Source: Podarcis pityusensis
Lineage: Eukaryota
Assembly: GCA_964106645.2 (NCBI GenBank)
Contig: OZ067042.1
Direction: 5' to 3' (one strand)
Length of the DNA: 64,000 bases
Shown piece after piece: positions 1 to 64,000 of the stretch. The translations under genes and the position numbers were made by a program. Within the stretch, counting starts at the first letter, position 1; each line of letters starts with the position of its first letter. The notes beneath the pieces are model-generated. The model did no database searches. It was not told the origin of the DNA and saw only the letters and a program-made list of their open reading frames with translations.

Positions 1-518
1 AGGACAGGAGGCAGTGGAGAAAGTCTGAGAGAGATCTGGGGATAGAAACTTTTTGCAGACGTACAGAGAAGCAGAGAGTCACATGGACTTTTCTAGGGTT
101 GAGATAATCCAAAGGGGACTATGTAAAAAAGAAAAAAAATGTGATTGCATTGGAAAGGGGTTCTTAGTACTTCAGATGGGAGGCAGACTGCTGCAGAAGC
201 CAGTGGCATGATTCCTAAGAGGATTCCAAGGCATGTCCTGGGCTTAGCACACTGAGCTGGGTTTAGCTGCAGGATTAGGAATCTAAGGGCCTTTCCAAAT
301 TATCAGTGAAGGGGTCTCCCCATGCAAATTTTAATCTTTTCATGATAGACTTGCACATCTCTTTACAATGGCAGCGCAATATCTTAACTACATGCGGCAC
401 ATAGTAAAGCTTTTCTACCTAATCTATTTATGAACAGAATATGAAGAGTTTCTAATACCACAGTGTGCAGAACACAGACCTATTCTGCTCTATGTAAAAC
501 AGCGTGATAAACCATATA

Positions 519-585
519 CAGTGGTACCTCCGGTTATGAACTTAATTCATTCTGGAGGTCTGTTTGTAACTCAAAACCATTCTTA
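519..585 (-). mobile_element. Truncated Tc1/mariner (pogo/Tigger-like) MITE end
   Basis: TA|CAGTGGTACCTC terminus; near reverse complement of the right end of the 5568-5793 element. Confidence 0.7.
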
Positions 586-649
586 TCCATTCTTATCCTT
601 GCATATTGCTCAGTAATATTTCCTGCTTATCCATGAATTGGATTCTAAG

Positions 650-794
650 TTACAGGTAGGTAGCTGTGTTGGTCTGCCGTAGTCGAAACAAAATAAAAAA
701 AATCCTTCCAGTAGGTGCATGCACTCGAAAGCTCATACTAAATAACAAACATAGTTGATCTCTAAGGTGCTTCTGGAAGGATTTTTTTTATTTT
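650..794. mobile_element. Penelope-like element remnant with inverted terminal segments
   Basis: gtagctgtgttggtctg and cgaaagctcatac...ctaaggtgct signature; inverted aaaatccttccag/ctggaaggatttt; flanking direct repeat ttggattctaag (638-649, 793-804). Confidence 0.7.
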
Positions 795-1233
795 GGATTC
801 TAAGGGCAGCTTCACACACAAATCGCTGTTTACATCCATATAAATAGTCCCAGTTGTCTCTGGGTATGCAGTTGTATGGACAAATGTCATGTGTGTGCTG
901 CCATGTCATCAAGGATATGGCTGACAGCAATTCATGTAATTGTAGCAGTAGAGGAAATGCACGGTATCATGGGAGTTGTTGCAGTCACATCTGTGGTCAT
1001 TCTGATGGATTCCAAGTGATTTTTGGATCCTTGGAATATATCTGTTGTTTGATCCAGGGAAACATGGGCAGAACTGGTGGTTACCCCCAAACAGCTGCAG
1101 GTTACACAGGTAAGTGCAAATGGGACTTGCTCATTTCTGTTTCAGGCAGATGGGGTAGCTGAGGATTCTCAGGACCTAAGAGATGGATATATATACCTGT
1201 CTTGGAATAACCACCAGATAATATACTTGTTTT

Positions 1234-1584
1234 GGGACACAGGTGGCGCTGTGGGTTAAACCACAGAGCCTAGGACATGTCGATCAGAAGGTTGGCGGTT
1301 CGAATCCCTGCGATGGGGTGAGCTCCCGTTGCTTGGTCCCTGCTCCTGCCAACCTAGCAGTTCGAAAGCACGTCAAAGTGCAAGTAGATAAATAGGTACC
1401 GCTCTGGCGGGAAGGTAAATGGCATTTCCGTACGCTGCTCTGGTTCTCCAGAAGCGGCTTAGTAATGCTGGCCACATGACCCGGAAGCTGCACGCCGGCT
1501 CCCTCAGCCAATAAAGCGAGATGAGTGCTGCAACCCCAGAGTCGGTCACTACTGGACCTAATGGTCAGGGGTCCCTTTACCTTT
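1234..1584 (+). mobile_element. Sauria SINE (Squam1), full length
   Basis: tRNA-like head with box A/B (ggtggcgctgtggg, ggttcgaatcc), typical body, ccctttaccttta tail, approximate TSD aatatactt(g/t)ttt. Confidence 0.9.
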
Positions 1585-1897
1585 AATATACTTTTTTAAC
1601 ACCTGTACTTTCAATATGTGTAGTATTTCTCATGAAATCTAGGATGTGATACAAAATTTGGTGCTTGTGACAAAACCTCATTTTTCATGTTAAAAAAGTA
1701 GCATGTTTCAATGCCTTGGGGTCATGGTGATACATCTGAAACGTCAATGCTGTATTTATAAAAGGCTCTAGTATCCAGGAACCTGTGACCCGCAAGTTTG
1801 CCTCTACCAATAGTTTTCCCTCAGTTAAACATAAATCTCCTCCTGCTGCTTCATCATTCCCATCAAGAAAGAAATTGAACCATATATATATTCATAT

Positions 1898-2075
1898 TCA
1901 TAGAACCATAGAGACCCTGGTGGGGTCATCTAGTCCAACCCCCTGCAATGCAGGAATCTCAGCTAGATCAGATATGACAGATGGCCATCCGGCCTCTGCT
2001 TAAAAACCTCCCAGGAAGCAGAGTCCACCTCCTCTTGTGAGCGTCTTTTCCACTGCCAATCAACTCTTACCATTC
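1898..2075 (-). mobile_element. CR1 LINE 3' fragment
   Basis: catagaaccatagag...ggtcatctagtccaacccc...tccactg is the reverse complement of a CR1 3' end. Confidence 0.75.
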
Positions 2076-3348
2076 AAACAGTGAGCTCAAGAGTGTATGC
2101 ACGTAGGTAAAATATTTTACATATTTACCCATTTTCATAATTTATTTTGTGTGCTGAATTTGAGTTCCCCTGGTACAAATGTGAGTTTCTTTCGTGGGAG
2201 GGGGTTTGGATTTTTGGGAGAGAGGTGTAGATTATAGACAGCTCTGTATAAGGATGAATCTCTTAAAATCTGGGTAGTAAACTAAAGCTCCAAGTCCCAA
2301 GCAGTTGCTGCTGGATGTACAGAGTTCTTGCACTGGGAATGAGATAAACAGTAGTGCTAATAAAGAGAATGGCTGCTGTGAAAAATAGCGCACTGTTCTT
2401 TCAGTTCTGCAACACATTCCTGAAGCTTTATGTGTGCATATTTGTGTGGAGGATTCTGTTGCATTGCTGATACCTCCTTGGACATGGAGGAGCAGAAATG
2501 CTAACACCTTGTTAGTAGGCTCAGAATAGTGACTAAACCTAGCTGACTGGCAGACACAAATTTTTCCATCCCCTTTACTTGGAATCTGGAAAAGGGGATG
2601 GGATTTATTAAGTTATTGAGGTTATAGGTGGACTAGTTACACACTCAGTAAATGTGCAGCTTCTCTTCAAAGGTGTATTAACTATAAGAAACAAGTCAGT
2701 GCAGGAGTTGTGACTCCTGATCCTCCCTGCTCCCCAATCCATTATAATAGCCCACTCTTCTTGCACAACTGATACCCCCGGCTTTCCTACTCCTTTTGCA
2801 GATAGGGGAATGAATGAAACATGGGAGTCCTGGCTTTCTGCCTGTTCTCGTACACATTGCAAATGCATTGCGTGACTCCTCTGAGGAGTGCCTGAAACAT
2901 CTATGCGTGAGAATTGCCTTGCACCCACAGACGCTTGGCACACTTGGCTGCGAGAAAAAACTAATGGACATATCTGACTCTTTTCTATGGCCCCTAAGAG
3001 TGGATTAGCATGTCTTGCAGGAGTCGGGAGGATATCATTCCTAAGAGGGCCTCTCTGGACTAGTTTGTTCATCTCAGGACAGTTCCGGGTCCTCAGGATC
3101 CCATTCTTTGCCAGCAGGGACCTCGAGCCAGAACAGGACCCAGCAGTTTGCCAAGAAACAGCTGCATGTGTTTTTCCCATGGGCTATTGTTCTTGGTTGC
3201 TAAGGAACAGGGCCCTTCAGGTGTCGCCCGGGAGACAAGGGCCTGGGTATTTGGTTTTAGGTCAGCTGCAATAAAGGCGACAGAACTGCCTGGGCGTCCT
3301 GGGTCCTCCTCTGTCATTTGTCAGCTGCTCCTCTTTCCCTGTGCATGT

Positions 3349-3351
<3 letters not shown>

Positions 3352-3404
<53 letters not shown>

Positions 3405-3418
3405 TTATGTGTGTGTGT
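3352..3418. repeat. Compound (CT)n(GT)n microsatellite
   Basis: Direct reading. Confidence 0.95.
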
Positions 3419-3586
3419 TCAAGAGAGAAAGACTGGGCAGACTGCCTGCCAGTCTGGGACCTATGCCAGTTTGGTAACGCACCTGACATCTCCCTGAGCA
3501 GTGTGTGATTTGCCTGGGCTCACTTTGGCCCCATGGCAAATGCACTGCTGGGCATCCTTTCCCCTTGCTGTCGATATCCTCTGATG

Positions 3587-3737
3587 GAATCATAGAATTG
3601 TAGAGATGGGACCCCGAGGGTCATCTAGCCCATCCCCCTGCAATGCAGGAATCCTGCTCACCAATCCCTTTGTGGGCTCAAACCACCAGCCTTTTGATTA
3701 ACAGCCAGGTGCACTGACCCATTGTTTCATCTGAAAC
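3587..3737 (-). mobile_element. SINE-like retroposon: tRNA-Asn(GTT)-derived head plus CR1 3' tail
   Basis: Minus strand reads ...ctggctgttaatcaaaaggctggtggtttgagcccac... (degenerate tRNA-Asn), then gattcctgcattgcagg...ctacaattctatgattc (CR1 tail). Confidence 0.7.
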
Positions 3738-4756
3738 AAGTAACTGGCTTGTATCCTGTAGACTTCTTGGGTCACCTAGGCCAGCATAGGGAAACATCAG
3801 GCCTGGAGGCTGGATGAGATACTCCAGGACCCTGAGAACATCACATACGGAGTATTTCTGCCTGACTGGAATGTATACTTGAATTCTGATAATGCCTGTC
3901 GTTTGCATATGTATGTGCAGAAACTGGCCTGCTTTACAAAGTTAAGATTCCCATTCATTGCTCCGGCCACTTTTGCTTTTGCCCAGGCATCACAACTGAC
4001 TGTCATGTGTCCCCAGAATTTACGCAGCCTTCGTGCTGAAAAGGGCTCTCCACCCCCGCCTTCAGCACACATCTGGCAGCTTCCAATCCTAGTCCCTGCC
4101 CCTGAAATGGTTTTCTTCTACTGGAAAAGCAAACCCCTTATTATTTTTATATAGTGCCCAACAGCCAAAGCTCTCTGGGTGGTGCACAAGATAAGAGATT
4201 AAAGCTATAAAATACAAGACTATAACAATAAAACTTACCATAAAATCTAAAAGAAATTTAAAGCAGCCACAGAATAAAAACCAAAGTCTTTTCCCCTCCC
4301 TCTGCCTCTTTACTAGGAAGGGGCAGGGGGCTATTCAACTTGCATCCAATTCATTATTCTGTCTTCCTTTCATAGGCGAAGCCAGTCATATGCTCTTGCA
4401 TGGTCCATGTTCCCCAGAGAAAAGGCTGTCAGGTAGCAGATATGAAAGACCTCTGCCTGAGACCTTGGAAAACCAGGCCCTCCCCCAACTGTCCACCACA
4501 GGGATGTCTGAAGGACCATCTTGCCTGGAGGGGGACTGGCAAATAAAGAATCTTGGGGGATTCATTTAGCTTCCATAGTAGCCTCTACTCTCCCACCTCT
4601 CCACCTCCCAACCACCACCACCAGGTCTTCTGCAGAACCATCTTGCCTGAGGGGAGTTAGAATAAGTAGTAACAGCTTCCAGCAAACAAGTAGTTATTTC
4701 CATTTTATTGTACCTTTTTAAAAGCAATTTTTATTGTTGTAATAACCTTATGCAAA

Positions 4757-4960
4757 CCTGTGGAACGCTCTCCCATCAGATGTCAAAGAAATAAACAACT
4801 ATCTGACTTTTAGAAGACATCTGAAGGCAGCCCTGTTTAGGGAAGCTTTTAATATTTGATGAATTGTTGTATTTTAATATTTTGTTGGAAGCCACCCAGA
4901 GTGGCTGGGGAAACCCAGTCAGATGGGCGGGGTATAAATAAGTTGCTGTTGTTGTTGTTA
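4757..4960 (+). mobile_element. L2 LINE 3' end
   Basis: ctgtggaacgctctccc (LWNALP), gccacccagagtggctgggg...gggcggggtataaata, (TTG)n tail. Confidence 0.8.
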
Positions 4961-5567
4961 CTTTGTGAGGTCCACCTGACAAACAGTGTATAAATACTGT
5001 GCCGTAAATCAGTAATCTGACTTTCTATGTTTCCTGTAAAGGACTGGAAAATCCTGCAACATCTGTTCACGGATGGTGCTAACAATTATTGTTATGTGCA
5101 CCTGTCTTAACTTTGGAACAAAGAAATAGAGAAGCAAGTGAGAACAAGGGCAAACAGGAACCATTGTTCATGAAATTTCCAGGTGTATTGTTGTTGCAAA
5201 TTAAGATGCTGTAGAAGGATTCTCTCCCTTTAAAAAGCTGTAATATGTGACCTAGTAAATGCCACATCTGTAAATATTATCAGGTGGTTTCAGGGCTGAC
5301 ACCACAGGTCAGAAGAACATTTCACGTGCTTCAAATTGGACAGATGGAGTAGGGTGGACAAGATCTTACTCATTTCTTCTCACCTCCCCATATTTCTCCA
5401 GCATATTGTCATGTTAGAGACTGGAGGGGTTTAGACCTGAGCTCCCCTTGCCCCCTGCCATATTTATTAATCCAGATTATTGCAAGATTTATCCAATTGG
5501 CAAGCTAGCCTCTCTCTTTAAGGTAGACATCTGAAGCTTGGTGGCTCAGACAAGGTCTTACCAAGTA

Positions 5568-5793
5568 CAGTGGTACTTCAGGTTACATACGCTTCAGGTT
5601 ACAGACCCTGCTAACCCAGAAATATTACCTCAGGTTAAGAACTTTGCTTCAGGATGAGAACAGAAACCATGCTCTGGCGGTGCAGCGGCAGCAGGAAGCC
5701 CCATTAGCTAAAGTGGTGCTTCAGGTTAAGACCAGTTTCAGGTTAAGTACGGACCTCTGGAATGAATTAAGTACTTAACCTGAGGTACCACTG
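5568..5793 (+). mobile_element. Tc1/mariner (Tigger-like) MITE, 226 bp
   Basis: TIRs cagtggtacttcaggtta / taacctgaggtaccactg, TA on both sides. Confidence 0.88.
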
Positions 5794-6018
5794 TAGTTCC
5801 AGATGGGCCTCTCCATGGAGGTCAAACAGCTGTTGATAATCCAAGGAGGAACCATGGCTGCAGAGGGTGAGTTTTTTAATCCACACCCTCTGAGAGGTAG
5901 CCACGACCATAGGGGAGCATCTACAGAAGGAGCATGTGGTGAAGAAGAGAGCCTCTTCCACGTAGGTGTCCTGTTGCTGGAACGCTCCCTCCTTATGGAG
6001 GGCATCAGGTTAAGTCTT

Positions 6019-6311
6019 CATACACCGCAAGTGTCCCAGGAAAACCAGGACATTCTGCTTTTTCTTGCAAGAGCACCGCAGCCATTTTGGGTACTGTGAT
6101 TTCGCGCCAAGATCTTGCCCCCCCCAAAAAAAGTGGCTGTGATCTTGTGTGGCACCCCAAAATACATGTTTTTGGGCACTGTGACAGTCCAGCCCAAAAA
6201 AAGCATGCTTTTGGGAGGTCTGTGATCTCCCGCAGGTCACGTGACTTGTGTGCGAGCATTGATTGGAAGACGCACATCCCAGTTTTGGGACTCAACATGT
6301 TGGAGGGTATG
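6019..6311. mobile_element. hAT (Blackjack-like) non-autonomous element, diverged
   Basis: Ends catacaccgcaa / ttggagggtatg, subterminal gtccc/ggac motifs; no clear TSD. Confidence 0.55.
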
Positions 6312-6785
6312 AGATGTGCTTTTTTTGCCCAGGCATTTTAAGTTCTGTAAACTGGTTATTGTTTTACCTTCTTGGTTGTTTTTAGCTGCCTTACTTATTT
6401 GGTGGTGTATTTTAGTATATATTATTTTTATTTATTAAATTTATATACTGCCATCACAGGGTCGTTTACAGTATAAAAACAAGTTGTTTGTTTTATGATT
6501 TGGTGGGTTTTTCTTTATTGTCAGGCTGTTGGCCTACCTCACCTGCCTCTGTTGGTGCTTTCATGTGAACTATTTGTTTATCCTTATTTCTCTGCAGGAA
6601 ATTCAGACGATGTTGACTATATAATGAGCATTCATTCTGATTTCTTTGCAGGGAGGTTAGATGACTTTGCATCAAAGCAAGTCCGCTGCTTTGCCCCTGT
6701 CACTTCCATTACTGTAAAAAAGAAAAAGAAAAGAAAAGAAAATTGGGAGAAAGTGGGTTTTGGCTCAAGCCCTCCCAATCGATTA

Positions 6786-7005
6786 TAGGCAACCCCCGAT
6801 TTGCGCGGGGGTTGTGTTCTGGGTCATTGTGCGCTTGCGTGAAATCACATACAATTGAAACACTCTGTTCCGCTCTTACCGCTGCCCTTGCCCCACCCTT
6901 TTAGTGACATCTTTTATGAAGTTTCTGGGTTACTTCTGGGTTTGGCGCTGCGCACATGTGTGCAATTGCATACATATCAGTCACACCTAAAACAGGGGTT
7001 GCCAG
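6786..7005. mobile_element. Tc1/mariner-type MITE, 220 bp
   Basis: ta|taggcaacccc ... ggggttgccag|ta. Confidence 0.7.
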
Positions 7006-7355
7006 TACTGTATGTGATTGATTCCTACCCCAAAACAGTGGCACTCAGAAGCCCCCTGTTGCATCTCCTCTGCCTCTGTTGTTTCTTCTGCTGCTCACCA
7101 TTTGGTTTGTTTTCTGCCTACCACCCCATCACCACCTATCTTACCACCTGATCTCACAGGTTCATGTATTAATCTTTGGCTGTCCGCATTGCCTTGGCAA
7201 CTGCTGCTTATGTATTTTTGAAGTGTTCAACTCATAAAGTCATGTTTGCTAGTGAATCACATAAACATAATCCTACAAGCTGAACATATTTGTATGTATC
7301 CAGTTGGAAAGTACCAGGTGATACAAAGTGTGTCATTGAACGTCTTCCTCATTCT

Positions 7356-7655
7356 GCACAGTGTGGTGTAGTGGTTAAGAGCGGTAGACTCGTAATCTGG
7401 TGAACCAGGTTCGTGTCTCCGCTCCTCCACATGCAGCTGCTGGGTGACCCTGGCCTAGTCACACTTCTCTGAAATCTCTCAGCCTCACTCACCTCACAGA
7501 GTGTTTGTTGTGGGGGAGGAAGGGAAAGGAGAATGTTAGCCGCTTTGAGACTCCTTAGGGTAGTGATAAAGCAGGATATCAAATCCAAATTCCTCCTCCT
7601 CCTCCTCCTCCTCCTCCTCCTCTTCTTCTTCTTCTTCTTCTTCTTCTTCTTCTTC
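7356..7655 (+). mobile_element. CORE-SINE (Squam3-like) with (CCT)n(CTT)n tail
   Basis: tRNA-like head gtggtgtagtggtt...ggttcg, CORE-like gctgggtgaccctggcctagtcac...tctcagcctca, L2-like tail gttagccgctttgag, microsatellite tail 7591-7655. Confidence 0.82.
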
Positions 7656-8714
7656 ACATTGGCTATCTCAATCCAATTGGTAGAGGGCATCACCACCCCA
7701 TTTTTTTTGGGGGGGGAGGGCAGCCCTTTATGGTCCAGTGCCCAAGGCTGTTCAGAGTCTGTGTCCGCAAGAAAATCCAAAATCTGAAATGTGCAGAAGA
7801 ATAAAGTTTTCACATTCTGGTGCCATAAGTCATAACTGGTGTGTCTGTGGGTGTGTACAAACTGAATTGTTCTGTGACCACTGCGCTGATACCTAGGGAT
7901 TTAGGCTTCTGTTGGTTTGCATATGAGGAGAAATAGAGCACTGCATCACTGCATGATTTCTTGATGCATGGAAGGCTCATCAAAGAGCATCTTTTTAGAA
8001 TCTGCCTTCTATTTCAGATGCCTTGCTCTTCTCATCCTGAGCTTCGGATGCTTTCTCCCCAAACTCCTGACATAAATAAAAGCGGAACATCTCAGGAAGC
8101 CAAACCTGTGCCAGATTCCAGAGTGTTGTACACGGTAGTAGGCCAGTGTACAGTTGAGCATATAGTGGAAGAAAGAAGCTAATGCCACCTTCTTGGGAAG
8201 ACTGATTTGGATGCTACAGGGCTCTGCCTTTTAGCTGAGAAAATAGCACCACAAATGGGCGGTTTGGACCATCTGTTCTGGCTCACTCTTGCCCAGCCTT
8301 CTCCATCCTGGTGCCCTGCAGATGATTCAGATTGCAACTTCCGTCAGCTTCAGCCAACACATGTGTTGCCTGAAGCTGTTGGGAGTTGTAGCCCAAAACT
8401 TCTGGATAGAGGCATACCTAGGGTCCCTTGCACCCTCTGACAAGGAGCTATATCTGTGCTGCCCCCCCCCCCCAAATCTAAAAAGCAGGTGAGTTTGCCT
8501 GGACAGGAGGAACATGCCTCTACAGGGTTGGATGGGGTGCCCACACTGCTCCCTGCCTGGAAGCTGCTCCAAGGACCTCTTTCTGTCCCCTCTTGCAGCA
8601 GCAGCAGCTTCTTCTATTGGAGATCCTGGCGGATTCCTTCTGTGGGTGAAGCAGGTGCTGTAGCGCTGAGCTGAGGGTGCATGTGCTCCAGGTATCATGG
8701 GAGGATGCTGATAG

Positions 8715-9065
8715 TAATAATAATATAATAATTTATTATTTATACCCCACCCATCTGGCTGAGTTTCCCAAGCCACTCTGGGCGGCTCCCAATTGAGTGT
8801 TTAAAACAATATAGCATTAATTATTAAAAACGTCCCTAAACAGGGCTGCCTTCAGATGTCTTTTAAAAATAAGATAGCTGCTTATTTCCTTGACATCTGA
8901 TGGGAGGGTGTTCCACAGGGCAGGTGCCACTACCGAGAAGGCCCTCTGTCTGGTTCCCTGTAACCTCACTTCTCACAATGAGGGAACCGCCAGAAGGCCC
9001 TCTGTGCTGGATCTCAGTGTCCGGGCTGAACGATGGGGGTGGAGATGCTCCTTCAGGTATACAGG
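8715..9065 (-). mobile_element. L2 LINE 3' fragment
   Basis: Reverse complement of the 4757-4960 family; (TAA)n tail; approximate flanking duplication aggatgc(c)tgatag. Confidence 0.82.
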
Positions 9066-12000
9066 ATGCCTGATAGGTGACATTTGTGGGCCCTCCCCAG
9101 CCTGCGCCCCCAGTGGCAGGTGGTTTCGCCAACCCCTAGGTCTGCCTCTGCTTCTGGAGCGCACTAGGTTTGGGGAAGGCTGGTTTAGCTGGTGGAATTG
9201 AGGCTGGAGGGAGGCCCACCTGTTGGCTTTCTCCAGACATTCTGCTGCTGGGCTGCCTGCCTGGTTGCCTGGATTCATGTTTCCTACTTTCTCTCATTTC
9301 CTTCCATAAATGATAAAAAAATAAATAGTGCAGAATGAAGAGGCAGGGCTGCAGAGGACTAGGGGGAGGGGGTGAAGCAGGAGATAGATTACCAACCTCA
9401 TTCGGCCCATTTTCCTTTACACAGGTGCTGACCCCTGACATTCCATGGCAGCTTGGGGGCCTTAACCTGAGAAAAAGCAAACATTCGCTCTCCTCTGCGC
9501 CTTGGTGGTGCAGCCTCCGCTCCTAGCCAGCACTTGCACTGGCCTTGTGGCTGCAGGATGGGTGGTCTCCACAGAAAGAGTTATCCCACCCTTAACCAGA
9601 GAGGCAAACCTTTCTGATTTGCTCAGCTCCTGATAATGGCTTGTTCCATAGTGGTGTAGCTGGAGGTTTGCCTTGTGGGTGGGGGTTGTTGTCAGTGATG
9701 GGGAGGCAGTGGGAGAAAGCAGTGTTTTCAGATAAAGGAATCTACGCTGAGCATAATACTTTGCTTAAACTATGTCTTTTAGTATCATTGGGAGTGCCTC
9801 AGGCGTGCCTTAATCAACTGACAGGGTTGTCAGATCCAAATTGAACCTGTTTTGTTCTGCAGAGTGGTGACATCCTGGATTAAGGAATAAACAATAGGAT
9901 ACCTGCTCAGACACAGGACATCTGGAAGAAATACTCCCGAACCTTTTTCATAGGCGCCCCTTGGGTAGGGGACAGTCCCTAATGGGTTACTGCCAAAATC
10001 TCACTTGTGCGTCTTGAGATTCCCCAGGATTTTGAAAACTGTACGCTTTGACTCAGAACTAAAGACAAGTAAGAGGACTCCATGAGGGGCTTAAACAGTA
10101 CTCTAGTTGGAACAGGACCTCACACCAGCTCAGTTTTATAGTGTGCACATAATTGCCTCTTGGCTTCGGGATTGTAATGTATAGCAGATGTAGGACTGAG
10201 CCACCTGGTGCTGCAAGGGAGGGTCAGGGTGATGGATATTTTGACTAGGAGAGGCAACAGTGGCTGGTGAGGGTGCTTGGCTACTTTGGGGCAATGCTCA
10301 AGTCAGGCAGGAAATCTGTGACAAAGAGCAAAGGATACAAGGCCTCCAGCTGGCCCTGCATGGAGCCTTCGAAGGCTGCTGAGCGACTCCTAGGAGAACA
10401 CATCATGAATATGCCCATCTCCACATTTTTATAGCCTTGTTCTCTTGGCATAGTCGCTACTTTGCCTTGCCCTTGTGGCTCTCCCACCCCCCACTGCCAG
10501 TATGCTACTCAGCTGAACAGACTGTCAGTGCCAGTGAAGGTTTGAGCTCCTGATGCTCAGGGTCAAAGGACTGCATGAAAAAGCTGTGCTTTCTGGATAA
10601 GCAGAAGCGAAACAGATTTTCCTGACATAAATAGGGGATTTACTGAGATATTACGGGGGCAGCTGAGGAGAGGAAATGCAAACCTATCTCAGCTTACTAA
10701 ACCAACTTAAATCTAACCCTTGAGTATATGTAATAGTGAAATGTAATCACCCACACAGAGTGAATGACTTTGGATTGGCCTCCTCAGATTTTACACTGGC
10801 TGTCTCAACCCATATATACGTGGGGCGGGGGGGGGGAATGTGGGGACTGCATCGGAGATCTGAGGCTTCGACCACCCAGATTTGACGGAACTCCTCTTGT
10901 TACATCCCCTAAGAAACTTTTTAAACAATGACAAGCTCTGTCCCCTTTTGCAACGTGCTCTATAGATTCAGAATTATAATAAGGTGGTGCATGCGTACAT
11001 GACTGGGAAACTGTGGCAGGGAGCATCACACGGTTGTGAAGAAGAGCATAAGTGCTGCCTTGCTAAATAAGGCCATAGATTAGGATCGGAAACAGGAAGC
11101 CCTTTGGCTCAGGCTTTCAGAAGGAAGCATTCAATCCAGATGAAAGGGAGTTGTAAAAGATGTGACAGGAGTAACTGGATTTGCTGTCAGGCAGCTTTGA
11201 AGGGCTGGGCTGTGTAGCATTATCTCATCGCTCCTCAAACCCTTTTTAGAAGGACTCCCCAGGAAAAGCAGTTTTTGGCCAGGTCCATAGGCCAATCTAA
11301 TTCAAGATTCTGTCTTTCGCAGCAGCCAGGGCTGACCTACCCATGGGGCAAGGTGAGGCGACCATCTCCAGTGTCCACAGGAACAGAAGATCCAGCTTCC
11401 AAGGAATGCATTGCCCACTGCTGCCACTGCAACGACTGCGGCACACTCCTTGGAGGCCAGATCTGCCATTTTCTTGGGCAGCCTTTTCCATGCCACTTCT
11501 ACAGTGGCCTCTTGGTGAATAGGAGGAGCTGCTGCTCTCTTCCCACCCTTGTTCCCAATGCAGAACTTTATTCTCCACCCCCCACCTTGTTACGTGATAT
11601 AGATCTCCACTCCTTCCATGGCAGAGAGTGGGGTGCCATTTTGTGGTTCACCTCAGGTGCCAAAATGTCTTGGTCTTGGTCTGGCAATGGCCACTCCATG
11701 CACCTGAGAAACCCACAACTAGGGCAGGGTACAGCTGGTCATCCCCAGTTGTGGTGAGCATCACCAATGTCTGGTAAACAGATGAATGTGAGGTTTGCAT
11801 TCTTAGCTATAATAACTAATATATACTGCTATGTGTGCAAACTATGGTAGGCTAGCTGGAACTTTCTAAGGTGGTTTTAATAGTTGTTGTCAGGTGACAA
11901 CTTCTGCTACTACCTATGTTCGTCTGTGGTAAGGGGCTTCTAGGCAAAGCAATAACTTGCAGCTAGTCATTCTGATCCAATTTTTCTGTTTGTGCTATTG

Positions 12001-12292
12001 TCATATGAGGTTCAACATAGGCACAGCTTAAGTCCTATGCTTTCCACAGCTATACAGCAGTTTCCCATTTACACCAATGGGCCGTCCTTGAGGGGAATGT
12101 TCCCATGCTCTGTGGTCCGGCTCCCCACCTCAGTAACTACTCCCTTGTCATTCACTTACCTTTTCCTGTTCTGGACATGTGCACAAGTATTTCTTCTCCT
12201 TAGGGATACCTTTCTCAAAAGGTATTCCTCAAAAGGTATTTGAGGTATTCCTTTTCCTCTGCTGACTTTTTAGGGTCAGCACTTGGCATAGT

Positions 12293-12437
12293 AGAATCAT
12301 AGAATGTAGAGTTGGACAGGACCGTGAGAGTCATCTAGTCCAACCCTCTGCAATGCAGGAATCTTTTTGCTCAACGTGGGGCTCGAACCCACAACCTTAA
12401 GATGAAGAGCCTCATGCTCTACTGACTAAGCTATCCC
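12293..12437 (-). mobile_element. SINE: tRNA-Lys(CTT)-derived head plus CR1 3' tail
   Basis: Minus strand ggatagcttagtcagtagagcatgaggctcttcatctt...gggttcgagccccacgttg, then CR1 tail ending ctatgattct. Confidence 0.82.
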
Positions 12438-12506
12438 AACAGCTGCTTCTGAAAGCTGAGAAGTCCTCATGTATATTTGTCCTCCTGGGCATATATTTGT
12501 GTGCAG

Positions 12507-12507
<1 letters not shown>

Positions 12508-12548
<41 letters not shown>
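12508..12548. repeat. (CA)n microsatellite
   Basis: Direct reading. Confidence 0.95.
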
Positions 12549-12550
<2 letters not shown>

Positions 12551-14079
12551 CTCATTGCCTCTTCCCAAAAACCTTTGCATTTGATGATAGGCATTTCCCC
12601 TCAGGCTGCCACTAACAAATACACCTATTCTGCTGCTCGGGCTAAGGGATTTGCACAGAAAGCCCAGCCTCTACGCTCATGAGAAGAATTAGACCTCACC
12701 CAGTCTGCAGGGAAGGTCACAGGAAGTGAAGCATGCGGCTCCTTTGTGTCCCTTTTGTAATTCTTTGTCACAATGAACTGCCCCTGGCTGCCCACCCAAG
12801 TTAAAGTGCATAGGCCTTGGTGACAGGAGCAGTCTGTCATTATTAGCCCCCACTTCTTTGGCACGAGTGCTTCACTCTTTCGCTACTGAGTTCACTTGTC
12901 ATCATTCTGCCTGTCACCATCCCAAACTGCACAGAATGGTGGCAGGCCCAAGTCTTTAAATGTGAGTCTCGAGGAAGTGAAGGTTACAGCTGAAATATCC
13001 CAGTTTGTTTCTATCTCCATTTAATTTAATCCCCCTTCTGCAGCCCCGAATGTAGGTGGTCCTGCTCTCAACCAATGGGGTCACAAGCTTGTGACTCTCT
13101 CATCCACAGGACCCCTAAGCACCAAGCTGTCTCAGGCAGGCTATTTACCAGCTCTGCCATCCCATGGATATAATGAACCGTTCACACACTCGAACCCTTA
13201 AACTTGGCAAATTACAACCCTGTTTTGCCCAGCCTCTTAAGACTGGGCACCTGCAGAACTTTTTGCTGAACTGGCTACAGTGCTTTGCTGGCTGGTTTGC
13301 CAGTTCACCTTGGATTGTCAGTCTAACTGTGTAAAAGTTCAAGTGCAGTGAAAGTAAAATTATATAAATGCATTCAGCATTCAAGGGTTGAAGGAGATAT
13401 ATGGTAAGCAAGCATATTGGCAGTACCGGCTCTTTCGCTATTTCAGTTCAGCATTCCCAAATCCAAACTAGCTCTTTACCTTACAGTTTCTTTTAATTGT
13501 CATTTGGTTTCATGCAGCCCCAGATGTTTATTTTCCAGCTATCCCAGCATACATTCAGACTAGGGAACCCGCTTTTTAGGGATGGGTCTGATTCCCCATC
13601 CAATGCATGTTACAGATGCTTGGAACAAAGGGTTTCTAGCTGTATTCAGTTGCCCATTACTATGCATTGTTTCCCATCAACAAACAGGCTGCAGTCAAGG
13701 CTAAGGAGAGGGAGAATGGCATTTGTCCACTTTGCATAACAGAGTCGCTTGGCGTCAAACAATCCTCTTGCCCAGCAGTCCTCTTGCAGAGAGCATTCTT
13801 TCATGTCAAATCAATGTGCTTACTAGAAAGCATGCCAGGTGTTCTTTCATATAATATACAGCCATTTGGTTTCATGTCCCAGATGTATTTTAGCACTAAA
13901 CCAATTTTATCCTGGCATTTTCTCATGAGAATATCTCCTATTGTGGAACTAGAGGGAGACTGATTGATGAAATGTGGGATAAAAGAAATTAAGGTTTGTA
14001 TCAAATTAAGAGAGGGCAGCTGCTGAAATGGAAACATGGAAATAAGAGTATTATACTTAATTTAGCTAAAATCCATGCA

Positions 14080-14081
<2 letters not shown>

Positions 14082-14110
<29 letters not shown>
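14082..14110. repeat. (GT)n microsatellite
   Basis: Direct reading. Confidence 0.95.
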
Positions 14111-14112
<2 letters not shown>

Positions 14113-15299
14113 CGCAGGGGACAAATTGTATAACTTTGTTTCATAGTTTTATGCTATCATCTGCAAACCTTAAAAGTGGCACCCAGTTAATGAATGATTT
14201 ATATTGATAATTATGGAGATCTTAATATTGCTTTTAGTGCCTTTTTCACTGTTCAGAGTACAGGCTGCTAACGTTCAGTGTTTCCTTTCTTTGGCTCTTG
14301 GCATTTAAATCATCCTAACCTTATGTCTTAACTCAGCATCCTGGGGAGTTGCTTGCACTTAAACAGAATATGCTACGAAACTACATAGCCCAGGAAAACC
14401 TGATTTTCTCCCCCGCTGCCTGTATCTGAAGCAGAGTCCCCATTGCCACTTGCACTAACAGTTCTCCAGGAGCGTCTCAGGGCAAGGTAATGTCCAGGAC
14501 TCAGTCATGGTGTATTTGCTTAGCGACACTTGGTTAAATATTTATCCCCTGCGCTGTTCCTCCCCCCTCCCGCAACTCAGAAGCACATTAGTTGTTAAAT
14601 GCCCCTCCTCGGGACGGCATGTGGCTCCCGGACCCTGACAGCTCAAGCTATCATTTGTACCTGTGAATTATTGATAAGCTATCAGACAACCCAGGTTTTG
14701 GAAGAGACAGACTGCTTGGATGGTAAAGGTGCTGGGCTGCCCCTCTGCTGTCTGTGTGGGGGGCGGGGGGGGGGGGAAGAGTGGTCCAAGGGAAGATTTC
14801 CTCTCACTGGTGCTCAGCTGCAACAAAAGCTATTGTAACGCAGTATCCCTGTGTTTGGATCAGGTGTCTCACTTGAGTGTGGTGTCATAATACAGGGCTT
14901 GGTCAGAATAAGCACTTCCATAGGATAGGAACCAACATGGTATGGTGATTAGTGTGCCAGGCTAGGAGTGGGCAGGCCTGGGTTCAGATCTCCTGTCTGC
15001 AGTAGCTAAGGGTCAACACCTTGCCTTCTGGAGATGTGTTGGTGGGCGGAGTTCATTATTAGTAAAAGCCATTTCCTAGCAGAAGGCTGTGTCTGGTTTG
15101 TGGTCTGTCTCTTCTTTGTAAATTAGGCCCAGTTTGAAATGATGACTTTGGATGTTTGTCACCTCTAACCTACCCCACAGGGCTGTTGTGTGGATAAAAC
15201 CCTCAACTCCTGGTAAAAAAATTGAAAAATGGAATAGTAGGTCTTTGCATGTCAGTTCAGGAATTCACAAAGCTTGGAATACGTAGATCTACTTGCTGT

Positions 15300-15300
<1 letters not shown>

Positions 15301-15331
<31 letters not shown>

Positions 15332-15441
15332 AATTTATTTGTACCCCGCCCATCTGGCTGGGTTTCCCCAGCCACCCTGGGCGGCTTCCACAAAGACCAA
15401 AAATACACTAAGATGCCATACATTAAAAACTTCCCTAAACA
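15301..15441 (-). mobile_element. L2 3' end with (ATC)n tail
   Basis: ccccgcccatctggctgggtttccccagccaccctgggcggcttcca, same family as 8715-9065. Confidence 0.78.
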
Positions 15442-15739
15442 TGGATGATACTAGGCGTCTGGTTTGAACTCTGGGCAGTCCATCCCCTACACACACACAC
15501 ACACACACACACACCCACACACCCACCCATACAAGGGTTGTATTGGCCAGCCACTGGCCTTGAAGAAGGCACAGATCCAGGGACAGATCCAGCAGGCATT
15601 CCAATCATCCGTGTATGGGTTGGCCCACATTTGGCTCAGAATCCAAGGGAAAGCCAGCAACTAGTGGAAATGCTTTTTCCCTAGTCTGAAGGAGCAATTC
15701 CTCAGGGAATCTGCTAGTGTGCTGCTTTTGTACATATAT

Positions 15740-15863
15740 AATCATAGAATTGTAAAGTTGGAAGGCACCACAAAGGTAATCTAGTCCAACCCCCTGCAAT
15801 GCAGGAATCTTTTGCCCAACTTGGGGCTTGAACCCACAACCCTGAGATTAAGAGTTTCATGCT
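15740..15863 (-). mobile_element. tRNA-Lys/CR1-tail SINE, 5'-truncated
   Basis: Homologous to 12293-12437. Confidence 0.78.
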
Positions 15864-16144
15864 ACCTTCTCTACACCAATGTATGTGCTTCTGGAAGAGG
15901 TAAACTCTACTAGTTCCTGTAATATGACTCTGGAGACTGCACAACTCAGAAAGCAGCCCTGGATGAATTATTACAATGACCTTACAATTACAGCGACTAT
16001 TACAATGTAATTAAATCCTTTCCCCCCACCCCCAAGTGGTAGGGAGCACCACACAGATAAAAATAAGTCCCAGGCTGCAAGTGCAAATATACCTTCACTG
16101 GCTCTGCCTCCAGTGTATCAATATCAAGCCCATTGTGGACTTGT

Positions 16145-17129
16145 CAGTGGCGTAGCGTGGGGGGTGCAAGGGGTGCCGGCCGCACCGGGCGCAACATCTG
16201 GGGGGGCGCACTCGCCACCTCCAGAGTCGCCGAAGAGCCTCGGGGCTCAGCTCCTTTGGGAGGAGGGGTCGGGCTGGGTGACCAGGGGGAGTAGCAGGCG
16301 CTAGCAAGGAGGTCCGGAGCCGGAGCCTGGCCAGGATCGGGCGCGGGATGGGGCGCAAGAGGGAGGGGAGAGTCGAGCCTGTCCGCCCCGCGAGGACTGC
16401 TGCGAAGAGGCGGGAGGGAGAGGAGGCCCCTTGGGAGGAGCGGGCAGGTGCTGGGGCGGCAGTGCCGGGCGGGGGCCGAGGGGTGGGCGCCCCCCTGCGC
16501 GGGCATCGCCTCGCCGCCGCCGCGGGCATGGCTGGGCGACCGGCCGAGGGGAAACGCCAAACAAGGCCAGGATCCAGGCCCCCGCTCTCCTTATTTGGCG
16601 CCCATTTCCGGCTCCCGGGTGGCCTCCTCCCACCCGCTCTCGCTACCAGTGGAAAGAGAGACGGAGGAGCAGCGGAACCCGCAGCCTTTGCAGGCGCTGC
16701 CGGCCGGGAGAGGGGAGCGCGGAGGAGCCCCGCGGGGCCTGGGCCCGGCCAGCCGAGGGATCTTGTGGCGAGGAAGGAGCCCAGTCTGCGCCCTCCTTCC
16801 CCACAGAGCTGCAGAGGGAAATCAAGGTTCTCCTGCTAGTTTCTCTTCTTCTCTCCCCCCCCCCCACTGCGTTACAACCGTGCCCCCCCTCTCGGTGCAC
16901 ATAGCACGATTGCAATCTCTCTCTCACCCCCCCCCCCCAAGTTAAACTAATGGAGCAAGCCAGCGCCAAAGATTTGTAGAACTGTGAATACCCGGCCCAG
17001 GCAGCAGCAAGAAGCTGGCAGCGGCGGCAGGTTAGGGGTTAGGGGCGCAAATTACTTGCCTTGCCCCGGGTTAGGGGGCGCAAATTACTTGCCTTGCCCC
17101 GGGTGCTGACAACCCACGCTACGCCGCTG
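16145..17129. mobile_element. Non-autonomous hAT (Tip100-like) element, 985 bp, with GC/CpG-rich cargo
   Basis: 17-bp TIRs cagtggcgtagcgtggg / cccacgctacgccgctg (1 mismatch); exact 8-bp TSD ggacttgt at 16137-16144 and 17130-17137; two ~31-bp subterminal repeats at 17035-17102; no transposase ORF. Confidence 0.9.
16589..16611 (-). promoter_or_regulatory. Candidate serum-response-element module (ETS + CArG) inside the hAT cargo
   Basis: CArG consensus CCTTATTTGG at 16589-16598; ETS site CCGGAAAT on the minus strand at 16604-16611; function untested. Confidence 0.4.
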
Positions 17130-17217
17130 GGACTTGTGCTAGCCAAAAGCCTGTCATTCCTTGTTCCCTTTCTGAGTCTTAATTCTGAAAACTTCCCAAG
17201 GGCAGTCCAAAAGCCTG

Positions 17218-17358
17218 CAGCTGGTGTGCAGAATCTTTGGCCCTCCAGCTGTTGCTGAACTGCAACTCTCATCATCCCTGGCCATTGGCTATGCTTGCTG
17301 GGGCTGATGGGAGTTGTGGTTTAGCCACAGCTGGAGGACCAAAGGTCCCCCACGCCTG
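17218..17358. mobile_element. Short palindromic hAT-type MITE
   Basis: Internal inverted repeat caactctcatca / tgatgggagttg; related degenerate copies near 8355-8440, 20960-21098, 45940-46060 and 60040-60150. Confidence 0.65.
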
Positions 17359-18022
17359 GCCTATGGATTATTATCAGCCACCAGAGGTAGAGCCTATAGT
17401 TTCCAAGTTCCTACCACCAATGTGAGGCCCCTGAATTGCTGAGTTATTAACTTCCTGGTGAGTACCAGGATGGCACTGGGGCGTTTGTTTCATTTCTGAT
17501 ACATTTTGGATAGAGGGAAAGGAGTTGGACCTGTCCTCAGTGCACACTCATGTGCTGACCATGTTTCCAGCAGGCTGGGCTCAAAATCTCACAGCTCTGC
17601 TCTGTACATAACCATGAATTCCAGAATCTAAACCAGCCTTTGTGGTTCTTGAAATGTGTGTAAATGTTATGGTTGTTTAAAAATGCAGTAGATGGTAAAT
17701 ATTTAAACGTGAAGTGTCCCTGGTTCCCCAAAGTGTGTAGAAACTGGTAGCTGAAAGCAGTTCTGCCTCCCTAAACTCAGCAATATGTAGATAAGCAAAG
17801 GAGACATGTGTGTTCTGGAGGCAGCGGGAGAATTGAGGTTGGCCCTGAAGACAGGCCTCATTAGAATATTATTTTCTAAGTGACAATATATATGCATGTC
17901 TGAAATGGGATGTGAGCATTGGGGGAAAGGTATTGTGTGCCGTGTTTTCACTGCAGGGTATTGTAGCAGCTTCGTGAAATGCCTACCAGAATATTTTGAT
18001 CATTCTTCCACGATCAGTTATG

Positions 18023-18270
18023 GTCAGCAAACTTTTTCAGCAGGGGGCCGGTCCACTGTCCCTCAGACCTTGGGGGGGGGTGGACTATATTTTTGGGGGG
18101 AGGGGAAGAATGAATTCCTATGCCCCACAAATAACCCAATTTGCATTTTAAATAAAAGCACACATTCTACTCATGTAAAAACACGCTGATTCCCAGACTG
18201 TCAGCGGGCTGGATTTAGAAGGCGATTGGGCCAGATCCGGCCCAATTCGGCCTTAGTTTGCCTACCAATG
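18023..18270. mobile_element. hAT-Charlie-like MITE
   Basis: gtcagcaaact...agtttgcctaccaatg ends, gggccgg subterminal motifs, flanking agttatg repeat. Confidence 0.68.
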
Positions 18271-20070
18271 AGTTATGCTATATAGAGTTACACAATGGTA
18301 ATTGGAGGTAGGATGGTATATTCCAGCTTTGTGGAAAAAAATAACCTTGCTTATGTATATCATCTGGACAAAGGCATGAAAGGAAAAAAGTAATAATTTA
18401 TTATTGCTTTGTTAATTGCCTTCTATGCAATCATCTCAATGCGATGTACGGTAGTAAAAAAGACATGACCCAGCCACCTTCAAATGTCACACAATGGAAC
18501 TCAGTGGCACAACCTTATGACCCTCGGAGGGCATCCCAGGAGTCATAGACTGGATATCCTCTCTGGCAGTGCTCTGAAGTGAGATCTGGTGTCAGATCCC
18601 CCATCCCTGATGCCACTGAAGCCATGGCCTAACTGATGTTGGTGTTTTCATGGTTCGACTTTGATGTGACTGGAGCCAACTTGCTACTTTGGATAAGCAA
18701 GATGCAAGTCTAAATGGAGGTGCCTATTCTGAATTGGTTTGGATGTGTTTGTCTTCATCGCTAAGTACAGTACTAATATTGCTGTGCTTTTGTGAATGTA
18801 TCTGCATGGTCAGAAGTGTGAGGATTTTAGTCCCTGCTGCCTGTACAACCTGGGAAGGGGAGCTGCGTTTGCTCTTTCTCCGCCATCTGAGCCACCCTTG
18901 GACCATCCTCATGGATAGTATTGGCCTTCCTCCATTCCTGCCCTTTTGGTCTATTGCAGATATTATATGACCCTTACGGAGAAAGACCATGTCATACACA
19001 CCGTTCCGTACGATACTCAGGGCACCACTGATAAATGTATAAAGGTAGTTATAGTTAACGACTGTGACAATTGCTCCCTGGGGCTATTCCACCACTCGCT
19101 TCTGCTTTGCTGTGCTGGAGCAAAGGTGACTGCAGGCTTTGACTACATGCAATGCCGTTGAATTTAATGGTGCATTTCCTATTAAAAATCTTATACAGGA
19201 GATTGGCCTGGATAGCCATTAATTGCAGTGTGTGGTGGGGTGAGGGGGCAGCTGGAGCCCAGAGCAAACTGCAATCTCTGGCAGCAAAAAGAAGGAAAAC
19301 TGCGAGAGATTGATTGCAGCACAAAGGCCAGAGAGCCTAATTCTTTCCTCGTCCCCATCCGCCATCACCCCCCCCCCCTTTTCTTCAGTCTCACTCTGCC
19401 TCAAATCTGGCAGGCAGCACAGGGCAAGACTATTCCAATATTGACTTTGAAGTGTGAATTTCAAACCCTCGTGGCCTTTTTATTATCTCGCCTGGGCCTG
19501 ACAAGGAGAGGGAAGAAGTGCCGAGAGATGAAACAGCTTAGCTTTTCAAAGGCTGCCACTTCCAGGTTCACTTCCACAGCCCTATCACTTTGCAGGCAAT
19601 TACACTGCATTCTTTCTCAGCACTGATTCTCTGCTCCCTGCTGAAAAGCCAGGCTAGAAGGGTAATAAGGAGGGGGTACCTCTCCTACCTCCCAGTCCCC
19701 CACCAACCTCACTGATGCTTCTGCCTTGCTTCCCTCAGTGCAGCTTTCTGCTACAAAACTTTGGAACTAGAGTGGTCAAAAGCATCACCACATGTGCATA
19801 TATTGCCTGTTTGCATGTCTGAACTATGAGGTGAGTGATAACCCAAGAGGTCCTTTTGTGTACCAGACAACAGTAAACCTGCAGTGGTTTCATGTGGCAC
19901 CTCTTTTCTTGCTAGGCTAAAAGACAACCGCCTGTGCTCTCTGAGGTGCACTCACAGCTCCTTCCTTGCTGTGCCTCAGAGAATAGTCATGCAGTGCTTG
20001 AGGCCAGGAATCAAACTCCAAGCAGTTCACTGTGTTTGCTTAGCTCACTGGGCTGTGTCAGGGCTACAAC

Positions 20071-20074
<4 letters not shown>

Positions 20075-20105
<31 letters not shown>
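20075..20105. repeat. (GT)n microsatellite
   Basis: Direct reading. Confidence 0.95.
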
Positions 20106-20108
<3 letters not shown>

Positions 20109-23100
20109 GTGGTAGTGTTTCGAGCTGATCACTTTCTGTCCCTTGATGAATCTCCAACCCTAATAAATGGCTGCAAGAAGGCAGATGGGGCCCTGCTTCC
20201 TGTCTGAAAAGAGAGATGTATGAAGATTGCTCACCCAGCCAAAAAGACATGCTTTCCTTGCTGCAGTGTCAGTGGACAAGGGGCTAGTTTGCTGAGCCTG
20301 CCGTATCTAACGCAGTGTCAGAAATGCCTTGAGATCCTTGCAATATTTAATTAGCATACAGCTCTCTGAGCGCCAGGCAGGAAATGTGTTTGCTAATTAG
20401 ACATTGTTGATTTCATACCCAGGAACATAATGAATGCCTGGCGGGTGCCCAAAGCAGAATCCCTTCCTCATTTCTATGCATGTATTCCACTTCCTACCAG
20501 CTGGGTCTTGCATGTCTGTGGGGCTGGTGTGCATTCACACTGGGCGCCTTATAGTAGCATCTTATGGTGATGCGAGAACACCAAGTATTCCTAGGTCGTG
20601 ACGTGGAACTTCCCTTCTTCTCACCCAAAGTGGACACTAAGAAATGAACTTTTAATGAGAGAGAATTAAAGTGGCAAAAGTGTACAATACATGCACATCA
20701 ATATTTAAAGGAGTTAAAAGAAATGAGAAATTTTGCCTATGAATCAGGGCATCTCTCCAGTTACAGCATCACTTGTTCTGTGAAGGAGTGAGTGATCTAT
20801 AAAGAGAACTCAACTAAAACTACAATTCCCAGAGTTCCTTTGATAAAATGATAACTTACACCAGTTTGGTTGATGTAGAGGTGTGTGTGTGTCCTTAGTC
20901 TTTTTGTTTTCACATTGCACACCCACACACATTTTCACAACTTATGTGCACTGGCTGTAGGGTGCTGGAATCATGAACCTATAGTCCTCCAGATATAGTT
21001 GCACCATAATCCCTGAACCCTGGTCATGCTGGCTGGGGCTGATGGGAGTTGGGAATTCCACAGCTACTGAATGCCCACAGAATGGCCTATCCCTGATCTG
21101 AGGCCTGTTTCAAACAAAAATGTTTGTCTACATTGAAAGCACATGTTGCATGTACCCTAAGAACATACCACAGATCTATTTAATCCAGCATTCTGCCCCA
21201 CTGCTCCTGCCTTGACATTCTTGTTGATTTCTTATGGCAATAATATGTAAGTTGCTTTGGTGAGGAAAAATATAAATAAATAAATTTCCACAGCAACCAA
21301 CTAGATGCCTCTAGGAAGCCACAAACAACATGTGAGGGCAACAGTCTACATTGCTCTTCCCTCCTGGCCACTGATACTCACTGACTTGTTGCCTCTTATT
21401 GCCACATATATGCAGTCGTCTCATGTCTTTACAAGGGTTGCATGCTTTCTCCTAGATGGAAGTGCTGTTGGTGCTGAAATCGTTTCATGTTTGAAGCAAT
21501 CCTACCCCCCCCATGAGTGTTGGATTCATCAGAGTCCTTCAGATATTCAGATCATATCTGTGCTGCAGATGACCTTTCTTCTGTGTCATGGGTTTGCATT
21601 GCTTGCCATATATTTGTTAGCTGCCTGCCTGCTTTTTCCATTGCTCCCATGTTGAATGCAGAGTTCTTCTTTACTTCCATGCCTGTTGGGATGTTTGATA
21701 TCCCAACAGGCATGGAACAGAATACAGAGTACAGAATAGAGATGTCGTCTATTAGTTCCAGTGGTGTCTTGCACACACAGGGAACTGGGCAGCTCCTGTT
21801 GAAGCAACCACTAAATGTGACTATGAAATGGGCTCATCTAGCTTTCCTGATCTTTTCCTGCTGCTCTTCACTGGAGCCACTTGTAGAATGATTATTGCAA
21901 AGGAATAAGAAGGAATCAGGAGCAGTTTTTGTGACATGAGCAAGGCATTTTTTTGTGGTTATTGTAGCTCAGGAAATGTCCAAAGTGATGTGTGTCTCAT
22001 AGCAAGCCGTAGTGGGGAAAGCAGAGTAAGGGCTTACATGGAAGTGTTTTGATCATTGTTTGGTTAACTAAAGGCTGGTCGCTGTCTGGCTGTCTGGGTG
22101 GCAGAGACCCGGGCACTGACTGGACATGCTAATACCAAGGTCTGAACTGCTGCCACCTACCCTATGACTGGAGGCTATGATACTAGTCTCAAAGAAATGA
22201 TGCTGAGCCTGCCAACTGCTGTCTGCTTGGCAGGAGATGCAATGCCAGCTCTTATTCAAATGCCTAGTGCCCGTTCCTTGGGATGCTGGTAACATGCGCT
22301 ACAATTATTTGGAGAGAGACATGGCTGGCCTCCTCTCTTTCTAGGAAGCCATTCATGTTCCACGTGACTGCATCTGGGAAGCTGCAGTTTTTGAGCAGCA
22401 GTTGTGAAGGAGTGCTTAATTTTTCCACTAAAAATCTCCTTCCCTTAGCTTCCTTTTCCCCCTGTAGAGTTTCCAGATCATGAAAGCTGCCAAGCAGAGA
22501 AGAATATAAGCACCCTGATGCCTTTGCTCAAAATTGCTGCTGTGCATTTAATAAAGCAGTTGTTATGTGCATTTGCATGTAATGTATAATTTGCCCTTTT
22601 GTTAGTACAGGAACTGGCTGACAGCCTAGTTGTGAAAGTAGAGAGTTGGTCCTGATGTGCTTGTGTCCTCTTCATCTTTTATTGTCCCCATTTCTTTACG
22701 TACCTGGGCTGGTAATAGTGAAGGGAGGAACTCTTGTGCCCAACTGTCTAATTGCTCCTGTCCTCTGACACTCACTCCAGAACAGTCCCTCAGGACCCTG
22801 AAGACGAGAAACACATGGAGAATAAAGGCATTGTAGGATACAGTTTCTGCAGGAGGACACGCTTTTGTTTCTTTTGATACCTGACCTTTTAACACTGATT
22901 TCAGAAGTTCTAAGCACTGTCCCCTGCAACCCCTCTCTGCACCCAAGCAATTACCTAGACACTTATTCCGTGTGTGTGTGTGTGTGTGTGTGTGTAAGTG
23001 TGGTTGATTTGGCACACATTTTCTCCGTGCAGGTTTTTGCACCCAAGGCCCCACCATTCAGAAATCTCATTCCTCACTTTCATCTTGGCTGTGGGAAGGC

Positions 23101-26100
23101 AGGGAGCCGATAATGAGGAAGGAGTATAAATGTCAACAGAAAACCAGCTTCAGTCAAAACTGATAAAAATAAACCCACCAGGCTTTCATTTCTCAGGATA
23201 TTCATTCTGAGAAGGTGTCTCTTCCATTGGGTCCTAGAGATTCTCAGTGCAATCTCTGGTTTTTGTGCAAATGAAGGCTTCCTTTAAAAAAAATTGAGCT
23301 GACTTCCATTGATGGTAATGCAGAAGGTGAATGGAGTCTTTCCTTAAACTGTATGATATGCATAGATTGTGTGCAAATCAGAAACTCATCACATCTAAAA
23401 CATTTGTCTGGAGTGTTTTAATCAGAGGTTGGATATGAGTAAAGCAATGAAGGTAACCATTTTAATAGCAAGGCCTCTCTTTCACATTTATAGTGCATTT
23501 CAGTTCTCTCTCTTCTGTCCCAACTATTGTATGATGTGAGGGATCATAAAAGGAACTGTCCCCGCAAGGTGAAGGAGGACAAAGTTATCTGATGCAGGTC
23601 GTCTTGTTCTCAGGTTACATTGTCAGGTTGCTGCACACCATACAGCTGATTCAGGCTACAAATAGAGCTACCCACCAATCTTTGTTGTTGCTGATAAGAA
23701 ACTGTATTGTGTTGCATCCTGCACTCAATTCCCCCCACCCTGCAACGCCCTGCATCTGTCACACACACACACACACACACGACTGCCAATGTCCAAAAGC
23801 CACAAATTCCTAATTATAACACCCATTAACTCCCCCTCCCCATCTTCCTAGCCAAATTTAAATTCTGCTTTCATGATGTTGAGAAACCTGATTCCACTGA
23901 CCCAGCCATCCCACAGGCCCCACTTATTTCCTACTTGGGTGTACTTGAAAATGCACTTGTCGTCTACAGCCTTAACAATTCAATAGTTTGAAAAGGAGGC
24001 ATTTTCAAACGCGGGGCCATCGTATACATGAGAATTTAAACATGTTCAAAATTTCTCATGTTTAATTTATGTGACTAAATTAGCAATTTATGGACAGAAT
24101 TTGCAGTTTCTGAACTCATTTGTACAAAATGTGCATTCTGGTAATTTTTATTAATGCCCTGAAAAATCCCGAGCTTTGTGCTCAGTCCGTAATAACACAT
24201 TGTAAGATAAGAATGACATAGGCTTGCAGTGAAAGATATTGTGGTCTTCTGTTGCTGTGTGATCTGATGTTGCAAGTGTAGTCACAGAATTGCATGAGTG
24301 GGACCTGTATCCTGCTCCTCCTGTTCACTCTTCCAGCCAGCCAGCCAGTGCCACAATAACCCAATCCATTCCCTTTCCCACCCTCCATTTCACCTGCTTA
24401 ATAGTAAGTCAGCATTCTGCGGTTACTGAGCACTCTCATTACTTATTGGGCTTTTGTGGGGGAAGGATTCCCCCCACCACAGGGTTTTTTCCTTGAAGAT
24501 ATTGGGGGGGGGGTGTACTTTTGCAAACCATAGGATTCAGCCAAGCCTGTATAACACACTGAATAGATTATAAAGTGAGTGTTGCAGGCCTGTGCCTCTC
24601 TGCCTCTTAGTGGGCTGACTGCAGAATCCCAGTACAAACAGCACTCAATTCTCAGCTTGGCTTAGCTTTATCTTCACCTTTCTCAGATCTGCACAGGTGA
24701 GAATGCCCACTTCACACTCATTAGCGAAGTAAAGCCATCACAGTGGGAGTAAAATGAACTCTGAGCACAACACCATCCCTGAAAAGTCCCCTGTGGGAAC
24801 TAGCACCAGCACGGAAGAAAGAGACCATAGCTTTCTCATTTTCACCTTGGATGAGTGTCTATAAAAACAAGGAGCTCCATGCTGACAGGGACATGCCTAG
24901 TGCCAGCCATCCTATCCGGCTGGAAGAAGAGACAATGATGAAACTTATTATGCATAACCACAGAGTGCAAAGTTATTTGGTCTTCTTGAGGCACAGTGCC
25001 TCCTGGAGCCCATTCTGGAGCAGTGCAGGTTATCACTTCCCCTTTGATGGCGAAGGTCAGGCAAATGAGGATTCTGTTAGGTGCAAAGCCTTCCAGGCCT
25101 AAGGCATGATCCATAGCACTGAATCTAGGGGTGCTTCTAGATGGGAGCCTTCTATCAAAAGTGGGTGGTTCAGATTCAATTTGTGCATGTTTGGCACTGT
25201 AGCTTGCACTGTATGCACTGCATTGTAGCATGTTTGGCACTTCCACACATTCCTTTTTTTGTCCCAAAGTCATAGATAGCAATTGATATTATGCTGTTGC
25301 TGTCTATACCAGTGGGTGGTGCTTCGTGGGATATATCTGGGCTCTTGTGCATACATAGGTATTTCTGAATCTGTGCATGTGTCCCTTTAAAAAAAAAAAA
25401 ATCTGCAAGAAGTGTGCAAGAGCCCAACAGCCAAAACTTTAGTTACCACGTTTCACAATGGGCAAAATGAAGTGAGGGAGGGCAATATCAATTTTCCTGT
25501 GTTTGTTTATTAATTTTTAATACTGCGGTCTTATGCAAAAGTGAAAATTACCTGACTAAGACTTGCACAAGACTGACAAAGGGGGATTGTTGCGAAAGAC
25601 TTAATTGTCATCATCATCATTATTATTATTATTGAAAGCCGAATGTATGTACTGCCATTCTAGCCTCCAAGGTAATTCCCCACATGTACTGTGTGGGGAT
25701 CATGAGAGAATGGCTCCTCTAACTGGGTTGTTAACATTCGAGAATGCTTTCAGCATGTAGGAACTGATGGAAATATCATTTGGGCCACCAGAAACAAAAT
25801 GATTATTCTGTTCAGGTGAAGAGCAGATGGAAGTAAGGGGGTGTAGTGCTAAAGTCTGCTTACGAAAACAGCACCGTTATTGTGACAAATTGTCCACCTA
25901 AACAACAACAAACACATGAATGAGCTTACACACCAGTGAATAGCCTGCTGGATCAGACCAATAGTCTATCCAATCCAGGAGCCTTTTCTTACAATGACCA
26001 GACAGATGCCAATGGGAACCTCAAAACAGGACTTTCCCCACTTGCGATTCCCAGCAACTGCCAGCAACAATGATGGAAGATATATAACAGGTTATTTTTT

Positions 26101-26859
26101 TACTTGTAGGATTTTATGTGATAAGGGGAAATCTAGATTAAGTGTAAAAAATAAAGTATGAGTTGGTATTTTAATGATTACAACTTTATGTGGACATCAC
26201 ACAAAAAAGACTTGTATGCATGACAGTACCCATTTCGCAATAAACTCCTGTCTGGAAGCACCCTCTATTGCCAAACTGGCTTTACAACAAGCGATCTGCT
26301 TATCTCCAATGGGAGGTGCTGTGTTCACCTCTCCTGCACCAGAAATGGATAGACAGAAACACATGGATGGATTGAGATATGTAGAAAGTCATTTACACCC
26401 AAACAAAGAGAGTGAGAGAGATCTTGATATCCATGATGACTCAGAACCATAATTAAATGGCTGTTCCCAAGATATTTAGATAAGGGGGTAATTAGTTAAT
26501 TAGCAACAACACCAATCAGAGGCAGAAAGCACAGCAACTCTGGGAATCACCCGCCCCCTTTTTCCCATAGTGAGCACTTCCCAGAGTGGAAGCCTTTTTC
26601 AGTCCCTTGGTGGTGGTAGTCCACCAAGGACTTGGTTGTGCCAAGTGACCACCAAGCGCTGGGCTTTGGAGCCTCATTGTCTGGGATCCCAACAGGAGGG
26701 TGTCCTTCAAGAAACCTTATTCCAAGTAGATCTTCACGATTAGAAGAATACAATTTACTGTGATGGTGGTGCGGAAGAGAAGGCAACAGTTCTATGAATC
26801 TGTCTCCAGAGTCATATTTCCCTTGTCGTTCAAGCTAACCTTGCATCACGTGAGCAAGA

Positions 26860-27075
26860 TGAAACCAGTCCCTGGTAAACCATATTTCTTTTAATAAGAC
26901 ACCTTTTAAGATATTTGACAGTGCCTCTTGTCCCCATCTCTTCTGTAAGCTAAATGTGGCCGGTCCTATTTCCCCTTTATAGGTTGTGCGTTCTATAAAC
27001 CCTTTATTTGTCCTTGTTTCTTTAGTATGAATCCTTTCCAGTTTGTTTGTATCTTTATAATGTGGTGGCCAGAAG
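26860..27075 (-). mobile_element. Ancient CR1 ORF2 fragment
   Basis: Minus-strand FWPPHYKDTNKLERI...FSLQKR resembles CR1 FWAPHYKKD..KLERVQRRA...FSLEKRR. Confidence 0.7.
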
Positions 27076-27330
27076 TGGGTAAAAAAAAAACAAACCACAA
27101 AAAAACAATTGAGTCAGCAGCTGTGGCCGCTTGGCAGTGGGAGCCAAATTGTCACAGCGCAGTGCAAGCTGCTGGGGCTGCAGAGTCAGGGGCGTAATGA
27201 GATCTTAATAGTGCAATTACAGCCCATTGATTTACTCAGCACATAATTGGCAGTGGCAGCAGCTGCCCAGTAATGGATGGCTGTGATTATTGGCAGTGAG
27301 GAGTCAGGAAAGACAGCGCTGAATTTTTGA

Positions 27331-27516
27331 GGGGCCATGGCTCAAGCGCATGCTTTGCATACAGAAGGTCCTGAACACAGAATCAGCTAAAGGGTTTCAG
27401 GAAGCAGGCTGGGAACGACCTCTTTCTGAGATCCTGAAGAGCACTGCTGGCCAAGAGTATGAAATGCTGAGCTAGGCAGACCAATGGTCTGACTCAGGAT
27501 AAGACTGTTTCATATG
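27331..27516 (+). mobile_element. tRNA-derived SINE (Squam2-like), degenerate
   Basis: ggggccatggctca...tttgcatacagaaggtcc...ctgagctaggcagaccaatggtctgactcag; related copy at 50535-50731. Confidence 0.6.
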
Positions 27517-27520
27517 TGCC

Positions 27521-27730
27521 CGTGTGGCACAGTAGTTCGAGCGTTGGACTAGGACCTGGGAGGCCAGCGTTCAAACCCCCAGTCCCCATGAAACTCTTTG
27601 GGTAACCTTGGACAGTATCTTAGGCAGCCCACCTCGCAGGACTGTTGTGAGGGTAAATTGGGGAGGAAGAAACCATGAGCTCCTTGGAGGAAAGTGGGGG
27701 TGTAAACGCAAGATATAAATATATAATAAG
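27521..27730 (+). mobile_element. Older CORE-SINE (MIR/Squam3-like)
   Basis: gtggcacagtagtt...gttcaaacccc...gggtaaccttggacagt...cccacctcgcaggactgttgtgagg. Confidence 0.6.
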
Positions 27731-29719
27731 TTAACATATGGGGAGCAAAGTGGTAGCAGTGGTGGAAGTCTTATGCCGGTAACAGCCTATGTTGAGAAAT
27801 GCTGCAAGGGGAGCAGTAGATGGAAAGGAAAATTAGGGTGTTTTTTCAGGTGCATCAAATGGGCTCACTACTTCCTCTCTCTCAATCACTCACCAGTGAC
27901 ACTTTCTGTTCCAGATTTGGATGCACCAGGAAGGATACATGTCAGATGGGATTTGGATGGGGCAGACCCATTGCAGGATAGTTCATGTACCACTGTAGGT
28001 GTCACCTCTGTTACCCTGGCCCCAAGTGCAAGGATGGCTCCCTCCAAACACTGCAATAAAGAGCAGTACGTTAGCAGTACCTCTTTTGTTTAGGAGGTGG
28101 CACGTTGGTCTTCTGTCACAGCTGCACTGAAATTCTGGATTTCTCCATTGATTTCTGTAAGTAGCTCTCACTTGTGCCCTGGGGAGAAAACGAGAAATGA
28201 TTGAAACCAGGAACTGCTCTGTGTGCTAATTTTATAAATCTTGTGATCCAGACAGTTTGCAATGAGTCTCAGTGGCCCTGGTAGGACATGTCCACTCACA
28301 TTGCCTCTCTTGGCAAGATGAAAAAACAGAGGGACAAGGTGCATTGGGCTTTGTTGAGAATGTAGTGAGAAAACTTCTTGGCACTGTGGCAGGTCATGAG
28401 AAGCCAATGGTTTAAATGTTATCCTTAATGAAAAATGAGATCCTGGTGAGCAAGAGGGCAGACTTTAGGTACACTTCATGCAAACATCCCTGAAAGACCT
28501 GGTGGCAGCCACATCCACAGCCTATGCTTCACGTTTCACACCACACATAGATGAGCAGGCCTGTGAATTTCTGAAAATCCATGTTGAGAAGTAACACAGA
28601 AATTTTAAAAGCAAGTTATCCTCTCTGAGGTTTTCATTCCTAATGAAGTTGCTAATTGCTCTATTGATTTCCATTAGAACATGGCACTCTTCTTAGGCCT
28701 CACATTTACCATTCTGACAGCTCCTGCTCCTTAATAATATGGTCAGTAACCATAGTCCCTAACAGCAGTTCTGTGTTTGGAGAAGTGAAACTCATTGTTT
28801 ATTCACCTGGAATTTAGTTGGTGGCTGTACGTGCAGTCAGGGTCAGGGAGGTGGATAAAGTTCCTGCAAAGAATTTCAGACATTCCTTATATTGGATTAA
28901 ACCTGTCGTGCAGCACTGCCTAGCTGTGACATTTCTTCTGGGTCACAGAAACTAAAGTGCTGCTTCTTTTCCCTGCAGCTGGTATTGGACTTTTCCCCCA
29001 CCTATTGTAGTGGGTGTTCTTAAGACCTTGGTACAATAAGCAGCATGCAAACACGTCTTGGTCTTGCCTCAGAAGCACAAGGTGCAGAGGCTTCCTATTT
29101 TCTTTGCATTTCTGTCACATCTGAATCTGCTCTGTATAGCTTCTGGTATTGTGCGATCCAGTCGCCCTATTAGCTGTTCCTTCATGGAACACACGGCGGG
29201 GGTGGGCGGGGGGTTGTATATAGTTAGTGATCTCTTGAGTCCTGTTATTTTGGAAGCAAATCAAGTGTGTTTCTGCACCATTTCAAATTACAGAGAAAAC
29301 TTAATATGTAGGGTTTTATCAAATCTGGGAACCAGGAAATGGGAGAATATGTGAAACCCATCAAATTCCTTGCAGTATCCTGTCTGCCAGGAAGCCCTGA
29401 ATTGATTAGAATCATGATCAAAGGGCTTGTTGCAAATGTCTTCCTCTACAAATTCCAGAGCCAGTATTGTCTATGCTCAGTCTGGATGTTTGAAGTTTGC
29501 CTCTAAGCCTGACACTGTAAAACGTAGCTGTCCTTGGGTTAGAAAACAGCAACAACAAACCAAATTAATATACAAAACGCTGTCTCAAAACACAAAGACA
29601 GAATTGCAAGATGAGAAGGGTTTCTCTCACCCACCCTTCTGGCACAGGCCAGGGAATTTCCTCTTGTTAACACTAAGCCCATTCTATTTTTATATTTTTT
29701 TTAAAAAAAACCTTGTCTT

Positions 29720-29880
29720 TGGCTACACGTGTCACCTCTAGGAAAGCTCCTGGTTTTGCTTTGCAACCTAGGAGTGATGGTAAATGCATCCCTTCCCTGG
29801 GCAGCTTATTCCAGTGCTTAATCCAATTCATAACCATTGTTGTTCCCAAGTGGGATGTGTCATGCTTCACCTCCCAGCTG
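29720..29880 (-). mobile_element. Ancient CR1 ORF2 3' fragment
   Basis: Minus-strand KHWNKLPREGMHLPSL resembles CR1 WNxLPxEVVxSPSL. Confidence 0.55.
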
Positions 29881-31789
29881 TCAGTTCTTGTTGTGCTTCC
29901 TTCGCTCTTTAGTGCTCAATTTCTTCTCCCTGGGAAGGTATCTGCCAATGCACTAATTCCATTGCACCCTTCTCTTTAAGACATTAAACAGATTTGAACC
30001 CTTATTGTCTGTGACTCTCAGGCTCTCTCATCTAATTTCTAGATGGAGCAGTGATGGCGGGGGGAGGGAGGGATACATGGGTGAAGGTCTGAGGATCCTT
30101 CCCTGATATTCCATCCCACAGAGATTGAATTGGCCAGAGTATCTCATTTGCATGCAGGGGGCTAAATACATTTCAGCTTTCCAGTCACAGCGGGAGAGGA
30201 AGGAGGCAACTGCTGCTGCAGTAAATTGCATTTGAATTTACAAGTACCTGCCTGCTGGCCTGCAGTTTTGAATGTGTTTTGGGGGGAGAAAGAGGGAGAT
30301 TACTTTTTTTAAAGGCCCATTCAGAATACCGTGATGCTTAAAATCCTTGGGGGGGGGGGGGTTCTTTCTACCTTTAAAGTGTTGCCATGTCACCTCCAGA
30401 GTCTGTGTTGTCAGTTCGATACAATGGGTGGCATCCTTAACATGCCCTCCAAGAGCCTGCCATCCCATGGCAGGCCAGAACAAAACAAAACAACTGGTGT
30501 TGATTCTATGCCATCCAGTATGCTTTGTGCAATGTTCTTAACCCACAGGTGTAGATTTCTGCTTTGAATCTAAATAAGTGTGTCAAAGGGGAGCAGAGTT
30601 GCAAGTGTGCTTCCCTTTGGCACAAGTGCAGGGTATTCCCCTGGGAAATGCGATCCATTTTCACCACCCGCTGGCTGTCGGCTGATCCTACCTGCCTCCT
30701 GGCTGTTGTCTGCATGCCTCCAGCAGGCACAGCAAGGCCAGCAGCTGTGGAAGCGCCACTCCCAGGGGCTGGATCCAAGGCCACTTTGGTGCTAATTACT
30801 GCCCACAAGCAACAGGGACGGATGGGGGTGAGGTGTTTGAAGGATGCATGCTGTGTTGGTGGTGCTGGTGACCAGCTTGGTGGGCGTGGCTGTGGTGCCA
30901 TTTAAAATCTAGTGGGCCTTCTTGGCCCCATAGGAGTTTCTTCTGCTCCCAACCCTGGCAAGATGCAGCTGGAGTCTAGTGCACCACAGGACATCACAGA
31001 CTGCCAGGTCAGGGATGGCTGGGATAGAGACAGATCTGGAAGGCTCTGGAGGTGTGGCAGCAGATGTCAGAGCAGCTTTCAAGCTGGGCCCGGTACACCA
31101 TAGGTCTGGGAGCCACCATGTTCAGTCCCAGAAAACCTCTGTTTGCCGGGAAAGGCTTAGGCTTAGCACCAGGAGTTGATTGCAACTGGCTCAGGACTTA
31201 TGTGACATGGATAAATTAAAGCAAGAACACTCCTCAGGAAGCCTGCCTAGTGAATGTCACACCAACAAGCTTTCATCTGTAGAACCTGCACTTGGCTGAA
31301 GGGTTAATGCCATTTAACTTATAGCACGGTGGTGTGAGAGAGCCCAGCACTTATCTATGTAGTCTCCAGAGGAAAATGAGGCTGACAGTAGACTCTAATA
31401 AGGAATCAGAATTCCAATTTAATTCTGTCTTCTAGGAGAAGCAGATCTGAACGGAGCAAAGGAGATAACTAGAAGGCGATAAAGAGAGGTGGAAATGGAG
31501 GTGGGAGTGAGAGGGAAAGACACAGTCATGTGCACACAGGCAATCACTTTGGCAGTCTGGAAGTTTTTAGAGGCTGAACATCAGGAATGCGGTTGTTGGT
31601 ATCTCCTCATTTGTTAGCAAGAGAACTGTGTCCAGGCGCTGTGGTGGCTGTTTAGAAAGGGTGGTGTAAAGGGGCAAAAGTTTTGTGTTTTAAAACTTCC
31701 ATGCCATCCCTATATATCTGTAAGGTTGCTTATCTCTTCTGAATTCAATGTTTCCACAGAGAATGGGCTGGTCATGATTTTATTTATAT

Positions 31790-32750
31790 ACTTCCTAGCT
31801 GATATTTCTGGACAAAGTGGTATACAAATGAAAGTTTGCAAAATATCAACAAAACAAAAAAATTGCAACCTTCAATCCTTGTTAAAAATCAATCAACATA
31901 CTCAGACTGTCGGTTAAAACACTTTTCACAGCACTAGAAACCCACAATCCAAGCCAGAAGGCATTGATCAATAACAGGCTAAGCAGGACATATGTGTTTA
32001 AAGACTTCCAGATAGCTTAATGAATGGCAGCCCTCTCTGGACCCTCTGGGAGGGCATTGCAAAACTGTGGGGCCACTACGGAAAAGGCCCTCCATCTCAC
32101 GGCCACCAACCTCACTAATGTAGGAGGTGGGTGCATGATGAGAGCCGCCATTGCACATCTTGGTGTGTGGGCAGCCTGATGATGGGTGCAGGTGGTCCCT
32201 CAAACCACTTAAGAGTTTAAAGATGAAATCTAGCCATTTAAATTCAACTCAGAAATGTCACAGAAGCCAGTGTGGCTGGTATGGTAAAGATATTACTGAA
32301 GCTGACATTCTTATCCCTATCAAAACTTAAGTTTCAAAGGGCAGTCCCACAAAGATCACAATGCACTTGTCAAGCCTGGATGTGAGCAGGGCACAGAATG
32401 TTTGGGCTGAGTTAGGCCTATCCAGATAAGGCTGCAGTTGGCATATCAGCCGAAGAATGCACCCCTATCTACCAGTACCACCTAAGCATACATAGGTCAC
32501 ACCAAGTCCAGGAGTGCTTCTGTACTGTGTACCTAGTCTTTCACGGGAGCGCCACCCCATTGAGAACCAGCTCCAAACCTCCTTCCAGAGCAGTCAGTCT
32601 TCCATCCCACAGGACCTCTGTATTTCTCTGATTCAGCCTCACTTTGCTTGACCTCCTCCTTCCCAGTGTGACAAGCTAAGGAACCTCTCTTGGATTGGAA
32701 GATGGAAAAGAGAGATAGAGTTGAGTGTCACCAACATACAGCATGCAGCA
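31790..32750 (-). mobile_element. Old, degenerate L2 LINE ORF2 fragment
   Basis: Minus-strand remnants MLYVGDTQL (YADDTQL motif, ~32720-32745), RLICQLQPYLD (~32420-32450), FRSGPTVLQCPP (AFSVxAPxLWNxLP-like). Confidence 0.6.
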
Positions 32751-35246
32751 GACACAATCCAGGCATGACAAACTGGCAGATCCTTCCTCTGTGGGTGCAA
32801 TATATATGTGCCTCATACCTCCTTATGGTATGGATGGAAGCGGGGAGTCTGGGGAGCAAATTCTGCACTGCAGGTTCATTATTTCCCCACTGGTGACTGG
32901 GCAATGAAGACAGGATTTTCCATGGCATGGCTAAAGGCTGGGCAAGATGGTCTGGAGCAGTAGGAAGCAATTACCATCCCGCTGAGGCGAACCCTAATCC
33001 CCTCAAACAGCGCGAGGGGCTGGCAAGCCAAACACGCCTCAATCAGGTTAAAGTGTGAAGTTGGGATTAGCCAAGAGAATGAGAGCCTCATAATACCATT
33101 GCACCCCCTGCTTGCACCAGGCTCAGCCTGGCCCATAGGGCAGGAGATTAAGTGCTTGGCTTGTCTGCCTGAGTGGGCTCCCCACTGGGAAAGCTGTGTC
33201 CTATGGATGTCAGACAGTTTGGCTTTAGTTACTTGCTGAGTGCTGGCCAGGATCTCGCACTGGGAGGCCTCGCTTGCTCCCATAATCGAGGCACCAATCC
33301 CAGCGAGGGATCCCTCCAAGTGGCTCATGTCCAAGGCACACAGGGGAGGAGGGATGGCTGAGGCAAAGACAAAAGAGAGGGTGCAATGTTAAGGGTGCAG
33401 ACTAGCCGGGAAAACACTCTCTGTGTCATGATTTGTTTAGTGATGGGATGCGACCACAGCTGAAACTGGAAATTGGGTCAGATTGCCCTGGAGAGGCTGG
33501 TGGTCATGCCTGTTTTAAAGGAGTCATTGGGTGAAAGAGATGAGCTAACCTTTTCTAAACTAAATGCAGAGGTAATTAAAGGAAATCAGCATGTTTTCTG
33601 GACAAAGTGGTTTAAGTCTTTGCACATCACGTTGTATCAGGAAATATAAACAAAAGGGTGACTTGGGGGTCTGTTGGAATTATTTGCAGTAGAATGGAAG
33701 AGATGTCTTGAAACACCCTTGTCCAAACTGAGCATTCCCATCACATGTGGAACCCCCCCACCCCCCACCCCTGTTTATTGCCTATTTAACATTGAGCAGT
33801 AAAAAGTAACATAAGCACTTTAGTTTTATGAACCTCATATTCTATTTGTGTTGCTATTAAAGGGCATTTAGTTCAAAGTCAGATGAAGAGCCTGGGAGAT
33901 ATTTGCCCTGCTCTGTAGTCCTACCAGAATTTGCATTGCTTGAAACATACTTTGTTGTATGCATACTGGTTATGGGGTCCCCTAGTTTTCACTCACTAAG
34001 AGATGATCCTTCATAAGGCTGCTTTTCTTGGGGGTCTCGATTTATCTGACTCAGCATAAATGGATGGCAGGATGGTGCAAGTAATGGTCAGAACGTTCCT
34101 CTAAAGCCAGACAAAGCTGTTGCTACAAACTGTCATTCATCAAGACTGGAGCAATTTGTGTCGGGGAAACTGGCAGCTTAATGTTCCTTGGAGTTACTGT
34201 GATACTGAATGAAAACAGGTCCATACTTGTACAAGAGGGAGAGAACAGGGTGATTTTCTCCATTATTTCCACTCACCTCTAGGGCAGCTGCCTCCCTGAA
34301 GAGAGGAGTGTGAATATGAACTCTCCAAAGGCAGGGAGGGTGGAAGGTTACATTACTCCAAAGTATGCTCTGGCTCAACATCTGTGCAGCAGGTTGCTAG
34401 TCCTATTGATTGGGGACAGACCAGACTATGGAGAAGAAAAGAACCAAAAGTGAATAAAAATAGCGATAGAATCAGTCACTGTGAAGAGCTGGTGGACTCC
34501 AACCAAGTCATTTGTGGTAACAATGTTATAGAAAGATTTGAAGTTCCTAATAATCTCTAATATTCCCAGATTTTTAATTCTGAGGATGAAGCGATTGGAA
34601 CTCCTACTTTCTGAAGAACTAGGGTTTTAAAAACTTTCAATACAACACAGAATGTTGAGTTGTCTAGAACTCTGAAAGTCCTCATTAGATGGGAATGTTA
34701 TTTGTGCTTTGGCATTTTCACAAGGGCATAGTTGTTCTAACAGTTCTGTGATCATGCACTCTTTCAAAGGAGAAATGTTGGCTCCCTGTTCCCAAAGGTT
34801 CTTTCCTTGGATTTTCAAGTGCCTCGGGCCAAATGCACCTAATGGATGTTTTATAGGATTGTGTGAATGGGCGCCAGTTCATATACAATGCTAATTCATG
34901 ATTTATTAGACAATGGTTTATTAAGCCATGGCTTAGTGTTATGTGTGAACCTAGTCCAGTCGCTTCATTGATGGTTTAAGGCCACTTCTTAACCAAAGTT
35001 TGTAGTTTTAGCCTTAGTTAAATTTACCTTAGTTAAAATTACCCACAGCTTAGTCCTGTATGTGATCTTAGACCTCTGTCTTAAATATGGTTAAGGAGCT
35101 ATTGTGTCCCAAAAGCTACAGATCTGCAGTTGTAAAGTGGCAAAACAGCTTTAACTATGGTTTGTTTTTGTTTTTTTAACTATGGTTAATGTTAAACATC
35201 ACATGTGAATCAGACATATGAGACCCTAGAAACAATTCCCCTTAGG

Positions 35247-35423
35247 TTTGGAAAGCTGTTAAAAGGATATGCATGGAAACTCAACCAAGGGGAAGCGAGG
35301 AAGTCACTTAACCATGTTAATAAGTGTAATTTTAATACGGCTATGATTTATGTTTGTTTGTTTGTGTATTTGTCTGTTTGTCTATAATTTTGTGAAAATC
35401 AATAAAAAAAATGGGGGGGGGGG
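35247..35423 (+). mobile_element. 5'-truncated non-LTR retroposon 3' end (L1-like), 177 bp
   Basis: Exact 15-bp TSD acaattccccttagg (35232-35246, 35424-35438); AATAAA, A run, then G run. Confidence 0.8.
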
Positions 35424-36157
35424 ACAATTCCCCTTAGGGAATACATGGGAATAAGTTTAACAAACACTTCTCACTAGCTAGTTGTCAAAAATTGCCATTA
35501 AGGTGATCCTGAAAGAAATTTAGAAAAGTGATAATGGAGCCTGGATTTTATTTTCTTTTTTAAATTGCCTAGGTAAATAGATCTATATATCAAAGGCAGA
35601 TGGTGTGGTCGGGCAGTGATGCTCACCTCCCGATAGCTGAATTGTTGTTGCTGCTTACCAGGTGGTGTGGTCCAAACCCCAGATTGGCTCCAAAGCAGTA
35701 GGACTAGGTTGGCACAGCTGATGTGATTGCACCACGTCAGCCTCCTCACTGCCTCACCTCTCCCAGTTGGCAGCAGCAATTGAACTGTTGGAAGGCCCCA
35801 CCATGGTCTCTGCTGCTGCTGCTGCTGCTGCTACATAGAGATTGGTGAGGGATCCCATCATATGAAAACCCTAGTGCTATTTTTAGCACCTCCTAATAAT
35901 AAATTGCCTCTTTATAGCATACACCATTCGCATGTGGAATAAACTGAATGAATAGATAAATAAATGTGTCAATCTTTGGAAATGTTTTGGTCGCCCCCAA
36001 CATTCACATATTACCAGGAAGTTGTCAAGCCTCTGATAACCCCACAGTGCCTGGGTTAGAGAGATGTTTCAGAGATGAATTGGAGAGGAATACGAAGATG
36101 AACATATTCTCAGCTCTAAGCCTTTTCATCTCATGCTCCTTAGAAAAGGAGTACAGT

Positions 36158-36560
36158 CATTAAATTTTTTTTTTTTAATGGATGTACCGTGCTATATTAC
36201 AAGCAAAAAAACACACCTTTATTGATGAATTGGAAGAGCCGCAAAAAGATTCCATTGAGCACATGGATTGATAATATGGACAGATTAGCTACATATGAAC
36301 GAATTGTATGCCGACACAAATTAAGAATGGATAAATATGAAGAAATCTGGAATGAATATTGAAGTGATAAGGTGGATAGTGGAGGGAAGTGGGGGCGGAG
36401 AGAGAGGTGGGAAAATATTGTTAAAAGGGGGCAGTCATAAGTATATCAGTGTATTTAAATCTGAATTGTCAAATTGTGTTATTATTGTTATTATGGTTTT
36501 TGTTGTAGTTTTTTGTGGTTTTTTTGTATCGAAAAAGTGATTAAATAAATTTTAAAAAAA
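36158..36560 (+). mobile_element. 5'-truncated L1-clade LINE (ORF2 C-terminus, 3' UTR, A tail)
   Basis: Translates WMYRAILQAKK.../LLMNWKSRKKIPLSTWIDNMDRLATYERIVCRHKLRMDKYEEIWNEY*, the WK..P..W...E...W pattern of non-mammalian L1 ORF2 ends; AATAAA and A tail at 36544-36560. Confidence 0.7.
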
Positions 36561-36806
36561 TACCTCGTGTTGCGTTTGCTTCAGGTTGAGCGTTTTCAGG
36601 TTGCGTCCCACGGCAACCCGGAAGTACCGGAAAGGGTTACTTCTGGGTTTCGCCACTCGCGCATGCGCAGACACTCAAAATGACGTCACACGCATGTGCA
36701 GAAGCAGCCAATCGCGACCCGCGCACGCACAGATGCGGGTTGCATTCTGCTCGGGTTGCGAACGGGGCTCCGGAACAGATCCTGTTCACAACCAGAGGTA
36801 CCACTG
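36561..36806 (+). mobile_element. Tc1/mariner (Tigger-like) MITE, left TIR interrupted, CpG-rich interior
   Basis: Right end agaggtaccactg|ta; starts with tacctc; the missing ta|cagt is at 36152-36157. Confidence 0.8.
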
Positions 36807-37453
36807 TAGTGGGATCTTGGGGTGTGGGCCAGAGGGAGGGAGGCTGAAGAAAGTTGCTTCCAAAACACGTCCTCTGAGAGAAACATGGCTCTGCGGGCAA
36901 AAGTTGCACAGCCGCTGCAACGTCCAGTCTAAAGGAGTGTTGGACACTCATTATAAACAGTGGAGGGTTTTTAATGATGCCACTTAGCTGGAGAGGTTGG
37001 TTGTTAGCAGAAGTGTGGAGAAGAAACCAGGATGTCATGCATACTTCCTTTCCCCAATGCTATGTGTCAAGTCTGAAGAACCGCTGTTCTGTCTCAAAGG
37101 TAACAGATTGAAGAGGTGACATCAGTCAGCAATGAAAGAGCTTCTGCTGCCCTCTCCTGGTTAGGATTGAGCTGTACTGTGGCAATCCTACTTTCTTCCT
37201 GCTCTTAGATTGCAGCTGTTATTTTCAAAAAAGGTTTGCAAGGGTGGTGGAGCAGGCTGTGTGTTTGTGTCCACAATAGCGTGTGTGCACATGTGTGTGT
37301 GTGTTAGTCTCATGATACAGAAATTTATCAGAAGGCACCTCACTGATAAGCATCAGCCATTACAGGCTTGCACAAAACAATTTGGAAGTTAGGAAATGGC
37401 AGCAAGGCAATTAAAAACCATCACAGCTTGTGCTCTTTTAAGTTTCCACTCAG

Positions 37454-37458
<5 letters not shown>

Positions 37459-37498
<40 letters not shown>
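37459..37498. repeat. (GT)n microsatellite
   Basis: Direct reading. Confidence 0.95.
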
Positions 37499-37500
<2 letters not shown>

Positions 37501-38276
37501 TGCATAGAATTGGCAAGTATCTTTGTTAATAAATCAGCAGTCACTGGGCATTTCTGTTCTGAGGATGCCTCTACTCCCAGGGTTGGGAAAGGCAAGTGTC
37601 AACTGTCCACTCCCTTCTCTCAGCCCCTTCATGACTCTTGGTGAGATACAAGGGGCCAGCAGGGATACTGGATGAGGCATGCTGTGGAATGAAGAGCTGG
37701 AAGAGGTTTTGCATCTGATAAGACCGCGGTGTGACTCACCTTGTTTCTTGCATGCAGATGCCAGAGACTGGAATATGCATCTTCATTGTCCATTAGGTCA
37801 CCTCCTTTGCTATTTTTAAAATGGACTACTGGGTTGCTTTTGTACCTTGCCGTAAATCAGGTGGACACTGGATGTTTGAAAACATGCATTCTTATTTAAA
37901 TTGCTTAAGGTATTCAAACCACAATCAGTCATCTCATCTTGCTGCCATGACAGAAGTGGCATGAGATGAACCACTCATTATATGAAAGGGGCACAGAATA
38001 TAATGCTGTTTGCTGTGCCAGTGTCCTGGGGGGGTGTTTGGTGAAAAGAGCAGTATTTTGGGCCACACACAGCACCTCTTCAGTGCCAGAGCTCACTCTG
38101 GTGCATATAAAACAATAAGGGTGGTCATGCATCTGAGCATGTGCAGAATATTTATTCATTGCTGCTTAGTATTCCCCTGCTAGTCCTCATAACCTGATGC
38201 CTCACTACCTTGCCAACCCCCCGTACTTCATTGTCTCTCCACTGACAGATGGCTCTCTTAAAATTATCATCTGCAG

Positions 38277-38348
38277 GGACTTGAGCGAGAACCTCCTTCT
38301 GGCTGTTCCCAGGAAGGCGTTTCGTGGAGCTACTGATCTCAAGAACCT
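38277..38348 (+). CDS. SLIT1: SLIT1 exon 5 (72 nt, LRR D1): [23 protein letters not shown](L)
   Basis: ctgcag|GGACTTG...AACCT|gtgagt; one 24-aa LRR, phase 2/2. Confidence 0.95.
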
Positions 38349-38784
38349 GTGAGTGACCAGGCCCAGCAGGGCAGTGGATAGGGAAGCACAGCATGCCACA
38401 TTGGCCTGGAGAAATTGGCATTATGTTTCATGCATGCACATATTGAGGTCATAGGGCTAGCAACTGTGTAGAGGAAGATCTCAAAAGTTCCTTCTACAAC
38501 AGCAAATACTAATAGGATAATAGCAGTGGGAACGTTTCTCACAGATACATTGCAGTGCCTGTTGTGCCCCAAATCATATTTCCCACCCACCCATACCTAT
38601 CCCTCTCCTCCTCTTGGCTACTTGCCGTTCTCCAGTGCTACTTATGCATACCACAAAGTCCTCCAGCATTTCTTCTCCTTTCATTGAGTGCAGCAGATTG
38701 GTCTTTGTGTCGAGATTCCTAGATATTGGTCTGCCAGCGCAGCTATTGAGAACAGGTATATTAATCTCCTCTTTCATCACTCAG

Positions 38785-38856
38785 ACAACTGGACAAGAAC
38801 CACATCAGCTGCATTGAGGAAGGGGCCTTCCGTGCTCTCCGTGGCCTGGAAGTTTT
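38785..38856 (+). CDS. SLIT1: SLIT1 exon 6 (72 nt): [23 protein letters not shown](L)
   Basis: tcag|ACAACTG...GTTTT|gtaagt. Confidence 0.95.
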
Positions 38857-40215
38857 GTAAGTGTCTCTGGGAGGGCTCTGTAGAAGGTTTGTCCCATCGG
38901 GCTGGATGGAGAGCCTGCCTAGAGAAGCATGACTGTAGTAGAATTCAGCTCAGTTGATGGGAGGGTGGTCTGGAAGCACCCTGGGGTTAGGGCTAACTCT
39001 TCACAAGAAACAGTGCCCACCCCTAAATGTGGGCAAAGAGTCTGTTTTTCTCTATAGCTTTATCACTGGTGTATGATCTGCTGGCTCAGGTGGCCATAGC
39101 CTTATCCCCTTCAACACCCCACTCCTGGCCACTATTCATTTGTAGGCACCAGGCCACATCAGAAATGTTTTTAACTTAGAGTGTATATCCTGAGATTCCC
39201 ACCCATGCTGGTAACATACAGGGTCCAGGTAGCATTCCATCTCCCCAGAAGGATGGAGGTCTTTTGGCATTACACCGATTCTGTATCAGTCGCAGTGCTT
39301 CCCAGCAGAACTGAAAGTGCTGTTTTCCACCTTTAGAGCCCTCATTGGTTTGGGGCTAAGTTATTAGAAGGAGAAGCTGTGCCTGTATGAACCTACCTTT
39401 GCTTTAAGGTGGATATCAGAAGCCCTACTTGTTGGCCTGCATTTGAGATCATTTAGATTGGTGGGAACCAGGAACCAGTGCCTTCTCAGTGGTGGCCCCT
39501 ACTTTATGGGATACCCTCCCTAGAGAAGTGTTGATAGGTCACTTTAGCTTCAGTATTTAATTTGTTTTGAACTGTTTTTAATGTTGAATTTTAAATTGTT
39601 TTCAAAGGGCGGGTGATAAATCAATACAACAACAACAACAGTAATAATTAGTAATAATTGCCCTACCATATTACTATGCAATTGTGCATAGGATTGTAGC
39701 TTAAGAGGGGTTTTAAAATCCCAGTGGTGAAAACAAAGCAAAACAAATAACATTATACCTGGTCTGGTTTCAAAAGTGATCAAGTGACAACCCAAAGCCC
39801 AGTAGCTCCCCTTGTGCAAACCACTGGAGCCTGGTCCTGAGCTTACTAATGTCAGCGGGGCCTTCCTCCCAAGCTTGAGGGGAGTGTTGGGTCAGATGAA
39901 GGTAATATGCATGCAATCCTGGGGAAGCTGGCCTATTAGTCAATGTAACTTTTCTTGCTAAGGGGTGCCCTAAAATTTACCTGTTGATCTGTCATTCTAA
40001 GATCCTCTGTTGTAGGGGTGTGTTAGAACTGGCCCTTGCTTCTCCCATGCTGCAAATGATTTTGAAAATAAGATGTGCTGTCAATCTGAGAAGTGTCACA
40101 TGCCACTCTGTGAGCATTGTTTGTTTGTGTGTACACTGCACACACAGCCAGATGAAAGGACAAGATGTTTCTCTCCAGTGTTCACTGATGCTCTTCCTCT
40201 TCCTCCTTCCTGCAG

Positions 40216-40287
40216 GACTTTGAACAACAACAACATCAGCACCATCCCCATCTCCAGCTTCAACCATATGCCCAAACTGCGCACCTT
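40216..40287 (+). CDS. SLIT1: SLIT1 exon 7 (72 nt): [23 protein letters not shown](F)
   Basis: tgcag|GACTTTG...ACCTT|gtgagc. Confidence 0.95.
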
Positions 40288-40684
40288 GTGAGCACATGAT
40301 GAAGCAGCCCAAGGGCGGGGTGGGATTGGGGGTGGGGTGGAAGACCGCAGACTGGACATTTCATAAAGCATGGTGGGCTGGGAGCTACCAGTCCATACAA
40401 GGAATCCTGGTGGCAACTTTTCACTTTTAGGTCCTGCAGATCTCCCTTCTTGGCACTGGTGTTTTCATAGTAGGTAATGCCTAACCCTGTGCCCAGGATC
40501 CCAAAAACCTGGGGCCCTATGAAGATGTGGGGTGCTGCCCCCAATGGCAGAAAGAGCCACAGCTCTGTTCATAGAGTTGTTGGTTCCTTTAATGACAAGG
40601 TGTATCATGGGACAGAAAGGGGTGGCATTAATGTGGTGGGCAGGACACTGGGTGAGAGCAATCCAGTCCATGGAATGCAGAGTA

Positions 40685-41038
40685 AAAAAAGAGGTAAAGG
40701 TAAATGACCCCTGACAGTTAAGTCCAGTCACAAACAACTCTGGGGTTGCGGCGCTCATCTTGCTTTACTGGCCGAGGGAGCCGGCATTTGTCCATAGACA
40801 GTTTTTCCGGGTCATGTGGCCAGCATGACTAAGCCGCTTCTGGCGAAACCAGAGCAGTGCACGGAAATGCCGTTAACTTTCCCACCGGAGCAGTACCTAT
40901 TTATCTACTTGCACTTTGACATGCTTTCGAACTGCTAGGTTGGCAGGAGTTCTCCCCGTCGCAGGGATTCGAACCACCAACATTCTGATTGACAAGCCCA
41001 AGGCTCAGTGGTTTACACCACAGTGCCACCCGTATCCC
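40685..41038 (-). mobile_element. Sauria SINE (Squam1) in intron 7, antisense
   Basis: Reverse complement of 1234-1584 family; aaaggtaaagg-type tail; TSD gaatgcagagta on both sides. Confidence 0.9.
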
Positions 41039-41272
41039 AGAATGCAGAGTACTAAGGCCCAAATCCCACAGCTTCAGATCCCTATTGGACTGGACTCTCC
41101 TTCCCAGGAAATGTCCCCACATTTTCATTCCAGCTCAGTAAACCTAAGTCTGTCTCTCTAGAAATGGCTTTACCTACAGTATCTATGCAGGTGTCTCAAG
41201 AGGTAGCTGTGGAAAGACAGTGATTGATGTTTCTCTCCCCCCCCCAACCTTTCCTCCCCTGGGTCCCTACAG

Positions 41273-41436
41273 CCGCTTGCACTCCAACCAGCTCTTCTGC
41301 GATTGCCATTTGGGTTGGCTTTCCCAGTGGCTGCGCCAGCGCCCCACAATTGGGCTCTTCACACAGTGTGCCGGCCCTGCTGCCCTCCGTGGCCTCAATG
41401 TTGCAGAGATTCAGAAGAATGAATTCAGCTGTTCAG
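41273..41436 (+). CDS. SLIT1: SLIT1 exon 8 (164 nt, LRRCT of D1): [54 protein letters not shown]
   Basis: ctacag|CCGCTTG...TTCAG|gtgagt; LRRCT CxC motif. Confidence 0.96.
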
Positions 41437-42234
41437 GTGAGTGGCATCTATGGGGTTCCAGGGAGCTTTGCAGACCCCCAGAATCACCAGAAAGAGGCCC
41501 CTTCTGCCTTCAGATTCAAGGCATATCAGCCCTGGAACCAAAGGGTTAGTGAAACCTGCCACAAGAGACCATTGGTCTCTCAAATGAACACAGACCCTCT
41601 TACCACGACACATTAGTTTCGGGAGCTCTTGTGTCTCGTGTGCAGGCCATGGTGGTTGCATGACTGCAGCCTGGACTGCAGAAATTGCTTTTCATTCTAC
41701 AGAAATTCTTTTAAAAGCGTTGTCTCCTTTTATCCTGCATTTTTCTATTTCTGACAGTGTGAAGCTATCAAACCATTAGTGCTGCAAGCTGCCATCTTGA
41801 AAGATGCCCGCTTGCTCCCTGCACCAGCCTGTACTCTTTATGCAGTTTTCCTCCTCAGCGTTGTGAAATGGTGCACCATGCTGCCCTTTCTGTCTCATGC
41901 TCATTTGTGCACTTGCCCTCCCCATCACACTGTCCGTTTCTTGTCTCTGCTGATTTGAACTATCAACCTGTGTAGCAGTTCTGCATATGTATATGCCTGC
42001 ATATGTATTTATCTCTACGTGTAAACATCTGTGGAGAGGGGCTGAGAGGAGGGCGTGCTGTGGCCCAAAGGCTCTCTAGCTGCCCTGAAGAAAGTACACA
42101 TTCCAAAACCCCAAGAGACCACAATGTTCCACAAGCAAAGAACAGGTAGGCAGGGCTAGGGATGCCCTGCAGTGCCGTGGGTTGCAAGCCCTATGCAAAG
42201 AGGATGCACTAAGCTTCTGCATTCTTCTCTGCAG

Positions 42235-42382
42235 GCCAGATGGATGCTACCAGGACCCAAATCTGCAGCTTTTCATCAGGTTCCTGTCCCGCCATGTGCA
42301 CCTGCAGCAATGGCATTGTGGACTGTCGCGGCAAGGGGCTGACAGCCATCCCTGCCAACTTGCCTGAGACCATGACTGAGAT
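42235..42382 (+). CDS. SLIT1: SLIT1 exon 9 (148 nt, LRRNT of D2): [49 protein letters not shown](I)
   Basis: ctgcag|GCCAG...GAGAT|gtgagt; LRRNT CPxxCxC motif. Confidence 0.96.
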
Positions 42383-43264
42383 GTGAGTGGATACTAGGAA
42401 CATGGTGGGAAGGCAGGGGGTGGTGGGACCTGAGCACTAGCACCCTTCCTAATCACATCTACTCTGCTTGGGTGATCCTGTCTCCTTTGGCTAGTATTGA
42501 TTCAGCTGGTATTGGAACAGGGAATATATTGTTGCCTAAGGAGCACCATAGGGCAATTCTCAACTGTGACCTTCTGTCAGGGGTGGGGAACCTCTGGCCC
42601 ATGGACCAGATTTGGCCTGCCAAGCCATTTCACTCAAGCCATATGCATGATGTGAGGACAGGGCATGACTGAAAGGGGCTTTCCAAACACCCCACAATCA
42701 GCCAGTTGCCATGTGTCTGGGAAACGAAGCACAAAGCACTTTGAGAGGCGTGTGTCCAGCATTTCCCAAGCACCAAGCATGTGACTAGCAAAGCACTCTG
42801 CACAGTGCTTTCCCAAACATCTGACAATCACCTGGTTTGGGCATTTGGGAAGTGCTGTGCAAAGCTTTGACAGGTGTCGATCACCTGATGCCATTATGTG
42901 TCAGGTGACTGGCATATGGGTGGCCCTACTGACTGTTGAAGTTGGCCCACAAGGGTAGGGGGAGATAAAGATGTGGTCCACTGGTCCATAAAGCTTCACC
43001 ACTCCTCCCTTATGCGGAGATGACTCTAGTTTTTGCCAGTCCCTTTTGTGGCTAAAAGCTGTACCAGGATCAGAGATTTCTGCTTCCAGAGAACTGGGGG
43101 AGATGTGCCAAAGTGAACTATCCAGGAATACAGCTGTCTGCCTACTCTTGGGGACTACCTCCTGCCTGATCTCTGTGGCATCCTTGTTGGAAGAGACGGC
43201 ACTTCAGTTACTCCCATGGTGCAGTCAAGCTGATTTGCTTTCTTGTGTTCTGTTTCCCATGCAG

Positions 43265-43336
43265 ACGCTTAGAACTGAATGGCATCAAGTCTATCCCACC
43301 TGGAGCCTTCTCATCTTATAAGAAGCTACGAAGGAT
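43265..43336 (+). CDS. SLIT1: SLIT1 exon 10 (72 nt): [23 protein letters not shown](I)
   Basis: gcag|ACGCTTA...AGGAT|gtgagt. Confidence 0.95.
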
Positions 43337-43644
43337 GTGAGTGTCTTCAGCCAGAGTGAACAATGCTGGGCTTGATGGACACATAGTCTGTGCAGGCCTA
43401 AGGCAATACCTTCTGTCTAGACGTGATATGGGCAGAGGGGAAGCAGGTGTTGCATTGCAAGGTGTACTCGAGGGAGCCCAGAGCTGTATTGGCTGATGTG
43501 CACCTTCATCTCAGTCCTGCTAAGGAACAGGAGTGAAGCCTTTATTATACTCTGTAAAGAACACAAGGTGGGAGAGGCACCTTCAGAAAAGGAAGGAGCT
43601 GTGACTACATGCATAGGAGCGTTAACTTTGTCTTTGCCTTTCAG

Positions 43645-43716
43645 AGACCTGAGCAACAACCAGATCTTGGAGATTGCGCCTGATGCCTTCCAAGGCCTGC
43701 GCTCACTCAACTCTCT
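43645..43716 (+). CDS. SLIT1: SLIT1 exon 11 (72 nt): [23 protein letters not shown](L)
   Basis: ttcag|AGACCTG...CTCT|gtgagt. Confidence 0.95.
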
Positions 43717-44204
43717 GTGAGTACCCTCAGTGGGAGCAAGCATGGCAGACATTAGTCTAGGTGGGGAAGTGAAATGCCGCTTGCATGCAGCATGAGAATG
43801 TCCTTGCACAAGCTCCGCGCACCTAGCTCTACCACTGGCTATGTGCTGTGGCTTCCTGAATATGCCAATTCCAACTCACAGCCCCCTTGGCCAACATATT
43901 GCTTGGCCTTTCTAATTCCCAGGTGCTGCTGATAATGTTAGCATGTGTATTGCCCCACCCACCACACTCCCCCACCATCCACTGCACCAGCAAGTTAATG
44001 TGGCTCCATTCCAAAGAGCAATATGTGTCATGGTTGTCTTTTGAAATGCAATTTTGCAGGCACAGCTCCAGATGGCGAGTGTTTGCATGAAGCAGCTCTC
44101 TATGGTCCTGTGGCGATTTCAGCCTCACCATTTCAACCCTTCTCTTGCGAAGGTTTGCAATGGAATGAGCGAAACTGCTGCAACCTTGCAGGGAGCCACT
44201 TGAC

Positions 44205-44294
44205 CATAGCTGTCAATTTTTCCCTTTTCTTGCGAGGAATCCTATTCGGAATAAGGGAATTTCCCTTTAAAAAAGGGAAACGTTGACAGCTACG
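44205..44294. mobile_element. 90-bp hAT MITE, copy 1
   Basis: TIR catagctgtcaa / ttgacagctacg; exact 8-bp TSD cacttgac. Confidence 0.88.
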
Positions 44295-44600
44295 CACTTG
44301 ACACAGGCAGCTTGCCATGTGGAGCTGCGCCTACCTGGCTGTTTCAAGTGGCTGCATATGGCCATTTGCATATACGAACTGGGCCTCAGTGGGGACTTAA
44401 ATCACATTTGAATCCAGATTCCCTGATGCTGGCATCATAAGCCAGCTGGCACCTCACAGTCTCATTATCGTTACAATCGCTATGTATGAAGGGTGAGCCT
44501 TGGTTCAGTTGTTCAAGATGGCCTCTTTCCTCAAGGCACATCAGGACTTAACCACTGAGAAACACTACTAATTCAAGCACTGGTTTTGTTTCTTTTCCAG

Positions 44601-44672
44601 AGTCTTGTACGGGAACAAGATCACAGAGCTGCCCAAAGGGGTATTCGGGGGCTTGTATGCACTGCAACTACT
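44601..44672 (+). CDS. SLIT1: SLIT1 exon 12 (72 nt): [23 protein letters not shown](L)
   Basis: ttccag|AGTCTTG...CTACT|gtaagc. Confidence 0.95.
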
Positions 44673-45030
44673 GTAAGCACAAGTGAGAGGGATAGCTAGA
44701 GGGCCATTTGGACATCACTATAGCAGGGGGCGAGTGGCAGTGTGGAAACCTTGATTCAGATGGCAAAGGGGCTCCAGACCTCACATCTGGCTCCCATACA
44801 ATTTCAGCATACTTCTGTGCAAACCTGACAGCCCTTTATCTCTTCCCTGGAACCTGCAACTCTCCTTACTACTTAACAAGCCTTTTCTTCTTCCCTGCCT
44901 TCATCTTCCACACAGCCTGCTTCACTGTCCCCTGTGTCTTTCTACTCCACAATCCCATCTAGAGTTACTGTCTTCTCCCCAGCTTTAATCTTTGCTTCCC
45001 TCCTCATCTGCCTATATTCCTCATCTATAC

Positions 45031-45311
45031 CAGGGGTCAGCAACTTGCGGCCCATGTGCCACAAGCGGCCCACAGGGGTCGTTTAAACAGCCCATGAGCC
45101 GCCCCTGAACTGAGCTGCCCACTCAGTGAGTCCCTGTGCACTGCACTAAACTGGAGCAGTGCAGAGTGGGGACTTGCTTCTGCTGTGCCGGAAATCGCGT
45201 CTGTGCAGATTCAGATGCCGAAAATCGCATCTGCGCAGGCACGATCTGGTCCATGGAGCAATCTCCACAGGAGTGAACCATCCCAGGCGAGGTAAACCTT
45301 GCCGACCCCTG
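45031..45311. mobile_element. hAT-Charlie-like MITE, 281 bp
   Basis: TIR caggggtcagcaa / ttgccgacccctg; exact 8-bp TSD atctatac. Confidence 0.88.
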
Positions 45312-45603
45312 ATCTATACTATCCTTCCTTCTGTCCACCTCAGATTCAGGGAAGGGTTGTGGATATCCTCTCTCCTCACCTGTCTTCTTTGTGGCCATTT
45401 TGTTCTCTGACCTATTATCACTTGGTCTAGGCTGTGTGAGTAACATGCTGGGTGTTAGTTGAGTGGGTGGGATCTGCGGAATCCCCTGCTGTGAGCAATG
45501 GCCAAGAATATTTTTTGTGTGTGTGATAGCCACTACCACTACGACCATCACAACGTGCACACACACGCACTCTGATATGGTGTTTTGTGCTCCTTCACTC
45601 CAG

Positions 45604-45747
45604 GCTCCTGAATGCCAACAAGATCAACTGCATCCGGGCAGATGCCTTTGCTGACCTGCAGAACCTGTCGCTGCTCTCGCTGTACGACAACAAGATCCAG
45701 ACCTTGGCCAAGGGCACCTTTGCCACCTTGCGAGCCATCCAGACTCT
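45604..45747 (+). CDS. SLIT1: SLIT1 exon 13 (144 nt, 2 LRRs): [47 protein letters not shown](L)
   Basis: tccag|GCTCCTG...ACTCT|gtgagt. Confidence 0.96.
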
Positions 45748-46285
45748 GTGAGTGCTGGCTTCTCTGACGATATGTCCAATGAGAACAGGGTTCTGTGGGA
45801 GGAAGGGAGGAAATGCCCTTGGAGAACTGGGGTCCCACTGAGAAGGCAGGTAAGATTCCGTGGCCAAGGCAGGAGATTACCACAGGGTCAGAGCTCTAGA
45901 AAGAGAGCAAAAAGCCTTGCAAGGCCATGCCTTTGCAACCATGTTCAAGACCGGCCTTCCTTAACTGCCTGTCTTCCAAACGTGGTTGCCCATAACTTGA
46001 CTGGGGCTGAGGAAGTTGTTCCAAAAACATCTGAAGGGCACCAAGTTGGGGAAGACTGCCCTAGAGTGTAGAGGCTGGCCCAGGGCCATTGGCAGAGCCC
46101 AACATCCTGGCACCAAAGTGAGGTCACAAGGAAATGGACCACTTTGCCTTCGGGGTGCCTACAAGAGCATTCAGCATTATGCCAGCTAGAAGCAGCATCT
46201 TGGTTGCTAGATTTAAGGTTGCTCTGACAGCAGCCATCAGAACAACTCTGAAATTCAAGCTGCTCTTGTTTCTTTCCCTCTACAG

Positions 46286-46449
46286 CCATCTGGCCCAGAA
46301 CCCCTTTATTTGCGACTGCAACCTGAAGTGGCTGGCAGACTTCTTGCGTGCCAATCCTATTGAAACAAGTGGTGCTCGTTGTGCCAGCCCCCGCCGCCTC
46401 GCCAACAAGCGCATCGGACAGATCAAGAGCAAGAAATTCCGCTGCTCCC
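46286..46449 (+). CDS. SLIT1: SLIT1 exon 14 (164 nt, LRRCT of D2): [54 protein letters not shown]
   Basis: ctacag|CCATCTG...TGCTCCC|gtatga; the donor is atypical (C at -1) but gives the same 164-nt length as LRRCT exons 8 and 26. Confidence 0.93.
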
Positions 46450-46913
46450 GTATGAATGATCTTCTTCTGTAGGGCTGTGTATAGATTTGGGGATCAGGAC
46501 AGAGCAGATATTGGATGTTCCCCTGCAGTTCATTACATACTTATTCAGGGATTCTGACATTAGCACCCCAGTGAAATCTAGGGGGAGATATTGTAGAAAC
46601 ATTCCCCCCCCCCAACTGAAACAACTGCAGTGTTTCTGTTCCCTTATTTTAAAAATTAACTCTTACATCTTGTGCACACATTGATGGCTGGTGGTGTATT
46701 TGTCTATTTTTCATCAGAAATACATATTAAGTTAATATGCATGATGTCATTTCTAAGCATATGTATCTGGATAGAAATATGCATTCTGTTTTAATTTCAC
46801 ACGCTGCAGTATATATACTCGTTCATACATGTTTGAGGAAGGTATGAGCAGCACAGCCTTTAATATCTTAAGTTTGCTACATTCAGATTAACACTGCATA
46901 TTTCTGTTCACAG

Positions 46914-46937
46914 CCAAAGAACAGTATTTCATTCCAG
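46914..46937 (+). CDS. SLIT1: SLIT1 exon 15, 24-nt microexon: (P)KEQYFIP(G)
   Basis: cacag|CCAAAGAACAGTATTTCATTCCAG|gtaagg; corresponds to the AKEQYFIP D2-D3 linker microexon of Slit genes. Confidence 0.93.
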
Positions 46938-47612
46938 GTAAGGGAGCCAGTATGGAGATGCTAGAATTTGCACGTGAGTTGCATGTGTATGTTTGCACTA
47001 CTGGCAGAATGAGGTTGCAGCCTTGCAGGATTGCTGTTACGATGTATTTTTAATGGCTTGCATTAGATCCAGCAGTGGTGGCATGGACTGTTTGCAGGCA
47101 CTGTGTCCTTCCAGAGGCTCAGAACAAGATCAACCAGTCTCTGTCTTTTATATCTACCTTCTCCATTTGCTGTAGCACAGGAGTGGCAAACTCAATAGGC
47201 CACAGGTGGTCCACAGCCAATTTCAATCTGTCAAGTCTCCACTGCTTCTGTCTACTTGATGGTGGTGCCACTTATTGGAGCCTTACTCTATGTACAGAAA
47301 TTTCTGGCTTAATTATTCTGGCCAGCGGATTTATATATTTTTATTTATGAGTTCTGCATTCAACTGGGATCCCTGATAAAGCAGAGCTCCCAGATGCCTG
47401 GTGGCTTCTACTCACATTCAAGCAGCCATGGTAGAAGATCCCTTCAACAGGAGAAGGTCTGGGACTGGGTGAGCAGGAATGTTGGGAGAAGAGTGAGGCC
47501 TCATGCCCCCAGAAAGAAGGAATCCCCTTCCACAATATGCTTATGCAACAGTCCCAAGTATTCACACACACCTCTGTGTGCACACTTTCTCATTGCTTTC
47601 TCTTGGTGGCAG

Positions 47613-47757
47613 GTACAGAAGATTACCAGTTGAACAGTGAATGTCACAGTGACGTTGTCTGCCCCCCCAAGTGCCGCTGTGAAGCCAACGTGGTCGAGTG
47701 TTCCAACCTGAAGCTGACAAAGATCCCAGAGCGCCTCCCTCAAGCCACAGCTGAACT
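47613..47757 (+). CDS. SLIT1: SLIT1 exon 16 (145 nt, LRRNT of D3): [48 protein letters not shown](L)
   Basis: ggcag|GTACAG...GAACT|gtaagt. Confidence 0.96.
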
Positions 47758-48431
47758 GTAAGTCATCATGCTTTGGCCATATCTAAGAACCATACTTCCT
47801 TCCTCACTATCAAAAACCGAGTACTCCTATTTGCTTTCCGTGTGGCTTTATTTACACAGTTGTAGATAGCAAATGTTGCTATTGTAGGGTTGCTGGTGTT
47901 TTGAGGACTGATCTCTGTGGCAGGGACACGGAGGCATTCTCTATGGTTTTTGGGTTTGCCCTCCCCCATCAAGCAGTGAGATGGAAGGACCTACTTGCTG
48001 ATTGGCTCCCCCTGCTGAGGTACACCTGACCACCCAGACTGGGTCTGCCTGCCATCTGTGAAGCAGGATTTCATTTTAACTCTATAAAGCCCAACAAACA
48101 TATGAAGAGCCCTGTTGTATCAGGCCAAATGTCCATTTAGTCCAGCATTCTGTTCTCACAGTGGCCTATGGGAAGCTTGCAAGCAGGATCTGACACAACA
48201 GTGCTCTTCCCACTTGTAATTCCCAGTGACTGGTATTTGGAAGAATGCTGCCTCTGACAGTGGAGGTAAGGGTTAAAAGGTTCCCTACATACTTGCGCTA
48301 ACCATGAATCTATGAAACTCGCAGTTCTTTTTCTTAAGGTGAAAATAGAAGTGAGGGGGAAACTCCTTGTTGTCTAAATGTTTTTTCTCCTCATACTTAA
48401 TTCATACTTTGAATCACTGCAGTATGTCCAA

Positions 48432-48452
48432 TTCTTCTTCTTCTTCTTCTTC

Positions 48453-48499
<47 letters not shown>

Positions 48500-48530
48500 C
48501 CCACCCATCTGACTGGGTTGCCTCAGCCAC
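48432..48530 (-). repeat. (TTC)n(ATT)n microsatellite as the tail of a short L2 3' end
   Basis: Microsatellite followed by ccccacccatctgactgggttgcctcagccactc. Confidence 0.75.
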
Positions 48531-49143
48531 TCATCTAAGATTCCTAACTTCTGTACCCAGTGTTCATCTTACGCACTGACAAAGCTTAGAACTTCTATTT
48601 CTGGTGCGTTTTTCATTCCAGTGCCTCTCCCTTCTGTAGTGCACTGCACTGCACCCAGCATCCCATATTGTGTACTAAATGGGTATCTGAAGCCTTTTAT
48701 ATGAATCATTTATTTTCCATGCAAGCACAGTGGAATGGCCCTTGGCCCTATCCAGTACTGAGTCTTTCATTGGGCCATTTCACCTTCTATTTCTATTCTA
48801 TATTCAATTCTTTGAAATTATCTGTGTGTAGGAAAAGGGCACATTGTTCATGCGGACAAGTGGCTTTCTGCTGCAGATGCTTGATTTAGAAAGCTGGTGT
48901 GTATTGGCTTTCAAAGCCACATACTTACTCCTGGCAGAACAATCCATTCGCATTACGCTTTATATTCTGATAAATATATGCACATTTTTATACACAGGGA
49001 TTAACTCAGAACAGAGTGGAAAGAATGTGTTAAGCAATGCAAAGTTAGTTTTCAGAGATGGGCCTAGAATACACATATATTTTATTTTATTCACTGCTTT
49101 GCTTTCCGAGCTGTATGCTTACAATCCTTTATTTCTGTTGCAG

Positions 49144-49218
49144 GCGGCTGAACAACAATGAGATCACAGTGCTGGAGGCCACAGGCATCTTTAAGAAGCT
49201 CCCACACTTAAAGAAAAT
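49144..49218 (+). CDS. SLIT1: SLIT1 exon 17 (75 nt): [24 protein letters not shown](I)
   Basis: tgcag|GCGGCTG...AAAAT|gtgagt. Confidence 0.95.
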
Positions 49219-49939
49219 GTGAGTATGTGGGTAAGGGGTTCTCATAGCAGAGGAGATACTCCAAAGACCTCTTGTGCACACAAGATCTGGGGAAAAGGAG
49301 GCGGCAATATGAACAGGGCTTAGAGTGCAGCAGTATTCCAACAGGAGCCAGATATTTCTAATGCAAGAGGCTGACATGTATGCCTAGAATGGAAAGGCCA
49401 AACTAGAGGTGACCTTTGCCACATTGCTTGGTGTTGCATAGTTGATTTTTAAAAGTTGAACAGCTGGCATAGGGGGGCCAGCCAGCTCAGGACAATGGTG
49501 TGGAGTGAGGGGAGCTTTGACCCAGTGCTGGAATTGCCCCCCTGCCACCTCAACTGCTGTTTACAAGGAGAATAAAGCTTCCATTGACATCAGTGGGAGC
49601 TTTCCTTTCAGTGCAAACAGCAGGCACAGGAGGGAGAAGATTCTGATCGAGACTGCCAGGGGCTACACGATGGGCCTTCAGAAGCAGAAACAATTTTTTT
49701 AGAGGAAGTCAAAGGCTTAAAACTAAACATATGGCATACATTCAAAGTGGGTGCAGCAGGCGCAGGTTGCAGAAGAATTAAAGAGAGCAAAATAAAACCA
49801 GCGCTGTTGGAACTACTACAAATATTCTTCATTTGTCTCTGTTGGAGAGAAATGCTCCTTGTAGGCTGCGCACTGAGTTGAGAAAACTTTCTGCATGCTC
49901 CTGTGTTCTACTATCACTTCATGTTCCTTGCTTTCCCAG

Positions 49940-50083
49940 AAACCTGAGCAACAACAAAGTGTCAGAGATTGAGGATGGAGCCTTTGAAGGGGCAGCTTCA
50001 GTCAGTGAGTTACACCTGACGGTTAACCAGCTGGAGTCAGTGCGCAGCGCCATGTTCCGGGGCCTCGATGGGCTGCGGACCCT
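49940..50083 (+). CDS. SLIT1: SLIT1 exon 18 (144 nt): [47 protein letters not shown](L)
   Basis: cccag|AAACCTG...ACCCT|gtaagt. Confidence 0.96.
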
Positions 50084-50263
50084 GTAAGTTGGCCTAACTG
50101 GGGTTGTTGGCCTAACTGGGGTAGGGAAGATAGGAGAGAGCAGCAGCGGTGGGTTGTCAGTATGCAGGAGGAGTAGCAGGGTGGAGAATGCTGTCAGGCT
50201 CCTTTGGCTTTCAATGGGTAGTTTGTAGAACGGGCTTCTTCCCATTCTCTGTCTTCCTTCCAG

Positions 50264-50407
50264 GATGCTGAGGAACAACCGCATCAACTGCATCCACAAC
50301 GACAGCTTCACGGGACTGCGCAATGTCCGCCTCCTCTCGCTGTACGACAATCAGATCAGCACCATCGCACCTGGGGCTTTTGACACGTTGCAGTCACTCT
50401 CCACGCT
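50264..50407 (+). CDS. SLIT1: SLIT1 exon 19 (144 nt): [47 protein letters not shown](L)
   Basis: tccag|GATGCTG...ACGCT|gtgagt. Confidence 0.96.
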
Positions 50408-50863
50408 GTGAGTTGCGAGGCAGGGAAATTCTAACCTATTAACTAACCCGTGAACACGCTCAGTCCTCTATCCCTTGGTGAGAGCTGTCTGCACGGTGTA
50501 GGCCACTCTGCTACCCCACCTTGATTGTAGGGAGGATCCATAGCTCAGGAGTAGAACCCACACTTTCTATACAGCAGGTCCCTACTTTAATCCTTGGCCT
50601 CTCAAAAGCGCTCCTATGTAGCAGTATTGGGAAAAATCTGTCCCTAAGACTTTGGAGGGGTGCTACCAGTATTGTAGACAAAACTGAGCTAAGCAGATCA
50701 GAGGGTTTGGCTTAGAATAAATCAGCTTCCTGCAAACGTAGACTGTCTGGCCTATGTCTTGAAAGGGAGAAGGTGATTGAGCCCTACCTGCCTACAAGCC
50801 TTTGCTAGATTTTCCTGTGTTTGCCCAGTTTATTTATCTCCCTCCTGTACCCCTCCCACCCAG

Positions 50864-51030
50864 GAACCTGCTGGCTAACCCCTTCAACTGCAATTGCCGC
50901 CTGGCCTGGTTGGGCGACTGGCTTCGTAGGAGGAAGATTGTGACTGGGAACCCCCGCTGCAATAATCCGGACTTCCTACGCCAAATCCCACTGCAGGATG
51001 TGGCCTTCCCCGACTTCAGGTGTGAGGAAG
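50864..51030 (+). CDS. SLIT1: SLIT1 exon 20 (167 nt, LRRCT of D3): [55 protein letters not shown]
   Basis: cccag|GAACCTG...GAAG|gtaact. Confidence 0.96.
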
Positions 51031-51545
51031 GTAACTCACAGGCTCTCAGTGGGGATGAGGAGGATGGGGAGGGAGCAATTAAGCAAACTGAGACTATGAT
51101 TGTATAGCAGGTGTATCTCCCCACAGACCCACATAAGGCCCTATTTGAGTTTCCACTAGCAGACCAGTTGGGAAGGCTGTTGTGGTTGAACGAGGTTGAT
51201 ACTCCCATTAAGCCATAAATGTCCAACCCTTTTCCCTGTCCAGAGTTGTTGTAATATGAATTTAAACCAACAGAGGGCACACAGGAAGTCATTACGGAAA
51301 ATGGGAATGCCATGTATTAAGCCAGATTTTGAAAACGCTGAATGTCCATTAGCCCAGGCTGCACAGTGTGTGGAAAGTGCCTTGGCCCTCAAATCTTGCA
51401 GTAGCAGTTCACACATGGAAATGAGTTTCCTCACACAGATCAGCTGAAGTGGGAGAAACCCAAAGGCTGCTGTAAAGGGCAAAGAAGACTGCAGCCACTA
51501 ATGAAATGATGTGGTCGCCCCATTCTGAAAAGTTGTGGGAGATTT

Positions 51546-51548
<3 letters not shown>

Positions 51549-51586
<38 letters not shown>
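51549..51586. repeat. (GT)n microsatellite
   Basis: Direct reading. Confidence 0.95.
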
Positions 51587-51589
<3 letters not shown>

Positions 51590-52445
51590 CATGTATGTCT
51601 TGCAATCTTCTTCTTCTCGTACTGTCTCCTCAGTTGGCATGGCCTTTTTTGTTGTCCCAGCATGGGCACTGGTCAAGCTCAGCAGCAATTACATGGACAT
51701 GCCTAGCAGTTTTTGTATTGCCTGGTGGCTTCAAACTAGACATAAACTGAAACATAGCACAAATCTTGTCAAGGATGCAGCAGGTCCCCACTTATGTAAG
51801 GGGCTGTGCTGCCATGGTTAGGAGTGGTCTCAAGGTGTGTCCCCCCCCAAAGTCAATTAATTGGTTAAAAGCAAGGCAATTTAATCAGCTATTTAACCAC
51901 TCAGTATAAATAAGTACAGTATCTTAATGCAGGAAATATTTTTGGAGATGTTTAACACAGCGCCACTTTACCAAATAGGTAAATCATTAACTGTCTAGCA
52001 AATCATCTTAAGCCGTTGGCCCTGGTCCAAACAGCAGCTTCTGATATGGTGCATCTATGCAGGGTGTGTAGGGGTGGCTGCTGTGGGGGGGGGGGGAATT
52101 AACAGCTCCATAGCTTTTCCCATGTGCTTCTGAGAATTGAAACCCTTGTGTAAATCAATAGGAGGACATAGATGTCAAAGGGACCTTTCACACTCTTTCC
52201 AATTAAGAGCTGCGTTTTATTTGCAATGAATTAATCACACCAGTTGATTAATATTCTCAGTTCTAATTGCTGCTGATGCCTTTGGCCCTTTGATAAAGTG
52301 GGACACTTTATAATGGTGATATAAGGGCAGACTGAAATCTAGATTTCCCTGGAGAAACATAGGATAATGTCTGCTTTCAAGATCTCCTATTCCATCACCA
52401 TGCTGTCTCTTTCCACTGTGAACCCTTTGGCTTGTGCCTTGGCAG

Positions 52446-52578
52446 GTCAGGAGGAGACAAGCTGCTTCCCACGCCCTCAGTGTCCCCAGGAGTGCACTTG
52501 CCTAGACACTGTTGTTCGCTGCAGCAACAAGCACCTGAAATCCCTCCCCAAAGGGATCCCCAAGAACGTCACAGAGCT
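52446..52578 (+). CDS. SLIT1: SLIT1 exon 21 (133 nt, LRRNT of D4): [44 protein letters not shown](L)
   Basis: ggcag|GTCAGG...GAGCT|gtgagt. Confidence 0.96.
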
Positions 52579-53211
52579 GTGAGTAATGCTGCCTGGGCCC
52601 TTCTGCTGACGCTGCATCCGGGAAGAAGGGGCAATGTGGGAACTGGCAAGTTGCACCCATGGATGAAGGGGCTGGGAACAGCCAAGTGAGGGGCATGCAG
52701 CTTTACACCTTGCACTGTTCTGCAGATCATCCTCAAAAGCTAAACACTGATCCAGTGCATGCCACATTCTCTGTGGGTTCAAAACTGGAAGCCACTGAAC
52801 TCTGAAGGGATTTTTTATTTAGGGGAGTGAGTTCTGTGGCAGGTGGAAGGGGCCTGTAGTACTGTTATATTACTCTGCAGCGTTAATGAATCCAATGTTG
52901 ATACCCAGCGTTGATACCCTAGAATCAAACATCTGGAAAACTGGAAGAAAGCAAGGCAGCCTGAGACAAACATAGTTTCAGATTTAGGAGAGCCCGTATG
53001 CCACCCTGTTAGAAATACAGGCATTTGCAAGTACAAGATAACTCAGATGGTTCTCCCTTAGCTGGCACCATTAACAGAGGAGCAGGGGCAGTGCTTATTC
53101 CTAGTTATAGCTTCTAGGTTTAGAGCCCTTTGAACACCATTGTTGGAAGTTTAACAGTCCTCTCCTGAATTGCTGCTGTGACCTCTGATGCATCCTACAT
53201 TGTCCTTGCAG

Positions 53212-53280
53212 CTACTTGGATGGCAACCAATTCACCCTGGTTCCTGGACAGCTCTCCACCTTCCGTTACCTACAGCTGGT
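53212..53280 (+). CDS. SLIT1: SLIT1 exon 22 (69 nt): [22 protein letters not shown](V)
   Basis: tgcag|CTACTTG...CTGGT|gtaagt. Confidence 0.95.
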
Positions 53281-54714
53281 GTAAGTATCTGAGAAGAAGT
53301 GGCCTCGCGTGGGTCCCCGAGAGCTTGCCATAGTCTTTTTTCAGAGAGGCAGGAGATGGGCTGTGGCCTTTTCTCAGACATTTGTGCAGCATGTCTGTGG
53401 AAATTTTTAGACCAGGCCTAGGTGGGGAGTGGTGCAACTCGTACCTTAGTGGACACTGATCAACTGATTTGGCTCACATGATATCAGCCTTTGACCAGTA
53501 CAGAGGGGCTGGTTGGGGGTACAGGAGATCTTTGTGGAATCAGGTGACCATTCTGTTTTCAGAATAAAGAGAATAAAGCAGGTTCAGAAAGGCCAAGTGG
53601 CACCCAGATGTTGTATCTCCCACCTGGTTCTTCCATCAAAATGCAAAAAAGTCTTTTCATTAAAACACACACATACCATAGAGCTAAATGGAAGCAGAGA
53701 AGCTTCTGAAAAACAACAAGAGCATAGTCAAAGAAGCTAGCATGGAGGATAAGAAATAATTTTTGCCTAAGGGAGAATTTGAGGGGAGGCATAGGACCCA
53801 TTCTGAATTACATAAAATTATGCTTAACATATTAGCTTGTACAGCTGAAGAGGAGGTGAGAGGTGTAAGGCAAGAAAATTAACTATTAAATGTTTTTAGA
53901 TTTTAGTTGCCTTGGTTATGGGGTCAGATTCCCAAAAGAGGCTAAAATGCAAATGCCGTACAACTAAAAAAGCTGGATTCTCTTGAGCAAGGTGCAGTTA
54001 ACTCAGCTCAGGATATTGGGTGAAGTAAATAATTCTAAAAATGCCATCAGTCCATCTGACTTGGGATTTGGAGTTCATCCATCTCTCTATTTACTTTGGT
54101 TTCCCTGGACATTAGAATAGCTTTGCTTTTCTGCTAAGGCACTGTGAGTCCTTTAGGAACTGATTTCAGTTCCCAAAGAGGTAGATTACCCTTCTGGCAT
54201 CTCTCTCATATGTGGTTCCTGGAATTTTCTGAATGATAGCCTTTTCCCCTGCCCCATTGACCCCACCTCACTGACTTTTCATCTCAAATGTTTGTTTATT
54301 GCCAAAGGACCCTTCACAGTTTATTTTATTTGCTGGCTGTTGAAATGCAGCTGAGTCTAAGTCTTAAGTACACTGACTCCAAGATTCACTCCATGCTCTG
54401 CAGGTCATCTTGTGGCTTTCCCTGGCCTTCAGAGCATGTGCACTGCTAGATTTCCTTCTTCCTACATGATACAGTTTATCAAGATTCCTTTCTAGAGCAC
54501 CAGACAGAGGAGAGATTAGAAGAATTAGCTGACATCATGCAGTCATCGGCCCAGAGCTGTTGCCAAAGGAGAAGGCAGATTTGAAGGTGCCACCAGGGCT
54601 GTATCTGCTGGATGTTCAGTCTGTGGAGCCACTGTTCACATGAGAGTGTCCTTAGATATGCAAAAGACTGTAGAGTTTGAATGCAGAAATCTGGGAAGGA
54701 CAGAATTGTTCCAT

Positions 54715-55050
54715 CCCTGTTTTCTCCAATGGAAATAAGGACATCCCATTCCATAATGATTATTTTACTATTTTTACCCCACACATCTTATTGGGTTGCC
54801 CCAGCACTCTGGGCAGCTTCCAACATACATTTAATAATAAAACATTAATTTTTAAAAAAAAATCTTCCCTGTACAGGATTGCCTTCCAGTGGCTTGGAGG
54901 TTGGATAACTCCATATACCCTCCAACATTTCTCCAATGAAAATAGGGATATCCTAAGGAAAAGCAGGACATTCTGGGATCAATTCAGAAACCAGGATGGC
55001 TTCTCTAAATCAGTGACTTCCCTGGAAAATAGGGACACTTGGAGGGTCTG
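54715..55050. mobile_element. Composite hAT (Blackjack-like) element enclosing an L2 3' fragment
   Basis: Repeated tttctccaatg(g/a)aaata(a/g)gga motif, right end gggacacttggagggtctg, internal antisense L2 tail (ccccagcactctgggcagcttccaac). Confidence 0.55.
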
Positions 55051-55109
55051 TTCTATAGGAAGAGAGAGTTAAATGTGATGTGAGCTTGCACAGTGCTTTT
55101 GTCTTACAG

Positions 55110-55181
55110 GGATCTGAGCAACAACAAGATCAGCTCTCTCAGCAACTCATCCTTCACCAATATGAGCCAGCTCACCACTCT
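55110..55181 (+). CDS. SLIT1: SLIT1 exon 23 (72 nt): DLSNNKISSLSNSSFTNMSQLTT(L)
   Basis: tacag|GGATCTG...ACTCT|gtgagt. Confidence 0.95.
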
Positions 55182-56595
55182 GTGAGTGCCCAATACAGCA
55201 TTTGAACAGCAGATCAGAAAGGGAGGATGTCCTACTGCCTCCAGCAAAAAGAGGCCTCCTCTACAGGGAGAGAAATGCCTTTTTAAATGACTGATGTTAC
55301 AGTATACTGGCTTATACTGTGCAAAGCAGGGTAGAAATGCCATTGATCCCTGGGGTCTACTGCCGGGCCAAAGAGAACATCAATTGATGGGGTGGCAGTT
55401 GCTGGTTCCAGCTAACTAAACAGGAATGCATGCCTCCTGCAATTCATTCTTGTCTACAAGGTGTTCTGTGACAACAACTACTTATAATCTGGAATTTGCT
55501 TAAATCCATGTGACCCATACACATGTACTCGTCTGTTCCCATCCTGATATTAGCTTATAAATCCTAAAGCTGCTACATCATCATAAACGTTAGGTTAGGA
55601 GGTTTCTTTCTGTTCTATTGACTGTGGTGTTCAGTTTCTGAGTTCCAAGCTTAAGGGTCAACCAGAAGGGCTAGAAACTTATTTTCATTTAAAAGACAAA
55701 TATATGACTGAACACTTCAGTCAATAAATACAATTAAATTGTTTTCTGGCAGCCAGAGCCTTGAAATTACAGGATTTTAGTGGGATTTCAGTCATCCCAA
55801 TTGAAAGGGGGCTGGTGACACATATTGTTGATTGATAATATATTTAAAATCATCTTAGCAGTAAATAGAATGCCACTGCTATTTAATTGAAAGACACCTA
55901 GCCATTAAAAAAAAAAAAAAGTTGAACTGAATAGTTGAACTGAGTTGAATAGAAGTAATGTAGAAAGTAAAAATCCTTCATTGGCCAGCAGACCCTATTA
56001 TTTTCTGTGTTGCCATCAAAGTTGCAATTTTAGACTCATGCCAACTACTTGACGAATCTGGAGAGAGTATGAATTTCATGGGTTGTTAGCATCATCATTG
56101 AGTGGAATCTAACCATAACCCAAGAACACACTGTGCCCCAGTTTATGTGAGTTGCCCATTAGAGAATCTTGAAAGAAACAATGGCTTGGCTCCTAAGGTG
56201 TGCTAACTTAGGGAACTTCAGAGAAGGAAATTTTCCTGTCCCCCCCCCCCTACTGTGCCCGGCAAAAAGCCTGTCAGTAGGCTTGGTGGGGGTGTCTCCT
56301 GAACAATGGGGGTTTGGGCACAGAGGTTTGCTGGGGGAGGAAAGGCCAGGAGGGTTTCCTTCTGTGAATTTTCTTACATTAGCTTACCTTAGGAACTGAG
56401 TCCAATTTTAGGGAGGCCACCCACCCCACTTGCAGGAGAAGCATTTTTGATGGGCACAGGGAGCAGGAGGGAAGAAACTTTCCTTCCTTTAACTAATAAG
56501 GGGCTAGAGGAGGGATATCAGACAGTATGTGGGCTGGGGTTTTTTTAAGGAATGTGTGATGATTCAAACTCTTCCTTCTCTCCCCCATCCCTCAG

Positions 56596-56667
56596 GATCC
56601 TCAGCTACAATGCCCTGCAGTGTATCCCTCCCCTGGCCTTTGAGGGTCTCCGTTCACTACGGCTGCT
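56596..56667 (+). CDS. SLIT1: SLIT1 exon 24 (72 nt): [23 protein letters not shown](L)
   Basis: ctcag|GATCCTC...CTGCT|gtaggt. Confidence 0.94.
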
Positions 56668-57154
56668 GTAGGTACCTTGTGTTCCTGTATTCCCCTCTGC
56701 CCCTGTTCAAGGAGAATCCCCTCACTGGAGTCTGACTTTGGCCTAATTCCTGGGAAACTGTTACTTTAAGAAGTGAGCAGCCAGGCAATTGGTAGTGGAG
56801 GGAGAACAATGGGCTGAGGAACCCTCCACTTTCTTAGTTTGTGTGTGTTATGTGTCATATGGACATCCACTTTGCTCTCCTTGTTTCTTTGGCCAGTTAG
56901 GGCTCAGCCACACATCATCTGGGCACAGAGGAGGCAGTCTATCATAAGTCCGCGGGTTCGTAATCCAGTGCTTGACATATGATGCAGATGGTATAGGGGG
57001 AAGGAGTTTAAGTCTATAAACCCCAGTTCCTGACTTCCCTGGTTTTAGGCAGATCATGCTCCCCTAACCTTCTTAAAGGGTCCATCACAACAGGTAAGAC
57101 AGGTGGGTCCCGCAGTCCAGGATACTGAAAATGCTGCTTGTGTTTTGTGCACAG

Positions 57155-57226
57155 GTCGCTCCATGGAAATGATATTGCTACACTTCCTGAGGGGATATTT
57201 GCTGATGTCATCTCCCTATCTCACCT
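57155..57226 (+). CDS. SLIT1: SLIT1 exon 25 (72 nt): [23 protein letters not shown](L)
   Basis: cacag|GTCGCTC...CACCT|gtgagt. Confidence 0.95.
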
Positions 57227-57614
57227 GTGAGTAGTTGCATCAGTTTGAACACCCAGTCTTTCCTCTTGCATGAGAATCCCAGCTTGGCGCTACTACCTGA
57301 TGCTCTGTGGGACAGTACTTGGAAGGCAAAAGCTAGAAAGCATCCTTTGTTTCCCGTTGTTTATCCACCAGGTCAGAGAATGATGCTAGGCAGGGGTAAA
57401 GCCTATTTTGATTTTGGTGTGATGGCTGCCTTGGCTGACATGATGGCAGACGTAGTGTGCTCTGCATGCTGAACAGCAGCAGGAACTAGTCTGATTCTGC
57501 TTTCTTGCAATGTTGCTGAAGTTCCTCCTGGCACCTTTTATCAGGAGGCAGTAACCAAGCTTGCAGTCCTGTAGTTTGCACCTCTTAAGTAAGGTAAAGG
57601 AGTTAGCATGCGTG

Positions 57615-57620
<6 letters not shown>

Positions 57621-57647
<27 letters not shown>
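57621..57647. repeat. (CA)n microsatellite
   Basis: Direct reading. Confidence 0.95.
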
Positions 57648-58415
57648 CAGGCTGTACTGGCTCTTAATACCCAGTTGACTGTGGGTGGGGTGGGGGAAGG
57701 AAGTTGGGGAGGAAGTTGCGTTGTGCCTCTTGTCTTCTACTGCACTTCAGAATAATGCAGGAGAAACCAGCGTAGACCAGCACCCCAATGCTCAGAACTA
57801 TAAAGCACTGCAACAGACTCTACCTGGGTTAGAGTCTAAGGAGAAGGATGGGGAAAGGTACATTTGGGGGAAGACTGGGGTATGTTTTTTGTTTAGGGTT
57901 TTTCCCCTCACAGGACCCTCAGCCTGCAGAGCAATTTCAGTCTTCAGAGTAAATTGTTTCTCAATTTACATACATCTGAAAAGATTTTAGATATGCTAAT
58001 AAGCAGCATCTCTAGGCAAGGCGGCAACCCTAGGGACTACCTCTATGTGTGTTCATCACTCAGCACCCGCACCCTGAAGTGATGAGTGGTACCAACACCC
58101 TGCATTTCGGTGGCCGCAATTTGCACATTTAGCTGCATCGTATTGAGTGATGTTGTCAGGAACTGAGATAGCAAGTTGCAAGCCAGCATGTGTGAATCAT
58201 ACCTTTAAGAACAGTAAGAAGAAAGAGAGAGACTACCTCAGATTGCAGCTATGTTGCTCTATGAGGGCAGTTTCAGAGTCTGAAAATAGAAACCTTACTT
58301 ATTAATCAGTTCCAGGGCCACTAGAGGCAGCCAGAGAGATCAAATGCAATGAATGACAGTCCCCCTCCAGACCTTAAGGAGTTATGTAGAGATTCTGGTT
58401 CTCCCTGCTTCACAG

Positions 58416-58579
58416 AGCCATCGGTGCCAACCCACTGCACTGTGATTGCCACATGCGCTGGCTCTCAGGCTGGGTCAAAACTGGCTACAAAGAGCCTGGC
58501 ATTGCCCGCTGTGCTGGCCCTGCGGATATGGAGGGCAAACTGCTGCTCACCACTCCTGCCAAGAAGTTTGAGTGCCTAG
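58416..58579 (+). CDS. SLIT1: SLIT1 exon 26 (164 nt, LRRCT of D4): [54 protein letters not shown]
   Basis: cacag|AGCCATC...CCTAG|gtaagt. Confidence 0.96.
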
Positions 58580-59620
58580 GTAAGTGAATAGATACTTTAT
58601 AGGATACTTTATACTTTATTCATTTTGTAGAGCAGCTTTGTCCAAACAATGGCTCTTTCTGGTCCACCCTACCCTGCCCAGTTGCTCTTTGGCCCTCTTC
58701 CCTTTCCCAACCAAACTGGGACCGAGGTTGAGGCACCTTAGCTCCAAGGCAGGTCAGGTGAACAGTTTGGGTAACTCCAAGTACTATAGGGCTTGGGCCT
58801 GTTGGTTGAGCATGAGGCACATAGTGAGGGAGCATGAGGGTTGTTAATGTGCGAGGAGGGGGGAGATGAAAGGAAGAGCTTTATGCTAGTGATTGGAACT
58901 GTGGTGAGGCTTGTGCAACTTCTGTGTTGCACCACATTGCCCACACATGTGCTACTCCTATCATGTTTGGTCCATAGTGTTGAGAAGGTAAGATGAGTGT
59001 CTTGGTGAAGGAAAACCTGGAGGAAGGACACAGGCTGGAGGCTATGTTGCCTCCTCCTTCCATAGCCTTCTCATCCAGCTGAGTCACTAGAGACAAATCC
59101 ATCCTAGCTGACGTGGTAAGAGTGTCTATATAGGAGCACTCCAACTGTTCGCATCTTCCAGCTTGTTCCTGGCCTCTCTATATGTCAAACCCCATTGGAC
59201 TGTTTGTTCATTGTCCAAAGGTCTTTCCCATCAGTTGCCACCCAGCCCCCCCTTTTTAAAAACTGAAGGAGCCAGGGATTGAACCTAGGAAATTCTGCAT
59301 GCAACGCATGTGTCCCAGCACTGAGCTATAGGGCCTACTATTTAAAGAAGAAAAACAAGTAAGCACAACCTGGCTTTGTGCCACGGAGTGGGGTGGGCAG
59401 GCTCTCCTTTCAGAACTCCTCCATCTGTTAATATATATTCAGCTCCACCATTAATCCGTTTGCGATCTCCTCTATGTTTCTGGCAAGTGCCTTGCAAAAG
59501 ATTCTGGCCAAGAAGGGGGACAGTCTTCACAGGAGGATGTGTGGAAATCCTCCCTCCCGTTCAGTGATTCTTTGGCTCTGACCCCAATTCCTAGTTGTCT
59601 GGTTTCTTTCATCTATGCAG

Positions 59621-59745
59621 GGCCTCCTCCCCTCATCATCCAGGCCAAGTGTAACCCCTGCCTCTCCAGTCCTTGTCAAAACAGGGGCACATGTCAACAA
59701 GACCCTTTGGACTCTTACCGCTGTATCTGCTCCAGTGGCTACAAG
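59621..59745 (+). CDS. SLIT1: SLIT1 exon 27 (125 nt, EGF1): [42 protein letters not shown]
   Basis: tgcag|GGCCTCC...ACAAG|gtgaga; EGF cysteine pattern. Confidence 0.95.
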
Positions 59746-60377
59746 GTGAGAAGAGGGATGGGGAGGAGGAGAGGGGTGACTAGGGAGGGTGAAGAGATCA
59801 TTGACAAAGGGAAGGATTGGGCTTTCTCCCTGCTTTGGGGACCATAGCCTCTGACAGCTTGTGTCAACCAAAAGAAAAAGGCTCAGAGAAGGACCAAGAC
59901 ATGGTGGAAGGAACCCATTCTCCAGTTTGACAACCAGCCTAGTTTATCACTGCCATCAGGAATGGGCGAGATACACTCTCAGTCCCTACTGATTGGACCT
60001 AGAGCTGCCACTATTTCTGGGGGTGGGAGTGGGGAATGTGGAACTGGCTGTTTCATCTGAACGTTCGCCAGATGTTTTGCACTAGCGTGCCCATTGTCCC
60101 TGATCATGATGGAAACTGAACTTCAAAACTTACAGAGGACGCTTGGTTGGGAAGGCAGCTCTTGACTCATAGCTATAAAGGAAATCCTGGTGGCGAAAAC
60201 AAGCAAACCCAAAAAGGACAGCCTGCATTATGTATAGGCAGCAATTCCTATTATTATTATTTTGTTCTTTTATGGCTGATGAGCAAGGACCTGAGACTGA
60301 GAAACCTCACGTCCTGGCCAGAGCTTTATCATTTGTTCTTTGTATTGTGGCTGCTACTTCGCCTTGTCTTATTCCAG

Positions 60378-60475
60378 GGCCAAAACTGTGAACTCTCTGT
60401 GGATGGCTGCTCCAGCAGGCCCTGTGAGAATGGTGGGACCTGCCTGTCTCACGAAGGCAGTGAAGCCAGCTTCAC
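60378..60475 (+). CDS. SLIT1: SLIT1 exon 28 (98 nt, EGF2): [32 protein letters not shown](T)
   Basis: tccag|GGCCAA...TTCAC|gtgagt. Confidence 0.94.
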
Positions 60476-62662
60476 GTGAGTGGCTGCTCAGGTTCTCAAA
60501 TGGGGGGAAATGGTAAAGATTTCGGTAGGGACTTTGGGGAAGAGTTTAGGGCAAGAATTAGAAGAAAGCAAAAGGAAGAGTGTGGGGCATGATAAGGAGA
60601 ATAAAGAGAGCAGGTCTCCCTAAGAAAGAGGAACCTGATGGGGCTTGAAAGGAGAAAATAGGGGGAAGGGGAGTGTGGGTTGGCCGGCTGATGGGCTTGA
60701 GAGAGTTTCATACCTTGTTCTGTGAGGCTTTGGTGGTATGTGGTGGAGATGAGAGCACCTCTTCAGCAGTAAAAAAAGGGGAGAGGAGGAGGAGGAGAAG
60801 TGGGAGTCCACAGGGATGTTACTGGGCAGAGAGAGATGAGGGAGGTCTCTTTGATATCCAAAGGATTCCTAATTGTTAAGGCAAAAAGCATCATTTTTTA
60901 TGCTTACCTTGGGCTTAAAAATTAGCATAAAAGCAAAGAAGGCAAAACCTGTCTTCCTGGCAGTGAATGAATGTAAAGAAATTAAAATGGTGTCTAAGAT
61001 GTTTGCAAAATGGCTTCTTACAAATGCATCTTAATCTGCTGCTTATATGAGGTGGAGAAAAGAGATTAACGTATCTTTTGGACTCTGCAGACAAGAGCCT
61101 CAGGCGATCAAAACTTCTTGATTAGTAATCGTGAGAGTGATATTTTGGTGGCCATATCCTTGTTTATGGTGCTCTTTCGTTTACTTCTAAATTTACAAAT
61201 TATAAGGGAGGAATGGCAGAGATTTACAGTGAAAGGAGACAATGAATTTGCCAGGGGCTTGTGCAGCTCAGCTTGCTTGGAACATGTGAGCTTGGCTTTC
61301 TGTAATGGAGTCTCTCTTGAGGCCTCTCCAGACTAAATCCAACGTCCTTCTGAGGTGCAGGCCATCATAACAAAAGCTGGATGTTTTTAGGGGTGCTTTG
61401 TAACAGATTTGGGGGGGGGGAATTGGGAAGCATTCTGTTGATACTGTGCAAAAAGGCACTCTTTACCCTCCACCAAGATTGTCCACCACCACAATCACTA
61501 ATCCTGGAAGCCGTAGTCAGTTTCTTTCTGTAAAAATGGGTTGGGACCCGGCAGGGGAAACCTTTTAAGACATATACAGCCTCTTGGGGAGCTATAGCTC
61601 TGGTTTGCAGTTGGACCTCAATGCACAGGGCTCCTCCCCACTTCACTCTCCAGAGTACAGTGTGGGTGGCTTTCTGGGAAACAGACCATAATTAGTGGCT
61701 GAAAATAAACCACAGGCAGTAGAGAGAGAATGGGGCCCTAGCCCTTTCTGTGTACCCAAATTGCCAAGATGCTAAATGGCCTCTCATCCCGTCACCATAA
61801 CAACCCAGCATCTTCAAAGCCAGCACATAATGTCCTTTGGGGGTTGACAAAGCTGTTTGCCTGCACATGCCAGACTAGATTCTGCCTTTGGGGAAAGGTA
61901 GTAGGCAGGGAGATGAGCCCTCCAGGAAAGGATATCAGGACCCTCAGCCTGCAGAGCAATTCAATATGCCAGAGACGGAAGGTCATCAGTTCTTCCACCT
62001 CTGATTCCTCTTCCAGCTAAATAGGCTACAGGCAGTATAAATGGAAATGACAGCATATGCAGCACACACTCACCTGTGCTTTTAGTACAGCAACCCCCCC
62101 CAACACACAAATATATGTGAATGCAATGCGTCTCTTTCCTGATGTGTGCACAGATGTGACATGGTGCACGTAAATGAATATCAAGTTCAGACCCACGCAG
62201 TACACAACCAGGCACATGCATGCATACATAGCACCACATGTATTATGTGCATAGAACTGTAGATACAGCACACACACTGATCTACCTTGGGCATGCAAAT
62301 GCAGCCATAGGTATAGCTTTGAAAATTGGTTTTATTTGCCTGTTTGCTGGTTTACGTTTTTATTTAAAATAGTTGTATACCGCCCTTCATGAAAATGGAT
62401 TTCAGGGTGGTTTATATAAAAAATTCAACAACCAGAGAAAAATACATTAAACACACCCGAAACCACTTCTGAGTAGCAAGAAACAGTTAAGTGACAATAC
62501 TTAAACAAACATTTAGGCACATTTAATGTTGAGTGGCATATCCTCTGACTTCTCACATCTGTTTCTTTTTCTTGCCCATCCCAAGGGTCCTCTTTCCTTC
62601 TTCTTCTTTAACCCCTCCCCTCTCCTGCCTGTTCCACTACTCAACTTAAAGCCCCTCCAAGT

Positions 62663-62752
62663 CATAGCTGTCAACTTTTCCCTTTTCTTGCGAGGAATCC
62701 TATTCAGAATAAGGGAATTTCCCTTTAAAAAAGGGAAACGTTGACAGCTATG
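62663..62752. mobile_element. 90-bp hAT MITE, copy 2
   Basis: TIR catagctgtcaac / gttgacagctatg; TSD ctccaag(t/g); 3 substitutions relative to copy 1. Confidence 0.88.
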
Positions 62753-63074
62753 CTCCAAGGGTGTCTGCCCCAGAACTCTCCTGGAAACAATAATCTCTTT
62801 AACCCCTTCTATGTCGAGTGGCCTCCAAAGTGGATCCATCTACATCCTACCAATCAGAGATGAAAGTGTCTCAAGTTCAAGACAGTGCAATATTGAGAAC
62901 CATTGGCGGAGCATTGAATGTTCTTCTGGCAAAGCCCTGACTTCCTTTCGCGCTTCTTTGGGCTCTTTTCGAGAATGATAAAGGAAAACTGCCCACAAAA
63001 CCCCTGAAATGCTCCAAAGCGAGCAGTTTCTAGCCTCTCCGTTTGTTAAACAACCCTCATTTCCCTTTTGACAG

Positions 63075-63214
63075 GTGTTCCTGCGTGGATGGATTTGAAG
63101 GTCCAACCTGCAGTCTAAGGACCAACAACTGCAACAATAACAATTGCAAGAACGGTGCCACATGCATTAATGGATCCAGCAATTACACATGCTTATGCCT
63201 TCCGTTCTTCACAG
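63075..63214 (+). CDS. SLIT1: SLIT1 exon 29 (140 nt, end of EGF2 and EGF3): CSCVDGFEGPTCSLRTNNCNNNNCKNGATCINGSSNYTCLCLPFFT
   Basis: gacag|GTGTTCC...CACAG|gtaggg; cysteine spacing intact and frame continuous with exon 28, but unusually Asn-rich. Confidence 0.87.
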
Positions 63215-63745
63215 GTAGGGCCAGGCTTGTAATGGAGGCGGATGCACGTGAAGAGAAGCAGAAGAGAGCTAAGGTAGCAAAGCACAAACTTATAAGCTGG
63301 TCAGTGCCAGAGGCAGGTTTATCCTAAGGATCTGACTACAGTGCCCAACATTTACTTTTTTTACTTTAGTGGTAGCACCTCTTCTCCACCAATACCTGAA
63401 GATACCCCAATGCATTTTTTAAAAACTAACTCTAGCTTCCCAAGTAGTAGTTCCCACTTCCCTGCCAGGTTAGTATCTAGCCCGGGAACAATAGTGTCTT
63501 TCCCTGAACAATAGAATGAGATCCACCTATACCCTGGTTGAATACTGAGTCATGGGTTTGGGAGTTAGATACAAATAACAGCATTCTGGGCTGAAGCATG
63601 AGACTATAAATATTTAATTTTAAATTATTTCATAAAATGTATTGTCAAAAGAAAAACCACCCCTCAAAGTAGTTTGGCATCTATTGTATGAATGGAAGTT
63701 TGCCATACCTTATCTCACAGTGCTTCTAGTGGGCTGCCCATAAGA

Positions 63746-63984
63746 TAGGGTTGCCATACGTCTGGAATTTCCTGGACATATCCGGAATATTGTAGTACAT
63801 CCCGCTAAGTTGTCCGGGAAAATCTGGACGTATGGCAGCCCATGATGGCAGTGTCGTTTTTGCTGATTTTCTTAAAAACTAACTTAAAAACTTCATGTGA
63901 AAGCTCAACAACTTTGGGCAAACTAAGAAAAGCTCAATAACTTTGCGGGTCCAGATTTTCACTGTTTGAAATATAGAAACCCTC
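63746..63984. mobile_element. hAT-Blackjack-like MITE, 239 bp
   Basis: Ends tagggttgcca / tagaaaccctc; TSD ccataag(a/t). Confidence 0.78.
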
Positions 63985-64000
63985 CCATAAGTTGTTGATT

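Follow-up and report, generated by a model that had tools for sequence, protein, structure and literature searches.

A multicopy Pack-hAT element with an EGR3-upstream CpG island as cargo in a SLIT intron of Podarcis pityusensis

How does a CpG island come to lie inside an intron, framed on both sides by the ends of a DNA transposon, and does it do anything there? The question is raised by a 985-bp element at 16145-17129 of the window, that is, of the whole 64,000-nucleotide stretch of Podarcis pityusensis DNA that was analysed. The element has 68.7% GC and a CpG observed/expected ratio of 0.67, versus 0.22 for the 64-kb window. Its 500-bp bins alone exceed 60% GC and 52 of the 60 nucleotides at 16441-16500 are G or C, which confirms the statement of an earlier note on this DNA that it is the only CpG-island-like block in the window. 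The 17-bp terminal inverted repeats (TIRs; 16145-16161 and 17113-17129) are complementary at 16 of 17 positions, a perfect 8-bp target-site duplication (TSD), GGACTTGT, flanks the element on the left (16137-16144) and on the right (17130-17137), and two subterminal repeats of 33 bp each lie at 17035-17100, all as first described. An exon scan of the window and 200 kb upstream places exon 1 of a SLIT gene at about -52.5 kb relative to the window, three 72-nt LRR exons at -25450, -24986 and -23310, and exon 5, with which the coding sequence resumes after the element, at 38277-38348 on the plus strand. The scan thereby bears out an insertion in intron 4, which is roughly 61.5 kb long; the SLIT promoter island is ~69 kb from the element. 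The best PDB match of the host gene supports the Slit family, an atlas search with it gave Slit/LRR leads alone (all under 0.9), and the paralog is presumably SLIT1. With high confidence, we read the element as one of eight copies of a hAT transposon with EGR3-upstream DNA as cargo, which likely replaced GNAL cargo by a template switch, was likely moved by the family's transposase and is probably methylated and neutral.

The ends belong to a large family: the TIR 17-mer has 5,965 exact occurrences in the genome, versus 0 for a control. A DUF4371 search returned 19 matches, and 5 of the 12 regions examined have the element's termini with TSDs. The transposase-coding copies L141 (1562-6381), L142, L143 and L144 lie on C13, C1, C14 and C5 of G000. 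L141-L143 are 4.8-5.2 kb long, with the same TIRs, their own TSDs and an open 841-codon frame (1-10 nt apart in 2,523), while L144 is frameshifted and a further copy, L149, is internally deleted. PF05699 (hAT dimerisation) and PF14291 (DUF4371) score above cut-off in L141 and L142, and L142 has the D, D, CxxH, W and E motifs with an intact DDE triad, judged by motif patterns that we take to be those of the superfamily; against PDB, the transposase has no match at E 1. Perfect 8-bp TSDs flank all eight EGR3-cargo copies, and 251 of 332 end pairings in the examined loci are perfect, the others being largely inner-TIR mispairings. The Buster subgroup of hAT elements has TA at TSD positions 4-5; a central TA occurs in 9 of the 251 TSDs here, which does not fit Buster; the family may be Tip-like. 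The transposase copies match the element at its positions 1-65 and 892-985 alone. The family's left end (TIR and subterminal DNA) lies at 16145-16209 (plus strand; 95% over 65 nt to L141) and its right end (33-bp subterminal repeats and TIR) at 17031-17129 (plus strand). With only its ends matching, the element is a non-autonomous hAT, as proposed. An origin of the interior in an autonomous element, one of the outcomes that the earlier note had set against its own reading, is unlikely: the interior has no match to the cognate autonomous copies, the set with which it was compared. The EGR3-cargo copies were likely moved by the intact transposase of this family.

Where the interior does come from was indicated by two genome searches that returned the same ten loci. 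With the whole element as query, nine matches reached 99-100% and a tenth, gapped, 81% (40 scored of 1858 candidates); the interior-only search, with 10 of 10 candidates scored, gave nine element matches and one TIR-free donor. Eight matches are insertions with their own perfect TSDs, separated pairwise by 0-8 substitutions (mean 3.4), so that the suspected amplification of the cargo is real; the ninth is a truncated duplicate of locus L007, with 0 flank differences in 1500 nt. The tenth, G000:C15:43222765-43223533, is the TIR-free host source that the earlier note had suggested looking for. The two-exon gene downstream of it has 98% identity to a lacertid EGR3, and protein matches of 95-99% to Lacerta, Zootoca and Podarcis indicate a lacertid lizard. 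The donor corresponds to the cargo at 16245-16988 on the minus strand (the element's plus strand being the donor's minus strand), with 654 matches, 39 mismatches and several indels, a divergence of 5.6-6.2% of aligned sites plus indels. The donor island extends beyond both cargo junctions, the last letters of the cargo join a common repeat at the donor, and no TIR-like 14-mer was found in the 10 kb around it. The element thus has two of the features by which Tan et al. (2021) define Pack-TIRs, namely TIR-transposon ends on both sides and a parental copy unlinked to the transposon, and those of multicopy cases: distinct TSDs, copies distant from the parent and an empty orthologous site. On the remaining feature, an interior other than transposon DNA, the observations are the missing match to the cognate autonomous copies, the ten genomic matches in all and the common repeat at the donor. 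It is a multicopy Pack-hAT that has captured and amplified host DNA.

The earlier note had taken the cargo for a host promoter or first exon. That host DNA was captured stands, but the donor is a distal island: it does not overlap the EGR3 start site or exon 1, and the proximal CArG/CRE promoter is 3.3 kb further downstream. Since 3,349 bp separate the donor CArG box from the proximal CArG box and 3,863 bp separate it from the ATG, both downstream of it, the donor is more probably an upstream island or enhancer than a promoter or first exon; an upstream non-coding transcript at this island is possible. The minus-strand 144-codon open reading frame (16095-16529) that had been read as part of a gene start does exist but is accidental. 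Its ATG is private to two of the eight copies and absent from the donor, T stands at 16528 in all four sequencing runs, and the frame exits through the left TIR and terminates in flanking DNA; we reject it as a gene.

Within the cargo, a consensus CArG box, CCTTATTTGG (16589-16598), and an ETS site, CCGGAAAT on the minus strand (16604-16611; plus-strand letters ATTTCCGG), lie 5 nt apart, just as first noticed. The CArG box is the same as the donor's in all eight copies. The ETS core is kept, and its two differing flanking letters (donor, CCGGAACC) represent one CpG transition and one transversion; this core contains a CpG and is presumably methylation-sensitive. Shuffling the cargo 5000 times by dinucleotides produced a CArG box 87 times, a CArG box with GGA[A/T] within 10 nt 27 times, and a CArG box with CCGGAA within 10 nt 0 times. 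Perfect CArG boxes in the 20 kb around EGR3 number two only, the donor's and the proximal one. The immediate-early SRF/TCF context that the arrangement had suggested is thereby supported by the donor itself, which lies upstream of EGR3; in mouse macrophages, Egr3 is reported to be SRF- and ELK4-dependent (PMC4023608; for mouse also PMC5827560). The element resembles the immediate-early serum response element described there (PMC4023608) in its CC(A/T)6GG box with adjacent ETS site, derived from the locus of an SRF/ELK4-dependent gene, but the lizard box is distal rather than proximal, likely methylated and of putative binding and activity.

The age of the capture and that of the SLIT insertion have to be kept apart. 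Relative to the donor, 13 CpGs have become TpG or CpA in the element and 0 have changed in reverse, so that the EGR3 copy represents the ancestral state; with this polarity, strong-to-weak changes number 29 versus 3 in reverse. CpG transitions affect 13 of 128 sites versus 6 of 509 elsewhere (8.6-fold, p 5e-6), an excess that would be expected if the DNA was methylated in the germline during much of the period after its capture, and 60 of 79 CpGs survive. Contigs in three of the four runs (X1, X2 and X3) show the empty site that the earlier note had suggested looking for, with 16136 joined to 17130 and a single GGACTTGT; the flanks have 0-1 differences in X1 and X2, X3 is another organism, and in X5 the flank contig ends at 16136 among the matches listed. 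The SLIT insertion is therefore recent and not fixed. The cargo-bearing element, in turn, is present in all four runs, at a depth of 74-226 versus 9-33 for the flank, so the capture must have occurred before these organisms diverged. Of the two explanations once offered for the preserved CpGs, a recent insertion or an unmethylated one, the first holds for the insertion (the capture being older), but the second is not supported, given 13 CpGs lost and none changed in reverse. The element also differs less between organisms than its flanks do (5/634 vs 22/757, p 0.005, and in a second comparison 5/746 vs 18/749, p 0.01, both among the matches listed and from collapsed contigs, which drop variants); this may be a sign of exchange between species. 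Over window positions 16187-17037, the cargo-bearing copies in X3 and X5 have 16- and 4-nt deletions in common, and their introgression is possible.

Might the copies nonetheless be working mobile serum-response enhancers or promoters, with SRF and TCF binding the CArG/ETS pair and MAPK inducing transcription at SLIT or at the neighbours of the other seven sites? We consider this improbable. In its favour, the CArG box is intact in all eight copies and derives from one of only two perfect boxes around EGR3, the ETS core is kept with flanks nearer than the donor's to what we take to be the consensus, and the cargo still has 69% GC and an o/e of 0.66 over 761 nt. The SRF/ELK4 dependence of mouse Egr3 (PMC4023608) would fit as well, as would the hypomethylated and open state reported for expressed rice Pack-MULEs (PMC5861414). 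Yet an unchanged 10-nt box is expected about half the time at 6% divergence, so that the CArG box needs no selection to persist. Moreover, the 8.6-fold CpG decay, the CpG inside the presumably methylation-sensitive ETS core, the SLIT insertion not being fixed and its ~69 kb distance from the promoter island all argue against it, and SRF binding by the lizard donor box is itself putative. No RNA run is listed for the locus. Partial activity is possible because 60 of the 79 CpGs and the CArG box survive, while regulatory function at SLIT is probably absent. The probably methylated and neutral copy thus remains the preferred reading.

How the EGR3 DNA entered the transposon can be read from its junctions. 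Subfamily B elements (~420-590 bp) have 100 bp of left end and 150 bp of right end in common with the element. Their interior is TIR-bound at 29 of 30 loci and TIR-free at one, L057 (267 candidates, 40 scored, 30 examined), which comprises the first exon of the long isoform of GNAL and the DNA upstream of it; the GNAL remnant thereby does overlap a gene start and first exon. On its left side, the element retains 31 nt of GNAL coding sequence (16214-16244, minus strand; first codons of the long-isoform exon 1, 29/31 identical to L057), and on its right side ~8 nt (16989-16996, minus strand). At the left junction (16239-16244), CTCGGG is common to GNAL, element and EGR3 donor. At the right junction (16981-16988), the donor has ACTGTGAA like the element (8/8), GNAL has ACCGTAAA, and the carriers have ACCGTAAA (17/29) or ACTGTAAA (3/29), a microhomology imperfect to GNAL at 6-7/8; matches of 6-8 nt in GC-rich DNA can also arise by chance. 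Because the cargo lies between GNAL stumps and each of its two junctions has microhomology, EGR3 DNA likely replaced older GNAL cargo, and the junctions suggest template-switching repair as the mechanism. Among the 10 of 10 scored candidates of the interior search, none is an intermediate that retains more of the GNAL cargo. The GC-rich segment at 16997-17030 (plus strand), common to the 425-bp subfamily A and to subfamily B and without counterpart in the transposase-coding copies, is likely a remnant of still older cargo. A GNAL-cargo family member (L038 6529-7004) lies ~36 kb downstream of the EGR3 donor.

The history that we favour starts from what is observed, a hAT family of ~3,000 members with intact transposase copies, one subfamily of which has the GNAL 5' end as cargo. 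A break inside such a copy would have been repaired from the EGR3 upstream island via 6-8 nt of microhomology per side, with GNAL stumps left behind and the donor kept intact. The product has reached eight sites in this genome and is present in several copies in related organisms, its CpGs decay at a rate typical of methylated DNA, and the SLIT insertion is recent, with empty alleles elsewhere. That the capture instead occurred by aberrant excision of two neighbouring insertions, as in the Pack-CACTA model documented in Arabidopsis (PMC6379663), is very unlikely. The proximity of L038 to the donor and the nested forms with an extra inner TIR (F, G, L141) would suit such an origin, but both junctions fall within GNAL cargo, with stumps and microhomology on each side, and the donor is intact and without TIR relics. 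The two stumps largely refute aberrant excision for this element, although nested subfamilies may have formed in that way.

In a hand-picked sample (20 stretches, selected for their length among the first 100 TIR places of contig C1), minimal 130-170-bp elements occur beside several unrelated GC-rich interiors. The family as a whole has at least six multicopy cargo subfamilies, with 8 to over 1000 search candidates. Subfamily A (~425 bp; 1122 candidates) has no donor among 40 scored of over 1000 candidates. Its copies (L015 and ~1000 others) are 99% identical, with a 277-bp, 68% GC, 5'-UTR-like interior whose 3' end survives in subfamily B and in the present element. Subfamily D (L102, L104 and L112; three copies seen) measures 550-580 bp and has another GC-rich, 5'-UTR-like interior. 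Subfamily E (L110, L153-L182; 826 bp, 55 matches) keeps GNAL stumps before a different, CpG-island-like interior and is a second daughter of the same GNAL carrier; 45 of the 55 matches were examined and no donor was found, all being element copies (one right end only). Subfamily F (L111, L183-L212; 1375 bp, 52 matches) is likewise CpG-island-like inside, and two patterns with 52 matches each gave no donor among 42 examined, all with element ends. The F interior also contains a mini-element, a repeat rich in A and T, and an exon/GTGAG boundary.

Subfamily G (~1050 bp, 10 full-length TIR-bound copies) does have a donor, which is TIR-free and 95.5% identical over 851 nt; it is the CpG island found 7.5-8.6 kb ahead of the start codon of GAS2L1. 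Elements L238-L242 (960-1010 bp, many copies) have the first 46 nt alone in common with the G cargo, and one G-type copy (L224/L225, G000:C2:122.54 Mb) sits just beyond the end of an open frame that we take for a class C GPCR (vomeronasal-type) exon. All three traced donors (GNAL, EGR3 and GAS2L1) lie at gene-5' CpG islands in this hand-picked sample, where any enrichment is putative; the family captures such islands repeatedly. The GAS2L1 island also supplies positions 65-856 and 1613-1673 of L141 (84-97%), upstream of the inner inverted TIR, and captured host DNA may thus drive the transposase. The 5' part of the transposase-coding copies further contains a 56-bp tandem repeat in variable number, an unrelated repeat at ~860-1610 and the inner inverted TIR at 1675-1692. 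In L149 and L115, a different 5' part, marked by paired CCAAT boxes, a splice donor and an ETS-like core, may represent the promoter and first exon native to the transposase. The converse history, in which the interior is transposon DNA and the EGR3-upstream sequence an old element copy, deprived of its ends and later domesticated as an enhancer, is hardly credible: the several indels and the search of one genome would allow it, but CpG polarity makes the EGR3 copy ancestral, the donor island continues past both junctions without TIR traces, the interior is unmatched in transposase copies, two other cargos derive from the 5' ends of genes, and X1 and X2 have 1.2-kb contigs of single-copy depth that match part of the cargo and continue beyond it.

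An animal survey reports 370 Pack-TIRs in 100 genomes, 208 of them hAT, and 4 multicopy among 281 unique ones (Tan et al. 2021, PMC8277862); multicopy host-DNA capture, there reported as rare (4 cases in 100 genomes), is repeated in one lizard family. Pack-hAT-N8_XT of Xenopus tropicalis (PMC8277862) likewise has hAT ends around host DNA and a TIR-free parent on another chromosome, and the multicopy cases described in that paper have distinct TSDs, microhomology and GC-rich cargo; a FoSTeST-type origin fits the lizard element. The frog examples of that survey, however, have 3 and 5 copies, versus at least six multicopy subfamilies in the lizard family, which differs from the cases given there in its serial cargo replacement, intact transposase and non-coding CArG/ETS cargo. 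Rice Pack-MULEs (PMC5861414; PMC8277862) are similar in repeatedly capturing and redistributing GC-rich gene DNA, many being multicopy with interchromosomal donors. Plant Pack-hAT and Pack-CACTA elements (PMC8903248, PMC6379663) offer Pack-type hAT elements and cargo from more than one locus, but in plants, and the Pack-CACTA excision model misfits the lizard junctions. In the literature listings searched, which cover few subscription papers, we found neither this hAT family nor a vertebrate case of serial cargo replacement nor a serum response element borne by a transposon; the ends may already have a name in repeat databases.

Because the captures are repeated, their order is legible in the junctions and the transposase is intact, the family makes the acquisition of DNA by Pack elements, by gap repair or fork switching, testable in a vertebrate. 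Presence/absence variation likewise makes it testable whether transposons spread an existing host enhancer, as opposed to evolving a new one, with filled and empty alleles as a natural control. A bolder view, which we regard as rather unlikely, is that the family serially swaps gene-5' islands, that its transposase copies run on the GAS2L1 promoter island and that the EGR3 copies are polymorphic MAPK/SRF enhancers spread by hybridisation; if true, regulatory rewiring could be observed while segregating in wild populations.

Three further features of the window deserve mention. Beside the element, a 56-nt inverted repeat at 17223-17356, high-copy in X1, X2, X3 and X5, probably belongs to a common class of small repeats. 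At 26974-26983, the same intron has another perfect CArG box, without GC-rich context. Finally, a CpG-rich (o/e 0.9) short palindromic repeat at 36560-36810, with ends CTCGTGTTG.../...GAGGTACCACTGTA, is likely a TA-target miniature element.
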